IMG/VR virus record: IMGVR_UViG_3300035670_000101 | Span: 1-64,000 of that record | Length of the DNA: 64,000 nucleotides | Reading direction: 5' to 3' (one strand) | DNA from: a virus | In this document: positions 1-64,000 of the stretch, piece after piece | Layout: each line of letters begins with the position of its first letter | Position numbering within the stretch: the first letter of the stretch is position 1 | The notes under the pieces: generated by a model | Seen by the model: the letters and a program-made list of their open reading frames with translations, nothing else | Databases searched by the model: none | Told to the model about the DNA's origin: nothing | Translations under genes and position numbers: made by a program

Positions 1-74
1 TCAGATTGGTAACGAATAAATTTAAATAAATATTGGAGTTTTACAATTCGTTGAACTCATAGTTGGAGAATAAA

Positions 75-458
75 ATGTCAGATAATTATAAAATTGTAGA
101 AATTAAAGATACGAAATATGTCCTAGAGCCTTTTCTTGGTAAGAAGGGATTTAAGATTAAACAGAAAGTTGTACGTCTTTTAGCACCTGTACTTAAAGAA
201 GTTGGTACACTAAAAGAAGATAATACAATCCTAGAATATTTATCTGTAGCTGTACAATCAGTTATGGAGCATTCAGATGATGATTCTTTATTTAACTTAA
301 TTGAAGAACTTCTAACAGGTGCTAAAACAGAATCGGGTAAGATTGACTTTGACACTGAGTTCTCTCAAAACTATGTAACTCTCTATAAACTTGTTGCTGA
401 AATTGTTCTTTACAACTACAAAGATGTTTTTTCGGAACTCGGTATGAATGTGGGTTAA
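75..458 (+). CDS. Tail assembly chaperone (gpG-like)
   Basis: SD GGAG then ATG at 75; ~127 aa; two ORFs upstream of the tape measure gene; T-run near the 3' end. Confidence 0.7.
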   Translation: MSDNYKIVEIKDTKYVLEPFLGKKGFKIKQKVVRLLAPVLKEVGTLKEDNTILEYLSVAVQSVMEHSDDDSLFNLIEELLTGAKTESGKIDFDTEFSQNYVTLYKLVAEIVLYNYKDVFSELGMNVG

Positions 459-715
459 CAGTCCCAGAAAATTCATCATCGAGGGTAAATCCTAACGAGT
501 TAAGGAAGTTAGAACAAGATTGGTCAATGCCTGTTGAGTGGTTAATTATCTTACAACAAGAAAAGATTGATGTTGTTGCAACGTACAATCAATTAAAAAA
601 CATGTCAGTTGACGAAGTTCAAGATGTTCTTGAAGCTTTAGATATGCGTAAGATGTATAAGATTGAAGAAATCAGAATCCAAAAAGAACAAGAAGCTAAG
701 AATAATAGGAAGTAG
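431..715 (+). CDS. Tail assembly chaperone extension (gpGT-like), probably reached by a -1 frameshift
   Basis: The -1 frame is open from 401 to 715 and contains ORF 527-715; slippery GTT TTT TCG at 426-434. Confidence 0.6.
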   Translation, partial: FGTRYECGLTVPENSSSRVNPNELRKLEQDWSMPVEWLIILQQEKIDVVATYNQLKNMSVDEVQDVLEALDMRKMYKIEEIRIQKEQEAKNNRK

Positions 716-720
716 GGATT

Positions 721-2748
721 ATGGCTCAAACTGAATTAACAAGAATGTTTGCATCACTTGGGTTCAAAGTTGATGATACTGGTGCTGCACAGTTTGAATC
801 AAGATTGCGTACTCTACGTGAAAACTCTGCAATGTTCGCTCGTAACTTAGGTGTTGTTGCTAATAAACTCACCTTAGTTAAAAAGAAAGTTGATGCTCTT
901 AATAGGAGTTTAGCTTCTGATAGTAAAAGCTCTAAGAGTAAGAACAACAAAGGTATGTCTGAAAGCTATAGCCGTTTAGCTAATTACGTTGAACGTGTTG
1001 AACAATCACACAAGAGTATTACAACACACGAACCTGTCCTTGTTAAAGCTTTAAATAACATTCGTACTACAGTATGGAAAGGTAGTAATGCTTGGGAAGT
1101 ATATCGTAAGAATGTTTCTTCTGCTAACAACGAGATGCGTAGCTTTAAACAGTCTATGGCTGACATGCGTAGAGGTACTGGTAGCGTTGCTGTAAACAAC
1201 AAGTATTATGGTGGTAGTCAAACCTCACCTAGACCCTCTGTAGCTCACCCACCACAGTCACCTACAAGTGCTGCTGGTGGAGCAATGATGTTCGGTGCGT
1301 TAGGTGGGGGCGTTAAGGACTTCTTCCGTAGTATGACTCCAGCTACAGCTATTGCTGGTGGATTAGTTTCTGCTGGTTTTGCAGCTAAAGAAGTTGTTCA
1401 ACGTGGTCGTGAAATGACCAAAATGAATAATGTTCTTCTAATGGCAGCTAGTGGTCAAGAACAATATGCGGAAGCACTTCAGTTTGTAAATAAAGAATCT
1501 CATCGTCTTGGTCAAAGCACTCAAGAGCTGGGCATGGCTTTTGGTAAAGTCTTACAATCAGCTCGTGGTAAAATGAAGTATGAGGATATTGAAAAAGTAT
1601 TCACAGGCTTTGGTGAGTTGATGACAGCTATGGGTGCTAACGTAGATGACCAGAAAGGTATCTATCGTGCATTCGGGCAAATGCTTACTAAAGGTAAGAT
1701 TGAAGCTGAAGAAGAAGGTCAAATGGCTGAACGTGGTCTTCCAGCTAAAGAGTTGATTAAACAATCAGCTATGGAAGTCTATGGTGTTGATAGTGCTGGT
1801 TACGAGAAGATGCGTCAGAAAGGCGCAGTTAAGGTTGAAGATATTGCTGTAAACCTCTCAAATAGAATGAGAGCTATGGCAAATAACAACGATGCCTTAA
1901 ACAAAATGCTTCAAACATCTGCTGTTGCTCAACAACGCTTCATGAACGCTATTGACAAATTAGCACAAACAATCATGAGTAGTGGGTTAGATAAAGCGTT
2001 ATTCTACGTGTTCTCTGGAATGGCTAAAATCCTAGAAGTTATTGAACCGATGATTAAAGGTTTTGGTGCAATGGCTAAGGGTTTGGGTGATTTAACTAAG
2101 GTTTACTTCAGCTTTGCTAACGAAAACAAAACTTTGATGTTAGGTATTCTAGCAACATTATTGATGATTGTCAGATTTACAAAAGCTAGTGAAAAAGCTG
2201 GTGTTGTTACAAGAATATTGTCAGGTGATATTACCAAGTTGAATGGTAAGTATCTTGCTCTTGCTGGAAGAGTTGCTAAGACAACCTTAGTTGTTTGGGC
2301 TTTATTTGAAGCGATGTCTGCTTTAGAAAGAAGTAACTCTGGTGAGGTGAATTGGGTAACTCTGCTTGGCGCTCAATTCCAAATCTTATACGGTACAATT
2401 GACCTTGCAGCAGCTAGGATTGAAAACTTCTTCTTAAAGCTCAAGTATTACGCTAAAAACCCAATGCAATTGTTTGGTGCAGATAGTACATTTAGAGCTT
2501 CTGAGATGATACCCGGCATTGGTGTTCTTAAGTATGCCAAAAACGCACTGAGAAAGATGGAAGATAGATTCAATCCAAGACAAGAACCAGACAAGGATAG
2601 GTTTCCGAGCACTCTACCTGACTTCCAAGAACCTAAGAGTTCTAACAACACGGTTAATATCTTACTTAAAGATCAAGCAGGGAATATTCTGGATCGAGGT
2701 TCGGCAAGACTTGGGGATTTAAGTCCTCTAACACTAACACAACCTTAA
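721..2748 (+). CDS. Tape measure protein
   Basis: 675 aa, Ala/Gly-rich and helical; tape-measure domain motif 'AFGQMLTKGKIEAEE..QMAERG'; position in tail module. Confidence 0.9.
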   Translation: MAQTELTRMFASLGFKVDDTGAAQFESRLRTLRENSAMFARNLGVVANKLTLVKKKVDALNRSLASDSKSSKSKNNKGMSESYSRLANYVERVEQSHKSITTHEPVLVKALNNIRTTVWKGSNAWEVYRKNVSSANNEMRSFKQSMADMRRGTGSVAVNNKYYGGSQTSPRPSVAHPPQSPTSAAGGAMMFGALGGGVKDFFRSMTPATAIAGGLVSAGFAAKEVVQRGREMTKMNNVLLMAASGQEQYAEALQFVNKESHRLGQSTQELGMAFGKVLQSARGKMKYEDIEKVFTGFGELMTAMGANVDDQKGIYRAFGQMLTKGKIEAEEEGQMAERGLPAKELIKQSAMEVYGVDSAGYEKMRQKGAVKVEDIAVNLSNRMRAMANNNDALNKMLQTSAVAQQRFMNAIDKLAQTIMSSGLDKALFYVFSGMAKILEVIEPMIKGFGAMAKGLGDLTKVYFSFANENKTLMLGILATLLMIVRFTKASEKAGVVTRILSGDITKLNGKYLALAGRVAKTTLVVWALFEAMSALERSNSGEVNWVTLLGAQFQILYGTIDLAAARIENFFLKLKYYAKNPMQLFGADSTFRASEMIPGIGVLKYAKNALRKMEDRFNPRQEPDKDRFPSTLPDFQEPKSSNNTVNILLKDQAGNILDRGSARLGDLSPLTLTQP

Positions 2749-2757
2749 GGAGAGATA

Positions 2758-3588
2758 ATGATTTACAGTCTTAGGATTGCCTCTACAGATGAGATCATCT
2801 CCTTTAGTAGTGTTACAGATTTTAGTGAAAACCTTTCCGCAACTGTTACAATGCACGAAACAGAAGTTGGTTTTCCTATCTCTGATAATTTAGTGTTCTC
2901 CAACCCTGAGTTTTCGATCTCAGGGGTGTTCTCTTACTACAATAGTATGAATAGAGAGATTATCCTCGTAGATGGTGAGTTTGTTGTTAGGGACGAAAGT
3001 AACAGCCCTGTTGAAACTCACATCGACATTGAGAAGAAGATTAGAAACATTTATGAATCCAAGCAACCTTTCTCAATTATTAAGTCTACAAGTTTAGATG
3101 ATATTAGTGGAACAGAAGTTGATCGTATTGATAGCTGTGTAATGCGAGGTTTGGTTTTTAATACAACTGCTGATAGACATGGTGCTGTATTCCCTTCGAT
3201 GCAAATTGTTCAGGTTAGACAAGCTACAGTTTTAGAAGAAGATGTTCCAAACGCAATCCCTCAGATTGTACCTATCTTAAATCAAAATGCAACGAGTACA
3301 ACAGCAAAACAAGCAACTGAGTCTGTAACTGATAAACCACCTAATGAACCAGCAACAAGTCAAACAGCAGCAGATAAGGCGGTTAAAGGTGATCCGGAGG
3401 CAATCAAGAGATTATCAAAAGCTATGAGTGAAGCTGAATCTAAAATGGTTCAAGCAAACTTATGGAAGTCAATCAATGCTCAGATAAAATCAGGAAACAC
3501 TAAAGCTTACGAATGGGATGTTCTTCCAAGCCCTAACACTGGCGGATGGGTAATAATCAAACCAGAGAACGTTTATAGGGGTCAATAA
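2758..3588 (+). CDS. Baseplate/tail tube initiator (Dit-like) protein
   Basis: Directly after the tape measure gene; 'VTMHETEVGFPISDN' resembles the T.HPVE.G..ISD motif. Confidence 0.65.
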   Translation: MIYSLRIASTDEIISFSSVTDFSENLSATVTMHETEVGFPISDNLVFSNPEFSISGVFSYYNSMNREIILVDGEFVVRDESNSPVETHIDIEKKIRNIYESKQPFSIIKSTSLDDISGTEVDRIDSCVMRGLVFNTTADRHGAVFPSMQIVQVRQATVLEEDVPNAIPQIVPILNQNATSTTAKQATESVTDKPPNEPATSQTAADKAVKGDPEAIKRLSKAMSEAESKMVQANLWKSINAQIKSGNTKAYEWDVLPSPNTGGWVIIKPENVYRGQ

Positions 3589-3590
3589 CA

Positions 3591-3974
3591 ATGACAGTTG
3601 ATGTTACTTACATTGAGTTAAAAAACTTCTCTAAATATGTATGTCCAGTTGATATATTCGGTGTACCTTGTTTATTAACAGCATCTTATAACAGTCGTAA
3701 AGGTCAAAGGTTAATCTCTTTAACTTCTTACGATGGTGAGATTGTTTATCTAAAACCAACATTCATTACCAACTTAGATAGGGTGTTCTTAAACTTTAAT
3801 ATGCTTCTAAATGAGTTGGATGTTTACGTAACTCTTGAAGCATTAACCGTTAATGGTGTTAAGCAAACCTCTACAGATTATTTAAATTGGAGTCGTAGTT
3901 ACAGACTTGCTTTTGTATCGCTACCACCAACAGAGAGGTTGGAAGGTTTTAGAAACCTAAGTGATGCTGAATAA
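3591..3974 (+). CDS. Small baseplate structural protein
   Basis: Synteny between the Dit-like and hub genes. Confidence 0.5.
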   Translation: MTVDVTYIELKNFSKYVCPVDIFGVPCLLTASYNSRKGQRLISLTSYDGEIVYLKPTFITNLDRVFLNFNMLLNELDVYVTLEALTVNGVKQTSTDYLNWSRSYRLAFVSLPPTERLEGFRNLSDAE

Positions 3975-4005
3975 CCTATAAAACCTCATTATTTTTGGAG
4001 AACAA

Positions 4006-5268
4006 ATGAGAATACAATCGGGAAGATTATGTAAACTTGAATTTACAAACCTTGTGACAAAAAAGAAGTTTACTATTGATCAGAAGTTGCGTATCTCATT
4101 TGAGTTCTTTAAGAGTGCTGATGAGAATACAAATTCATCAACAGGTAAGATCACAATCTTTGGCTTAACACAAGCTACAGCAGAAAAACTTGGTGGTTAT
4201 GTAAACAATAACTTCCAAACTGAAGTTGGTTTAAGTGTTGGTTATGAAGGAGATAAAGATAACTTTCAAACGTTGTTTTATGCTGGTGTAACTTCTGAGA
4301 TTAAGTACACTAAAGGTCAAGGTACTTCTGAAACTACAATGAATGTTAGTGCTAACTTTAGAAGTTTTAGACTTGGCACAGTTCAAAGTAAACAATATGT
4401 TAATACCTCGATTGAGGAATTGTTGAAAGATATTGGTGAAGTATTTGGAGGGGAGTTCTCACTAAAACTTACACCAGATCAGGAACAGAACTCTACTGAA
4501 ATTCTCAAGATACTGCAACAAACAACTGTTTTGAATTGGTCTTTCTCAGGAACTCTTGGTGATTATCTTAAGAAGATTTGTGACAACTTTGGACTATCTT
4601 ATCATACAGAAGTTTTTGAAGATGGTAAAAGACACTACATGTTCTACATATCAGATCAAAGTTATGTTGGGTTTTATACACCATTAATTGAAGCTATTAA
4701 AGCTAACAAAAAGGTTCAACTTTCAGCAGACAATAAGACAGAGAATTACAAGAAAGAAAGCATGAGAGTTCTTTATGAGGATAAAGATTCAAAGACAGCA
4801 GTTGTTCTTGGTTATGAAACTGGATTAGTTGAGCAACCATACTTAGATAGTAGGAATGTTAAAGTTCCTTATGACACTAAGGTTTCAGAAAGTCTTGTTG
4901 TAGAAAGAAAAGCAATCAAAGCTGTTGTTGATAAAAAGACTGGCGAGCAAAAGAAAGATAAAGAAGGTAATTTGCGTTGGACTAAACCTCCAAAGAAGAT
5001 CACTGTTTATCGTAGATTCTTAGCTGCTAAAGCTCTTATCAATCCAGACATCAAACCTTTTGGCATGGTGAGGATTGACACAGGTAATCCTAGAACAGAT
5101 GGGTTGTATCGTGTTCGTAATTGTAAGTTTACAGGGGATACTCACGGACAAGCTTGGTACGTTGAGATGGAGCTTGAAGATACATCAGACTTTACTCCAG
5201 AATTTAAACGTAAAGCCTTAGCTGGTGAAGATCAAGAAATAGAAGTGTTAGGTGGAGATGAAGAATAA
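4006..5268 (+). CDS. Baseplate hub protein
   Basis: 'GKITIFGL', 'VGYEGD', C-terminal 'GLYRV...FTGDTHGQAWYVE' typical of myovirus hubs. Confidence 0.8.
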   Translation: MRIQSGRLCKLEFTNLVTKKKFTIDQKLRISFEFFKSADENTNSSTGKITIFGLTQATAEKLGGYVNNNFQTEVGLSVGYEGDKDNFQTLFYAGVTSEIKYTKGQGTSETTMNVSANFRSFRLGTVQSKQYVNTSIEELLKDIGEVFGGEFSLKLTPDQEQNSTEILKILQQTTVLNWSFSGTLGDYLKKICDNFGLSYHTEVFEDGKRHYMFYISDQSYVGFYTPLIEAIKANKKVQLSADNKTENYKKESMRVLYEDKDSKTAVVLGYETGLVEQPYLDSRNVKVPYDTKVSESLVVERKAIKAVVDKKTGEQKKDKEGNLRWTKPPKKITVYRRFLAAKALINPDIKPFGMVRIDTGNPRTDGLYRVRNCKFTGDTHGQAWYVEMELEDTSDFTPEFKRKALAGEDQEIEVLGGDEE

Positions 5269-5856
5269 ATGGAAGTTTCATTAGAGAGTATTCTTAAATC
5301 TTTTATCTCATTCAATATTAATCAAATCAACACTTGCATGGTTGGTGAGGTTGTTAACACAGATAACCTTAGTAATGGTTTTATTGATGTACAACCACTT
5401 GTAAATAAGCGTGGTGGTAATTACGACACTTACGAGTACCCTGTTATCTCCTACGTCCCTGTTGTCATGCCAGCAACCACAACAGCAGGGATTATTCTCC
5501 CTGTTAAACGTGGTGACACTGTACTCCTTGTAATTGGTCAACATTGTTTCGATCAATTTAAACTTGGTGTAAAAGTTCCTCATGACACTTTAGATTTAAG
5601 ACGTTTTGATATTTCAGATGCAGTTGCTTTTGTTGGTTTTAATACAACACAAGACAGTGTGTGGAATACAGACAACCACAAGAAAGATTACTCGGAAGAT
5701 TCTCTTAAAGTTTACAATAATCTTGGTACAGATCAAGAGTGCTCAATGTCATTAACCAACAAAGGGGATATTGATGTTGATTGCAATACCTTTAGAGTTA
5801 GTGCTAAAAAGAAGATTGAATTAGTTGCCCCTATGATTAGTGAGAATGGAGTGTAA
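5269..5856 (+). CDS. Baseplate spike/puncturing protein (Gp138 N-terminal-like)
   Basis: 'DVQPL', 'VPVVMP', 'PVKRGD', 'RRFDISDAVAFVG' motifs. Confidence 0.8.
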   Translation: MEVSLESILKSFISFNINQINTCMVGEVVNTDNLSNGFIDVQPLVNKRGGNYDTYEYPVISYVPVVMPATTTAGIILPVKRGDTVLLVIGQHCFDQFKLGVKVPHDTLDLRRFDISDAVAFVGFNTTQDSVWNTDNHKKDYSEDSLKVYNNLGTDQECSMSLTNKGDIDVDCNTFRVSAKKKIELVAPMISENGV

Positions 5857-5858
5857 GT

Positions 5859-6779
5859 GTGATTACAATATGTACGAATACTCCAATACCTGATTTAGAA
5901 GATTTAAGGGAGCAAGTTAACAAGTCTATAGAAGATTTGATTGATCAATTCCCGTCTTTTAATGATGTTCTTGAATACTTGAGAAAACTGTACTTAGAGC
6001 CTATTGCATCAATATTGCCAACCATTAGAAATATTATCTATGAAGGGTATAGCAATATAACCCAAGAGATTAATGAGATTGTTGAGGGTATTAAACACTA
6101 CCAAGACATTATAACAATGGGTGGTATATTTGAAAAACTTGTAAGTGTTATAGGTGGGGTGTTGGATGACCTAATTCCACCTATACCAATCCTAAACATA
6201 CCATTTACTACAGTTCTAAAGATGGACGCAGAAGCATTGTATGATGCAGTTAAGCAAGCAATAATCAATGCAATTGACCTCCCTTTTATAACCCTACCTT
6301 TATTTGAAGGTTTTAGAAGCCTTGCTCAAGAAGTTGTTTATACGGTTAAAACAATATTGATTGGTTATAAAAACATATTGATAAACACAATGAAAGAGAT
6401 GATTAGTCAGGTTTTGGAAATCTTAGAAATTGTTGCAACATTACCAAGTCTTTTAGTTGTTCCGACAGCGAAAGAAGTTATGGACGCTATTTTAGACATG
6501 TTTCCAGAGTACAAGAGTATTGTTGAAGTTATTAAGAAAACAGGACACACAGTTGAACAACTTTTAAATATGACTCAACCAAACAGTCCAAGTTTTAAAG
6601 AAAAGTTTATCGCTTTTTACTCAAACACTTCGACACAAATTGCAGAAAGGGTTAACCAAACTGTAGACTACATATCTTCCTTGAACTTTAAAATGCTAGT
6701 TGACTTCATTAAAAACACATTAAAACAACTAGGAATAGAGTTTCCAGTATTTTGTTTCACTTTAGGGGTTTCTCAGTAA
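5859..6779 (+). CDS. Hypothetical baseplate-module protein with three internal repeats
   Basis: 306 aa; coupled between spike and wedge genes; repeated LP...(Y/F)EG(Y/F)..+.QE+ units. Confidence 0.75.
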   Translation: MITICTNTPIPDLEDLREQVNKSIEDLIDQFPSFNDVLEYLRKLYLEPIASILPTIRNIIYEGYSNITQEINEIVEGIKHYQDIITMGGIFEKLVSVIGGVLDDLIPPIPILNIPFTTVLKMDAEALYDAVKQAIINAIDLPFITLPLFEGFRSLAQEVVYTVKTILIGYKNILINTMKEMISQVLEILEIVATLPSLLVVPTAKEVMDAILDMFPEYKSIVEVIKKTGHTVEQLLNMTQPNSPSFKEKFIAFYSNTSTQIAERVNQTVDYISSLNFKMLVDFIKNTLKQLGIEFPVFCFTLGVSQ

Positions 6780-7189
6780 TGGATTATAAACTTACAAACG
6801 GTAAACTCTCATTGTTGGGTGGAGATATTCAACTGACTTCTGATTACTTTGATAGTATTGCACAAAGACTTTATATTCGACTTAAATCAAACTATGGTAA
6901 ATGGTTTTTAGATACAACTTACGGTGTTGATTACTACGGTAAAATCTTTGGTAAGGTTAGAAATAAAACTCGTGTCGATCTCTTGCTTAAAGATGAAATC
7001 TTAAAAGAAGAAAATGTTGTTAGAATTACTCGATTCATTTCAACAATTGATAATAGAACACGTAACTACAGTTGTGAATTTACAGTTCAGTTGGTTGGTA
7101 TTTCAGCAGAAACTCAATACAGAATTATTACAACACAAAATGGTTTTGCCCTTTTAACACAAAACGATAAATACATTACAACACCTTAA
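6779..7189 (+). CDS. Baseplate wedge/sheath initiator (gp25-like, DUF2634-like)
   Basis: 'IAQRLYIRLK...GKWFLDTTYGVDY' motif; ATG at 6779 overlaps the upstream stop. Confidence 0.8.
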   Translation: MDYKLTNGKLSLLGGDIQLTSDYFDSIAQRLYIRLKSNYGKWFLDTTYGVDYYGKIFGKVRNKTRVDLLLKDEILKEENVVRITRFISTIDNRTRNYSCEFTVQLVGISAETQYRIITTQNGFALLTQNDKYITTP

Positions 7190-7215
7190 CTAGATGGATA
7201 TTGGAGAATACTAAA

Positions 7216-8670
7216 TTGGCAAAATTTACAGAGAATGGTTTTGAGATTGATGGGTTAGTTCAAATCAGAGAAAGGTTAACAAACAGTGCTAATGCTAAGT
7301 TTGAACCACTACTGAACGGTCAAACATTATCAACAGATGATAGTAGTGTTATTGGTAGACAGCTTGGTATTTTATCAGAATCATTGGCACTACAAGAAGA
7401 AGCTTTACAAGCTGTAGTTGCATCTTTTGACCCACAACAAGCAGCAGGGAGTGTTCTAGATGATCTTGTTTACCTAACATTGGGTGATCACCGTTTAGAT
7501 TCTGATCCAGCTTTCGGGTTACTTATTGTTTTTGGTACAGTTGGTAGTGTTATATATGAAGGTGCTAGTGCAAGAAGCAGAGTAACGGGTGATGTATTCA
7601 ACCTAGATAACCCTGTTATTTTTAATACTACAGCTTGTAATGGTGTTGAGTTTGATGTGGTTTTAAGCTCCGTAGAGAGCGTTTATAGATTAACCTATGG
7701 TGTTGAAGGTAAACCATCAGAAAACCCTCCTATCGAGCTTCTATCGCTTCCTACTGATACTAAAGAAACATTAGCTGCACGTATTGCTCAAACAATAAAT
7801 TCACAAACATCTGACCTCGTAGCTACAGTTACCAACTCAAACAAAGTTAATGTCTATATTAGAAATAGAGTGGATGTGGGATTCTTTAACACAACAACAA
7901 ACCTACCTATTGAATCTTCTTACATGCCTGTATATTCAACAAGTGCAACATACACGGCAGTTTCTCAAGATGCTGATACAGTTACTCAGATTAATAGCGG
8001 TGCAACTTCTGGGTGGTTGAATGTAACAAATCCTTACGCAACAGCAGAAAGTACACCTGTCGAGAGCGATACAGACTTACGATATCGTTGGAGATTATCT
8101 AAAGCTTCAAATGCTTTTGGTGACTATGATGCAATGTTGTCTTCTCTCCTAAGAGTGCGTGGTGTTAAGTTTGTAAACATTCAGCAAAACATTACATCAC
8201 AACCTAATGGTGAGAGAATTAATCAGGGTGTAAGTGTAGTTGTACAAGGTGGTAATGGTCAAGCTGTTGCTAACGAGGTGTTCAGAAATCTACCTATTGG
8301 CACAGTTACAAATGGCACAGAGGAATATTTTGTTTCCGATATTACGGGTACAAATCATTCTGTAAAATTATCAAGACCAAACTTAATTCCTATTAAAATT
8401 TCAATGTCTGTTAAGGCTCTACCAAACTTCCCTACAAATGGTAAGAATATGATCAAGCAAGCAATTGTTGATTACTTCAACTCATTAGATGTTGGTGAAG
8501 ATATTCTGTATTCTCGTCTATTTGATCCTATCAACACAATTCAAGGATTTAGTGCAAACAATTTAAGAATTGGTAAAGTTTCAGGTAATCTTGGTGTTGA
8601 TGATATTGTTCTTAAGTTTAATGAACTTGCAACAATACGCCCAGAAGATATTCTAATTGGTGGTAGTTAA
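7216..8670 (+). CDS. Baseplate J-like wedge protein
   Basis: 'FDPQQAAGSVLD', 'ESDTDLRYR' motifs; SD GGAG then TTG at 7216. Confidence 0.85.
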   Translation: MAKFTENGFEIDGLVQIRERLTNSANAKFEPLLNGQTLSTDDSSVIGRQLGILSESLALQEEALQAVVASFDPQQAAGSVLDDLVYLTLGDHRLDSDPAFGLLIVFGTVGSVIYEGASARSRVTGDVFNLDNPVIFNTTACNGVEFDVVLSSVESVYRLTYGVEGKPSENPPIELLSLPTDTKETLAARIAQTINSQTSDLVATVTNSNKVNVYIRNRVDVGFFNTTTNLPIESSYMPVYSTSATYTAVSQDADTVTQINSGATSGWLNVTNPYATAESTPVESDTDLRYRWRLSKASNAFGDYDAMLSSLLRVRGVKFVNIQQNITSQPNGERINQGVSVVVQGGNGQAVANEVFRNLPIGTVTNGTEEYFVSDITGTNHSVKLSRPNLIPIKISMSVKALPNFPTNGKNMIKQAIVDYFNSLDVGEDILYSRLFDPINTIQGFSANNLRIGKVSGNLGVDDIVLKFNELATIRPEDILIGGS

Positions 8671-8671
8671 T

Positions 8672-9307
8672 ATGACAGTAGATTTTATTGATTACACAAC
8701 TCTAGCAAGAACCAGATACACGGATTTGTTTAAAGGTGATGAGGTGTGGGGTACGCTAATCACCTCTCAAACAGAAGTTATTAATTTTTACCAGCAACAA
8801 TACTTAGATTTCATTAAGAATGTTTTTAACATTGATAACAGTTTTGGTAAAGGTTTAGACTTCATTGGTGCTTTAGTCAAACAACCAAGAATACTTGTAG
8901 ATTTTAATCAGGGTGTGCACTTTGGGTTTGAAGGGAGCTACAAGAGTGGAACTTTTGGTACTGTTGCTGACCCATCTGTAGGTGCTCCGTTCTTTTCTAA
9001 ACTAACTACAAACCAAGTTTCAGGTAAAGTGTTAAGTGATGAAGAATATCGTAGAGTTATTAAAGCCAGAATAATCTATAACAATTCAAATTGTAGGACA
9101 AATGAGTTCTTAAGGATTGTTGAACTTCTAAGCTACTCCACACAGAACAGTGTTTCTTGGGATAGACATGGTGTAATCAACTTAAACATTGTTGAAGATG
9201 GTATTGGGTTGTTGTCTTATTTCATTTCAAGAACTTGGTCAAATGATAGAATCTTACCAATACCTCTTGGTTATCGACTAGAACAGAAATACATCGGAAC
9301 AGAATAA
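8672..9307 (+). CDS. Baseplate wedge protein (DUF2612/P2 gpI-like)
   Basis: 'GKGLDFIGALV', 'FGFEG', 'LSDEEYRRVIKARI..N' motifs. Confidence 0.85.
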   Translation: MTVDFIDYTTLARTRYTDLFKGDEVWGTLITSQTEVINFYQQQYLDFIKNVFNIDNSFGKGLDFIGALVKQPRILVDFNQGVHFGFEGSYKSGTFGTVADPSVGAPFFSKLTTNQVSGKVLSDEEYRRVIKARIIYNNSNCRTNEFLRIVELLSYSTQNSVSWDRHGVINLNIVEDGIGLLSYFISRTWSNDRILPIPLGYRLEQKYIGTE

Positions 9308-9322
9308 ATTGGAGAATAATAA

Positions 9323-10345
9323 ATGGCGTTAATTCCAAAGCCTAATGTTACTATTAGATGGGCTGAAGGTGGAAACCAATTAGAACCCGCATCAGAAGTT
9401 CAAGAGCTTGGTTTTGTTGTAGAGAAACCTCCTTATGAGGTTGTTAACTGGTTACACAATAAACACGATACTGCTGTAGCTTACTTATACCAAGAGGGTT
9501 TTCCTGATTGGGATGTTGAAACAGAATACTCAAATACATCTTACATAAAGTATGATGGCGTTATTTACAAAGCAAAATTGCAAAACACTGGTAAACAACC
9601 TGATGTTGAACCTGATAATTGGGAGGTTGCTTTTGCTAACTACCAAGACTACTTAGACCTATATCAAGACCTACAAGATACAAAGAATGTTTCAGGACAT
9701 GCTGATAACTTAGTCTATAAAGATACCCCTGTAATGACAGGTAAGGCTGTTGGTACATCATTCTCAGTTAATTCTGGTATTGGTACTAATGACGGTTATC
9801 AGTTTAATAGCCACAGTCGAGATGGTTTATTCCACAACGGCACAAACCCTGTTGTTTTAAATGACGGTACAACAGTTGCTTCATTTAGTGGAAACATTAA
9901 CACTCCATCAGCTAAAGATGTTGTAACTTTTGATATGCTACAGAAGTATCTTGAGCTTTACAAGGTTGGTGATTTGTATTTAACCTCCGAGGTTGGTAAT
10001 CCATCAACAAGACTTGGTTATGGTTCTTGGGTTCGTTATGCCGAAGGTAGAGCATTAGTCGGTTACAGTAGTAATGTAACAACATCTGTCCCTGATTGGG
10101 TTAAGGTTGCTGGAAACACTTTCGGTTCTTATGAGCATAAACTGACCATCCCAGAGATGCCGAAACACAATCACAGACAGAATGGGTCTACGGATGGTGG
10201 TAGTGCCACAGGTTATCAAATTGACTATAATAACTCCCCACAATACCAAGTAACAAATGTATTTTCTGAGGATTCTGGTGGTGATCAGCCTCACAATAAC
10301 GTTCAGCCTTCAATAGTAATTTATGTGTGGCGCAGAGTTTCATAA
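9323..10345 (+). CDS. Tail fibre/baseplate protein with T4 gp10-like C-terminus
   Basis: N-terminal 'WAEGG..KPPYEVVNW'; C-terminal 'GSYEHKLTIPEMPKHNH...GGDQPHNNVQPSIVIYVWRR'. Confidence 0.8.
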   Translation: MALIPKPNVTIRWAEGGNQLEPASEVQELGFVVEKPPYEVVNWLHNKHDTAVAYLYQEGFPDWDVETEYSNTSYIKYDGVIYKAKLQNTGKQPDVEPDNWEVAFANYQDYLDLYQDLQDTKNVSGHADNLVYKDTPVMTGKAVGTSFSVNSGIGTNDGYQFNSHSRDGLFHNGTNPVVLNDGTTVASFSGNINTPSAKDVVTFDMLQKYLELYKVGDLYLTSEVGNPSTRLGYGSWVRYAEGRALVGYSSNVTTSVPDWVKVAGNTFGSYEHKLTIPEMPKHNHRQNGSTDGGSATGYQIDYNNSPQYQVTNVFSEDSGGDQPHNNVQPSIVIYVWRRVS

Positions 10346-10360
10346 AGATAAGGGGATAAA

Positions 10361-10789
10361 ATGGAAGCAAACACAACAGGAATTGGAGCGATTATAGCGG
10401 TATTGCATTGGTTGCTTCCAACCCTTATTGGTAGTGCTTTAGCTGTTTGGTATCGTAGAAAGGATGTTGTATGGGGCGATAAGAGAAACATTGAGAAGTT
10501 TATCATCTCCGTAATAGGCTTTTGTGCAATCCTTGTAGGTGTTGCAATGGGTGGTGCTTTAGGTAGTGGTGTTATCGAAATACTAAACATAAGTATCTAC
10601 GGTTTTAGTTTTTTAATCTACATCTTATGTGGTTTATCAGCACTAAAGATTTTAGATTTATTTATGAAGAATATTGATGTTTGGTTAAACATTGTTATCT
10701 CAGGGATTACAGATATGGTTGAAGGGATCGTAGATAAACTAACAGGTAAATTCAAGACGAAGAACAAAGATAGGAATGATGGTGCATAA
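10361..10789 (+). CDS. Putative holin/antiholin (about 3 TM segments)
   Basis: Hydrophobic helices and basic C-terminus; upstream of the endolysin. Confidence 0.6.
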   Translation: MEANTTGIGAIIAVLHWLLPTLIGSALAVWYRRKDVVWGDKRNIEKFIISVIGFCAILVGVAMGGALGSGVIEILNISIYGFSFLIYILCGLSALKILDLFMKNIDVWLNIVISGITDMVEGIVDKLTGKFKTKNKDRNDGA

Positions 10790-11101
10790 ATGTTAATTTA
10801 TATTTCAATTATTCAAATCTGTTTGATTATTCAAGCTGCACTTCTTTTCTCTTGTGAACTTACTCCTGTATTCTCAGACCATCCTGTTAATGTTCTTCTG
10901 CGAACCGTATTAGCTATTTGCTTAGTGGCATTGTCTTATTATGCTCAACTTCTGATAGCAACACCATACGTTGTTGTTTACTTAGTTTTCCTAATTGTTG
11001 TAGCGTTGACTGTTTTTGGATTTAAGTACCTTGCACACGAATATACAAGAAGAAGTAGAAAACTCAAAAGACTTGAAAGAATGAAAGGTGTAAAGAAATG
11101 A
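10790..11101 (+). CDS. Putative holin (about 3 TM segments)
   Basis: Hydrophobic helices and a very basic tail; overlaps the endolysin start. Confidence 0.6.
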   Translation: MLIYISIIQICLIIQAALLFSCELTPVFSDHPVNVLLRTVLAICLVALSYYAQLLIATPYVVVYLVFLIVVALTVFGFKYLAHEYTRRSRKLKRLERMKGVKK

Positions 11102-11640
11102 AAATGACTTCTGGCGGTTTTAATATATTAAGAAATCACTTTGGAAAACTAAACCAAGATCAAGTAAATAATATAAATCTGATTATTGATTTCTGCAACA
11201 AACATTTTCTTGAGTACAACCAAGCAGCATATGTTCTAGCAACAGCTTGGCATGAAACAAATCAAACAATGCTCCCTGTAATTGAAGCTTATTGGTTGTC
11301 TGAAGATTGGCGCAAGAAAAACCTTAGATATTATCCTTGGTATGGTCGAGGTTATGTTCAACTAACTTGGGAATACAATTATAGAAAAGCTGATCAAAAA
11401 CTTGGTTTAAATGGTGCTATGTTGAAAGACCCATCTCTTGCTCAAGTCCCTAGATACGCAGCAGAAATCCTTGTTCTTGGTAGTAAAGAGGGTTGGTTTA
11501 CAGGAAAGAAGCTTTCTGATTATATTGGTAAGGTTAATAAAGACTACAAGCAAGCACGAAGGATTATTAATGGGTTGGATAAAGCCCAGAAAATTGCCGA
11601 GGAAGCTGTGATTTTTGAAAAAGCTCTCAGATCATGGTAA
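11098..11640 (+). CDS. Endolysin, glycoside hydrolase family 19
   Basis: 'AYVLATAWHET', 'YGRGYVQLTWEYNY', 'ARRIING' motifs. Confidence 0.9.
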   Translation: MKMTSGGFNILRNHFGKLNQDQVNNINLIIDFCNKHFLEYNQAAYVLATAWHETNQTMLPVIEAYWLSEDWRKKNLRYYPWYGRGYVQLTWEYNYRKADQKLGLNGAMLKDPSLAQVPRYAAEILVLGSKEGWFTGKKLSDYIGKVNKDYKQARRIINGLDKAQKIAEEAVIFEKALRSW

Positions 11641-11692
11641 TAGTAAAAACAAATACAAAATATTAAAATAAAAACTAGGAGAGACAATAAGA

Positions 11693-14158
11693 ATGTCTAC
11701 ATTAAGAATATCTGATGCACCTTTACTACCAGATGTTGAAGGAACAGAAAAAATCCCTACGGGTGGTCGTGGTGATTATGCAATATCTGTAGATCAAATT
11801 AAAGGTCACATCTTTCAGGATATTGGGAAAGAACTTGTTGGGTTAGGTAATGTAGACAATACGTCTGACCTAGACAAACCAGTTAGTACAGCTCAACAAG
11901 CAGCTTTAAACCTAAAAGCTGATAAAACTTACGTTGACACCAACTTGGATTTAAAAGCTGATAAGACAAATGTGTATACACGATCTGAAACAACCTTAGC
12001 ATTAAGTCAAAAAGCTGACCTTGTTGATGGTGTTGTTCCTGAAAACCAAATACCAAGTTCTTTTAATGATGTTTTAGAATTTACAACACCTAACCTACCT
12101 ATCGTTGGTGAAAGTGGGAAAATCTACGTTACAACAGATAATAATAAAACTTGGCGTTGGGGTGGGAATAAATATGTAGAAATTTCCGGCTGGAATCCTG
12201 ATTCAGTTTCTAAAACCTCAACTTTACCAACATATTATACAAAAGAAGCAGGTGTTGATTCAGTCACAGGTGTTACCGATGGTGCGTACTATAATGTGCG
12301 CTCAACGGAAGATGATACGATGTTGGTTGAGTATCAGAATGTTGGGGGTGTGGGCACACCGTCTGGAAAGTCATATCCTAGCAATATGACCAAATGGGAT
12401 GCTTCAGCAATTTTTGATGGGGATAAAAACCAGCATGAGTTAAACAATTTTTTCAAGAGTCAAAAGTTAATTGACACGCGTTTATATGGACTAAAAGTCA
12501 ATACAGGTGAAGATCAAACCGCAGCTATTCATGCAGCCTTTGCAGATAATCCTAATAACCAGTATTTCTATATTCCAAAGGGTGTTGTAAAAGCTAACGT
12601 TGTGTTTCCACGCGCTTATATGTATCTTGTTGGTGATGGCTTATTAAACACAATTATTGAGCCATTCGACTTAACAAAGTCACCAGTCAATTTCAACAAA
12701 AAGCTTTACGCAGGATTGACTGACTTGACAGTTCAAGCTAGTCAACAGTTTACAGGTGAGAGCTTGGTTAATGCACAAGAAGTTCGCTACATGCACCTTG
12801 AGAACTTTGACGTCCGCAAGACTAAACTGGCAGAAGAAACTCATTCATATCAAACTATATTGATCGACAACAGAGCTATCGCGGGATCGTGGACAGGCTA
12901 CAATAGACTGCATAACGTTCGGGCGGTTTACGGAGCTTATGGTTATCTTGCAGACGTTGATAAGCTAAACTCAGTTCTCAGCATCAAAGATAGTCTTTTT
13001 AGTTTTAATGGTTATTTTAATATTAAGACATCTGCCTCGAACTCGACAATAATCAACTGTGACATTGCGAATGGCGGGAAGTTGCAACCTGCTGGTGTTT
13101 ATGACGAAACACAGTATGGTGGAGCGTATATCAAAGGGGACAACTCGGTAATCTTGGGTGTATGGCATGAGATTAATGCTCAAGCGAGCCCATCGTATAA
13201 TTCCAACAACTTGTACATTCACCCTGACTCGTGGAACATCACACATAATTTTGCGCGTGATACACGCGGGACAAACAATGTTCGTGTTTACACACAATCG
13301 CAGGGACAGCTACAGGATGTAAACACTGCCGATAGGTCATTAAATGACGGTCAAGGTAGAGCCAGACCGCAGCAATTAATCAAGAACGGTAACTTTGCTC
13401 ACTGGGATTCTTCCCTAAATAGACCTAAGGGTTGGTCTGGTTACTTCAGTGGAACATGGACACAGGAAACTACTGACCTGCCTAAAGGGTATAACGCTGG
13501 ACTCAAAGTTGTATCAGATGTTGCAGGCGTATGTGGTATCTACCAAGCAATATACAACCCTACAGACCTATCTAACTCATATATCAAAGATATTAGCAAG
13601 TGGATTGGACGAGAGATTAGCGTTTCTTTTTGGGTTAAAAATATCGGTACGTCTGAGACAGCTATTCGCGGGGGGATTTCGATAGACTTGTCTAATGTAT
13701 ATTTCTCAAGCGGGACGTATATATCTACCACTAAGGTTGGAGAGTTTACCAAGGTGGTCTTAGCAATCAAGGTTACTGGTTCTGAGGAAAGGATTTGGGC
13801 AGGTATTCGGGTTTCTGGCGTGGGCGAGGGAATGATTGTTGCTGGATACTCGGTAGCAGACGACTGTAGAGTTAATGACTCTCAGGCAAAAACAATCACC
13901 GAAGATGGTGGCGAAGTCTTTGGGAGCCTAGAGGTTCGCGGCACATTAACAAACAATGGTGTGCAACCAGTGTTCCAACCTACCGCAGTAACCACAACGG
14001 GTTTAACAAACGCCACTGGCTCAATCAACACGGTTGGAAAGTTTGCAGGGAAGCAGGTGTTTAATAACACGAACTCGCTGATGTACTACGCTTTAGGTTC
14101 TAGCGCAACAAGTGCATGGAAATCATTTGATAGTACAAATACAATCACTCCAGCATAA
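11693..14158 (+). CDS. Tail spike/receptor-binding protein, probable capsule depolymerase (beta-helix plus carbohydrate-binding module)
   Basis: N-terminal 'GLGNVDNTSDLDKPVSTAQQAAL'; pectate-lyase-like start 'YGLKVNTGEDQTAAIHAAF..YFYIPKG'; 'QLIKNGNF' CBM-like domain. Confidence 0.8.
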   Translation: MSTLRISDAPLLPDVEGTEKIPTGGRGDYAISVDQIKGHIFQDIGKELVGLGNVDNTSDLDKPVSTAQQAALNLKADKTYVDTNLDLKADKTNVYTRSETTLALSQKADLVDGVVPENQIPSSFNDVLEFTTPNLPIVGESGKIYVTTDNNKTWRWGGNKYVEISGWNPDSVSKTSTLPTYYTKEAGVDSVTGVTDGAYYNVRSTEDDTMLVEYQNVGGVGTPSGKSYPSNMTKWDASAIFDGDKNQHELNNFFKSQKLIDTRLYGLKVNTGEDQTAAIHAAFADNPNNQYFYIPKGVVKANVVFPRAYMYLVGDGLLNTIIEPFDLTKSPVNFNKKLYAGLTDLTVQASQQFTGESLVNAQEVRYMHLENFDVRKTKLAEETHSYQTILIDNRAIAGSWTGYNRLHNVRAVYGAYGYLADVDKLNSVLSIKDSLFSFNGYFNIKTSASNSTIINCDIANGGKLQPAGVYDETQYGGAYIKGDNSVILGVWHEINAQASPSYNSNNLYIHPDSWNITHNFARDTRGTNNVRVYTQSQGQLQDVNTADRSLNDGQGRARPQQLIKNGNFAHWDSSLNRPKGWSGYFSGTWTQETTDLPKGYNAGLKVVSDVAGVCGIYQAIYNPTDLSNSYIKDISKWIGREISVSFWVKNIGTSETAIRGGISIDLSNVYFSSGTYISTTKVGEFTKVVLAIKVTGSEERIWAGIRVSGVGEGMIVAGYSVADDCRVNDSQAKTITEDGGEVFGSLEVRGTLTNNGVQPVFQPTAVTTTGLTNATGSINTVGKFAGKQVFNNTNSLMYYALGSSATSAWKSFDSTNTITPA

Positions 14159-14160
14159 AT

Positions 14161-14183
14161 AAAAGCCCTTCGGGGCTTTTTTA
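14161..14183 (+). terminator. Rho-independent terminator of the late operon
   Basis: AAAAGCCC-TTCG-GGGCTTTT followed by a T-run. Confidence 0.9.
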
Positions 14184-14306
14184 TTATTCACAAGAAAGTG
14201 CTACTATAAGAAAAACTTATATCGGGGTTCGGCGTGGAGTATTTTACAAAGAGCTTATATACCTAACAGTCTGTTTAGTGAGTGTAATTAAAGAATGAAT
14301 ATCAAC

Positions 14307-14344
14307 AACCCACTGAGAGTAATCTTGGTGGGTTTTTCTTTTTG
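14307..14344 (+). terminator. Rho-independent terminator
   Basis: AACCCACTGAGA-GTAA-TCTTGGTGGGTT followed by a T-run. Confidence 0.8.
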
Positions 14345-14350
14345 TCAAAA

Positions 14351-14395
14351 GTTTTTATTTCCTTTTAGTTCAATAAACATGTTTTTATTTCCTTT
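14351..14395. repeat. 15-bp direct repeat pair GTTTTTATTTCCTTT
   Basis: Exact copies at 14351-14365 and 14381-14395, upstream of the rep promoter. Confidence 0.85.
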
Positions 14396-14399
14396 CAGG

Positions 14400-14429
14400 T
14401 TTACATTCACACTTAACAGTGGTAAATTT
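14400..14429 (+). promoter_or_regulatory. Sigma70-like promoter of rep, overlapped by one iteron copy
   Basis: TTTACA-17 nt-TAAATT; AACAGTGGTAAATTT at 14415-14429. Confidence 0.65.
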
Positions 14430-14459
14430 AACACACTTTAATTTATTCGGAGATTTACA

Positions 14460-15383
14460 ATGAGTGTCAATGCTACACGTTTTGCGTGGGAATGCGATTT
14501 ATCAAAAACAACAAAGAGAAGTGCTAAACGCCTTGTTCTTTTAGCTTTAGCAGATCGTACAAATAAAGAGAACACTTGCTTCCCATCAATTGCAAGAGTT
14601 GTTAAGGATACTGGTATGGATAGAAAGACTGTTATGAATACAATCAATGACCTTATTACTCTAGGTCTTATATCAGATACAGGTGAACGTAAAGGAGGAA
14701 CTAATCAAGTTCGAGTGTTAAAGATTAATGTTGTTAAACAAGGAAGTTATCCACAGGGAGATCAAGAATCATCAAATAAACAGGGTGGAATTTACAAAGA
14801 AACAGTGGTAAATTTACCAATAAACGGTGTGGAATTTCCTAGTAACGGTGGTAAATTTGGGACACAGAATCTAAAACAATCTTTAATTAAATCTAAAAAT
14901 AATCTTAACAGTGAAAAAGATTTTAATCTAGATGAAGAAATTGTTTTAAAACCAAAACAACTGGATTTTATTGATAGTAGTGAAATCATTGTTGAAAGTG
15001 TACGTGAGAGCTTAAAAACAGCACATAACAGCTTGAATACAGAGGTAGGTGGTACGTATGTACCTGAACAACAAAACAACGCTATAGATAGCATCTACGA
15101 AGACGTAGATACCTTACACAGCGATATGCAGAAACCTAAGAAACAACAAGACAAAAGTTCTTGGATTCCAAAACACTTGTACGCTGAACACATGAAACAG
15201 AAGCGTCTTGATGAACAACTTAATAAAGAACCCTTCATCCCTAAGAGCATGATTAAAGGGTGGGAAGATGGTATGAAAGGAAACCCTAATGCGACAAAAG
15301 GTATTCCTGATCACTTGTTAAACAATCCAACTCTTGCTAAGATATTGAAGATGAAAGGCAAGAGCACAAACAACAGTGTTTGA
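14460..15383 (+). CDS. HTH (HTH_36-like) phage replication initiator protein
   Basis: 'RLVLLALADR....CFPSIARVVKDTGMDRKTV...I..L...GLI.DTGERKG' as in lambdoid/Acinetobacter prophage Rep proteins; internal iterons. Confidence 0.8.
   Translation: MSVNATRFAWECDLSKTTKRSAKRLVLLALADRTNKENTCFPSIARVVKDTGMDRKTVMNTINDLITLGLISDTGERKGGTNQVRVLKINVVKQGSYPQGDQESSNKQGGIYKETVVNLPINGVEFPSNGGKFGTQNLKQSLIKSKNNLNSEKDFNLDEEIVLKPKQLDFIDSSEIIVESVRESLKTAHNSLNTEVGGTYVPEQQNNAIDSIYEDVDTLHSDMQKPKKQQDKSSWIPKHLYAEHMKQKRLDEQLNKEPFIPKSMIKGWEDGMKGNPNATKGIPDHLLNNPTLAKILKMKGKSTNNSV
14747..14960. other. Putative replication origin inside rep: DnaA box, 4 iterons and an AT-rich tract
   Basis: TTATCCACA at 14747-14755; repeats at 14779, 14801, 14823 and 14844 (21-22 bp period); AT-rich sequence follows. 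Confidence 0.7.
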
Positions 15384-15400
15384 TGTATTTAGGAGATGTC

Positions 15401-15658
15401 ATGGATAAAGTGGTAGAGTATAAAATTGAAAGACGTATTGAAGATGTTGTAAAGAATCGCAAGTGGTTATTCTTCTGTGAATACGAGAAAACTCCTGTTT
15501 GGTGTTTGGTTAAGTACACTTCAGGTACTCGTTATGAGTTTGACACTTATGGACATTGTGATCTTTTGGATTACCATCACCAAGAGGTTTTACTTAAATC
15601 TCAAGATGAAGATTACATTAAACAAGAGTTTAAGAATTTTACGGAGGGTTTAAAATGA
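15401..15658 (+). CDS. Hypothetical protein
   Basis: SD AGGAG; coupled operon ORF. Confidence 0.7.
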   Translation: MDKVVEYKIERRIEDVVKNRKWLFFCEYEKTPVWCLVKYTSGTRYEFDTYGHCDLLDYHHQEVLLKSQDEDYIKQEFKNFTEGLK

Positions 15659-15972
15659 TTAAAGATTTAATTGGGAAGTATTGTTTGGTTTACATGACAC
15701 CAAGTAAGACTGAATTTAGACCAGAGATTAGCGTTATTACAGGTGTTAGTAAAAACTATCCAGACAGCTATGTGACGTTAGATAATGATGTAAATGGTGG
15801 TTATCACATTCGATCACTTTTGAGTTCTGATAATAAGAAAACATTAGAGGAAGTTTTAAAGGTGCAAGAGGTTTATCTAAAAGAACTAAGTGACTTGCGA
15901 AACAAGATTCACAACTTAAAGAAAGAGCACTCGGTTGTTATGAGTAAGATGGTTAAGGAGATTAAAGCTTGA
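15655..15972 (+). CDS. Hypothetical protein
   Basis: SD GGAGGG; overlapping start/stop. Confidence 0.75.
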   Translation: MIKDLIGKYCLVYMTPSKTEFRPEISVITGVSKNYPDSYVTLDNDVNGGYHIRSLLSSDNKKTLEEVLKVQEVYLKELSDLRNKIHNLKKEHSVVMSKMVKEIKA

Positions 15973-16199
15973 AAGATAAAAGAACACTTATAGATAAAAT
16001 CTTGTCTGAATATTGCGACTATCTTGGTGTAACTTGGACAGACTTACATGAGGAAGCTTTCTGTGTTCAACACAAAAGAGGATATTGGTTATATATTTGG
16101 TATGACGAGTATGATCACATACCTGTATCTATTTATTTGAAGGAGCTTGAGTCTTTAATGTATGAGGGTGTACTTAACATTAAGGAGATTAAAGAATGA
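15969..16199 (+). CDS. Hypothetical protein
   Basis: SD AAGGAG with TTG start. Confidence 0.7.
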   Translation: MKDKRTLIDKILSEYCDYLGVTWTDLHEEAFCVQHKRGYWLYIWYDEYDHIPVSIYLKELESLMYEGVLNIKEIKE

Positions 16200-16396
16200 A
16201 TCATGGTTGGTATGAAATTATGGATCGTATTCATATTATTCAGAATACGTTAGATGACAATGTAAGAAACCATCGAGAATCTGATGAACAGCTACGACAT
16301 TTGATTGATGCAGCACAAGAGATGCTAAGTGAAGCGTATAATTATGCTGGAATTAAGTGGGATGAAAGTTTTAGAGATTTTGAGGAGGGTTATTAA
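16196..16396 (+). CDS. Hypothetical protein
   Basis: SD AAGGAG; ATGA overlap. Confidence 0.7.
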   Translation: MNHGWYEIMDRIHIIQNTLDDNVRNHRESDEQLRHLIDAAQEMLSEAYNYAGIKWDESFRDFEEGY

Positions 16397-16617
16397 TGAG
16401 TGGATATGGTAAAGCAAAGAAGTTTATAAACAAACACGGTATTGAGTTTACTTTGAAATGGTTAAGTGAGAATATCGCACACACTCCGACACATGGTAAG
16501 TACGTTGATATTGATAATGAGTTAAATCCAAAGGGCATCATCAGCACAAATTATTATGGTGGATTCCATGTAGAGCATTTAGTTAAACTTAGTGGTTATA
16601 AGTTTAGTGTTGGATGA
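16396..16617 (+). CDS. Hypothetical protein
   Basis: SD GAGGAGG; TAATG overlap. Confidence 0.7.
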   Translation: MSGYGKAKKFINKHGIEFTLKWLSENIAHTPTHGKYVDIDNELNPKGIISTNYYGGFHVEHLVKLSGYKFSVG

Positions 16618-16654
16618 TGTTATTTATCATTGAGGAGGGTGTCTAACGACATGT

Positions 16655-17953
16655 ATGATTGAATTAAAAACAATACCGAAAGAGGAGCGTAACAGTATCA
16701 TCTGTAACTTGGAATACTTCTCTTTCTTAATATGGAGAAAAGACACTTGTTTGAAATCTGCACACAAAACCCTTATTGATATTGTAGGTAAGAAATTTGA
16801 ACAAGAACTTTGGGTTGTCCTTACACACATTGGTCAGGCAATTAGATATGGTACAGACGGATATAGAATTTCATTTAATGATCATCACTATTCTTCGGCA
16901 AACAAACGATTTAATGTTAAACTATCATCAAGAAGGATGAAAGAGTTACTGTGTATTTTACATTGTAAAGATTTTATAAAGTTCTACTTAGGGTTTTATC
17001 ACAAGAATGTCGATAGCGAACTTAGTGCTGTAATTATCAATGAGAGAATATTAAACCTTCTCAACATTCCCTTGTTAAAATCTCAAGGTGTTAAGCGAGA
17101 AGAACCTAAAGATGATATTGAGGTTGTTAATGATGAGCTAACAGTTGTTACTAAATCTTATAATGTGTCTACAGGGCAGATGAAAAAACGTAAATCAATT
17201 GTATTTAAAGAGACCAGAGGCATGACAGGTATTACCGAATTAAAGAGAAACTTAAAGGCTTATAACAGCCTTATTGAGAAACACAAAACAACCATTGATT
17301 TAGGTGATGGAGATAAAGAGTGTAACAATATTATCTACAAACGTAGATTCCAGAACAATCTTCACACTTGTGGTAGATATTACACTAAGTCTGTATTTCA
17401 GACGTTACCAAGTGAGTGTAGAAAGTCTATTAAGATTGATGGGGAGGATACGGTAGAGTTAGATATTAAATCAGCTCATTGTACGTTCCTTAGTACGTTA
17501 GATGGAATCACTCTACCAGATGATTTCGATTCTTACACAATTCCTAAGCTGATTGAATTAGGGGTGAGTAGAGATTTCACTAAAGGGATGTTGTTTCCCT
17601 TACTCTTCTCTAAGAATAAAGCTAGTGCTATAAAAGGTATTAGATTAAAACTTAAAGAGTATGGATTATCACATCTTAGTGCTGAGTATATGATTGAATG
17701 TTTTGTTGAGCATAATCCGTTTATTGAGGAATACTTATTCTCTGAACAGTTGTATGGTGAGTTACAATATATTGATGCTTCTATTGCTACATTAGTTATT
17801 GATCACTTTACAGAGAAAGGTATTGTTGTATTGTGCTACCACGATAGCTTTGTTATTCAGAAGATGTATAAAGACCAATTGTATTCTAAGATAGAAGATA
17901 GTTACTTAGAAGTATTAGGTGATACAACTAACTTAGTCATAAGAGAAGTTTAA
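16655..17953 (+). CDS. Minimal PolA/T7-RNA-polymerase-superfamily polymerase (TV-Pol-like)
   Basis: 'TCGRYY' (DxxGR-like), motif A 'ELDIKSAH', motif B 'RDFTKGMLFPLLF', 'LQYIDASI', motif C 'YHDSF'. Confidence 0.7.
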   Translation: MIELKTIPKEERNSIICNLEYFSFLIWRKDTCLKSAHKTLIDIVGKKFEQELWVVLTHIGQAIRYGTDGYRISFNDHHYSSANKRFNVKLSSRRMKELLCILHCKDFIKFYLGFYHKNVDSELSAVIINERILNLLNIPLLKSQGVKREEPKDDIEVVNDELTVVTKSYNVSTGQMKKRKSIVFKETRGMTGITELKRNLKAYNSLIEKHKTTIDLGDGDKECNNIIYKRRFQNNLHTCGRYYTKSVFQTLPSECRKSIKIDGEDTVELDIKSAHCTFLSTLDGITLPDDFDSYTIPKLIELGVSRDFTKGMLFPLLFSKNKASAIKGIRLKLKEYGLSHLSAEYMIECFVEHNPFIEEYLFSEQLYGELQYIDASIATLVIDHFTEKGIVVLCYHDSFVIQKMYKDQLYSKIEDSYLEVLGDTTNLVIREV

Positions 17954-18112
17954 TCTTTATCTACCACTTCTGCTGATAGAGTATTATACATCGTTATAGT
18001 GCTCTATATAATACTAATAGTAATAACCTAGTAGGGTACTATAGGTATTATAACAAGGGATTGTTTGAATAGTGTTGTAAGTGTATGATAGTGTTTAGTA
18101 AATCAGAAAGTA

Positions 18113-18139
18113 TGGGGAGGGGTATTCTCCTATTTTTTT
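18113..18139 (+). terminator. Probable terminator after the polymerase gene's structured 3' region
   Basis: GGGAG...CTCC hairpin followed by T7. Confidence 0.55.
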
Positions 18140-18166
18140 GGTATTATCAGTTTTTTAAGTTATGAT

Positions 18167-18213
18167 TTGACACCTCCTTAGTATGTGTGCATAATTAATT
18201 TAATATTTAATTA
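18167..18213 (+). promoter_or_regulatory. Sigma70 promoter with palindromic operator
   Basis: TTGACA-17 nt-CATAAT, then TAATTTAATATTTAATTA. Confidence 0.8.
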
Positions 18214-18226
18214 AATGGGTGTTTTG

Positions 18227-18376
18227 ATGTTATATGATAAATTTGATAACAGTAAAAAACTTTGCTACAGGTGTTTGAATTTCGATACACCTAAAATAAA
18301 GAAAGGTAAGGATAAGTGGTACAGACATTACTTTGTTTGTTGTAAGAAATGTGGTTGCAAGGTTTTCTTTAGTTGA
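18227..18376 (+). CDS. Small zinc-ribbon protein (49 aa)
   Basis: CYRC...CKKC; first ORF after the promoter; below the ORF-track size cut-off. Confidence 0.55.
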   Translation: MLYDKFDNSKKLCYRCLNFDTPKIKKGKDKWYRHYFVCCKKCGCKVFFS

Positions 18377-18387
18377 TTGGAGTTACA

Positions 18388-18531
18388 ATGTTTATTGTTA
18401 AAGAAGAAAAGAGTTATGGTGACACTATTCGTGTTGATTATGTGAGTGAACGAGTAGCTAAACTTTTCAATTACGATAGGGAGAAGATTCCACATTACTT
18501 GTGTGGTTTTTATATTAAGGTGAGTAAGTAA
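18388..18531 (+). CDS. Hypothetical protein (47 aa)
   Basis: SD GGAG; TAATG overlap with the next gene. Confidence 0.55.
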   Translation: MFIVKEEKSYGDTIRVDYVSERVAKLFNYDREKIPHYLCGFYIKVSK

Positions 18532-18965
18532 TGAAAAAGACTAACACAGTGATTCACATTGATGCTGATAAATTCTACAATATGGTTTGGGACGGGTTTA
18601 TGAACTTCCAAGACTTTATCTTAGAGAAGGGTGGAGCTAATCTTACAGTTGAAGAAGCTTACAATGAATTATTGAAAGCATATGAGAGTAAAACTTTGTT
18701 TGGTAAATTATTCTGTAGGAAGTTGAAAACTCTTGAGGAATACTCTAAAGATTACAGTCCAAGTAAAAACTACAAGGATTATTTGAATCGTTACGAGCAT
18801 TTCTATGACACTGATCAAAGGTTCTTGCGTCTAGAGCGTGTTACATCAAGTGTTATTAAAAACAATGTTGTTATTGATGTGTCAATTTCTGATTACGATT
18901 TTGTTTTAAATTGGATTGACAATAGTGATGATTTCAATGTACAGTACAATTCATGGATTTACTGA
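18531..18965 (+). CDS. Hypothetical protein
   Basis: 144-aa ORF in operon. Confidence 0.75.
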   Translation: MKKTNTVIHIDADKFYNMVWDGFMNFQDFILEKGGANLTVEEAYNELLKAYESKTLFGKLFCRKLKTLEEYSKDYSPSKNYKDYLNRYEHFYDTDQRFLRLERVTSSVIKNNVVIDVSISDYDFVLNWIDNSDDFNVQYNSWIY

Positions 18966-19045
18966 TTGCATCAGCAAGAATTATTAAACAAGTTAATACG
19001 ATACGCTAACTTGAGTTAGCTTCACAGATTAAGAAAAGGTGTTAA

Positions 19046-19228
19046 ATGAATAAACAACAATTTACTAAAGCTGTTATTAAAGAGTATCAAGAACAGACAG
19101 GCGATTACATTGCAAAAGACGATTACCAATATGAACCAATCGTAAGTAAGGTTCATATGCTATTTCATAAGGGCGTTTCTATTGAAGAAGCTGTAGATGA
19201 GTTAGATAAGTTTATTGATAATATGTGA
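19046..19228 (+). CDS. Hypothetical protein
   Basis: SD AAGGTG. Confidence 0.65.
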   Translation: MNKQQFTKAVIKEYQEQTGDYIAKDDYQYEPIVSKVHMLFHKGVSIEEAVDELDKFIDNM

Positions 19229-19252
19229 GAGATAGAAGTCAGGAGTGTATAA

Positions 19253-28242: not shown

Positions 28243-28623
28243 ATGGCTAGAAACCCTTATGACAATAGGCGTAGTACAGCAGTTGTCACAGTGAATAGTA
28301 GTTTCATTCTCCAAGAGTTTAAGAGGAATATCTCTAAAGGGTTTTATGGTGATAAGGAGCTTGAGCGTTTAACTCGTAAGTTGATTATGGAGTTATGGCG
28401 TAGAGACCCTGCATTACTGGAAGATATTACAACACTATCTCGTCAGAAGTATTCAGCTTATATGCAGAAGAATTATGGTGGTGTTAACTTCAAGAAAAAC
28501 CTTATTAAAGAGATTAATGAGAGAAAACTTAAACGCGCTCAAGAAGAAAATGAGAGACGTATTAAAGAGAATGAAGAAGAAGTTTTAAATTCAATTGATG
28601 AAATTTTAGGAGATATTGAATAA
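28243..28623 (+). CDS. Hypothetical protein
   Basis: 126-aa ORF with SD. Confidence 0.75.
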   Translation: MARNPYDNRRSTAVVTVNSSFILQEFKRNISKGFYGDKELERLTRKLIMELWRRDPALLEDITTLSRQKYSAYMQKNYGGVNFKKNLIKEINERKLKRAQEENERRIKENEEEVLNSIDEILGDIE

Positions 28624-28790
28624 TGTTGGTAGTGGGAGATATTGTTTATGATGAGCAAACAATCTGTGAAACATTTCACAGTTTAGATTTGAAACAACTT
28701 GAATATTTGTATGATGTTCTATCTATGATTATTGATAAACGTGTTATTGATGGAGATCACATTTCGCACCTAAATGTGGAGAATGAGTAA
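28623..28790 (+). CDS. Hypothetical protein (55 aa)
   Basis: SD AGGAG; TAATG overlaps at both ends. Confidence 0.6.
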   Translation: MLVVGDIVYDEQTICETFHSLDLKQLEYLYDVLSMIIDKRVIDGDHISHLNVENE

Positions 28791-29011
28791 TGAGTATTCA
28801 GTATTTTGAAAGCCTTGTTCATTGTGTTGGTAAGGAGATTGCTAAAGAATCTTGGGTTAATGAAATTCGTAAGAAGTATGAGTTACCAGATTTTCTACCA
28901 CCAATGCACATGTTACCACAGCGAAAAGAAATCCTTAAAAGAATGCACCAGATGTATCCAGATGACTTGCATATTGCTAAAGAATTAATTAAAGAGATGG
29001 AGAAAGTGTAA
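28790..29011 (+). CDS. Hypothetical protein
   Basis: Coupled ORF with SD. Confidence 0.7.
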   Translation: MSIQYFESLVHCVGKEIAKESWVNEIRKKYELPDFLPPMHMLPQRKEILKRMHQMYPDDLHIAKELIKEMEKV

Positions 29012-29196
29012 TGCGTGAAGGAAAATATAAAAACTACACTGAAGCAAGTAAGTTTATTTACGCAGAGATTCGTAAGTGTGAGAACCGAATCGCTGATGAG
29101 TTTGGATTACGTCACGGTGCTGTAGATTTTGATGATTGGGCGTATAAGATTGAATCAATGATTATTGATCAAATTGAATTTGAGGAAGATGAATAA
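29011..29196 (+). CDS. Hypothetical protein
   Basis: Coupled ORF with SD. Confidence 0.65.
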   Translation: MREGKYKNYTEASKFIYAEIRKCENRIADEFGLRHGAVDFDDWAYKIESMIIDQIEFEEDE

Positions 29197-29369
29197 TGAG
29201 CGATGTAAAGTTGTATACAGTGCATAGGAGTATCACAACAAGCTTTACTGTAGAGGTTGAGACAGATAACCCTGACTTTGTTCGAGAATTAGCTTATAAG
29301 AAAGTAGAACGTGATTACGGCTACTTTGATGAGTGGGATGTTGAAGAGATTACAGAGGGAGATGAATAA
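29196..29369 (+). CDS. Hypothetical protein (57 aa)
   Basis: TAATG overlaps at both ends. Confidence 0.6.
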   Translation: MSDVKLYTVHRSITTSFTVEVETDNPDFVRELAYKKVERDYGYFDEWDVEEITEGDE

Positions 29370-29764
29370 TGAGCACATCTTACCGAGCACAATTAATTGT
29401 TGGTACAAGTTATGATGACATTCAATGGTCTGATTTAACTGAATATGCACAACAATATATAATCTCTGAATTTATTAAACATAATTCACCTGTAGATGAA
29501 GATGAATTAGATGAAGAAAGTGTTGTGTATTTTGAAGATTCAGCGCGAGAGTGGTTTTACGAAAACATGCACGAATTTCTTGCAGAGGATTTTGGGTTGC
29601 AAATTACAGGCAATTACTTTCAAGGTTGGTTTAATAAAGTAGGTGTAAGTGTTTCTTTGCATGATCTCGAATCAATCTCAGATAATGTCGATAAAGCACG
29701 AGAGGAGTTTGATAAGTGGTTTAAGGTTCAACCAACAATCAGCAATGAAGTTACAGTTTATTAA
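29369..29764 (+). CDS. Hypothetical acidic protein
   Basis: 131 aa, D/E-rich. Confidence 0.75.
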   Translation: MSTSYRAQLIVGTSYDDIQWSDLTEYAQQYIISEFIKHNSPVDEDELDEESVVYFEDSAREWFYENMHEFLAEDFGLQITGNYFQGWFNKVGVSVSLHDLESISDNVDKAREEFDKWFKVQPTISNEVTVY

Positions 29765-29779
29765 ATAAGGAGAGAAATA

Positions 29780-30190
29780 GTGAGTTTTATTGAAATTACA
29801 ACAGAGCAGTTAGTTAACTCTGTTAAGCAAGAGTTTCAGCGTGGTGATGAAGTCTTTCATCGTAAAACAGCAGGACGACCTTCTGCTAAAGAAAAAGATA
29901 CACAAAGTATGGATGATATTCTGTTATCAAAAGAGAAACGTGAAGCTCTGGTATTTCAGATTAAACGTTTAGCTAAAGATATTGAGTTACAAAAGCAACG
30001 TGCTGAAGGGTTACGTGAAGATATTAAAGCTAGTGCTGAGAACTTAGGGTTATCTGTTGCTAAGTTTAAAAGTTTAATTTCTGATTACGACAGTGGTAAT
30101 TTAACAGACATTATTCAAGAGAAAACTTCTTATGTAGATGTCCTTGAGGTTGTTAAAGAATTGACAGATCAGGATATCAGTGTTCGCTGA
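29780..30190 (+). CDS. Putative dsDNA-binding protein (T4 DsbA/GapR-like)
   Basis: 'LVFQIKRL...E.LREDIKASAENLGLSVAKF' pattern. Confidence 0.5.
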   Translation: MSFIEITTEQLVNSVKQEFQRGDEVFHRKTAGRPSAKEKDTQSMDDILLSKEKREALVFQIKRLAKDIELQKQRAEGLREDIKASAENLGLSVAKFKSLISDYDSGNLTDIIQEKTSYVDVLEVVKELTDQDISVR

Positions 30191-30401
30191 GAGGGTAAAG
30201 AGTATGAAACGCAAGCATTTAAGCAATAAGAACCTACCATTACGGACAAGCATCATAATTCCGTTCCTTGTGTATATGTTCTTTGACTTTTACGCACTAC
30301 CTATGTGGGGTTTTGCAATCTACATGACCTTATGGGTGATTGCTTTTATTGTTGTTCTTATTGCAAACCTGTCAGCCGAACAAGTTGAGTTAAAAGATTA
30401 A
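30180..30401 (+). CDS. Small membrane protein (2 TM segments)
   Basis: Hydrophobic segments; start may be 30204. Confidence 0.65.
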   Translation: MFAERVKSMKRKHLSNKNLPLRTSIIIPFLVYMFFDFYALPMWGFAIYMTLWVIAFIVVLIANLSAEQVELKD

Positions 30402-30436
30402 CCTAAAGGTTTCTGAAAGTCTTGAATTTAATTCAA

Positions 30437-30472
30437 AAGCCCTAAGAGAAATCTTGGGGTTTATTTATTTTC
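30437..30472 (+). terminator. Rho-independent terminator
   Basis: AAGCCCTAAGA-GAAA-TCTTGGGGTTT. Confidence 0.7.
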
Positions 30473-30488
30473 ATAAAGGAGAAAGTTT

Positions 30489-31424
30489 TTGAAAAGTTTT
30501 GAAGACTACGATTTTGATAGTTTTGACTATAGTAAGAAATACCACTTACACATAGATTTTGATACACCTATTTTTGCAAATGCAGTAGCTTCTAGTAAAG
30601 ACGTTTGTGTTGTAACATTAAAGAAAAATGGTAAGAAAAAGGTGTTTGATAATTTTGACGAGTTTTATAAAACATTTGAGGATAAATACTCAAAGAAATA
30701 TCACCTATGGGATTTTGATATACCTTTAATCGCATTTTCTATCACTGGTGTTAATAATCAACTTAATGAAATGATTTCACACTCTTGGGTTGGTGACTAC
30801 ACATTGTACATTGGTGGTAAGAGTAACTTCAGAAAAGACTTGTACCCAGAGTATAAAGGGAATCGCCAGAAGTCGCCAGCTATGCGTAAAGTGTTAGTTG
30901 ACTATGTTCTACACAAATACAAAGATAAGGTTAAACAAGCAGAAAATGAAGAGGCAGAAGACTATTGTTTGTCTGAAGTGTTGAAAGATGTTAGTGGTAA
31001 TATTGTTGGATATTGTGATAAGGATTTAACAACACAATCAGCATTCTTCTTTAATTACAAGAATCAAGACAAGGGTGTTTTCTTTATTAATGAAGACCAA
31101 GCTTTCTTTAATCTATGTTGCCAGATTTTACATGGTGACAGGGCAACAGATAACATACGTGGTATTGACTTTGTTTCTGAGGAGGTTAAATCTAAGTACA
31201 GTATTAAGTCCAAATCTATTGGAGAAGCTACTACTGAGAAGATATTGAGTGATGTGCAGCATGATAAACAGTTAATGAAAGAACGTGTTGTTGACGTTTA
31301 TAAACTATCCTATGGTGATCAATGGAAAGAGAAGCTTCAATTTACCGGAAGTTTGGTGTTTATTAGTAAGCGACCTAAAGAGTATTTTGATGTAGATAAA
31401 TTTACTAAAGGATTGCAGTGTTGA
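30489..31424 (+). CDS. 5'-3' exonuclease/flap endonuclease (T7 gp6/T5 D15-like)
   Basis: 'IDFD', 'NFRKDLYPEYKGNR', 'EAED', 'DKDL', 'GDRATDNIRGI'. Confidence 0.88.
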   Translation: MKSFEDYDFDSFDYSKKYHLHIDFDTPIFANAVASSKDVCVVTLKKNGKKKVFDNFDEFYKTFEDKYSKKYHLWDFDIPLIAFSITGVNNQLNEMISHSWVGDYTLYIGGKSNFRKDLYPEYKGNRQKSPAMRKVLVDYVLHKYKDKVKQAENEEAEDYCLSEVLKDVSGNIVGYCDKDLTTQSAFFFNYKNQDKGVFFINEDQAFFNLCCQILHGDRATDNIRGIDFVSEEVKSKYSIKSKSIGEATTEKILSDVQHDKQLMKERVVDVYKLSYGDQWKEKLQFTGSLVFISKRPKEYFDVDKFTKGLQC

Positions 31425-31996
31425 GTATTGATGATAAAGTAAAGAAAATTCTTGAAGAAAATTCTGAGATATGGAAAACTGAGAGCGCATACTTCTCATA
31501 CATTCGAGGTTGTATTCGGTTAGCTTGGTCTAAAAACCCTGTGAAACTTAAACTGTTGAAGAAGGTTAAAAAGCAAATTCCAAACCCTAACTACGGTAAA
31601 CCAAGAAACACCAAACTGACAGTTATGGGTGCTGAGTGTGAGATTTGCAATAAAGACTTTCCAATGAAAGAGATTGAGGTTGATCACAAAAATGGTGGGA
31701 CATATTCTCTAAAGCAGGTTGCTGATATACAAGGTTTCTTTGAGAGTATTTGCATTGTTTCAGAAGATGACTTGCGTGTTGTGTGTAAATCTTGTCATGG
31801 TGCATTAACTTACGCTGCAAGAAATAATATCTCTTTTGAAGAAGCTGAGTTGAAAAAGAAAGTTATTAATATCTGTAAAGATAAACAACTTTTAATTGAC
31901 ACTCTAGTTGCTATTGGTGTAGACTCAATACCTAAGACCAAGAAAGGTCAGGAAGAGTTATTGTATAAATTATTGTTGGAGAGTAAGGGTGAGTGA
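31418..31996 (+). CDS. HNH-fold endonuclease (core replication-module type)
   Basis: 'CEIC...IEVDH...LRVVCKSCH'. Confidence 0.8.
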   Translation: MLSIDDKVKKILEENSEIWKTESAYFSYIRGCIRLAWSKNPVKLKLLKKVKKQIPNPNYGKPRNTKLTVMGAECEICNKDFPMKEIEVDHKNGGTYSLKQVADIQGFFESICIVSEDDLRVVCKSCHGALTYAARNNISFEEAELKKKVINICKDKQLLIDTLVAIGVDSIPKTKKGQEELLYKLLLESKGE

Positions 31997-32168
31997 AGAT
32001 AAGAGTTTTTCTGTTAGTATTTACTATAGTGGTTCTTATTACATTGATGTTCAGGCTGAGAACAAGGTTGAAGCTAAGAACATTGCGATTGAATTATTAA
32101 GAGACGAAGCTGACATTGGTTTCTCAGTTGAATCTGTAGATGTTTTTGAAATTGGAGAGTCAGAATGA
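31989..32168 (+). CDS. Hypothetical protein (59 aa)
   Basis: SD GGAG with GTG start; coupled. Confidence 0.55.
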   Translation: MSEDKSFSVSIYYSGSYYIDVQAENKVEAKNIAIELLRDEADIGFSVESVDVFEIGESE

Positions 32169-32332
32169 GTGAAGAAAAAACGATAAAGTTCAAAAGTGGA
32201 GCTTGTATTGAGTTTTTCGGGGAAGATAATGGTTGTTCTTTTGTTGGGTTTAATTCTTCTACCGAACATCTTGGTGATATTGATGCCGAGGATGATAAGT
32301 GTTGTGATGAAATAGATAAGTATGGAGAGTGA
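32165..32332 (+). CDS. Hypothetical protein (55 aa)
   Basis: SD GGAG; ATGA overlap. Confidence 0.5.
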   Translation: MSEEKTIKFKSGACIEFFGEDNGCSFVGFNSSTEHLGDIDAEDDKCCDEIDKYGE

Positions 32333-33278
32333 TTTGGAAAAATCGTGGCATAAGCAAGCGTTAGAGCTAAGATCGCAGGGTTTTAGCTCTCGTTATATTG
32401 CAGAGAAATTATTAGGTCGTAAGAGTGCTAAATCATCGGTAAATGACATGTTCAAACGATATGACGCTTTGAATGAAGTTGTTGATGTTAGTAAAACAAA
32501 GATTTTATATTTCGACTTAGAGAGTAGCTTGGCAGAAGCTTTAACATTCCAGTTTTGGCAAACTAACATCCCTTACAGTCGAATCACCAAACAGACCCAC
32601 TTGTTATCAGCTCAATGGGCTTTCAACAACGAGGAAGTTCAAGGTATTCGAGTAACACCAGAACAGGTTAAAACTGGTGATGACCTAGATATTGTTGTTA
32701 AAGTTATTGAAGCAATCAATCAAGCTGATGTTGTTGTAACGTTTAACGGTAAGAAGTTTGATATTAAGTTGCTAAACACTCGTGCAATCTTCTGGGGTTT
32801 GCCACCTATCAAACCTGTTAAACACATTGACTTGTTTGAACAAGCTAAACGAAACTTCAAGTTTCCAAGCAACTCTATGCAAAACATTAGTATGTACTTA
32901 GGTTTGGATGGTAAGATCGCTACAGGTGGTACTCATCTCTGGGAGCGTTGTGCTAACTGGAAAGACTACCAGCAATGTAACAATGCACTTGAGGAGATGT
33001 TAATTTACGGAAAACAGGATATTGAAGCTACTCGTGATCTCCATAAGCGTTTTCAAGGTTGGATGAAGAATACACCTAACTTGGGTACAATTGCTAACGA
33101 TGTAGAAAATACTAAGTCACTACGTTGTGTACATTGTGCTAGTGAAAACATCTTTAAGATGGATAAAAATTCTTACACATCTGTAAGCAGTTTTGATCTT
33201 TATCGTTGTGGTGAAGAAGATTGTCGTGGTGTTAGTCGCATTACAAAGAATGGTAAGAATTTAGTTGGAGTTGTTTAA
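32322..33278 (+). CDS. DnaQ/RNase H-like (RNase_H_2) exonuclease with N-terminal HTH and C-terminal zinc ribbon
   Basis: 'YFDLES', 'TFNGKKFD', 'HIDL', 'YGKQDI'; CVHC...C..C. Confidence 0.85.
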   Translation: MESDLEKSWHKQALELRSQGFSSRYIAEKLLGRKSAKSSVNDMFKRYDALNEVVDVSKTKILYFDLESSLAEALTFQFWQTNIPYSRITKQTHLLSAQWAFNNEEVQGIRVTPEQVKTGDDLDIVVKVIEAINQADVVVTFNGKKFDIKLLNTRAIFWGLPPIKPVKHIDLFEQAKRNFKFPSNSMQNISMYLGLDGKIATGGTHLWERCANWKDYQQCNNALEEMLIYGKQDIEATRDLHKRFQGWMKNTPNLGTIANDVENTKSLRCVHCASENIFKMDKNSYTSVSSFDLYRCGEEDCRGVSRITKNGKNLVGVV

Positions 33279-33949
33279 TGGAGAATATTTTGAATACAGA
33301 ACAAATCGTTATCAATAATACATTTCGTGACTACTATTACGAAGTTTTAACACCTAAAGTTGTATTGTTTAACACCTTAGTTGGTGGTGACTTTAAAACC
33401 TTAAATGAAGAAGATAAAGCTTCACGTATTGATTTACAGATTGATATTGTATCTGAAGAGCTTATTAAAGAGTATGCTGTATTCTTTGCTAAAGATCAGA
33501 TTGAAGAGTTGGATGCTATTGCAGATGTGTTGTTTACAGTGTCTTATTTACAATATCAACTTAAGGTGTGTGATGAACAATTCTTAACTGAATTAGACAT
33601 TAACCATGATCGTTTACAATTCTTAATGTCACAAATTGGATTGTTCTTTGATAGTATGTATACACACTTCGACTTAGATATTATTATTAAGGCTACAGAC
33701 TTGGTTGTAGAGAATAATATGTTAAAGTTTACAACTGATAAAGAAGCTTTTGCTAAGTGGAAATCTCCAGCTAAAGAAAATCTAACCCCAAGTGAGCAGA
33801 CGGTTGACGGTGTAACTTACTACTGTTTAGTTAATGAGAATGGGAAGGTGAGAAAAAAACGAGGATTTAAAATTATGGATTTAACACCACTAGTTGAAGA
33901 TCAGAATATCCGTGATAATAGTTACGATGACAAGGCGGCTGTAAAATAA
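33278..33949 (+). CDS. MazG-like/PRA-PH NTP pyrophosphohydrolase
   Basis: 'EELIKE...EELDAIADV...VENNMLKF...NGKVRK'. Confidence 0.75.
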   Translation: MENILNTEQIVINNTFRDYYYEVLTPKVVLFNTLVGGDFKTLNEEDKASRIDLQIDIVSEELIKEYAVFFAKDQIEELDAIADVLFTVSYLQYQLKVCDEQFLTELDINHDRLQFLMSQIGLFFDSMYTHFDLDIIIKATDLVVENNMLKFTTDKEAFAKWKSPAKENLTPSEQTVDGVTYYCLVNENGKVRKKRGFKIMDLTPLVEDQNIRDNSYDDKAAVK

Positions 33950-33950
33950 A

Positions 33951-34760
33951 ATGAGTGTTAAGTACGGTGCAGTTTACGCTGCTTTTGATAAAGAAAATAG
34001 AACTTTTTTGAACACGATGACAGGTTTCACGGATTGTAATTATTACGATCGTTGGAGAAATATGATGACTAGGGTTTATGGAAATTATGAAAAAACTAGA
34101 AGTACTTACGAAAATGTTGAGTGTTCTCCTAGTTTTTTGAACTTCTTTAATTTCAAATCTTGGATTGATAAAGAACCTTTTTCAAATTATACGGTTTCTG
34201 GAAACCCTTATCAATTGGACAAAGATTTACTTGGTTTCGGAAGGATGTATTCGGAAGAAACCTGTGCGTTCCTCCCTGCATGGTTGAATTCGACAATGCC
34301 ACGTGCTAATCAGAAATCGGATAAAGAAACCATGTATGTTAGTGTTAAAAGGGAGTCAGAACTAAAGACAACGTACACTTGTTTCCTAAAGACTGAGAGT
34401 GGTGGTAGTAAGTTTATTGGAGGTTTTACCGATCCAATTGTAGCAAACAAGTTTGCGATTTTCGTCAAAGCTAAGATTATGCAATACATTGGAGAAAACA
34501 TCGAAGGGTTGGTAAAACCAGAAGTTATTTATATGCTCTTAAACTTTGATTCTTGGCTACTGGAATCTGGGTTTAATTACGACCAAAACTTCAAACATCA
34601 CAGACTCGATGAGGTGTTGTTGTGGTACAAGAAACACTATGATATTGTAATGGAAGATGCGAAAAGGTCTACAAAAATTGTTGAACATATCGACAGTTGT
34701 GAATTTTGTAAATCTAGTGATGCTAAAATGCAACGTATAAGTGAAATTTCAGGGGGTTAA
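33951..34760 (+). CDS. HNH-like endonuclease ('DKD..YS.ETC' family)
   Basis: 'W.NMMTRVY...FFNFKSW...QLDKDLL...YSEETCAFLP..LN'. Confidence 0.7.
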   Translation: MSVKYGAVYAAFDKENRTFLNTMTGFTDCNYYDRWRNMMTRVYGNYEKTRSTYENVECSPSFLNFFNFKSWIDKEPFSNYTVSGNPYQLDKDLLGFGRMYSEETCAFLPAWLNSTMPRANQKSDKETMYVSVKRESELKTTYTCFLKTESGGSKFIGGFTDPIVANKFAIFVKAKIMQYIGENIEGLVKPEVIYMLLNFDSWLLESGFNYDQNFKHHRLDEVLLWYKKHYDIVMEDAKRSTKIVEHIDSCEFCKSSDAKMQRISEISGG

Positions 34761-34768
34761 GGAAGATA

Positions 34769-35185
34769 ATGAGTAATAGTAAATACAAAGTGTCAGAAAA
34801 CAAGTATTCAGGGAACACTAAATGTATTAGTGGTTTTCGTAAATACTTCGATGCTGTAGCAAGTTTACATGATGTGATGATGATTGCTAATGAGTTAGAG
34901 TCTAATGATGCACTACCACACCCTAAAGATAGTGTTGAATTATTAGAGTACATCCTACACACATACTTCGGTTTTGATAAAGAAGTAGTGATGTTTGAGA
35001 ACTACGATGATGAAGGGAATAAAATCTTCCATTGGTACTCAGCACATCACTGTACGCATCGTTCTAAGCTCACTGGTGAGGTTGTACGCATGGATAGGTA
35101 TATTGGTGCGGAGCGTATTGATAAGGTCTGGTATGACACGGGAATGATGTCTACAGAGACATGGGGATTATACCGTGGGGTATAG
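34769..35185 (+). CDS. Hypothetical protein
   Basis: 138-aa ORF with SD. Confidence 0.75.
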   Translation: MSNSKYKVSENKYSGNTKCISGFRKYFDAVASLHDVMMIANELESNDALPHPKDSVELLEYILHTYFGFDKEVVMFENYDDEGNKIFHWYSAHHCTHRSKLTGEVVRMDRYIGAERIDKVWYDTGMMSTETWGLYRGV

Positions 35186-35246
35186 CAACATTCCTCACCT
35201 TGTTCGTCATTTATGTTATTAAGGGGGTATAACACCTCCTACTATT

Positions 35247-35280
35247 AAGGGTGTGTAACAGCACCCTTTTTCTCTTTTAT
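35247..35280 (+). terminator. Rho-independent terminator
   Basis: AAGGGTG...CACCCTT followed by a T-run. Confidence 0.65.
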
Positions 35281-35324
35281 AACAAATAAAGGGTTTTATT
35301 CATTAAAACCTATAAAGGGTAAAT

Positions 35325-35606
35325 ATGATTTATATTATTGGTGTGTTGTGGTTGTTATATAGTGGGTTCTGGTTTTACATTTTGAACGATGCTGTAAAGA
35401 ATGAATCGGAAGCTTTAATTGACGCTTGTGGTCAAGAGGCGTTTAATAAATATTTAAAAAATTACTTGATTCATAATGCTATTGTAGCTATCATTGCTCC
35501 TGTAGTTCACTTGTGGCAGTTATTCTTCTGGATTATGAAGAAGATTGTATTTGGAGCTATTGATTTGATTGGTAATGTTGTTAAAGTTGAAAAAGGGAAG
35601 AAGTGA
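35325..35606 (+). CDS. Membrane protein
   Basis: Two hydrophobic segments. Confidence 0.65.
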   Translation: MIYIIGVLWLLYSGFWFYILNDAVKNESEALIDACGQEAFNKYLKNYLIHNAIVAIIAPVVHLWQLFFWIMKKIVFGAIDLIGNVVKVEKGKK

Positions 35607-35607
35607 G

Positions 35608-37800
35608 TTGATTAAAGACGTAATTAAATCTGATGGTAGTATCGAAATTTTTGATTTAGATAAGTTGTCAAAGTGGGCTAAATATGCTGCTAAAGTTGGC
35701 GGTGATTGGTCTACATTAGCAATTGAAACTTTTACAAAATTACCAGAGTTGTGTCACAGTAAAGATATTCATCAAGCAATGATTGATGTTTGCTATAGTA
35801 AGCAAGACTTAACATACAGTCGAGTTGCTTCTCGTTTAGAAACAGCACAACTACGAAAGAACATTGAGCGAAGTTTTGACTTAAAGATTAACAAATGTTC
35901 TTTTAAAGATATTCGAGATAAGTTGGTTGATTCGGGTGTTTGGTGTAATGAAACTATCCCTGAATACTCACTAAAACAAGAAGAGTTGTTTGAAGAACTG
36001 CGTCAGGTAGATTTGGAATCTTGGCAAGTTAGTCAGTGGGTAGATAAATACCTATTGAAGATGAATGGTGTGACTGTAGAGATTCCTTCTGTTGCAGCCA
36101 TTGGTATCGGTTTAGGGTTACATGGTGATACTCAAGATGCTTACGATTTAGCAAGGGATATTATCTACTCACGAACAAACCTACCAACACCTGTTTTGAA
36201 TGGTATTCGTAACGGTGACTTTAATGGTGTTTCTTGTTGTGTTATCAGTGCTGGAGATAGTGTTGAAAGTATTGAGGTTGCACAACATTTAGCTGTACGA
36301 ATGACTGCTAAGAAGGCTGGTATTGGTGTTGAGTTTACTACTCGATCTAAAGGTTCTGGTGTTAAAGGTGGTCGAATTGAGCATCTTGGGAAACATCCAA
36401 TCTATAAGCATACCGATTCTGGTGTCAAGCAGTTTACGCAAGAGACGAGAGGCGGTAGTGCTACAGTGGGGTTTACCTGTATTGACCCCGAAGTCTACAA
36501 TATTGCTTTGTTTAAATCACAACGTATTGATATTGAGCAGCGATTAGATCGGTTAGATTACAGTTTTATCTTTAACGATGCTTTCTTAGATGCTGTTGTT
36601 AATCGTAAAGATTGGTACTTGTTTGACTACAACGATGCTAAGGTTGTTCACGCTGCTTTCTATACCCACTCTGTTAGTGAGTATAACTTCTTAGTTGAAG
36701 CTGTGGTTAAAAGTGGCGTTAAACATAAGAAAGTTCAAGCGTTAGATTTGATCAAACATGTTCTTATGATCAGACAAGAAACAGGACGCATGTATTTCTT
36801 TAATGTAAGTCGTGCTAATACACACACACCTTTCAATGGAATCATTAGACTTTCCAATTTGTGCCAAGAAATCTGTTTAGAAACAACACCTTACGAGAGT
36901 ATGGATGATTTGTATTTAGACAATGGAAACGGTGAAACGGCTTTCTGTTCATTAGGAGCTTTAGTTCCTGTGAATATTAAAGATGATGCAGAGTACAAAC
37001 GAGTAGCTTACACACTAGTTAAGACGATTAACAAGTTGATTGTTAAATGTCCTAAGATGACTAAGAATCATGAACGTACTATGTTAGAACGTATGTCATT
37101 GGGTATTGGTATTACAGGTTTGGCTGAATACTTATACAAACAAGGTTATGATTATGAGGGTAGTGAATCTAGTTTGGAGTTTGTGTCTGACCTTGCAGAA
37201 AAGCATTGCTTCTATTTATATCAAGCAAGTCAAAAACTTTCAGAAGAAACAGGGGTTGAAGTTAAGGGTGTTGATTTAAACTGGTTGCCTGTTGATACTA
37301 AAATAGGTAAATTTACACCTAAGATGGATTGGGAGAGTATTCGTGGTAAACCTCGCGTTAACTCTGTACTCGTTGCTCACATGCCAACAGAGAGTAGCGC
37401 ACTAGCTTCTGGTGTGACTAATGGGTTGTATCCACCTAGAAAGGTTATTATCAACAAGAAGTCTCGCAAGGGCGTTGTGCAGTTTATCTGTAAAGGCTTT
37501 AAAGAGGGTGTTAATCTTTTAGCTTGGGAAGTTGACAATATTGTGTTAAGTCGTTATTATTCGGCTGTACAAGATTGGTCAGATCAAGGTATTAGTGCTG
37601 ATACATACTTCGATCCGCGTAAGTTTGAAAATGGCAAGAAACCATTGTCTGTTTTATTGAAAGAATGGGTTGCACACTTCAAGCTTGGTAATAAGAGTAT
37701 GTATTATGTGAATACCTACGATGATGATGAGGTTAGTATCTTTGACTTGATTGAATCTGTAGAGATTGAAGAAGCTGATTGTGACGCTTGTACTTTATAA
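35608..37800 (+). CDS. nrdA: Ribonucleoside-diphosphate reductase alpha subunit (class Ia)
   Basis: ATP-cone-like start 'VIKSDG'; 'PTP', 'SCC', 'SNLCQEI', 'MPTESS', C-terminal CxxC; TTG start at 35608. Confidence 0.95.
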   Translation: MIKDVIKSDGSIEIFDLDKLSKWAKYAAKVGGDWSTLAIETFTKLPELCHSKDIHQAMIDVCYSKQDLTYSRVASRLETAQLRKNIERSFDLKINKCSFKDIRDKLVDSGVWCNETIPEYSLKQEELFEELRQVDLESWQVSQWVDKYLLKMNGVTVEIPSVAAIGIGLGLHGDTQDAYDLARDIIYSRTNLPTPVLNGIRNGDFNGVSCCVISAGDSVESIEVAQHLAVRMTAKKAGIGVEFTTRSKGSGVKGGRIEHLGKHPIYKHTDSGVKQFTQETRGGSATVGFTCIDPEVYNIALFKSQRIDIEQRLDRLDYSFIFNDAFLDAVVNRKDWYLFDYNDAKVVHAAFYTHSVSEYNFLVEAVVKSGVKHKKVQALDLIKHVLMIRQETGRMYFFNVSRANTHTPFNGIIRLSNLCQEICLETTPYESMDDLYLDNGNGETAFCSLGALVPVNIKDDAEYKRVAYTLVKTINKLIVKCPKMTKNHERTMLERMSLGIGITGLAEYLYKQGYDYEGSESSLEFVSDLAEKHCFYLYQASQKLSEETGVEVKGVDLNWLPVDTKIGKFTPKMDWESIRGKPRVNSVLVAHMPTESSALASGVTNGLYPPRKVIINKKSRKGVVQFICKGFKEGVNLLAWEVDNIVLSRYYSAVQDWSDQGISADTYFDPRKFENGKKPLSVLLKEWVAHFKLGNKSMYYVNTYDDDEVSIFDLIESVEIEEADCDACTL

Positions 37801-37809
37801 ACAAACACC

Positions 37810-37832
37810 GCACCTCGAAAGGGGTGCTTTTA
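37810..37832 (+). terminator. Hairpin/terminator between nrdA and nrdB
   Basis: GCACCTC-GAAA-GGGGTGC then TTTT. Confidence 0.6.
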
Positions 37833-37845
37833 AATAGGAAAGTAA

Positions 37846-38928
37846 ATGACACGTACAGTATTTAATGAATCAAACACAGGACACATCACTAAAACATATC
37901 CGATGTTTTTTGGAGATAGTCTTGGTTTGGTTGATACAGTGAATGTAGTTAACAAAGAAATTGAAATGTTAAAGGAGAAACAGCGAGGTGGTCGTTGGTA
38001 TCCTACTGAGATTAGTTTATCTCAGGATAAGCAAGACATGGACAAAGCTCCAAAAGAAATTGTTGATATTATGAATTTAGCTATTTCTTGGCAACACACA
38101 ACAGATAGTGTTGCTGGTCGATCTATTGGTGCAATGTTACTACCACATGTCACTAACACTGAAGCTGAAGGAATGATTGGTGAGTGGAGTTGTATCGAGT
38201 TCATTCATGGTGAAGCTTATGTTCACATTGTAAAACAAACTCGCATGAACCCTGATCAAGCTTTAATTGACACTTACAAGAACATTCGTGTTTTGGCTCG
38301 TAGTAAGAAGATTATTGATGTATTTAACTCTTTGTATAATATGTCACATAATCTCCCATTACGTGAAAAGAAAAAGATCATGGCAAAAGCTCTTGTCACC
38401 ATTATGGCTATGGAATGTATTAGCTTTATGTCTTCTTTTGGTGTGACATTTGCTATTGCTGAGTTAGGTTACTTTCAAGGTATTGCTGAAACAGTGTCTA
38501 CTATCGCACGAGATGAATTGTATCATGGTCGTATGAGTTATGAGTTAATTAAGGCTACTCGTTATGTAGACGGTTGGAGTGATATTTACGATGAAGTCTT
38601 AGAGGAATGTTCAGAAGTTATTCACTCGATTACTAAGGGTGAACATGCTTGGAATGAATACCTGTTCTCAGAAGGTCGTAGCTTACCAAACCTAACGAGA
38701 AATAATTTAGATGAATTGAATTTGTACTTCCACAACTTTGTTTGTAACCTTGTTGGTATTAAAAACAATTTCGAGGTTGTTAAGGATCATCCGTGTAAAT
38801 TTATGGATAAGTACATTGATCGCTCTTTGTTGCAATTCGCATCTCAAGAGATTCAACACACTAGCTATCGTCAAGGTAGTGTTGTAGATGATTTGGACGA
38901 TGATTTAGATTTTGATTTTAATTTTTAA
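37846..38928 (+). CDS. nrdB: Ribonucleoside-diphosphate reductase beta subunit
   Basis: 'W.P.EISL..D', 'EFIHGEAY', 'ECISFMSSF', 'IARDELYH'. Confidence 0.95.
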   Translation: MTRTVFNESNTGHITKTYPMFFGDSLGLVDTVNVVNKEIEMLKEKQRGGRWYPTEISLSQDKQDMDKAPKEIVDIMNLAISWQHTTDSVAGRSIGAMLLPHVTNTEAEGMIGEWSCIEFIHGEAYVHIVKQTRMNPDQALIDTYKNIRVLARSKKIIDVFNSLYNMSHNLPLREKKKIMAKALVTIMAMECISFMSSFGVTFAIAELGYFQGIAETVSTIARDELYHGRMSYELIKATRYVDGWSDIYDEVLEECSEVIHSITKGEHAWNEYLFSEGRSLPNLTRNNLDELNLYFHNFVCNLVGIKNNFEVVKDHPCKFMDKYIDRSLLQFASQEIQHTSYRQGSVVDDLDDDLDFDFNF

Positions 38929-38937
38929 GGGGAAGAA

Positions 38938-39156
38938 ATGATTACTGTATATTCTAAAGATTCTTGTGCTAAATGTGGTCAAGCGATTATGCTGCTAAAG
39001 ATGAAAGGTGTTGAACATGAAGTATTAAAGCTTGGTGTTGATTACGATTATGATAAAGCTGTAGAGCTTTCTAATGGTCAGAAGGAATTTCCTTTGATCT
39101 ATGTAGGGGGAAATCATCTAGGTGGACTAGAAGCTCTTAAACAGCACCTTTCATAA
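38938..39156 (+). CDS. Glutaredoxin
   Basis: 'VYSKDSCAKC', 'FPLIYVGGNHLGG'. Confidence 0.88.
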   Translation: MITVYSKDSCAKCGQAIMLLKMKGVEHEVLKLGVDYDYDKAVELSNGQKEFPLIYVGGNHLGGLEALKQHLS

Positions 39157-39177
39157 AATCCATATAAAATAAATTTA

Positions 39178-39229
39178 AAAGGAATGTGACACATAGTTGT
39201 TGCCTTCCTTTCTTTTTATCTATATACTT
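39178..39229 (+). promoter_or_regulatory. Terminator-like hairpin overlapping a sigma70-like promoter
   Basis: AAGGAA...TTCCTT plus T-run; TTGCCT-17 nt-TATACT. Confidence 0.5.
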
Positions 39230-39261
39230 TAATTATTCAAGAGAAACTATTAGGTGATAAA

Positions 39262-39600
39262 ATGAAACTAGAATTTAAGAAAGATAATTCATATGTTGGT
39301 CGTAGTGATCCATTTTGGGAGCACCCTTCTTGGGATTTACTATTAAAGACGGTTGAAGATGAGTGTGAGCTATATAAGATTAAAGAGTTTTTAGATTCTT
39401 TTGATGCTGAAATCAAATTTGTTTGGTTTGAAAACGATCCCTCTGTTTCAGAAGAAATTATAGATCAATATTTTGATGGCGATTGTGATGTATTAACAGG
39501 TTGGAATCCTATCGTACCAGATGGAAGTGGTTGGGTATTGTTATAAATTCATGATACTGAGGATGGTGCTGTGTCTTTATGGGGAAGAAATAAATGTTAA
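39262..39600 (+). pseudogene. Conserved phage protein interrupted by an in-frame TAA (39544-39546)
   Basis: Reads 'WNP..PDGSGWVLL*IHDTEDGAVSLWGR'; the family motif is GW.L.SIHDTEDG; the distal stop overlaps the next ATG. Confidence 0.65.
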
Positions 39601-39767
39601 TTGATAACTCAGATATGTTTTACGAAGATTTAGAGAAATACAAACGCCAACACCGAAAGCGTCAGAAAGATATGCGAGAAGTTAAACGTTTAACTCGTAG
39701 TGTTGAGAGATTCTTAAAGCAAAAGACTAATGTTGATGCTGAACAAAAGTATTACTGGGAGGTGTAA
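39594..39767 (+). CDS. Hypothetical basic protein (57 aa)
   Basis: Coupled ORF. Confidence 0.55.
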   Translation: MLIDNSDMFYEDLEKYKRQHRKRQKDMREVKRLTRSVERFLKQKTNVDAEQKYYWEV

Positions 39768-39857
39768 TGTCCTACGTTCATTACGTGACAACACTCATGT
39801 GTGCGATCAAGCATTGTCACTGTCGCTCCAACGCACGTAATTCTTGATAGGTGTGAT

Positions 39858-40085
39858 ATGAATACAAGCAAAATTACAGGTAAATTAGTTGCCAATATTG
39901 AAACAGATGAGTATAGTATCAACCAACATATTGATCAATGTTTGCAGAAGATTGAAGATACTTGGTCTGATGTGTCTGTAGACTACTCTAGTGTAGAAGA
40001 ATACTTCTTAGAGTTGGTTGATGTTGATAGTTGGGTTAGTAAAAATTGGATCACATTTAGTGTAGAATTTAAGGAGAGTAAATAA
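39858..40085 (+). CDS. Hypothetical protein
   Basis: SD AGGTG then ATG at 39858. Confidence 0.65.
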   Translation: MNTSKITGKLVANIETDEYSINQHIDQCLQKIEDTWSDVSVDYSSVEEYFLELVDVDSWVSKNWITFSVEFKESK

Positions 40086-40086
40086 G

Positions 40087-40749
40087 GTGTTTGATTTTAA
40101 TAAAGTGCGTGTTATTGGTGTGACTCAGCCTGTCGTTGATTTTATACCAGACAGTGAGGGTATTTTGAGTTACGCTGCTCGTGTTAGTAGTCCGAACAAC
40201 CAAGAGAATTTTGACACAGCAAACAAGCTGTTAGACTATTGTGTTCGTAATAAGCACTATTCAGTGTTTGAGACTTGTTCTGTAACAATGGAGATTGAAA
40301 CTCCTCGTGACATTGCTCGTCAGATTCTACGACATCGTTCTTTCTCATTCCAAGAGTTTAGTCAACGGTATGCTCAGTCCACACAATTTATTGAACGTGA
40401 GTGTCGTTTGCAGGACACTAAAAACCGTCAGAACAGTTTTGAAACTAATGATGCACAGTTGCAAGATAAGTGGAAAGAACTTCAAGAGCAAGTCCGTGTT
40501 ACAGCTCAGAACAACTATGAAACTGCATTATCACTCGGTATTGCAAAAGAGGTTGCTCGTGTGTTATTACCGGAAGGTTTAACTATGAGTAAAATGTATA
40601 TGCAAGGTAGCGTCAGAAGTTACCTCCACTTCATTCAAGTTCGTGATGATGAGGGGGTAGCCCAGAAGGAAGTTGTTGATGTAGCTCGTAAGGTTAAAGA
40701 TGAGTTGCTAAAATACTTCCCAAGCTTGTCTGGACAGTTGAGTAAATAA
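40087..40749 (+). CDS. thyX: FAD-dependent thymidylate synthase
   Basis: 'H.SVFE', 'QILRHRSFSFQEFSQRY', 'EVARVLLPEG'. Confidence 0.96.
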   Translation: MFDFNKVRVIGVTQPVVDFIPDSEGILSYAARVSSPNNQENFDTANKLLDYCVRNKHYSVFETCSVTMEIETPRDIARQILRHRSFSFQEFSQRYAQSTQFIERECRLQDTKNRQNSFETNDAQLQDKWKELQEQVRVTAQNNYETALSLGIAKEVARVLLPEGLTMSKMYMQGSVRSYLHFIQVRDDEGVAQKEVVDVARKVKDELLKYFPSLSGQLSK

Positions 40750-40790
40750 ATTTAAGGGTGTAATACTAAGATGATTCTTCATCAAAGGTG

Positions 40791-40818
40791 TTGCACTCTT
40801 TTTTGTTGTGTGTATAAT
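40791..40818 (+). promoter_or_regulatory. Sigma70-like promoter
   Basis: TTGCAC...TGTG-TATAAT. Confidence 0.65.
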
Positions 40819-40837
40819 TGAATACATATTAACTTAA

Positions 40838-41158
40838 TTGGATACTGACATGGAAACTAAAGAACTTTTACTTAAAGAGTTGAAAAACATAAACCCTAAT
40901 AAGTGTGATATTAAGATCAGTCGTAATACTGATTACTCTCTTTTATTTAGCACAACAAGTCAATCCTTAAAGTGTGTAACTTACATCTCCATTATTAGTG
41001 ATTGTCTTACAGCTACTATTTCTAGTAATGATGGTGCGTCTTTTTCTATTTACAATAAAGGTAACGTATTAGATTCTAAGAGTTATTGTATCGAATGTGA
41101 AGGGTTGTTCAAAGAGGTTTATGATGCTATCAAACATTTGTTAATTGTTGATGTGTAG
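40838..41158 (+). CDS. Hypothetical protein
   Basis: ORF after a promoter; start may be 40850. Confidence 0.7.
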   Translation: MDTDMETKELLLKELKNINPNKCDIKISRNTDYSLLFSTTSQSLKCVTYISIISDCLTATISSNDGASFSIYNKGNVLDSKSYCIECEGLFKEVYDAIKHLLIVDV

Positions 41159-41175
41159 GGTGGGGGGTAGTTTAA

Positions 41176-41373
41176 ATGAGTGATGATAATAATACACAAA
41201 AACAACGAGTGTTTGAAGTTGGTGAGTGGTGTAGGGTAACTAAAGGTTTTTATCGTAATCATAAATGTTGGTGTTCATATAAAATTGATTGCGATGTTAT
41301 TGGAAGTATGTTTTACTTAGAATCACTAGGGACATACTTTAGTGAAGATTATATTACGTTTAATGTTGAATGA
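41176..41373 (+). CDS. Hypothetical protein (KOW-like 'FEVGEWCRV')
   Basis: ORF in operon. Confidence 0.6.
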   Translation: MSDDNNTQKQRVFEVGEWCRVTKGFYRNHKCWCSYKIDCDVIGSMFYLESLGTYFSEDYITFNVE

Positions 41374-41394
41374 TTTAAATTTAGGAGAGTTAAA

Positions 41395-41568
41395 ATGGCT
41401 AAACAAAAGCAAGATAACAAGACTGTTGATATTGAGCTGTTAATCCTACGAGATAAGATTGAAGAGCTTATTGATAAGTATGAAAGTAATTCGAACGGAA
41501 TGGATATTATTACTCAAACGTGGTGTCAATCAATTACTATAGACTTGAAAGGGTTATTGGAGAATTAG
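41395..41568 (+). CDS. Hypothetical protein (57 aa)
   Basis: SD AGGAG. Confidence 0.6.
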   Translation: MAKQKQDNKTVDIELLILRDKIEELIDKYESNSNGMDIITQTWCQSITIDLKGLLEN

Positions 41569-41952
41569 ATGAATATTAAACTGAAAGACAATTGGGTGCT
41601 AACAAAGAACCCTAACAATATTATTCTTGGTAAAGTTACTAAGCGGAAGAATAAACTTGGAGAGATGGAAGATCACATTCAAAACATTGGGTACTATACA
41701 ACCCCATTTAACGCTGTTTTAGGCTACTTAAAGTACGGTATTAGGGATAGTAGTGCTGAGAGCTTTACAGAGCTAGAACAAGCTTACAATGAGCTTATCG
41801 CTAGTGTTTCTAAGGGTGTTGGTGAATGGTGTAGTGAGCAAGATAAGATTCAAACTTTAGAGCTAGAGAATAAGACTTTGAAGAGTAAACTTGATTTGTT
41901 GCAACACATGTATGATAGCTTAAGGTTTAGATTGGATGGGTTGGAACAGTGA
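41569..41952 (+). CDS. Hypothetical protein
   Basis: SD GGAG; coiled-coil C-terminus. Confidence 0.75.
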   Translation: MNIKLKDNWVLTKNPNNIILGKVTKRKNKLGEMEDHIQNIGYYTTPFNAVLGYLKYGIRDSSAESFTELEQAYNELIASVSKGVGEWCSEQDKIQTLELENKTLKSKLDLLQHMYDSLRFRLDGLEQ

Positions 41953-42260
41953 GAAAAGACTTTAGAGATTGTGAAGATGATGGTTCAAAGCATGTGTTTT
42001 TGGTTGGCACGGCTGTTGTCTTTTCATTTGTGATATTCCTACCACTACTCTTTATTTGGGGTTCTAGTAACAGCAGTTCGAGTGTTGATGATTTAAAACC
42101 TAAACTTTTAGATACGAACTCAATAGGTTGTTCAAAGTATCGTTACAAAGGTAGTGAGTATTGGGTTTGTCCTAAAGAGTTGAACATTAATTCTGTAGAG
42201 GTTACTTATCGTAACGGTAGAACCTCTAGAACTGAGTTGGAACCTGTTTTACAAGAATAG
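41949..42260 (+). CDS. Membrane-anchored protein
   Basis: Single TM segment; GTGA overlap. Confidence 0.7.
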   Translation: MRKDFRDCEDDGSKHVFLVGTAVVFSFVIFLPLLFIWGSSNSSSSVDDLKPKLLDTNSIGCSKYRYKGSEYWVCPKELNINSVEVTYRNGRTSRTELEPVLQE

Positions 42261-42282
42261 GTGTTAAGTAGGAGGGTTTAGG

Positions 42283-42444
42283 ATGTTGAAAAGTGAGGTT
42301 TTATTTGATGGAAACTTGATCTATGTAAACGGCTTGGTTATTGAGCGTGGAAAGTTTGATTATTATGTGACGAACAGTGATGAAGATGTTTTACTGGAGT
42401 GGGTTTCTATTGAGGAAGCTGTGAAGTTTTGTTTGGAGCAATAA
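42283..42444 (+). CDS. Hypothetical protein (53 aa)
   Basis: SD AGGAGG. Confidence 0.55.
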   Translation: MLKSEVLFDGNLIYVNGLVIERGKFDYYVTNSDEDVLLEWVSIEEAVKFCLEQ

Positions 42445-42449
42445 AACTA

Positions 42450-42478
42450 TTGACCATTTAAAACAACTCTGCTATCTT
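42450..42478 (+). promoter_or_regulatory. Sigma70-like promoter
   Basis: TTGACC-17 nt-TATCTT with TG extension. Confidence 0.65.
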
Positions 42479-42511
42479 ACTCTCATACACAAACATATCA
42501 GGAGAAACACA

Positions 42512-42805
42512 ATGAACATCAATGAAATTACATTTGAAGTGAAAGCTGTAGAGGGTACAGAGTTGTTCGAATACAAATTTAAGAATGTACCAGATTATGA
42601 AACTATTACTTTCTACATGGATGAAGATGTAAATGCTACAACCCTTGAGGAATTACTTGCGGGTTTGAGTATTATTAACCCACATCATTTCCGTAGTATG
42701 TCTGGTGCATATAACACACCCTTAGGGCGATTAATGATTAATGGTGATCATAATCTTGGTAGTTATGAAGCATTATTAGAAGTTGTTGAGATGTACTCTG
42801 AATAA
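42512..42805 (+). CDS. Hypothetical protein (monocistronic)
   Basis: Own promoter, SD AGGAG and downstream terminator. Confidence 0.75.
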   Translation: MNINEITFEVKAVEGTELFEYKFKNVPDYETITFYMDEDVNATTLEELLAGLSIINPHHFRSMSGAYNTPLGRLMINGDHNLGSYEALLEVVEMYSE

Positions 42806-42829
42806 TAATATGCCAACTATGTAACACAG

Positions 42830-42851
42830 GGAGCTATAAGCTCCTTTTTTA
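42830..42851 (+). terminator. Rho-independent terminator
   Basis: GGAGCT-ATA-AGCTCC followed by T6. Confidence 0.7.
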
Positions 42852-42954
42852 ATGTCTGTAAGAAAGCTAATGGGTAAATCTTTGTGTTTGCGATACACAG
42901 ACAACAAGTTGTATAACCGTTTGTCGGTTGTTTGTAAAATGGTTAAAAAACATA

Positions 42955-42983
42955 TTGCACAATTTAAAGTTTAGTTTTATATT
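42955..42983 (+). promoter_or_regulatory. Sigma70-like promoter
   Basis: TTGCAC-17 nt-TATATT. Confidence 0.6.
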
Positions 42984-43047
42984 TAATTCATACCAGCAAT
43001 ACTTCAAAGAAGTTTGTAATGTAAATAAAAATTAGGAGTAATACATC

Positions 43048-43980
43048 ATGGTTAAAACATTAAACAAAACAAATGTAGCAGCAAAAGACATTAAGCAATT
43101 CCTCATGTCAGGTGAAGCTAAAGTAGATTTCCTGAACAATGGTAAAGATATGGTTTATCGTATCGAAGGAGTTGAAGATTTAGATGTTGCTGCACAGGGA
43201 TTCATCATTGATCGTGGAGAAGTTAAATATCCTAAGCTTAGTAACGATACTGTGTATATTGGAAGCAGGGATGGATTCTCATCCATCAACATCTCTTTTA
43301 AAACCTTAATCTGCTTACTTAATGGTTATCTACCTAAAGGTGGTCAAGTGTTAAGTTTGAAAGATAACAAGTTTGGATATGCTCCACACAACTTAGTGTT
43401 AAGAAATAAGTTTACTGATGAAATTTCACCAATAGACATTCTTGAGAAAGTTGGAAGTGTTCAGGCTGAAGATTCTGAGAGTGCTGGAGACACTAACACT
43501 AGCGAAGATAATAACCCTAGTGAAAACATTAACCTCATTGGTGAATACACAATGTACACCAAGAAAGAAGTTGTGAAGGAATATGTGACAGAAGATGGTG
43601 CTGCATTTCCAACCAAAGAACTTGCTGAGTGGCATCAAGAGAATGTTGCAGAAGCTAAGAACCTTGCTCAAGTTGTCTTGGACTACAATGGTGGTTATCA
43701 ATTAGCTGAAAAGGTATTCCAAGAGAAAGTGAAATACAATAAAGCTAAACCTTATGAGCACTTCCGTGATGTAATGGATGCTAATGATGGTGTGGTTGAA
43801 CGTGATTCTAAAGAGGTTGTTAAGTTTAATCCTTTCACCATAGGTGGCGTACCACATTTTGCATACTTGTTCAGTAATAAGCAATACACGCAAACTAAGG
43901 CTGATGAGATCATTGATATGCTGAAGTTAGCTCAAGAGGTGTATGAAAACTTAGAGAAGTTATCTAAAGAAACTGTATGA
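43048..43980 (+). CDS. Hypothetical two-domain protein (degenerate HNH-like N-terminal half)
   Basis: 310 aa; own promoter and terminator; S/E/N/T linker. Confidence 0.8.
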   Translation: MVKTLNKTNVAAKDIKQFLMSGEAKVDFLNNGKDMVYRIEGVEDLDVAAQGFIIDRGEVKYPKLSNDTVYIGSRDGFSSINISFKTLICLLNGYLPKGGQVLSLKDNKFGYAPHNLVLRNKFTDEISPIDILEKVGSVQAEDSESAGDTNTSEDNNPSENINLIGEYTMYTKKEVVKEYVTEDGAAFPTKELAEWHQENVAEAKNLAQVVLDYNGGYQLAEKVFQEKVKYNKAKPYEHFRDVMDANDGVVERDSKEVVKFNPFTIGGVPHFAYLFSNKQYTQTKADEIIDMLKLAQEVYENLEKLSKETV

Positions 43981-44002
43981 CATTCTACTGACATACCTCT
44001 AT

Positions 44003-44027
44003 GACCTCACTTGTTGGGGTCTTTTTG
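44003..44027 (+). terminator. Rho-independent terminator
   Basis: GACCTCA-CTTGT-TGGGGTC followed by T5. Confidence 0.7.
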
Positions 44028-44212
44028 TGCAGACAATAAATGTTCATTGTTGTGTGTTATATTTTAATTTAAAATTTTATTAATTTATTTTGTGAAAGGT
44101 ATTGCTTCAAATAATGAATAGTGATTTAATAGTTTTCAAGGGGATGGGGATAATAAGAACAGGGTTGAACTTCTGTTAACCAGCCTAAAAATAAATTTAT
44201 TGGAGATGTATT

Positions 44213-44470
44213 TTGAATACTCAGCTAAACGTAAGTGAAATGATTGAAGGGTTTGTTTCGGATTCAATTTTTGATGAGATTAAAACTTTACACAAAGAGA
44301 ATAAAACTTTAATTGAGATTATCGAGGATTTACCTAATTACTCTATTGCTTGCAAACAAACTATGGTGTCTGTTAAGTCGAAGAATGAAAAACGTATTGA
44401 CGATTTATACAGACAATTACATAAGAATGGTGTATTTGTAAAAGAGCAGTTGACTATCCCTTCAAATTAA
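44213..44470 (+). CDS. Hypothetical protein
   Basis: SD GGAG with TTG start. Confidence 0.7.
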   Translation: MNTQLNVSEMIEGFVSDSIFDEIKTLHKENKTLIEIIEDLPNYSIACKQTMVSVKSKNEKRIDDLYRQLHKNGVFVKEQLTIPSN

Positions 44471-44485
44471 TTTAATATTTAATTA
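44450..44485 (+). promoter_or_regulatory. Sigma70 promoter overlapped by palindromic operator
   Basis: TTGACT-17 nt-TAATAT; TAATTTAATATTTAATTA at 44468-44485. Confidence 0.7.
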
Positions 44486-44529
44486 AATACAAAGCATAAA
44501 TATTTTTGCAAACATTGGAGTAATATTAA

Positions 44530-44793
44530 ATGAACAAGATTCAAATGATGAAAACTTTGATAGATTCAACTAAAGGGCGGTTTTTCGTAATAAATTTCGT
44601 AAAATCGAATGGTGAGGTTCGTAAGATGTTAACTCGAACTGGGGTTTCTAAAGGTGTGAAAGGTACAGGCTTACCAAACACTAAAGAGAATATCTTACGT
44701 GCTTATGATCTAAGTATTGGTCAATGGCGCAGTATTAACCTAGAAACTGTTCAGAAGATTAAATGCGGTAAGGTTTTGTTTGAGGAGTTATAA
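44530..44793 (+). CDS. WYL_2/SH3 beta-barrel (DUF2693-like) protein
   Basis: 'FVINFVKSNGEVRKM...YDL...WRSI'. Confidence 0.7.
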   Translation: MNKIQMMKTLIDSTKGRFFVINFVKSNGEVRKMLTRTGVSKGVKGTGLPNTKENILRAYDLSIGQWRSINLETVQKIKCGKVLFEEL

Positions 44794-44795
44794 GG

Positions 44796-44966
44796 ATGAA
44801 ACGTAAATTAGAGAATGGTGACTTAGTTAAAACGTCAAACTTAGGTGATTTATACTTTGTTTGTGAGAATGATGATTATGCTGTACTGGAGGATTTAAAT
44901 GGGGTTACTTACAACGTAGATCATGGAGAGTATTGGTTGGAAGGTTTATTTGAGGGGAATGTGTGA
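44796..44966 (+). CDS. Hypothetical protein (56 aa)
   Basis: SD GAGGAG. Confidence 0.55.
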   Translation: MKRKLENGDLVKTSNLGDLYFVCENDDYAVLEDLNGVTYNVDHGEYWLEGLFEGNV

Positions 44967-45012
44967 TGGTTCCTGTTGAGCTGTTAATCCCGAATAGTAA
45001 AGAGCTAAAGAA

Positions 45013-45399
45013 ATGAAAGAAATTAAGAATGAGCTAGATGTTTGGTGTGCGTTCCAGAATGGTGAAAAACTTCACCTTGAAGATGTTGCTATGGCTATGT
45101 ATGGAGTGGATGTTAGCTCTTACATAAAAACGGTGAAAAGGAATGATTTAAATCGATTCAGGGTTAATAAGGTTGGTTGTGATGGTACAGCAGCACTCAC
45201 ACTGCAAACCCTGCATGAAATGATAGAGCCTCTTTTAAATCAAAGAGTATGGGATAAAGATAAAGGCGATCCAAATGGCTCTGAGATTGATGTTGTTTAC
45301 TACTGCTCTCCAATTGAGTACACAATGGAGATGAAAGACAATATGACTCAGATTGACAAATTTTATATCAATTATACCAGCGAGTTTATTTACAAATGA
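45013..45399 (+). CDS. Hypothetical protein
   Basis: 128-aa ORF. Confidence 0.7.
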   Translation: MKEIKNELDVWCAFQNGEKLHLEDVAMAMYGVDVSSYIKTVKRNDLNRFRVNKVGCDGTAALTLQTLHEMIEPLLNQRVWDKDKGDPNGSEIDVVYYCSPIEYTMEMKDNMTQIDKFYINYTSEFIYK

Positions 45400-45457
45400 A
45401 TAAATATACCCTTATCACAGTGTTAGATTTTGATATGAAATTAATGGAGGTGGAATA

Positions 45458-45700
45458 ATGAACCTAAAGAATATTAAAAAAATCGTTCAAGATAGCCCAT
45501 CTTGGGCGTACAGTTACAATCCAGATACCAAGAAATACTACACTAAGTATGAAAGTTGTTTAAACGACATAACCATTAAAGATCTGAAAGAAAAAGGTAT
45601 TCGCCTTATTGATAAGAAGTACAACATGTTGTATTGGATGTTCATTATTTTTAATGTTTTTCTTATAGTGGTGTTATATGGTGTTGGTGCTTACAAATGA
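45458..45700 (+). CDS. Hypothetical protein with C-terminal TM segment
   Basis: SD GGAGG. Confidence 0.65.
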   Translation: MNLKNIKKIVQDSPSWAYSYNPDTKKYYTKYESCLNDITIKDLKEKGIRLIDKKYNMLYWMFIIFNVFLIVVLYGVGAYK

Positions 45701-45775
45701 ACAAACAAAAACTAATAGCGCTGATATTTTTATTACCGTTTGCACTAGCAATTATTTATGTAGGATTGATGATTT

Positions 45776-46042
45776 ATGGATTTTGATTATTATTTTAAAA
45801 AGTATGATGAAGAATACGGTTTCAATGACAGTGAGTTATGTGGTTTTGAAATTGGATTTGAAGCTGGTCAGCAAAGCAAACAAGAAGAAGTTAACAAACG
45901 TCAAGCGCAGCTTGATAAGCTTCAAAAGGAGATTGATGCGCTTCGAGAAATGGTTAAAAAGTTAATAGATAATACGGTTCTTAGCATTGATGATGAATTG
46001 GAAGATCAGGCAAATAACTTGCTGAGAGGAAATCAGAAATGA
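45776..46042 (+). CDS. Hypothetical coiled-coil protein
   Basis: 'FEAGQQSKQEEV' pattern seen in Acinetobacter phage small proteins. Confidence 0.65.
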   Translation: MDFDYYFKKYDEEYGFNDSELCGFEIGFEAGQQSKQEEVNKRQAQLDKLQKEIDALREMVKKLIDNTVLSIDDELEDQANNLLRGNQK

Positions 46043-46284
46043 CCCCAGAACAAATGCAAAAAATTGTAGATAGTGCACCTATTGATGCGACCGATATTGA
46101 CCATACTGGCGCATACTGGAAAGACGACCTGATGATGGTTGATGACAAATATCAGGAGGATGATAGAGGTTGGGCTTTGATTAAATGGCGGTTAAGTCAT
46201 TTACGCACCCAACTCAATAAACATAACACGTCAGACCTAGAACCTACGAATGTTCCACACGACACAGTTGTTTTGGAGGAGTAA
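46039..46284 (+). CDS. Hypothetical protein
   Basis: 'IVDSAPIDAT' motif; SD GAGG. Confidence 0.65.
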   Translation: MTPEQMQKIVDSAPIDATDIDHTGAYWKDDLMMVDDKYQEDDRGWALIKWRLSHLRTQLNKHNTSDLEPTNVPHDTVVLEE

Positions 46285-46872
46285 ATGAAGGGTGGCAATA
46301 GATTGGTTTATGGTTTTGGTATTACAGACATTCCTTCAGGAAAAAATGGAAATCACTCTCGGGAGTATATGCTTTGGAAGGGTATGATAAGAAGATGTTA
46401 CGCTTCCAATAGGTCTGTATTCTCAGATAACTATTTGGAATGTACGGTTTCAGATGATTTTAAGCTGTTCTCTAAATTCTCAAGCTGGTATAACAACCAG
46501 AAGGGATCATCCATAGATGGGTGGTGTGTCGACAAAGACCTTTTGGTTAAGGGGAATAAAATTTACTCCCCAGAAACTTGCGTTTTTCTTCCTAGGGAAA
46601 TAAATACCGCCATCACTACTAGCAACAATAAAAGAGGTGATATGCCAATAGGTGTGTTTTTTAATAAAAAACTTGGGAAATACTCAGCCACCGTCAGCTC
46701 AATGGGAAAGAGCAACTATTTAGGCTTGTTTAATACACCAGATCAAGCGTTTTTTGCCTACAAGTCCAAAAAAGAGGAGTTAATGGCTGGATTAGCTAAA
46801 AAGTACATCGATCAATTGTCTGAAAAAGCATACAACGCATTGATAGGATTCAACGTCGACATAAGCGACTAA
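46285..46872 (+). CDS. HNH-like endonuclease ('DKD..YSPETC' family) with AP2-like C-terminus
   Basis: 'W.GMIRRCY...WCVDKDLLVKGNKIYSPETCVFLPREIN...YLGLF.T...AF.AY'. Confidence 0.8.
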   Translation: MKGGNRLVYGFGITDIPSGKNGNHSREYMLWKGMIRRCYASNRSVFSDNYLECTVSDDFKLFSKFSSWYNNQKGSSIDGWCVDKDLLVKGNKIYSPETCVFLPREINTAITTSNNKRGDMPIGVFFNKKLGKYSATVSSMGKSNYLGLFNTPDQAFFAYKSKKEELMAGLAKKYIDQLSEKAYNALIGFNVDISD

Positions 46873-46877
46873 ACTCA

Positions 46878-46904
46878 AGCCTCCCTAACGAGGCTTTTCT
46901 TTTG
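46878..46904. terminator. Terminator at the convergence of the + and - gene blocks
   Basis: AAGCCTC-CCTAAC-GAGGCTT followed by a T-run. Confidence 0.75.
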
Positions 46905-46926
46905 TTATTAAAAACTCCCCTGTCCC

Positions 46927-47331
46927 TCACTCCTTATCCTCTCTGAAATACCCCATCAAAGCTACTACAGCCCAGATTACTAGCCCTATAGTGAATACAA
47001 CCCCGTACATCGTTGTACCAGCTTGAAATCCGTAAGCAAAGTTTAACAGGTAGGACAGTACCAGACACCCAAATAGAAGCCCTATATGGAACTTATCATC
47101 CTCCTCACGGTGTCTTTCTCTGCGCATCTCACTACGATCTTTACGTGTTGACCCTACCTTAACTCTGGAGTCATCACTGATGTATTGATATTCAGGGTTT
47201 TTATTCTCTCTGTACTCAAATTCGTAAGATGCCAAGTCATTAGATTTTGTTCTAAGGTTATTTCTGTTAGGTGGGTTTCTGTTAGAATTACTGTTCGCAA
47301 CATTTCTTTTTTGATATGTTTTAGTAGGCAT
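46927..47331 (-). CDS. Membrane protein (2 C-terminal TM segments); start uncertain
   Basis: Hydrophobic C-terminus; 5' end abuts a terminator. Confidence 0.55.
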   Translation of the reverse strand: MPTKTYQKRNVANSNSNRNPPNRNNLRTKSNDLASYEFEYRENKNPEYQYISDDSRVKVGSTRKDRSEMRRERHREEDDKFHIGLLFGCLVLSYLLNFAYGFQAGTTMYGVVFTIGLVIWAVVALMGYFREDKE

Positions 47332-47458
47332 GAAAAAAGCTCCTATTGTGAGGAGCGTATTTTAATATCTCCCCTTTTATTATTATTTAACAACAATTGA
47401 AACATTGTTGGATTTATAACTCAATAGGGAGTTTGTTAATACAGTAATTATGTTGTAA

Positions 47459-47848
47459 TTACAAGTATGAGAATTGTTTTACTCTATTCACATTGTATTC
47501 ATCCTCTTGTTTATCTGGAATGTACGGAGAATAAACCTTGTAATGCTCTGTGAACATTTCTAAAATCCATTGGTATACATGCCACTCTATTTTAAATCCT
47601 TGATTAAGAAGTATGTGTTTCACGTTGTCTAACTCTAAATGTGTACGACACTTAATAGGTTTTCTTGATGTTATGTAAACGTGACCAACTTTCTTTTGAT
47701 ATGTTATGTAAATACAACAACCATAGGATTCAAGAAAACAATATTCTTTACCTTTCTTTGCTACATAGCAATATAGTCGCTGACTACACCCATAAGTCCA
47801 AACTGTGTACCAGTCCCATCCAAGCAGGTGTGATAATTCACTGTACAT
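47459..47848 (-). CDS. Hypothetical protein
   Basis: 129-aa ORF with SD. Confidence 0.65.
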   Translation of the reverse strand: MYSELSHLLGWDWYTVWTYGCSQRLYCYVAKKGKEYCFLESYGCCIYITYQKKVGHVYITSRKPIKCRTHLELDNVKHILLNQGFKIEWHVYQWILEMFTEHYKVYSPYIPDKQEDEYNVNRVKQFSYL

Positions 47849-47859
47849 TTATTTCCCCA

Positions 47860-48222
47860 TTAGTATTTATAAACCTTAACCAACATACCAGCATCTTCAG
47901 ATAGTTTGATCACAGACTTTGTACCTTTACTAACTTGATCCCAAAAAGCGATCAAACACCCTTCACCGTGTTCGTTAGCATAATCTTTCATTTCCGAGTT
48001 TATAACAAAACCAGCTCTTTTACCCAACCCTCTCCAATCTGGAATAAAATATTCAACTCTAACACCATTCTCTAGTGCCCACCTTTCACCTAATGAATCA
48101 GCACCTCTCGCTTTACCACAAACAATACATTCAATGTTAATCTTCTGCTGTGCTTTCTTCATGATCTTACACAATCTCTCGTAGTCATTAAAATCACGAC
48201 CACCAGCTATAATAACCCTCAT
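47860..48222 (-). CDS. SLOG family (DUF2493/YspA-like) protein
   Basis: 'RVIIAGGRDF', 'GKARGADSLGE.WA', 'IAFWD..SKGT'. Confidence 0.88.
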   Translation of the reverse strand: MRVIIAGGRDFNDYERLCKIMKKAQQKINIECIVCGKARGADSLGERWALENGVRVEYFIPDWRGLGKRAGFVINSEMKDYANEHGEGCLIAFWDQVSKGTKSVIKLSEDAGMLVKVYKY

Positions 48223-48479
48223 TAAATCTCACCTCTCAATAATAAAAACTCATGATTTGTAACTTCACAATTTAAATCGGTATTACTTTCAACCATAGCT
48301 TTTAAAGTTTCTAACTCTGAAATCCTATTCTCATATTTACAACTATCCATTGCTTTAAGTGAGAAAGGGTTTCCTTGCTGCCACCATTTTAAATTAAGTT
48401 TATCAAGCTCTTTTTGATACTTATTAATCTCTGCAATACAACTTTGGATAACTAATTCATTACTTAAGTAAATCTTCAT
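48222..48479 (-). CDS. Hypothetical protein
   Basis: Coupled ORF. Confidence 0.7.
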   Translation of the reverse strand: MKIYLSNELVIQSCIAEINKYQKELDKLNLKWWQQGNPFSLKAMDSCKYENRISELETLKAMVESNTDLNCEVTNHEFLLLRGEI

Positions 48480-48913
48480 TCTTCATAATCTCCAATAAGG
48501 TCATAACTACTAGAAAACAAGTTAAATTCTTCAGCAAGGTAATCCCTAACATCATTCTGTGAGTTAAATGTTTTGTAGGTGTCAAAGTATTCATCACTCA
48601 GCGTATAATCATATTGAGACTCTACGGTAAACTTCTTAATCTCTGAAGGTTTGTTGTTTAAGACTTTAACATCCTCCCCGTAAATAGCTTTCAACTCCTT
48701 GTCTTCAAGGGTCTTTGATAAGACTAAGAATCTAGGACGTTTAGAGATGAGTTCATCAATGTAGTTATTGATTTCATCCATTGTGTTAAAACTCTTTCCT
48801 GTTAGTGTATGAATATACTTTGGGTTAATCTCACACACTTCTAATTTTAAATCTTCAAACTTACGCTCAAAACGAAGGTTTTTATATACACCAACTTTAT
48901 TAAATTCTTTCAT
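48476..48913 (-). CDS. Hypothetical protein
   Basis: SD AGGAG then ATG at 48913. Confidence 0.7.
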   Translation of the reverse strand: MKEFNKVGVYKNLRFERKFEDLKLEVCEINPKYIHTLTGKSFNTMDEINNYIDELISKRPRFLVLSKTLEDKELKAIYGEDVKVLNNKPSEIKKFTVESQYDYTLSDEYFDTYKTFNSQNDVRDYLAEEFNLFSSSYDLIGDYEE

Positions 48914-49081
48914 TCTATATTCTCCTATGTAAAAACAAATACACCCTGCACATTTCTGCATAAGGTGTTAACTCACTTTTAGACTAAATTAACCCTGCTA
49001 AAGATAATAACAACTTCTTAAGCTCTTTACCACTCATATCTTTAATTAAATCCTTACTCTCCAGCAACATATGATAACTAG

Positions 49082-49861
49082 TTAATCATCAAAACCCACC
49101 TCATATTTCATCAACGCTTCGTAAACCCTGTCATCAATTTCACCTTTCCATTTTTCAGCCACAGATTTAATGTAAGCTTCTTTATGTGTCTTATAGGCTA
49201 TAAACGCATCCTCTTTTGTGGTGAATGCACCGAGATTTTTTAAACTTGTGCGTCTGTGGAGGTTCGCGGTAAATTTCCCCACCTTTTTGTGATACGAAAC
49301 TCCTATGGGGTAACTTCCTCTTGTCGAACCAGCCTTTATAAATAAACTATTCACCTCTCGTGGAACAAAACAACAAGTTTCTTCTGAATAAATTTTATTT
49401 CCTTTAACCAGAATATCTTTATCCAAATGCCAACCTTCTTGATCAAAACCTTTCTGATTTAAACACCAAGACTTAAATTTCTTGTAAATTTTAAAATCAT
49501 CAGATGTTATGCATTGTTCGTAAGTAGGGAATTTGTAAAGCTCTTTTTTGTTATAACAACGTCTTAACATGCCAACCCATATTCCGTAAGCTTTGTCGTG
49601 CCTTCCATTTAAAGTTACCCTCTCTTCTCCAACAATACCTACACCATGAACACTTGGAATAGACCAGTCTTTTACACTACCTGCTACAATTTGACTCATA
49701 CTAGCTTTTGTTTTAAAATTAGTTTCTACAAATCTCACGTATACATTACGTGCATTTACATAATCAACTATCTCTAAAATTCCGCTACAATTTGTTTCGT
49801 ATTTTTGACCATTTCGCTCTTTTGCCTTATTTTTCAATTTAACTCTCCTATAAATACTCAC
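49082..49861 (-). CDS. HNH-like endonuclease ('DKD..YSEETC' family) with AP2-like C-terminus
   Basis: 'W.GMLRRCY...WHLDKDILVKGNKIYSEETCCFVPREVN'. Confidence 0.8.
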   Translation of the reverse strand: MSIYRRVKLKNKAKERNGQKYETNCSGILEIVDYVNARNVYVRFVETNFKTKASMSQIVAGSVKDWSIPSVHGVGIVGEERVTLNGRHDKAYGIWVGMLRRCYNKKELYKFPTYEQCITSDDFKIYKKFKSWCLNQKGFDQEGWHLDKDILVKGNKIYSEETCCFVPREVNSLFIKAGSTRGSYPIGVSYHKKVGKFTANLHRRTSLKNLGAFTTKEDAFIAYKTHKEAYIKSVAEKWKGEIDDRVYEALMKYEVGFDD

Positions 49862-49938
49862 ACATAATAAAAGGGAACTAACTAAAAGTCAATTCCCTTT
49901 GGTGAGATTTCACTGTAATTTGATAAAAGTTTAGTTTA

Positions 49939-50142
49939 CTAAAGGCTCAGCTTGCTGAAGGCTTTCCTCACACAGTAACTCCTACAATAACTGGTAACAA
50001 AGAAGATTAATTGCAGTTGCAAGGATTGCTGTAAATCCATCCCGAAGAAATACAAGATGATTAGAGCAATGATGTTACCTAGAATAATCTGTGTTAGAGT
50101 TTCTAGGTGTATTAAGTGTGTTTTAATGAAAGTGTTTTTGAT
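49939..50142 (-). CDS. Small membrane protein (probable ATC start)
   Basis: SD AGGAGA 5 nt before ATC; 67 codons; two TM segments; 'E...Q...G...F...SY.RSY.VRK.F'. Confidence 0.6.
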   Translation of the reverse strand: MKNTFIKTHLIHLETLTQIILGNIIALIILYFFGMDLQQSLQLQLIFFVTSYCRSYCVRKAFSKLSL

Positions 50143-50158
50143 TACTGTCTCCTATAAA

Positions 50159-50548
50159 TTAAAGGTATTGCTCGTGTATAACAGATTCATTAACAATCAC
50201 TACAGATTCGTGAGAGTAGTAACCATTATGTTCGTTGTAACAAACAAGTTGAAAATCCCCCTTACTTGTAAACACAGTGAAGAACAAACAACTCCCTTCG
50301 TAAAGGTCTAGGTGACAGAGGTCAATAGTCTCCAACGCTTTATTTGTTACTCGACCATCTAAGTATTCAGCACCAATAAAGTAATCTAGATCATCCTGAG
50401 ATGTAACATAACCCCATTGTTCACAACACTGACCTTCATTGTCGATACCAACTTTAATTTTTACACCATCTTTTAAAGTGATAATAAAACCTTCAAAAGT
50501 TGTGTATTTGTGTTTAAATGTTGTTTCTTCGATGTTTAAAATTTTCAT
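50159..50548 (-). CDS. Conserved phage protein ('QCCE.WGY...YNEHNGYYSH')
   Basis: Motif-bearing ORF with SD. Confidence 0.75.
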   Translation of the reverse strand: MKILNIEETTFKHKYTTFEGFIITLKDGVKIKVGIDNEGQCCEQWGYVTSQDDLDYFIGAEYLDGRVTNKALETIDLCHLDLYEGSCLFFTVFTSKGDFQLVCYNEHNGYYSHESVVIVNESVIHEQYL

Positions 50549-50557
50549 TTCTTTCTC

Positions 50558-50806
50558 CTAATACTTATAATCTACGTCAACACCCTTAAATCTTTCAGGA
50601 TTAACTTTCTGTTGGTAAATAACATTTAACCATAAGTCAAACATTCCCTCAACACGATCACTATCATACTCCCAATAATTCGATAGTGTTGGGTTGTTGA
50701 AAACTTTATCCAGAATCCAATGGTCATCAGGGTAAGAATCTTGCACCCAATCTTCAAATGCTGATACAAAAGCTTCGTTATACTTCATCTCATATCGAAT
50801 TAGCAT
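50558..50806 (-). CDS. Hypothetical protein
   Basis: SD GGAGG. Confidence 0.7.
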   Translation of the reverse strand: MLIRYEMKYNEAFVSAFEDWVQDSYPDDHWILDKVFNNPTLSNYWEYDSDRVEGMFDLWLNVIYQQKVNPERFKGVDVDYKY

Positions 50807-51040
50807 TTATACCTCCCCACTAAAATATCGTTCAATCATCTTCAAACAATCATACCAACCTTGATCATATGCATTCTTAATGCCAGCAAGTTCTTGGTTT
50901 TCAATATGCCAAGAAACATAACTTGGTAAACTATGTTTGAAATTATCTTCAATGTAATAAAATACATCACCACCCTTAAGTTTATTAATCTCCCAAGAGT
51001 GTTGCTTGAAGAATAATTCTAAATCTTTATTAATGTTCAT
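50807..51040 (-). CDS. Hypothetical protein
   Basis: Coupled ORF. Confidence 0.7.
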   Translation of the reverse strand: MNINKDLELFFKQHSWEINKLKGGDVFYYIEDNFKHSLPSYVSWHIENQELAGIKNAYDQGWYDCLKMIERYFSGEV

Positions 51041-51326
51041 TTTCCACCTTTTTAAAATATCGTAGCATTAATGTTGATTCAGGATAACCTGATTTTTCCA
51101 GAATAACACCTAGAGGAGTTTTAAGATTAATATTCTCATTGAAGTAGTCAATCATCTGCTCACAAGAATCTAAGTAAGAAATCTTACTGTCAAAACTCCT
51201 ACCAAAGAAACTTCCAGCAATCCATTCAGTTGTTACAGAGAAGTCCCCGTTGAGTGGACAAATATGTATATGATGCTCACTATCTGGTAACTCTTTGATT
51301 AAAGTCAGTAGGGTATTACTATTCAT
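51030..51326 (-). CDS. Hypothetical protein
   Basis: SD AGGAG. Confidence 0.7.
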   Translation of the reverse strand: MNSNTLLTLIKELPDSEHHIHICPLNGDFSVTTEWIAGSFFGRSFDSKISYLDSCEQMIDYFNENINLKTPLGVILEKSGYPESTLMLRYFKKVENEH

Positions 51327-51523
51327 TTCATTTCTCCTAATAAACTGACAGTAGTCTTTAATTTACCTGTTAAGAAATCAACAAATTCCTTTTGATCTTG
51401 AACAACAGTATAATCTGAAATTGTACACATTGTATGATAATCAAACTCTAAACTTTCTAGCTTCTCAACTTCTTCTTTAAGCTTCTCTGCACGTTGAATC
51501 AATTGTGTTAGTACATCTTTCAT
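51323..51523 (-). CDS. Hypothetical protein
   Basis: SD GGAG; follows the structured leader. Confidence 0.7.
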   Translation of the reverse strand: MKDVLTQLIQRAEKLKEEVEKLESLEFDYHTMCTISDYTVVQDQKEFVDFLTGKLKTTVSLLGEMK

Positions 51524-51529
51524 TTTGTT

Positions 51530-51680
51530 TCTCCAAGTACCGTCAGGTGTGTGGTTAGCACCACAGGTACACTCCTAATATAATTTGAGGGATACCCCCT
51601 CGCGCAGAGGGGTTTCTCTCGTACCGATAGGTATACTGCTCACACAGAGAGTACACCGCTCGCACATTTGCGTTTGTATG
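51530..51680 (-). ncRNA. Candidate GC-rich structured leader or ncRNA
   Basis: Several hairpins (CGCA/TGCG, CTCTC/GAGAG, CCCCTC/GAGGGG, GTACC/GGTAC, TGTGG/CCACA) downstream of a promoter. Confidence 0.5.
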
Positions 51681-51685
51681 AACAC

Positions 51686-51714
51686 AATATATCAATAATT
51701 ATTGAAGTTTGCAA
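51686..51714 (-). promoter_or_regulatory. Sigma70-like promoter
   Basis: TTGCAA-17 nt-TATATT on the minus strand. Confidence 0.7.
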
Positions 51715-51727
51715 GGGGTGTTTACTA

Positions 51728-52492
51728 TTAATCTATCACACCAAGTTCTCGAAGCTCTTTCAACCAGTATTTAACTGTTCGTAAACTTACACCAAGTATA
51801 TCTGCCATCTCTTGATTTGTTTTACCATCATCCTCAGCGTACAGTTGATACAGTTGAAACTTCTTAGGTTTCTTAACAACCTTTCTGACATCCAAAAGTC
51901 TATTCTTTAAGATACTTACATCATCTTCAATTTGTGCTGTTTTCTGTGTAATGGTTGACTCAAAATTACTTTGGCGATCTTGTAATGCAGAAACAACATC
52001 CTCAAGAGCTTTTAATCTCTCTCTTTGATCACTATCACTTTTCACTTTATAGATCATCTTGATGGTTTGCATTGGTGTTTTCTGTTTCTTAACATCACGT
52101 CTACCTAACAATTTCTCTTTCATTAACATCTTCTGAGTAGGGTGATCCATGTGCTTCTCCATAACAAGAACAGCAGGGAAAAATTGCTTATGCTTATTCT
52201 CATCGAAAAACTTAACATCTTCTGCACACTCTAATGAAAGATTGACAATATCTTCTAGGCTGTGTTCATAAGTGTCAACTTCTAAGTTACCTAACCAGAT
52301 TTTATCGACACAATCAAAAACTTTGTCATTCTTTTCTGGATCATAAAACTGCCTAAGAATATTTACGTTTTCCATACTCAGCGATTTTAGTTTCGCATAG
52401 TTTAAGGAAAGTTTCTTTATCTGTTCCTTTTTATACTCTTCACTAAAAACATTTTCATTGAAATCTTTAATATCAAAATCTTTATCTGTCAC
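51728..52492 (-). CDS. DNA-binding protein with coiled coil and C-terminal HTH
   Basis: 'KTNQEMADILGVSLRTVKYWLKELRELG'; coupled to the helicase gene. Confidence 0.75.
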   Translation of the reverse strand: MTDKDFDIKDFNENVFSEEYKKEQIKKLSLNYAKLKSLSMENVNILRQFYDPEKNDKVFDCVDKIWLGNLEVDTYEHSLEDIVNLSLECAEDVKFFDENKHKQFFPAVLVMEKHMDHPTQKMLMKEKLLGRRDVKKQKTPMQTIKMIYKVKSDSDQRERLKALEDVVSALQDRQSNFESTITQKTAQIEDDVSILKNRLLDVRKVVKKPKKFQLYQLYAEDDGKTNQEMADILGVSLRTVKYWLKELRELGVID

Positions 52493-54009
52493 TGAATTTC
52501 CTCCACCACTTCTTTTAAATTTAAATCAATATCATAAGCATGTAAGAAATCAAACGGGAGTTCAAGTGTATTAATTGCTCGTGTACATGCAACGTAAAAC
52601 AAGTTTACTTCCTGTTGATTATACTTCTCCATACCTTTTTCCAAAGTAATAACCTCACAATTAAAGTCACTATGAATCTTAACCTGTTTCCACTCCATCC
52701 CTTTACTCTTATGTGCTGTAGTTAATAAAACATCATACTTAATAAAAGGTTTCTTACTGTCTTCAATCAGCATATCAAGAGCTTTAGAGTATGTGTGTGT
52801 TTTATGGTTAGTCACAATGTTAACAAGACGTTTAATCTCTGGTTGATCACCAGCATCTTCAAGCATATCATCCCAACTGGAATACACATTAATCTCTTCA
52901 TCTTTAACTTTACTTTTATCACCTTTGAACAAATAATAAGAACTCCAAATCATACTCTGGAACTTCTTAGGATCAATCTCACATTTAACTTTCTTACCAA
53001 GAGAAATATAATTAATAGCTTCCTCTAACAAAGCACCATTAGTACGAAAGATAACAGTATAAGGAAATTCTTTATCTACAAATGAAACAACACTAGAAAT
53101 ACTCTCCAACCCTTTAACTTGTATTTCATTGTTAATTACTTTACTAGCAACATTAGCAATAGCTTCCCCATAACGAAAAGATTTAGACAATAAGAATGTA
53201 GGAGCATCCTGAATCATTTCCATAGCATTAACAGCTTGTCTAAAAGCATAAATACTCTGATAAGTATCACCAACATAAACAACCTTACAATCTGTTTGTT
53301 GTTTAATAATATCTAACACTACAGGACTACTATCTTGAGCTTCATCCAGATAAATAATTTCATAAGGAAGTTTAGGTTTAGACAATTGATATAACTTCTG
53401 GTATGTATCATGATCAGCTTTAACTAAACTTTTAGGGTTAACTTTATCTAACCAAAACTGCTTACTTACATCAACAATAACATCTAGTAACTTAATCTTA
53501 TTAGCTTTAGTACATTTATCTAAATACTTATCAACATCATTAGGGATATGTTTAATCTCTACTTGTTCATCAGCACTATTCTGGTATCTATTAATAGTTG
53601 ACTTAACTAATGTTGCAATAGTGGTAGAAGATAAAAACTCATCTTTCTTCATTTTAAAATCTTTAATCTTGTACAGATTAGCAATCTCTTTAGAGGTTCT
53701 TCCTCTGTTAACATAAGAGGTGTCATAGGGAGTATTAATCTTATGAGCTAACATCTTACCATAGACACCATAAGCTAAAGAGTGTACAGTCTTACAGGAA
53801 GTGTGTTTAGGGAATGTTTCTGAAGCTATAGTAGCATTCTGTTTGTTAAAGCAAACATATAAACTACTAACAGGGTTATCCTCTGCCAATAATCTTAGTG
53901 TACTACTCTTACCACTTCCAGCTACAGCATTAACTTTAATAACTTTATGTTGTTTGAAGGATTCTAAGATTAGCTTCTGCTCATCCGTTGGTGTAAACTT
54001 AATAGACAT
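52489..54009 (-). CDS. UvrD/Rep-like SF1 DNA helicase
   Basis: 'PTDEQ', 'AVAGSGKS', 'LDEAQD', 'VGDTYQSIYAFR', 'LSKSFR', 'TAHKSKGMEW', 'YVACTRA'. Confidence 0.92.
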   Translation of the reverse strand: MSIKFTPTDEQKLILESFKQHKVIKVNAVAGSGKSSTLRLLAEDNPVSSLYVCFNKQNATIASETFPKHTSCKTVHSLAYGVYGKMLAHKINTPYDTSYVNRGRTSKEIANLYKIKDFKMKKDEFLSSTTIATLVKSTINRYQNSADEQVEIKHIPNDVDKYLDKCTKANKIKLLDVIVDVSKQFWLDKVNPKSLVKADHDTYQKLYQLSKPKLPYEIIYLDEAQDSSPVVLDIIKQQTDCKVVYVGDTYQSIYAFRQAVNAMEMIQDAPTFLLSKSFRYGEAIANVASKVINNEIQVKGLESISSVVSFVDKEFPYTVIFRTNGALLEEAINYISLGKKVKCEIDPKKFQSMIWSSYYLFKGDKSKVKDEEINVYSSWDDMLEDAGDQPEIKRLVNIVTNHKTHTYSKALDMLIEDSKKPFIKYDVLLTTAHKSKGMEWKQVKIHSDFNCEVITLEKGMEKYNQQEVNLFYVACTRAINTLELPFDFLHAYDIDLNLKEVVEEIQ

Positions 54010-54079
54010 TTGTGTGTTTCTCCGTAGAAATGTTTTGATAATAAATTATAGTATAACACTTTAGGATTTATAAAACAAG

Positions 54080-55000
54080 GTAGAGTGCAGAAAAAGGGCA
54101 AAAAAAATTCAAATTTTCTTATATAATATAAATTATAGTAGAGAAATATTTTTAGTGTACCTTGCTTTTAAGGTTTTATAATCACTAACAGGAGTTATAA
54201 GGTTCTTGAAAGAGTCTTCTTATTATTTGTACATAATATCTCTTAAAATATGTAACTATATTGTAACTAGAAGAATAGTGATATAAAAATCCTCCTATTA
54301 TATAGCAATAGAAATAATAAGAGTATGTTATTGTTATAGTTAGTAATAGTATTAATAAAGACAATAATGGAATATGTTATTATATTAAAGATATGAATAA
54401 AGAGTTAAGATATTAGCACAAATAGTGATATAAGAATATTATTAGAATTAGTGTAACATTAGCGGTTGTTAGGGATTATTATAGAGGTTTACAACAACCA
54501 TGTAAGTATTACCAGTAGTGCTTCTTTAAGGGTTTAACAATAATCTTTATAACCCTTGTAGGGGTGTTCTTAGGGTTCTCTTATGGTATAGAGTAAACTT
54601 TATAAAACAACTATGGTGTTAAACATGACACTAGAATACATTACTACTATGTTACAAATTCTCTGTAACATAACCTTATAAAATTCACTAACAGGGAACA
54701 CCCTACCTTTTATCTAAAAGAACCTTAAAGGGAGAGGGATTGTTTGCAGCAGACAAAATCCCTAAAACTATAGTATTATTGTGCTGTATTGTTGTTGGTG
54801 CTCAACGTCCGTAGGACAGTATTCTAAACAGTGGTATGCACAGTATAGTCTTCTTAAGAGTAATTCTTTAAAGTGTTCCCTTTAGTGAATCTCCAACTAA
54901 AGCCTACATTCGTAGTCTTTGTTGTATATTGTGTTGTAACATTCAAACTTCATTGCATTCGTTTTCATTAACAACATACACCAGAATTAATTGTTGTTTA
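54080..55000. other. ~1-kb non-coding, TA-rich and hairpin-rich region (candidate origin or structured RNA)
   Basis: No ORF of 60 aa or more; many direct and inverted repeats; lies between divergent promoters. Confidence 0.6.
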
Positions 55001-55003
55001 GTG

Positions 55004-55050
55004 TTGACTTCTTTTTGTTGCTAAAGTATATTTAATTTAATATTAAATTA
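55004..55050 (+). promoter_or_regulatory. Sigma70 promoter with perfect 18-bp palindrome
   Basis: TTGACT-17 nt-TATATT, then TAATTTAATATTAAATTA. Confidence 0.8.
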
Positions 55051-55064
55051 TATAAGGATCTAAA

Positions 55065-55250
55065 GTGATAACAGATGTTGTATTAACTATAGCTGTAGTA
55101 GTATTTGTTTGGTGCTTAAGTTTTATTAGTGTTATGTTTCTCCTACTATCAGATGCAGATTATAAAACTAAGAATAGTTATAGTACTATGGTGCTAGGTG
55201 TTATAGTGTTGGTGTTGTTTCTCTACTGTGGTTATATGTTGTTTGTTTAA
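55065..55250 (+). CDS. Small membrane protein (2 TM segments)
   Basis: SD AAGGA with GTG start. Confidence 0.65.
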   Translation: MITDVVLTIAVVVFVWCLSFISVMFLLLSDADYKTKNSYSTMVLGVIVLVLFLYCGYMLFV

Positions 55251-55260
55251 GGAGTTTAAA

Positions 55261-55857
55261 ATGGGTGGTAAGTGGAATCGTTGGGTAACCCCAACTCGTG
55301 ATGTTGTAGATGGTAAGAATGTTGTTCGTAAAGGGTATACTCAATGGGCTGGTATGTTCAATAGGGCTAAAGGTCAGAAGTATTATGAAGAAGTAGGTAT
55401 TAGTGAGATGTTTAAATCTTATGATTTATGGCATGACTGGGCTGTAGATCAGAAAGGTTTCTTAAATAAGGAAACTAATGGTAAGATATGGTCTATTGAT
55501 AAAGATATTATTGGTGATAGTACAATATACTCAGAAGATGTTTGTGTGTTTGTTCCAGCAATTATTAATTGTCTTTTTATTAAGAGTAAGAATAAATCTA
55601 AAGTTGGTAGACTTGGTGTTAGAAAGGTTGAAAGAGTATCCGTTCCTGATAAGTATGAAGCGAGGTTGGCAGCGTATTGTACTCACATTGGAACATTTGA
55701 CACAGTAGATGAGGCATATAAAGCTTACTTGTCTGCTAGGTTGATGTACTCCAAAGAGTTATTTAATCTATATGGTGACACAGTAGATGATAGGGTATGG
55801 GATTCTTTGTTTAAGTCGTGTGAATATTCTGATATTCCAGATATTCTCAATATTTAG
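55261..55857 (+). CDS. HNH-like endonuclease ('DKD..YSEDVC' family)
   Basis: 'W.GMFNR...WSIDKDIIG...YSEDVCVFVPA.IN...HIGTFDT'; SD AAGGAG. Confidence 0.75.
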   Translation: MGGKWNRWVTPTRDVVDGKNVVRKGYTQWAGMFNRAKGQKYYEEVGISEMFKSYDLWHDWAVDQKGFLNKETNGKIWSIDKDIIGDSTIYSEDVCVFVPAIINCLFIKSKNKSKVGRLGVRKVERVSVPDKYEARLAAYCTHIGTFDTVDEAYKAYLSARLMYSKELFNLYGDTVDDRVWDSLFKSCEYSDIPDILNI

Positions 55858-55915
55858 AACAAAGTGCCTCAACTTTCGAAGCTTAGGGGGCTATTTTATA
55901 TTTAGGAGATTAAGA

Positions 55916-56134
55916 TTGATTACTACGATATTAGCTACGGCGTTTGTAATTGTTGGCAGTGGTTTGATGATTGGTGCTACAATACTGTATGCTTATATCG
56001 TTATCACTCGGAAAGATTTTAACAGTTGGGACTGTAGAGATGTTATTAAACTTATTTTAATTACTTTAATATCTGTTGTTTTTGTTGCTACTGTTTCAGT
56101 GGTGGTAGAATACTTTAAGCACTTAATATCTTAA
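55916..56134 (+). CDS. Small membrane protein (2 TM segments)
   Basis: SD AGGAG then TTG at 55916. Confidence 0.6.
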   Translation: MITTILATAFVIVGSGLMIGATILYAYIVITRKDFNSWDCRDVIKLILITLISVVFVATVSVVVEYFKHLIS

Positions 56135-56156
56135 TGGTATTAGGTGTTTTCTTTTG
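56117..56156 (+). terminator. Rho-independent terminator
   Basis: AAGCACTTAATATC/GGTATTAGGTGTTT hairpin followed by a T-run. Confidence 0.6.
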
Positions 56157-56635
56157 TCTGCTATACGTGTAGGTTGTTAGAAAAAATTTTGAATTTGGGA
56201 ATTTTTGAAAAATATTTTTAGTGGGTGAAACCCCAGATTCCGAGGAGTATAGGGTGGGTTAAAATGACTACCCAGTAGAAACTCACCAGTCATTTCATTT
56301 TGGTCAGAGCTTACCGTTTATCCCCTATTTTTACTAAAAAATAACAAAAATCACTGTTTTACCGCTTGTTTTTATACCCGTTTCTGTGCTATTCACACGC
56401 ACGTTCCTTTATACGACATTCAAAACGTACTGATTAATGCAATAACACTGCATTGGTAAGCTATAACACTTCTTTGGATGTGATTAATGATAAAAGACAG
56501 GTAGAAATTCCCCTAAATAAACTTATTTAGTAAGCTATTCATAAAATATTTAATAAAATAAACAATTAAATAACCTTTTATTTCATGTATTTACCAGTAT
56601 TTTTAGTATTATTTTAAAATTAATTGAATAAAGTT

Positions 56636-56664
56636 CTTGCAATGATTCTTAAATTTGCTAATAT
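56636..56664 (+). promoter_or_regulatory. Early sigma70-like promoter
   Basis: TTGCAA...TGC-TAATAT with an AT-rich UP region. Confidence 0.65.
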
Positions 56665-56704
56665 GAACTCATACCGAAGCAAGTAGCTTAAAAGGAGAAA
56701 CATT

Positions 56705-56911
56705 ATGTTTAAATTTACAGACCGAGCTGATTTTATTTTTATCGTAGAATGGTTAGCTCATAACAATATTAATATCAATGACTGTGATGATATTGATAGT
56801 TTATATGATGAATGTTTAGAATTTTTAAAACGTTTTGAAGTATCACCACATTATTTACAAAGTACAAGCTATTTGCAAGCTGTGAAAGATTATCTAAACA
56901 GCACCAAATAA
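56705..56911 (+). CDS. Early hypothetical protein
   Basis: SD AAGGAG; first gene after the promoter. Confidence 0.75.
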   Translation: MFKFTDRADFIFIVEWLAHNNININDCDDIDSLYDECLEFLKRFEVSPHYLQSTSYLQAVKDYLNSTK

Positions 56912-56948
56912 ACACAAATTTAATTTAAAACTTTTTGGAGAAAACAAC

Positions 56949-57326
56949 ATGTCAAACTTTACACTTAATTCAGTTCTAGATTCTATCCGTTCTGATGTTG
57001 AAGATGTTCTACGCAATGTTGCAGATAATGATTTACGTGATATGACAGCTTCAGACGTATGCGATTTATTAGATGAAAATAGTTATTATGCACCTGAAGT
57101 TATTTACTATGCAGATGGATGGGAGGTTGTAGCGGGATCGTCATTTAATGATTATGAGCCAATGGATACATTAGACTTTTCAGGTTGTGACAATGCTTTA
57201 GAATGCATCATGCTCGAAGCTAGAATGATCATTGATAGCGTTTATTACAATGAACGTGAAGCGATTGCTCAGGAAGTTTTGGAAGGCTTGCAAGAAATGT
57301 TACCTGATGAAAGTGATGATGAATAA
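56949..57326 (+). CDS. Ocr (T7 gp0.3)-like antirestriction DNA-mimic protein
   Basis: About 32 D/E versus 5 R and 0 K; 'MSN.T.N.V.D', 'D+RD', 'YYAD...V+A', 'L.AR' and acidic tail align by eye with T7 Ocr. Confidence 0.7.
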   Translation: MSNFTLNSVLDSIRSDVEDVLRNVADNDLRDMTASDVCDLLDENSYYAPEVIYYADGWEVVAGSSFNDYEPMDTLDFSGCDNALECIMLEARMIIDSVYYNEREAIAQEVLEGLQEMLPDESDDE

Positions 57327-57407
57327 TTAATTTAAATCAACTGTGCATTGTATTATTATTTAGTATGATGCACACAATTTAAAATTAAATTTTAAAAGGT
57401 ATATATT

Positions 57408-57629
57408 ATGAATAAGCTAGACAACGTTAAACCAAATGAATTAAAACAAGCTATCACGACACGTTATAAACGCCCTGATTTGGTTTATAAGCACATCAAG
57501 CGCAATCTTAGTAATTTACTACAATGTAACTATGTAGAGTGGTCATTGAAAGGCAATACATTATATATACGTGCAGATTATAACGGCGATATACAAAAGA
57601 GAAGCTTTAGACTCATTGGCATTAATTAA
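57408..57629 (+). CDS. Early hypothetical protein
   Basis: SD AAAGGT. Confidence 0.7.
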   Translation: MNKLDNVKPNELKQAITTRYKRPDLVYKHIKRNLSNLLQCNYVEWSLKGNTLYIRADYNGDIQKRSFRLIGIN

Positions 57630-57686
57630 TTTTTATTAATCTATATAAGGTTTTATTCCACCACATTACATAAAAGGTAATACACT

Positions 57687-57830
57687 ATGAAACATTATCA
57701 TATCATTCATGACGGTTTAATCTATTGTGTCGATGTTTACGCAGCATCTAAAAAACAAGCTATTGCTCAATACAGACAGCAATGGAAACTTGAAGGTAAA
57801 CGTATTAATTTACAATGTTGGGAAGTTTAA
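57687..57830 (+). CDS. Early hypothetical protein (47 aa)
   Basis: SD AAAGGT. Confidence 0.55.
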   Translation: MKHYHIIHDGLIYCVDVYAASKKQAIAQYRQQWKLEGKRINLQCWEV

Positions 57831-57833
57831 GCC

Positions 57834-58004
57834 ATGAATTATTCAGATATTACACAAGCTTTAAAAGACAATGTAAAAGTATTTTGGATCAACCCAGCTT
57901 ATAAAGTGTTTTTACAAAATGGTGAGTTATTCGTTATATATGTATGCAACGATTACATGACTAAACTGAATGAATCAGAATATACAGAATGCTTTAAAGG
58001 ATAA
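57834..58004 (+). CDS. Early hypothetical protein (56 aa)
   Basis: Coupled ORF. Confidence 0.55.
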   Translation: MNYSDITQALKDNVKVFWINPAYKVFLQNGELFVIYVCNDYMTKLNESEYTECFKG

Positions 58005-58010
58005 ATAACC

Positions 58011-58208
58011 ATGACCTACTCATTAAACAATATTAATAAATGTGATGTCACTGCAATCGAAGTTATTTATAAAGGAGGTAAACGGCGCTTGTTCAATCTT
58101 AAAAATAAAGTTTATCGTTATGATGCTTTAGACTTACAAACTAAACTTGAGAATTATGACAATGTGTTCCGTGTGAATTGTCATACAACGTTAAACAAGT
58201 GTTTTTAA
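58011..58208 (+). CDS. Early hypothetical protein
   Basis: SD AAAGGA. Confidence 0.65.
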   Translation: MTYSLNNINKCDVTAIEVIYKGGKRRLFNLKNKVYRYDALDLQTKLENYDNVFRVNCHTTLNKCF

Positions 58209-58222
58209 AGGATATATAAGCC

Positions 58223-58429
58223 ATGTTAATCATTAACCGTTATAAATGTCCAATTAGTGGTAAAACATCCGTATGCGCGCATAAGGTTAATAATATGAAG
58301 GTTATTAAATCATATAAGCCTTGTGATGAATCATTTGTTGAGTTACTAACACAAGGACATAAACAGTTTTTATTATGTGATGTACCAAGCTATAGCTTGT
58401 TATCTAAAATTAATATTGTTAAGAGTTAA
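58223..58429 (+). CDS. Early hypothetical protein
   Basis: SD AAAGGA. Confidence 0.65.
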   Translation: MLIINRYKCPISGKTSVCAHKVNNMKVIKSYKPCDESFVELLTQGHKQFLLCDVPSYSLLSKINIVKS

Positions 58430-58446
58430 TAAAAGGAAATTAAACC

Positions 58447-58671
58447 ATGTTATATCAAATACAAGTTAAAGCAGATAATCAGCGTGTTTATAGAAAGTTA
58501 TCCGTTAAGATGAGATCAATTGAAGCACTAAAGAACGATCTGGAATCTTATGTAATTATGTATGCTGAAGACAATCAGGTTAACTGGCACACTGTTTCAG
58601 CTCAAATTATAGATGAAGGTGGTAATATGATATTTGAAAGGTTGTCTAATGCGGTGGTCAACAAAGGTTAA
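58447..58671 (+). CDS. Early hypothetical protein
   Basis: SD AAAGGA. Confidence 0.65.
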   Translation: MLYQIQVKADNQRVYRKLSVKMRSIEALKNDLESYVIMYAEDNQVNWHTVSAQIIDEGGNMIFERLSNAVVNKG

Positions 58672-58684
58672 TCTTAAGGAGAAT

Positions 58685-58879
58685 ATGAAAATGAGTAATT
58701 TAGAATCAATATATGAGATGACAAACACACCAGATAAAAGAGAAGCACTAGAGAATCTAACAGACAGTGAAAAGTTAGACATTATTAAACAATTAACCGA
58801 CTCTAAAAGCTTTGTTGAAATGCTGTACTATATAGAGTCTGCTCAGGAGGATTCACAATGGTGTCAATCTTATAGATAA
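58685..58879 (+). CDS. Early hypothetical protein
   Basis: SD AAGGAG. Confidence 0.65.
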   Translation: MKMSNLESIYEMTNTPDKREALENLTDSEKLDIIKQLTDSKSFVEMLYYIESAQEDSQWCQSYR

Positions 58880-58932
58880 ATTAAATATTTTATTAAATAA
58901 GTGTTGACTCATTTTAAGAATATCGCTATTAT
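58878..58932 (+). promoter_or_regulatory. Sigma70 promoter with upstream operator-like AT palindrome
   Basis: TTGACT(58904)-17 nt-TATTAT. Confidence 0.75.
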
Positions 58933-58970
58933 ATCTACATAGACAGCAAACAAGCTAAAAGGAATACAAC

Positions 58971-59246
58971 ATGATCTTATTTAATCAAGCTATTAAACAC
59001 AACGTAAACGCTGAAGAACGTAAACTTCTTAAATCTATCCTTAAAAAACGCCGTAGCCAATTCTGTGATGATGAAGTATTAAACATCTCTTTTAAATATG
59101 AGTCACCTAATAGATGGTTTGAAGATAAAGGGATGAACTATGTTGAGTGGCAAGTCGTTTCAGTATTTCATATCGAAATGGGTATATGGAAAAAAGAAGA
59201 AATAGAAGAATGGCATTATAATTGGTACTATGGTTATAACAATTAA
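58971..59246 (+). CDS. Early hypothetical protein
   Basis: SD AAAGGA; own promoter. Confidence 0.7.
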   Translation: MILFNQAIKHNVNAEERKLLKSILKKRRSQFCDDEVLNISFKYESPNRWFEDKGMNYVEWQVVSVFHIEMGIWKKEEIEEWHYNWYYGYNN

Positions 59247-59263
59247 TAAACAGCAAGAATCAT

Positions 59264-59288
59264 GCCAGCATTTAAGCTGGCTTTTTTG
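59264..59288 (+). terminator. Rho-independent terminator of the early island
   Basis: GCCAGC-ATTTAA-GCTGGC followed by T6. Confidence 0.85.
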
Positions 59289-59742
59289 TACCTGTAATTT
59301 ACTAATCATTATAACTAATATCATTATTAATTAAACTTATAATAAACTTACTAAACTTTCTTTGTTATTATTTATTATTATCTATTGTTTTTAACTTCAG
59401 TTTGTGTTAAGTGACTTTCAAATATCACCCTTATGGGGTAGCTATCAATTCAACTTTATAGCATCACGTTAAACGCTGTTTTAAGCTCATTCTAGCTACT
59501 TTATGATATAACGGTACATAGGTATATATACGTGCTTTAAAATGCCGCTACGGGGCTTATATGAAGATATACGTGGATATTCTAGAATAGGGAAAGGCTT
59601 TACTATTGAGACCAGTGCGCCATGTTTAATACTAAAATAGATATATGACACTTTTCATAAACCCCTTACCCACTCCTAAACACACTCCAGATATTTTACC
59701 TCTTAGAAAACATCCTTGTTCCCTAAAAACGCACTCTAAAAA

Positions 59743-60156
59743 TTATTTTCTAAAATTTCTTACTTGTACCAAATCCCCATCAATCCAATCATAACTTTCT
59801 TCCATGTAATCACTGCCTAATGATATAAAGTGCAGATGTCTGCGATACTCAACATCAAGACAAGAAAAGGGCATTACAACTTCCACCTTATTGTTTTCAA
59901 CTAACTCTTGGATAGTTTTAGATGACATACCCATCACACTAAAATACTTTACGCCAGATATCTTCTCAAACTCACAAACTAGGTTAGACCACCAACCACC
60001 TTCTTTTTTAGTGACCTTAACCATACACCCCACATAAATAGACTCACCATTACAATCCAAAACAGAGGTATCTGTTCCGATAACCCCGTAAGAACTGTAA
60101 CCCCTATACTCCAATGTTGGCTCTCCTTCAATAACCCTTGCTAAATGCAATTTCAT
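59743..60156 (-). CDS. YopX-like hypothetical protein
   Basis: 'G.DT.V.DCNG..IY.G..V' motif; SD GGAGG. Confidence 0.55.
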   Translation of the reverse strand: MKLHLARVIEGEPTLEYRGYSSYGVIGTDTSVLDCNGESIYVGCMVKVTKKEGGWWSNLVCEFEKISGVKYFSVMGMSSKTIQELVENNKVEVVMPFSCLDVEYRRHLHFISLGSDYMEESYDWIDGDLVQVRNFRK

Positions 60157-60196
60157 ATAACCTCCACTTAGTTAGATATAACCACTATCAAAATCT

Positions 60197-60445
60197 CTAA
60201 AAATTATTTTCCAAACTTTTTAATAACCCTACAGTGTACTTTACATCGACTATCATGTCATCGCTCAAGTGTGTATAAAAAGGGGAATTTTCGCCACGTT
60301 CCCTATTACTCACTCCTAAGATAATATGACCACAATCTGAATACATAAATCCATCGTAGTAGTCAACACCATAACGTTCCTTTTGATTGAGAAGTCTATC
60401 ACTACCAATGCACCACAAGGTTCTATTTTTAATCCTCTTCATCAC
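60197..60445 (-). CDS. Hypothetical protein
   Basis: SD GGAG. Confidence 0.65.
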   Translation of the reverse strand: MMKRIKNRTLWCIGSDRLLNQKERYGVDYYDGFMYSDCGHIILGVSNRERGENSPFYTHLSDDMIVDVKYTVGLLKSLENNF

Positions 60446-60546
60446 TTCTCTCCAAGATATTCTACTTTTAAGAAAACCCTCCGCATTCCTAAAAACACGA
60501 GGGTAAAAATTTTCCGAAACAAATTTTATAAAATTGATAAAAATAT

Positions 60547-60783
60547 TTATCTGTTTGATGAAAGGAGTCTATTCTTCATTTCGGAAATCTCTGTGAATGT
60601 TGCTTTCCTGATAGTGTCCTCGAACACAAATCTTAGACTGCCCTTACGATCTTTTAAATCTAACAGAACAATGCAATCACGATTCCAATTCCACCCTCTC
60701 ACCTCATAAACACTGCCGTAAAGGTCTGGCAGTGCCTCACAAGATTTAAAACAAACCTTATCACCGATTTGGTAATTGCTCAT
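60547..60783 (-). CDS. Hypothetical protein ('GD.V...IRKAT..EI' family)
   Basis: SD GGAG then ATG at 60783. Confidence 0.6.
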   Translation of the reverse strand: MSNYQIGDKVCFKSCEALPDLYGSVYEVRGWNWNRDCIVLLDLKDRKGSLRFVFEDTIRKATFTEISEMKNRLLSSNR

Positions 60784-61012
60784 CAAACAACTCCATCTGA
60801 CCACTACAACTACGATAACCAAGCTCAACATCTGTTTTAGTTGCGTGAGATAAGTTCTCTGGAAGTTCACACAGTCCACACTTATTGAATGGTGTATTCA
60901 GTTCTTTACCAAGTAAATATTCACCACCAATATTATAACAGATGTAATACAGTTGATTATTCCACTTACGAATTACAGGGTCGTTTATTTTAAAATATGT
61001 ATATTCGCTCAT
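60761..61012 (-). CDS. Hypothetical protein ('ND.V...LSHAT' family)
   Basis: Coupled ORF. Confidence 0.65.
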   Translation of the reverse strand: MSEYTYFKINDPVIRKWNNQLYYICYNIGGEYLLGKELNTPFNKCGLCELPENLSHATKTDVELGYRSCSGQMELFDEQLPNR

Positions 61013-61335
61013 AATCGTCTCCCTGCTTTGATTTCTTCATCTGTTGCATGTCTTAGAGCATCCAATTTAAAATCATTCCCATTGGTAAATCTAACAAATC
61101 TACCCAGCTCTTTTAAGTCATCTCGAAAATAAGCAATCTCAAGAACAACATCGCCAAACAAGTGCGTATTTTCATGCTTGCAAACCACCTTATCCCCCTC
61201 TTCAAAAATATTGTGCTCCCTACGATACTCAAGAAGTTTCCTGAGTAAGAACTCATCAAATCCCCACTCCTCTCCTTCCAATTTAGCAGCCTCGTACCCA
61301 CCTAATCGCTCAATTAAACTCATATTGCTCTCCAT
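61009..61335 (-). CDS. Hypothetical protein ('GD.V...LRHATDEEIKAGRR' family)
   Basis: Motif common in Acinetobacter phage small proteins. Confidence 0.7.
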   Translation of the reverse strand: MESNMSLIERLGGYEAAKLEGEEWGFDEFLLRKLLEYRREHNIFEEGDKVVCKHENTHLFGDVVLEIAYFRDDLKELGRFVRFTNGNDFKLDALRHATDEEIKAGRRL

Positions 61336-61343
61336 AACACAGA

Positions 61344-61946
61344 TTATCCTTTCGGATAATATAATTGAACATACTCATCAAATGTTAATTCATCCTCATC
61401 CTCTGTAAAGAATGTTAAGTGATTAAAATCACTGACATAAGCCCTCCGAGTATCAGTTTCTAAGACTAAGTGACCAACTGCACCAGCATAATAGATATAA
61501 TTTACATGGTATAAGGTATCACCAAACAATACCTCACACCCCAACAATCTATTTAGTGTGAATTTGTCTTTTTTCTTGGTGTTATCTTTGTTTTGCTTCA
61601 CAGCTTTATAAACACTATCTATGAATTTTTCACCGAATACTTGCGCCCAAGCGATTGTGAAATTATTACTTAAAGTGTTATCACATCTGTTAGTTTCTCC
61701 AACCATCTCTTTCAACTCCTCTAAAGTTGCTTGTTCAAAGTTATCATCATCTAACCAACCTTCGGTGATCTCTCCATAATCCCAAGCACACAACCCATTA
61801 TATTTCGCCGCATCATCAGCACTGAAACCATCCTCTGCTTCATAACCAATCTTCCCTAACAACTCCACAGCTTGTAGAATATCTTGTGGAATAACACTAT
61901 GAAACTTTAGATTTTTAAACTCGTTTAACTCATTAAACCCTTTCAT
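61344..61946 (-). CDS. Hypothetical protein
   Basis: 200 aa; SD GGAGG. Confidence 0.8.
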   Translation of the reverse strand: MKGFNELNEFKNLKFHSVIPQDILQAVELLGKIGYEAEDGFSADDAAKYNGLCAWDYGEITEGWLDDDNFEQATLEELKEMVGETNRCDNTLSNNFTIAWAQVFGEKFIDSVYKAVKQNKDNTKKKDKFTLNRLLGCEVLFGDTLYHVNYIYYAGAVGHLVLETDTRRAYVSDFNHLTFFTEDEDELTFDEYVQLYYPKG

Positions 61947-62179
61947 TTACCACCTCCAATAGCAACTAACACTTGACCAATAAACGCTAAAATAAATACA
62001 CCTAAACACCACCAATATTTCCAGTAGTGCAACCACTCACCTGTTAACCCTGACTGATTTAAACCCCACGCAACAACACTCAGGATAACAAACCAAATAG
62101 TTGTAGGGATTAACGCTAAGAAACTCACCAATCCAAAGAATGTAAAACCTATTTTAAAACCTTCTGCGAAATTACTCAT
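61943..62179 (-). CDS. Small membrane protein
   Basis: Two hydrophobic segments; SD AAGGAG. Confidence 0.7.
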   Translation of the reverse strand: MSNFAEGFKIGFTFFGLVSFLALIPTTIWFVILSVVAWGLNQSGLTGEWLHYWKYWWCLGVFILAFIGQVLVAIGGGK

Positions 62180-62190
62180 TACTTTTCTCC

Positions 62191-62547
62191 TTAATAAAAA
62201 TCAACAAACCAACCTTTCCAACTGTGCTTCTTATACCTCTCGTTAAGAGCGGAGTGAAACTCATGCCAATAGAAATCATGTGTTCGTCCTTCATATGTCA
62301 CTCTAAAGCAATAGTCTGCTGCATTATTAACTTCACGCATATACAACTCATCCTTAACTGGATGACCATCAATATACTCAGACACAAAATATATATTTCT
62401 AATCTTAACCCCTGTTAAACTATAAACCTCATAAACAGCTTTAGTAACTTTATCTAAGATAACCTTGCGATCATTCTTAAACTGATCAATTTCTTTCTGC
62501 TCATCACTGATTCGCTCTTTAACTTTTTCTTTCCAATCATTACTCAT
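62191..62547 (-). CDS. Hypothetical protein
   Basis: 118-aa ORF. Confidence 0.75.
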   Translation of the reverse strand: MSNDWKEKVKERISDEQKEIDQFKNDRKVILDKVTKAVYEVYSLTGVKIRNIYFVSEYIDGHPVKDELYMREVNNAADYCFRVTYEGRTHDFYWHEFHSALNERYKKHSWKGWFVDFY

Positions 62548-62583
62548 TTTCTTTCTCTCATAAATTAATTATGCACACTAATT

Positions 62584-62985
62584 TCAGTTATGCACAGATG
62601 AAACACGATACGTCCCTTTACCATAAATCTCTGCAACAAACTCATCAGCTTCCTTGTATGATTTTACTGAGATGTATATTCTGTTCCCACAAGCATTACG
62701 GAATGAAAACTTACCCTTGTTACTAACTTCTGTAGGGTCTTGGTCTTGTGTTAGTACAGTGATTTTAACCTTCTGAACAACTGTTTTATCTTTAACAACA
62801 TTTGTCTTTTTATCTACGATTTGTTTAACAACTTTACGATTCCACCAACAAACCCCTCCCAATACCAACACTTCAGGATTCCATGCTTTCTCCTTTAGGA
62901 GAGCCTTTAGCTCTTTCTTCTGTTGCTGCTCTGTTTCGTATTCATTTAATGCTAATGCTGTTTTGAGTGCTAGTGCTAAAGACAT
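62584..62985 (-). CDS. Hypothetical protein
   Basis: 133 aa, downstream of a promoter. Confidence 0.75.
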   Translation of the reverse strand: MSLALALKTALALNEYETEQQQKKELKALLKEKAWNPEVLVLGGVCWWNRKVVKQIVDKKTNVVKDKTVVQKVKITVLTQDQDPTEVSNKGKFSFRNACGNRIYISVKSYKEADEFVAEIYGKGTYRVSSVHN

Positions 62986-63026
62986 TGTTTCTTCCTATTG
63001 TGTTACTAACTACGTTTCTTACAATC

Positions 63027-63055
63027 ATAATAAAGGAGTGCTAACGTTGTGTCAA
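63027..63055 (-). promoter_or_regulatory. Sigma70 promoter
   Basis: TTGACA-17 nt-TATTAT on the minus strand. Confidence 0.75.
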
Positions 63056-63070
63056 CACCCCTTTTAAATA

Positions 63071-63484
63071 TTATTTCTTTTCTAAACTTTCCAACACCTC
63101 GATACCATCGCGCTGAAGTGTTCTCAACCCTCTAGCAAGATTTAGTACATTATGGTAAGAGTCTTTATACATCTTGATTTCGTTATCACGATCTTCAATA
63201 AGCTTCTTTAGATGCTCAGTGTACTCAAGGTTATCTTTGTACCAATATTCATCATAGTAGTCTTTCCACTTCTCCTTTTCTTTCTTAACTTCATCAACCC
63301 AAGATAAATCTTTTATTGTGTGTGCAGCATGGAAAGTGTTAGAAATATCACTATCTTTATTCATAAACACGAAACACCACCACATAAAGTAGATAACAAA
63401 CACTTTATGACGATTAACATCGTTAAACTCATGTCCGGAGTAGTAGTTAAGTCTAAACTTCTTATACCTCTCAATTAACAGCAT
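63071..63484 (-). CDS. Hypothetical protein
   Basis: SD AGGAG. Confidence 0.7.
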   Translation of the reverse strand: MLLIERYKKFRLNYYSGHEFNDVNRHKVFVIYFMWWCFVFMNKDSDISNTFHAAHTIKDLSWVDEVKKEKEKWKDYYDEYWYKDNLEYTEHLKKLIEDRDNEIKMYKDSYHNVLNLARGLRTLQRDGIEVLESLEKK

Positions 63485-63998
63485 CTTTTAATTTCTCCTG
63501 TTTAGTGGTGTTAACACTCTTAACAACCTCCTCACCCCATTGTTTCAAGGTAATAACACTATTACCTAATTTGTCAGCTTCGACAGCGAAGTAGTCTTGT
63601 TCTGCAATGCACGTTTCGAGTAATCCTCCGATGGTAGATAAACGTTCGGCATTGGTGGTATCTTTGTCTCCACTGGAATTGGTACTACTATTGGTAGTGG
63701 TCGTGTATTGTTTGATTGCTTCTGACAACCTAGCATTACTACTGTTGAGAGAACTAATAGTGCTGTTAATTTATTTTTCACGAACAGAATACTCCTTCTG
63801 AATTTGTGTTGTTTTCTCTACTAAAGATTGATAATCACGTAAAGATTTTTCTTGTGCTAAACGTAAAGATGTTTCACTATCAACTTGCAGTTGCTTTAGT
63901 GTAAGCTCATTCTCAATCTTAGTAACAAGGTGTTCGGCACGTTCTTGTTTATGTGCTATTGTTTCTTGCTCATACTTCTCTTGGTAATTGTTACCCCT
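63471..63998 (-). pseudogene. Rz-like i-spanin (5' end outside the window), interrupted by an in-frame TAA at 63771-63773
   Basis: Coiled-coil frame '...EYSVREK*INSTISSLN...LSEAIKQY...AVEADKLG' is continuous across one stop; contains a nested lipoprotein gene. Confidence 0.6.
63566..63781 (-). CDS. Rz1-like o-spanin lipoprotein (embedded in Rz)
   Basis: SD AAGGAG with GTG start; signal peptide with lipobox MLGC; Pro-rich mature part. Confidence 0.75.
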   Translation of the reverse strand: MKNKLTALLVLSTVVMLGCQKQSNNTRPLPIVVPIPVETKIPPMPNVYLPSEDYSKRALQNKTTSLSKLTN

Positions 63999-64000
63999 AA

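Follow-up and report, generated by a model that had tools for sequence, protein, structure and literature searches.

Described relatives of the polymerase

TV-Pols were predicted to be primase-polymerases by Iyer, Abhiman and Aravind in 2008 (PMC2579912). They have a minimal thumb-palm-fingers core of 400–600 aa with no nuclease, to which an extra N-terminal domain, predicted to be all-helical, is added. Their signature comprises an Arg in a hairpin, two Asp in the palm, an Asp in the fingers and the RxxxK motif. TV-Pols with the N-terminal domain occur beside integrases or resolvases in bacterial taxa such as Rhodobacterales; transposase neighbours or a D5-like helicase also belong to the context described for the family, and TV-Pols are found in phages which have their own replication enzymes (PMC2579912). 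CCPol-MP, found in the mobile element SCCmec, is a small A-family polymerase without exonuclease, proposed to belong to the TV-Pol group (PMC7581432, PMC10061031). It is a primase which uses dNTPs, thus the TV-Pol fold can prime de novo, and the start site which it prefers maps at a putative origin, located downstream of the CCPol-MP operon in SCCmec (PMC7581432).

Two larger groups share the palm and fingers: the family A DNA polymerases (Pol I, T7 gp5, phage PolA) and the T7-like RNA polymerases, which include N4 RNAPII and the mitochondrial enzyme. T7 RNAP selects ribonucleotides through Tyr 639, which senses the 2'-OH; both T7 RNAP and the mitochondrial RNAP prime replication at origins. 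To our knowledge CCPol-MP is the only TV-Pol assayed so far.

Here we describe a gene in the virulent-type phage of IMG/VR record IMGVR_UViG_3300035670_000101, with a genome of ~93 kb. The window analysed has 64,000 nt (positions 1 to 64,000 of the record). The protein, P0001, is a previously uncharacterised member of the TV-Pol type. The features of the locus are given in Table 1.

Table 1. Features of the TV-Pol locus and of the replication genes around it; positions are those of the window.
Feature	Position	Strand	Evidence
Three iteron-like repeats, AAC[AG]GTGGTAAATTT, at 14415, 14801 and 14844	14415–14858	+	
Gene of the O-like / DnaD-like replication initiator (HTH_36), opens the operon	14460–15383	+	
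Ribosome-binding site GGAGGG of the P0001 gene	16634–16639		
Winged-helix + TV-Pol-type polymerase gene (P0001), 432 aa	16655–17953	+	ORF call, phrog_4756, AF2 model
N-terminal winged-helix domain (residues ~33–145), presumed DNA-binding	16751–17089	+	Model of the domain alone
Polymerase core, thumb-palm-fingers (residues ~150–432)	17102–17950	+	Foldseek, VIA, invariant columns
Hairpin 1: 13 pairs, two U-G wobbles, 6-nt loop	17976–18007	+	Folding
Hairpin 2: compound stem-loop	18007–18052	+	Folding
Hairpin 3	18059–18103	+	Folding
Intrinsic-terminator-like stem (GGGAGGGGTATTCTCCT) + T run, operon end	18115–18141	+	
Sigma-70-type promoter TTGACA-17-CATAAT, 11/12 matches, next gene block	18167–18195	+	
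AT-rich palindrome TTAATTTAAT/ATTTAATTAA, belonging to an intergenic motif repeated genome-wide	18195–18214	.	
DnaG-type primase-helicase	20917–22668		
Replicative PolA (family A DNA polymerase)	22681–24756		

The gene and its motifs

The 432-aa reading frame is a real gene. Its protein is under clear purifying selection and matches phrog_4756 in the PHROGs search (E 4e-79), a group of unknown function. The five motifs from which the sequence-only reading recognised a polymerase are all found, in the order claimed: CGRYY (residues 239–243), ELDIKSAH (268–275), RDFTKGMLFPLLF (306–318), LQYIDASI (370–377) and YHDSF (395–399). They are not due to chance, since their key residues are conserved. 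In a set of 29 homologues there is little or no variation at G240, R241, R256, D270, D292, Y294, R306, K310, L370, Q371, D374, H396, D397 and S398. Seven of these (R241, R256, D270, Y294, R306, K310 and D397) are invariant across 69 diverse homologues, in an alignment with a mean column identity of 17%.

General databases have little to say about this protein. In Pfam it has a sub-threshold match to Zn_ribbon_ACC and nothing else, in NCBIfam there is no match, and a comparison with the PDB by sequence or profile gave nothing useful. A Zn-ribbon at residues 222–239 was considered and rejected: the segment has two Cys only, which are not kept throughout the family. A literature search on ICP1 gp100 and on new minimal RNA polymerases found nothing relevant.

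Fold and domains

The AF2 model of P0001 has a pLDDT of 90.6 and shows the fold of family A polymerases and T7 RNAP. With Foldseek the best family A DNA polymerase match has E 6.5e-6 and probability 1.0; against the PDB there are 91 matches at E <= 1e-3, with family A polymerases throughout among the matches listed. VIA gives Z 13.9 for apPOL (238 residues, rmsd 4.1), 13.2 for Aquifex Pol I, 13.1 for yeast mtRNAP and 11.9 for T7 RNAP. The range of Z 13.9–11.3 also covers Pol nu, T7 DNAP and Pol theta, N4 RNAPII has Z 7.9, and the next unrelated rows are far lower (Z ~6).

The catalytic residues occupy the expected positions of this fold. Of the two palm Asp, D270 is found at the end of the motif A strand (264–271), and D397, together with H396, within the motif C hairpin (392–395/398–402). 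The invariant R241, together with G240, is within strands 228–244, while R306 and K310, the RxxxK of motif B, are at the start of helix 306–318; the nearly invariant D292 completes the set of key residues in the core.

The N-terminal part is a winged helix. Modelled alone it has a pLDDT of 86, and nearly all of its top 50 structural matches are winged-helix domains (Nse3, CodY, ORC/Cdc6 WH, Fur/PerR, MarR, TFE), with Z 4.6–6.1 over 70–94 aligned residues. Weak Pfam HTH_34 matches are found in two of the 69 family members. The protein thus consists of a winged helix and a polymerase core, with no match to any nuclease family in Pfam. An exonuclease domain is absent, as it had been noted from the sequence. 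The core is minimal, as also stated there; however P0001 is more than a bare core, since it carries the N-terminal winged helix. This domain also distinguishes it from the TV-Pols of PMC2579912, for which an all-helical domain was predicted.

The family A DNA polymerases are the best structural matches and have the same A-B-C order of motifs. P0001 differs from them by the lack of a 3'-5' exonuclease domain and of any Pfam DNA_pol_A match (0 matches for P0001 and the 69 diverse members), by a His in place of Glu in motif A and by a motif B without the Y-G of the O-helix. This phage does encode a full family A DNA polymerase in a gene of its own, as first noted from the sequence.

Family and distribution

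Fold, invariant columns and family context agree: they identify P0001 as a minimal polymerase of TV-Pol type, within the PolA / T7 RNAP superfamily, as had been proposed. Its invariant columns fit the TV-Pol signature of PMC2579912, with the hairpin Arg, two palm Asp, the finger Asp and RxxxK. Far from being rare, the family is large. A profile search with it gives 10,922 representative clusters, and there is no model for it in Pfam or NCBIfam, while PHROGs lists it with unknown function. It is present in ICP1, in T5-like vibriophages, in Acinetobacter-type phages and in many marine Alphaproteobacteria.

The P0001 clade and the bacterial members are clearly related: hhalign gives probability 100 and E 3e-43 over 395 columns, the N-terminal domain included, and a BLASTP comparison with a Loktanella protein has E 9e-14. 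We have found 426 bacterial loci, mainly in Rhodobacterales, SAR116 and Methylophilaceae. In 45 of them we examined the proteins within two genes, 126 in total: 11 are Phage_integrase and 5 Resolvase. This neighbourhood fits the TV-Pol context in PMC2579912, and the strong sequence links of the family are with Rhodobacterales proteins of the kind listed there. The named member in Microcystis phage Ma-LMM01 was not reached by the family profile, which with 69 sequences gave no match at E <= 1.

Choice of substrate

The steric-gate position (motif A, D+5) is H275 in P0001, and either His or Gln in the family. The PolA of the same phage has Glu there (ADLSSLE), and CCPol keeps the residues of PolA which exclude ribonucleotides. 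In motif B hhalign places R306/K310/F318 of P0001 on R627/K631/Y639 of T7 RNAP, so that the Tyr which senses the 2'-OH is replaced by Phe in the P0001 clade and, in the majority of family members, by Asn. P0001 and the 69 members have no match to Pfam RNA_pol (PF00940), but a divergent member of the family (L019) reaches 31 bits (cut-off 22) in its C-terminal 140 residues only. P0001 could make RNA, since it has His at the steric gate and a member of its family matches RNA_pol.

It is conceivable, if rather unlikely, that P0001 is a minimal single-subunit RNA polymerase, whose winged helix would read a promoter-like or origin site and whose product would be a transcript covering a few phage genes or an RNA primer for replication. 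The structural scores for yeast mtRNAP (326 residues) and T7 RNAP (rmsd 3.5) equal those for the DNA polymerases, the GRxY and HDSF motifs resemble those of T7 RNAP (IHDSFGT), motif B can be aligned, and one Atlas cluster of the family bears the automatic name 'DNA-directed RNA polymerase family protein'. In hhalign the T7/SP6/phiKMV RNAPs provide the best local segment (P 0.038, 72 columns), and the DNAPs of T7, SP6 and phiKMV give P 0.05–0.33; scores against both groups are weak and do not discriminate. P0001 has half the size of the T7-like enzymes and shows no match to the N-terminal promoter-binding domain of T7 RNAP. The Phe or Asn in place of Y639 and the use of dNTPs by CCPol-MP speak against an RNA polymerase. 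Furthermore related phages do without the gene, and no repeated promoter motif specific to this phage was found: what recurs between its genes are sigma-70-like promoters and the AT-rich palindrome.

The replication module

The TV-Pol gene is the last of an operon which the initiator gene opens, bounded by terminators at 14307–14334 and 18115–18131; less than 5 kb further on are the genes of the primase-helicase and of PolA. The order initiator–TV-Pol is common to two lineages with 57% identity: in the other lineage (L003) the initiator ends 57 nt before the TV-Pol start. The iteron-like repeats, in and at the initiator gene, 2–3 kb upstream of the TV-Pol, are the likelier candidates for origin and operator. 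The window has no tRNA or tmRNA.

Elsewhere the surroundings of the gene are different. Judged by PolA, the cultured phages closest to this one are D'Alembert, VH-8 and Herod. They have no TV-Pol gene according to the family profile, which did detect ICP1 and J2-1 as positive control. The genes beside it differ among 18 other viral loci, with no recurring replication partner; the gp100 gene of ICP1 is found among small early genes, and phage J2-1 has two TV-Pol paralogues. We considered that the TV-Pol might have displaced the helicase-like gene which follows the initiator in D'Alembert. This idea was dropped, since the phage described here has that helicase-like gene elsewhere (73210–74475) and the initiators are not homologous.

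As a second alternative, P0001 could belong to a small selfish TV-Pol element residing in the phage, or to its remnant, as the gene by which that element replicates; it would serve the spread or maintenance of the element and not the replication of the phage. Bacterial relatives do form minimal islands of integrase or resolvase plus TV-Pol among housekeeping genes, and a TV-Pol element is reported inside Ma-LMM01 (PMC2579912). In phages the distribution is patchy, the closest relatives lacking the gene; contexts are variable, often at module boundaries, and the paralogues of J2-1 could be explained in the same way. We consider it unlikely here. No integrase, resolvase or transposase was found in the ten neighbours scanned with PHROGs plus ten larger ORFs of the window, and none of the 20 largest repeat families listed flanks the gene. 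Its position after the initiator is kept between the 57%-identical lineages, and the purifying selection is clear. P0001 also differs from the known TV-Pols by its residence in a large phage of virulent type, where the neighbouring ORFs scanned include neither integrase nor resolvase. It has no adjacent D5-like helicase either: among the ORFs of the phage locus scanned, the neighbours are the initiator and small unknown ORFs. Nor was a partner of MP or SSB type found when ten small neighbouring ORFs were compared with PHROGs. CCPol depends on MP, a small OB-fold protein, whereas P0001 has a fused winged helix.

The downstream region

The 190 nt which follow the gene contain the 13-bp hairpin, the second hairpin and the terminator which had been noticed in the sequence. 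The arms of hairpin 1 (17976–17988/17995–18007) have a complementarity of 85% in DNA, and in RNA they pair along their whole length; the T run comes after a stem proper at 18115–18131. The region folds with -53.3 kcal/mol in the + strand (z -3.1) and -28.5 kcal/mol in the - strand (z -1.7). Such folding is unexceptional for this phage genome: about 8 of its 33 intergenic regions have z <= -3 in one strand. Its ORFs, of 26 and 27 aa only, have no support, and Rfam gives nothing at gathering score anywhere in the window; for positions 17900–18260 the best E-value is 0.33, far below the gathering score of that family.

Two relatives, the only ones in IMG/VR, were compared downstream, with 97% (L001) and 57% (L003) identity; a scan of JGI metagenomes for close relatives gave distant matches only, and a scan of genomes gave none. 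In the 97% relative the region is 90–95% identical and folds with z -3.8. Hairpin 1 is identical, while hairpin 2 has three uncompensated substitutions and a different folding register. This conservation is uninformative, since the coding DNA next to the region is conserved to the same degree. In the 57% relative hairpin 1 is absent; synteny breaks directly behind the stop codon, and homology ends ~18 nt past it. In ICP1, J2-1 and about half of the 18 viral loci there is no non-coding gap after the gene (<20 nt). The expectation that the hairpins are kept beside homologous genes finds no support in these loci.

The region is best read as a 3' UTR which contains stabilising hairpins and the terminator of the operon; the promoter of the next genes comes after it. 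The proposed module of a polymerase with its cognate template or RNA is not supported: the hairpins are not preserved in the 57% relative, the gap is often absent and the region ends in a terminator, with a strong promoter behind it. That P0001 acts on the adjacent element (17954–18140), be it a template of ssDNA, an origin or a partner RNA, is thus improbable, in spite of its strong and strand-specific structure, its persistence in the 97% relative and the parallel with the putative origin downstream of the SCCmec operon.

A possible role at replication initiation

Our preferred reading, to which we give an even chance, is that P0001 is a catalytically intact TV-Pol which acts as a site-targeted accessory primase-polymerase when replication is initiated. 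The protein would be co-transcribed with the phage initiator, and its winged helix, presumably DNA-binding, would position it on a specific site. The core would then initiate a short chain of nucleic acid de novo or lengthen an existing one: two metal ions would be held by D270 and D397, the incoming triphosphate bound by R306 and K310, and the primer-template contacted by R241. The primase-helicase and PolA would take over afterwards. By analogy with CCPol-MP of SCCmec, P0001 may have priming activity.

The role of origin primase put forward in the sequence-only reading is reasonable, since the gene is in the replication module; its tie to the adjacent element is not supported. A second primase is not obviously needed, since the phage has a DnaG-type primase-helicase, which counts against a primase-polymerase, as do the absence of the gene from the nearest cultured phages, the varied viral neighbours and the lack of a partner among the adjacent ORFs scanned.

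A bolder version is very doubtful, if slightly less so than action on the adjacent element: an enzyme of ~430 aa, guided by its winged helix, might make de novo chains, possibly of RNA, at its own site, and would rank among the smallest known polymerases that are self-sufficient and sequence-specific. It would be a portable one-gene unit for origin firing or transcription which moves between phages and small integrative elements, with the 3' region as part of its target.

Significance

The TV-Pol branch with a fused winged helix is very common, yet it has no Pfam or NCBIfam model. If the proposed role is true, the union of site recognition and chain initiation in one compact enzyme would explain how elements made of an integrase plus one gene replicate; in large phages it would add an accessory route of initiation, and it might offer a small polymerase scaffold. 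If P0001 is an ordinary helper, the main gain is the correct annotation of thousands of 'hypothetical proteins'.

The polymerase gene and its operon

P0001, the 432-aa product of a gene in the window (the first 64 kb of a 93,394 bp virus record), is a previously unannotated TV-Pol bearing a winged helix, encoded in a phage replication operon. The sequence-only reading had proposed a TV-Pol-type minimal polymerase: the frame, the five motifs it named, the downstream hairpins and the terminator are all present, and the protein class was correct, since fold, conserved residues and bacterial homologues agree.

Features of the initiator and polymerase region (virus record coordinates)
Feature	Position	Strand	Remarks
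Tail genes	end at 14158		then terminator
Second terminator	14307-14334		upstream of initiator gene; promoter-like site also there
Iteron-like direct repeats AAC[AG]GTGGTAAATTT	14415-14429, 14801-14815, 14844-14858		before and inside initiator gene
Replication initiator gene	14460-15383		O-like/DnaD-like, HTH_36
Five small ORFs	between initiator and TV-Pol genes		unknown function
TV-Pol gene (P0001)	16655-17953	+	432 aa; GGAGGG ribosome-binding site upstream
Hairpin 1	17976-17988/17995-18007	+	13 pairs, two U-G
Hairpin 2	18007-18052	+	compound
Hairpin 3	18059-18103	+
Terminator-like stem	18115-18131	+	T run after stem
Promoter	18167-18195	+	TTGACA-17-CATAAT
Primase-helicase	20917-22668		T7 gp4-like; downstream of TV-Pol gene
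PolA	22681-24756		after primase-helicase
AT-rich palindrome, window	18195-18214, 26347, 44064, 44467, 55032, 58877
AT-rich palindrome, rest of genome	68467, 74951, 76691, 77754

The order initiator, five small ORFs, TV-Pol gene and terminator indicates that the P0001 gene closes the initiator operon. In L003, a relative with 57% identity, the start of the TV-Pol gene is 57 nt beyond a homologous initiator gene, and nothing downstream of it matches positions 12000-27000 of the window, the stretch compared; the linkage of the two genes is thus a conserved feature. At 18 further viral loci the neighbouring genes are heterogeneous. No homologue is present in the cultured phages with the nearest PolA, namely Psychrobacter phage D'Alembert (58.5%), Vibrio phage VH-8 and Acinetobacter phage Herod, which counts against an essential role.

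The intervening small ORFs are far more variable than the flanking genes: they share 0-88% nucleotide identity per 100 nt with a 97% relative (L001), which carries an insertion of some 370 nt, holding two small ORFs, immediately upstream of its TV-Pol gene (5576-5969, against window ~16620-16655). Beyond the window, at 73210-74475 (-), there is a P-loop helicase-like protein with no Pfam match, 39% identical to the product of the gene after the initiator in VH-8 and D'Alembert, annotated there as 'putative RNA helicase'.

The iteron-like repeats have a lambda-like origin arrangement. Together with a 20-nt direct repeat (AAAGTTTTTATTTCCTTT, at 14349 and 14378) they form a candidate replication origin and autoregulatory operator. 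An intergenic AT-rich palindrome like TTAATTTAATATTTAATTA occurs 12 times when up to 3 mismatches are allowed (0.28 expected), in some cases just past the -10 box and in others just ahead of the -35 box of sigma-70-like promoters. Many promoters probably share it as an UP-like element or as the binding site of a regulator.

Fold and conserved residues

The structure predicted from 29 of the 41 homologues collected has pLDDT 90.6 and pTM 0.87. Its top Foldseek matches in the PDB are only family A DNA polymerases (apPOL, Bst, Taq; E from 6.5e-6, probability 1.0). An independent structure search gave Z scores of 13.9 for apPOL, 13.2 for Aquifex Pol I, 13.1 for yeast mitochondrial RNAP, 12.5 for Pol nu, 12.3 for Klenow, 12.2 for T7 DNAP, 11.9 for T7 RNAP and 7.9 for N4 RNAPII; every one of these matches spans residues ~150-432, and unrelated folds begin at Z ~6. 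There is no exonuclease domain, as noted earlier. In the model D270 lies at the end of strand 264-271 and H396-D397 within the 392-395/398-402 hairpin, as is usual for motifs A and C. For a separate model of residues 33-145 (pLDDT 86) nearly all matches are winged-helix domains (Nse3, CodY, ORC/Cdc6, Fur/PerR, MarR, TFE), with modest Z, 4.6-6.1, so that this assignment is consistent rather than strong.

Across 69 homologues, whose mean column identity is 17%, seven residues (R241, R256, D270, Y294, R306, K310, D397) are invariant; G240, E268, D292, L370, D374, H396 and S398 are nearly so. This is the TV-Pol signature of Iyer et al. (PMC2579912): a hairpin Arg, two palm Asp, a finger Asp and RxxxK. 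P0001 is probably an active enzyme.

DNA or RNA product

The ribonucleotide steric gate of PolA is a Glu at position +5 from the motif A Asp. It is present in the PolA of this phage (ADLSSLE); P0001 has His (ELDIKSAH), and its family His or Gln. Aligned by hhalign with the T7, SP6 and phiKMV RNAPs, R306/K310/F318 stand opposite T7 R627/K631/Y639. Y639 reads the 2'-OH; according to this alignment the P0001 clade has Phe in its place, and most of the family Asn. The scores are weak both ways and do not discriminate (P 0.038 for RNAPs, 0.05-0.33 for DNAPs). A divergent member of 580 aa (IMG/VR contig 3300010943_000171, 2978-4717; hhalign probability 99.8) exceeds the Pfam RNA_pol (T7-like RNAP) threshold in its C-terminal 140 residues only, and thereby provides a sequence bridge to the single-subunit RNA polymerases. 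The one TV-Pol that has been assayed, CCPol-MP, uses dNTPs for priming (PMC7581432). We consider that P0001 has about an even chance of being a site-targeted primase-polymerase which aids replication initiation; a mini-RNAP is unlikely.

Bacterial relatives

The P0001 clade aligns with bacterial proteins over 395 columns, N-terminal domain included (hhalign probability 100, E 3e-43), and P0001 matches a Loktanella protein (BLASTP E 9e-14). By these links to proteins in recombinase-plus-polymerase elements we place it among the TV-Pols. Bacterial members, at 426 loci, are common in Rhodobacterales, SAR116, Methylophilaceae and related groups. For 45 of these loci the 126 proteins encoded no more than two genes away were scanned: 11 matched Phage_integrase and 5 Resolvase, and the rest belong to unrelated housekeeping families. 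This setting corresponds to the small recombinase-plus-polymerase element described for TV-Pols with an N-terminal domain (PMC2579912). That the phage gene is a remnant of such a selfish element is rather improbable.

The downstream region

A non-coding gap of 261 nt separates the P0001 stop from the next start at 18215. The structure there is genuine and favours one strand, which fits a transcript 3' end: 17954-18145 folds with -53.3 kcal/mol (z -3.1) on the + strand and -28.5 (z -1.7) on the - strand. The polymerase had been proposed to work with this region as a dedicated adjacent template or RNA. This is very doubtful: about 8 of the 33 intergenic regions of the genome reach z <= -3, and Rfam has no match. 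L001 keeps hairpin 1, but has three pair-breaking substitutions in hairpin 2 and refolds in another register; its 90-95% identity, the same as in flanking genes, is uninformative. In L003 hairpin 1 is deleted, homology stops ~18 nt past the stop codon and the 3' flank has unrelated hairpins (z -2.3). The next gene follows at once in ICP1 gp100 and the J2-1 homologue, and under 20 nt separate the two genes in about half of the 18 viral loci. Most simply, the gap is read as a 3' UTR containing stabilising hairpins, then the terminator of the operon and the promoter that follows it.

No intergenic region of the genome is more strongly structured than 26363-26548 (+; -44.2 kcal/mol, z -4.9 to -6.5), which has a long hairpin (~26438-26496) just after a TTGACA-type promoter and no Rfam match.

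Size of the family

Pseudoalteromonas phage J2-1 (MF370964.1) has two distant TV-Pol paralogues, at 7019-8320 and 69158-70552, and several other phage records have two places matching the winged-helix TV-Pol. The family profile which did find both J2-1 copies and ICP1 gp100 missed the named TV-Pol of Microcystis phage Ma-LMM01, a caveat to placing P0001 among the TV-Pols. Pfam and NCBIfam do not recognize P0001, PHROGs assigns it to phrog_4756 ('unknown function'), and 69 diverse members matched no Pfam polymerase model. Among 1.84 billion representatives the profile found 10,922 clusters at E <= 1e-3, of which 4,383 reach E <= 1e-30. The clusters are mostly of 400-560 aa and matched full length. 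The significance of P0001 is mainly that it belongs to a very large branch, without a database model or an assayed member.
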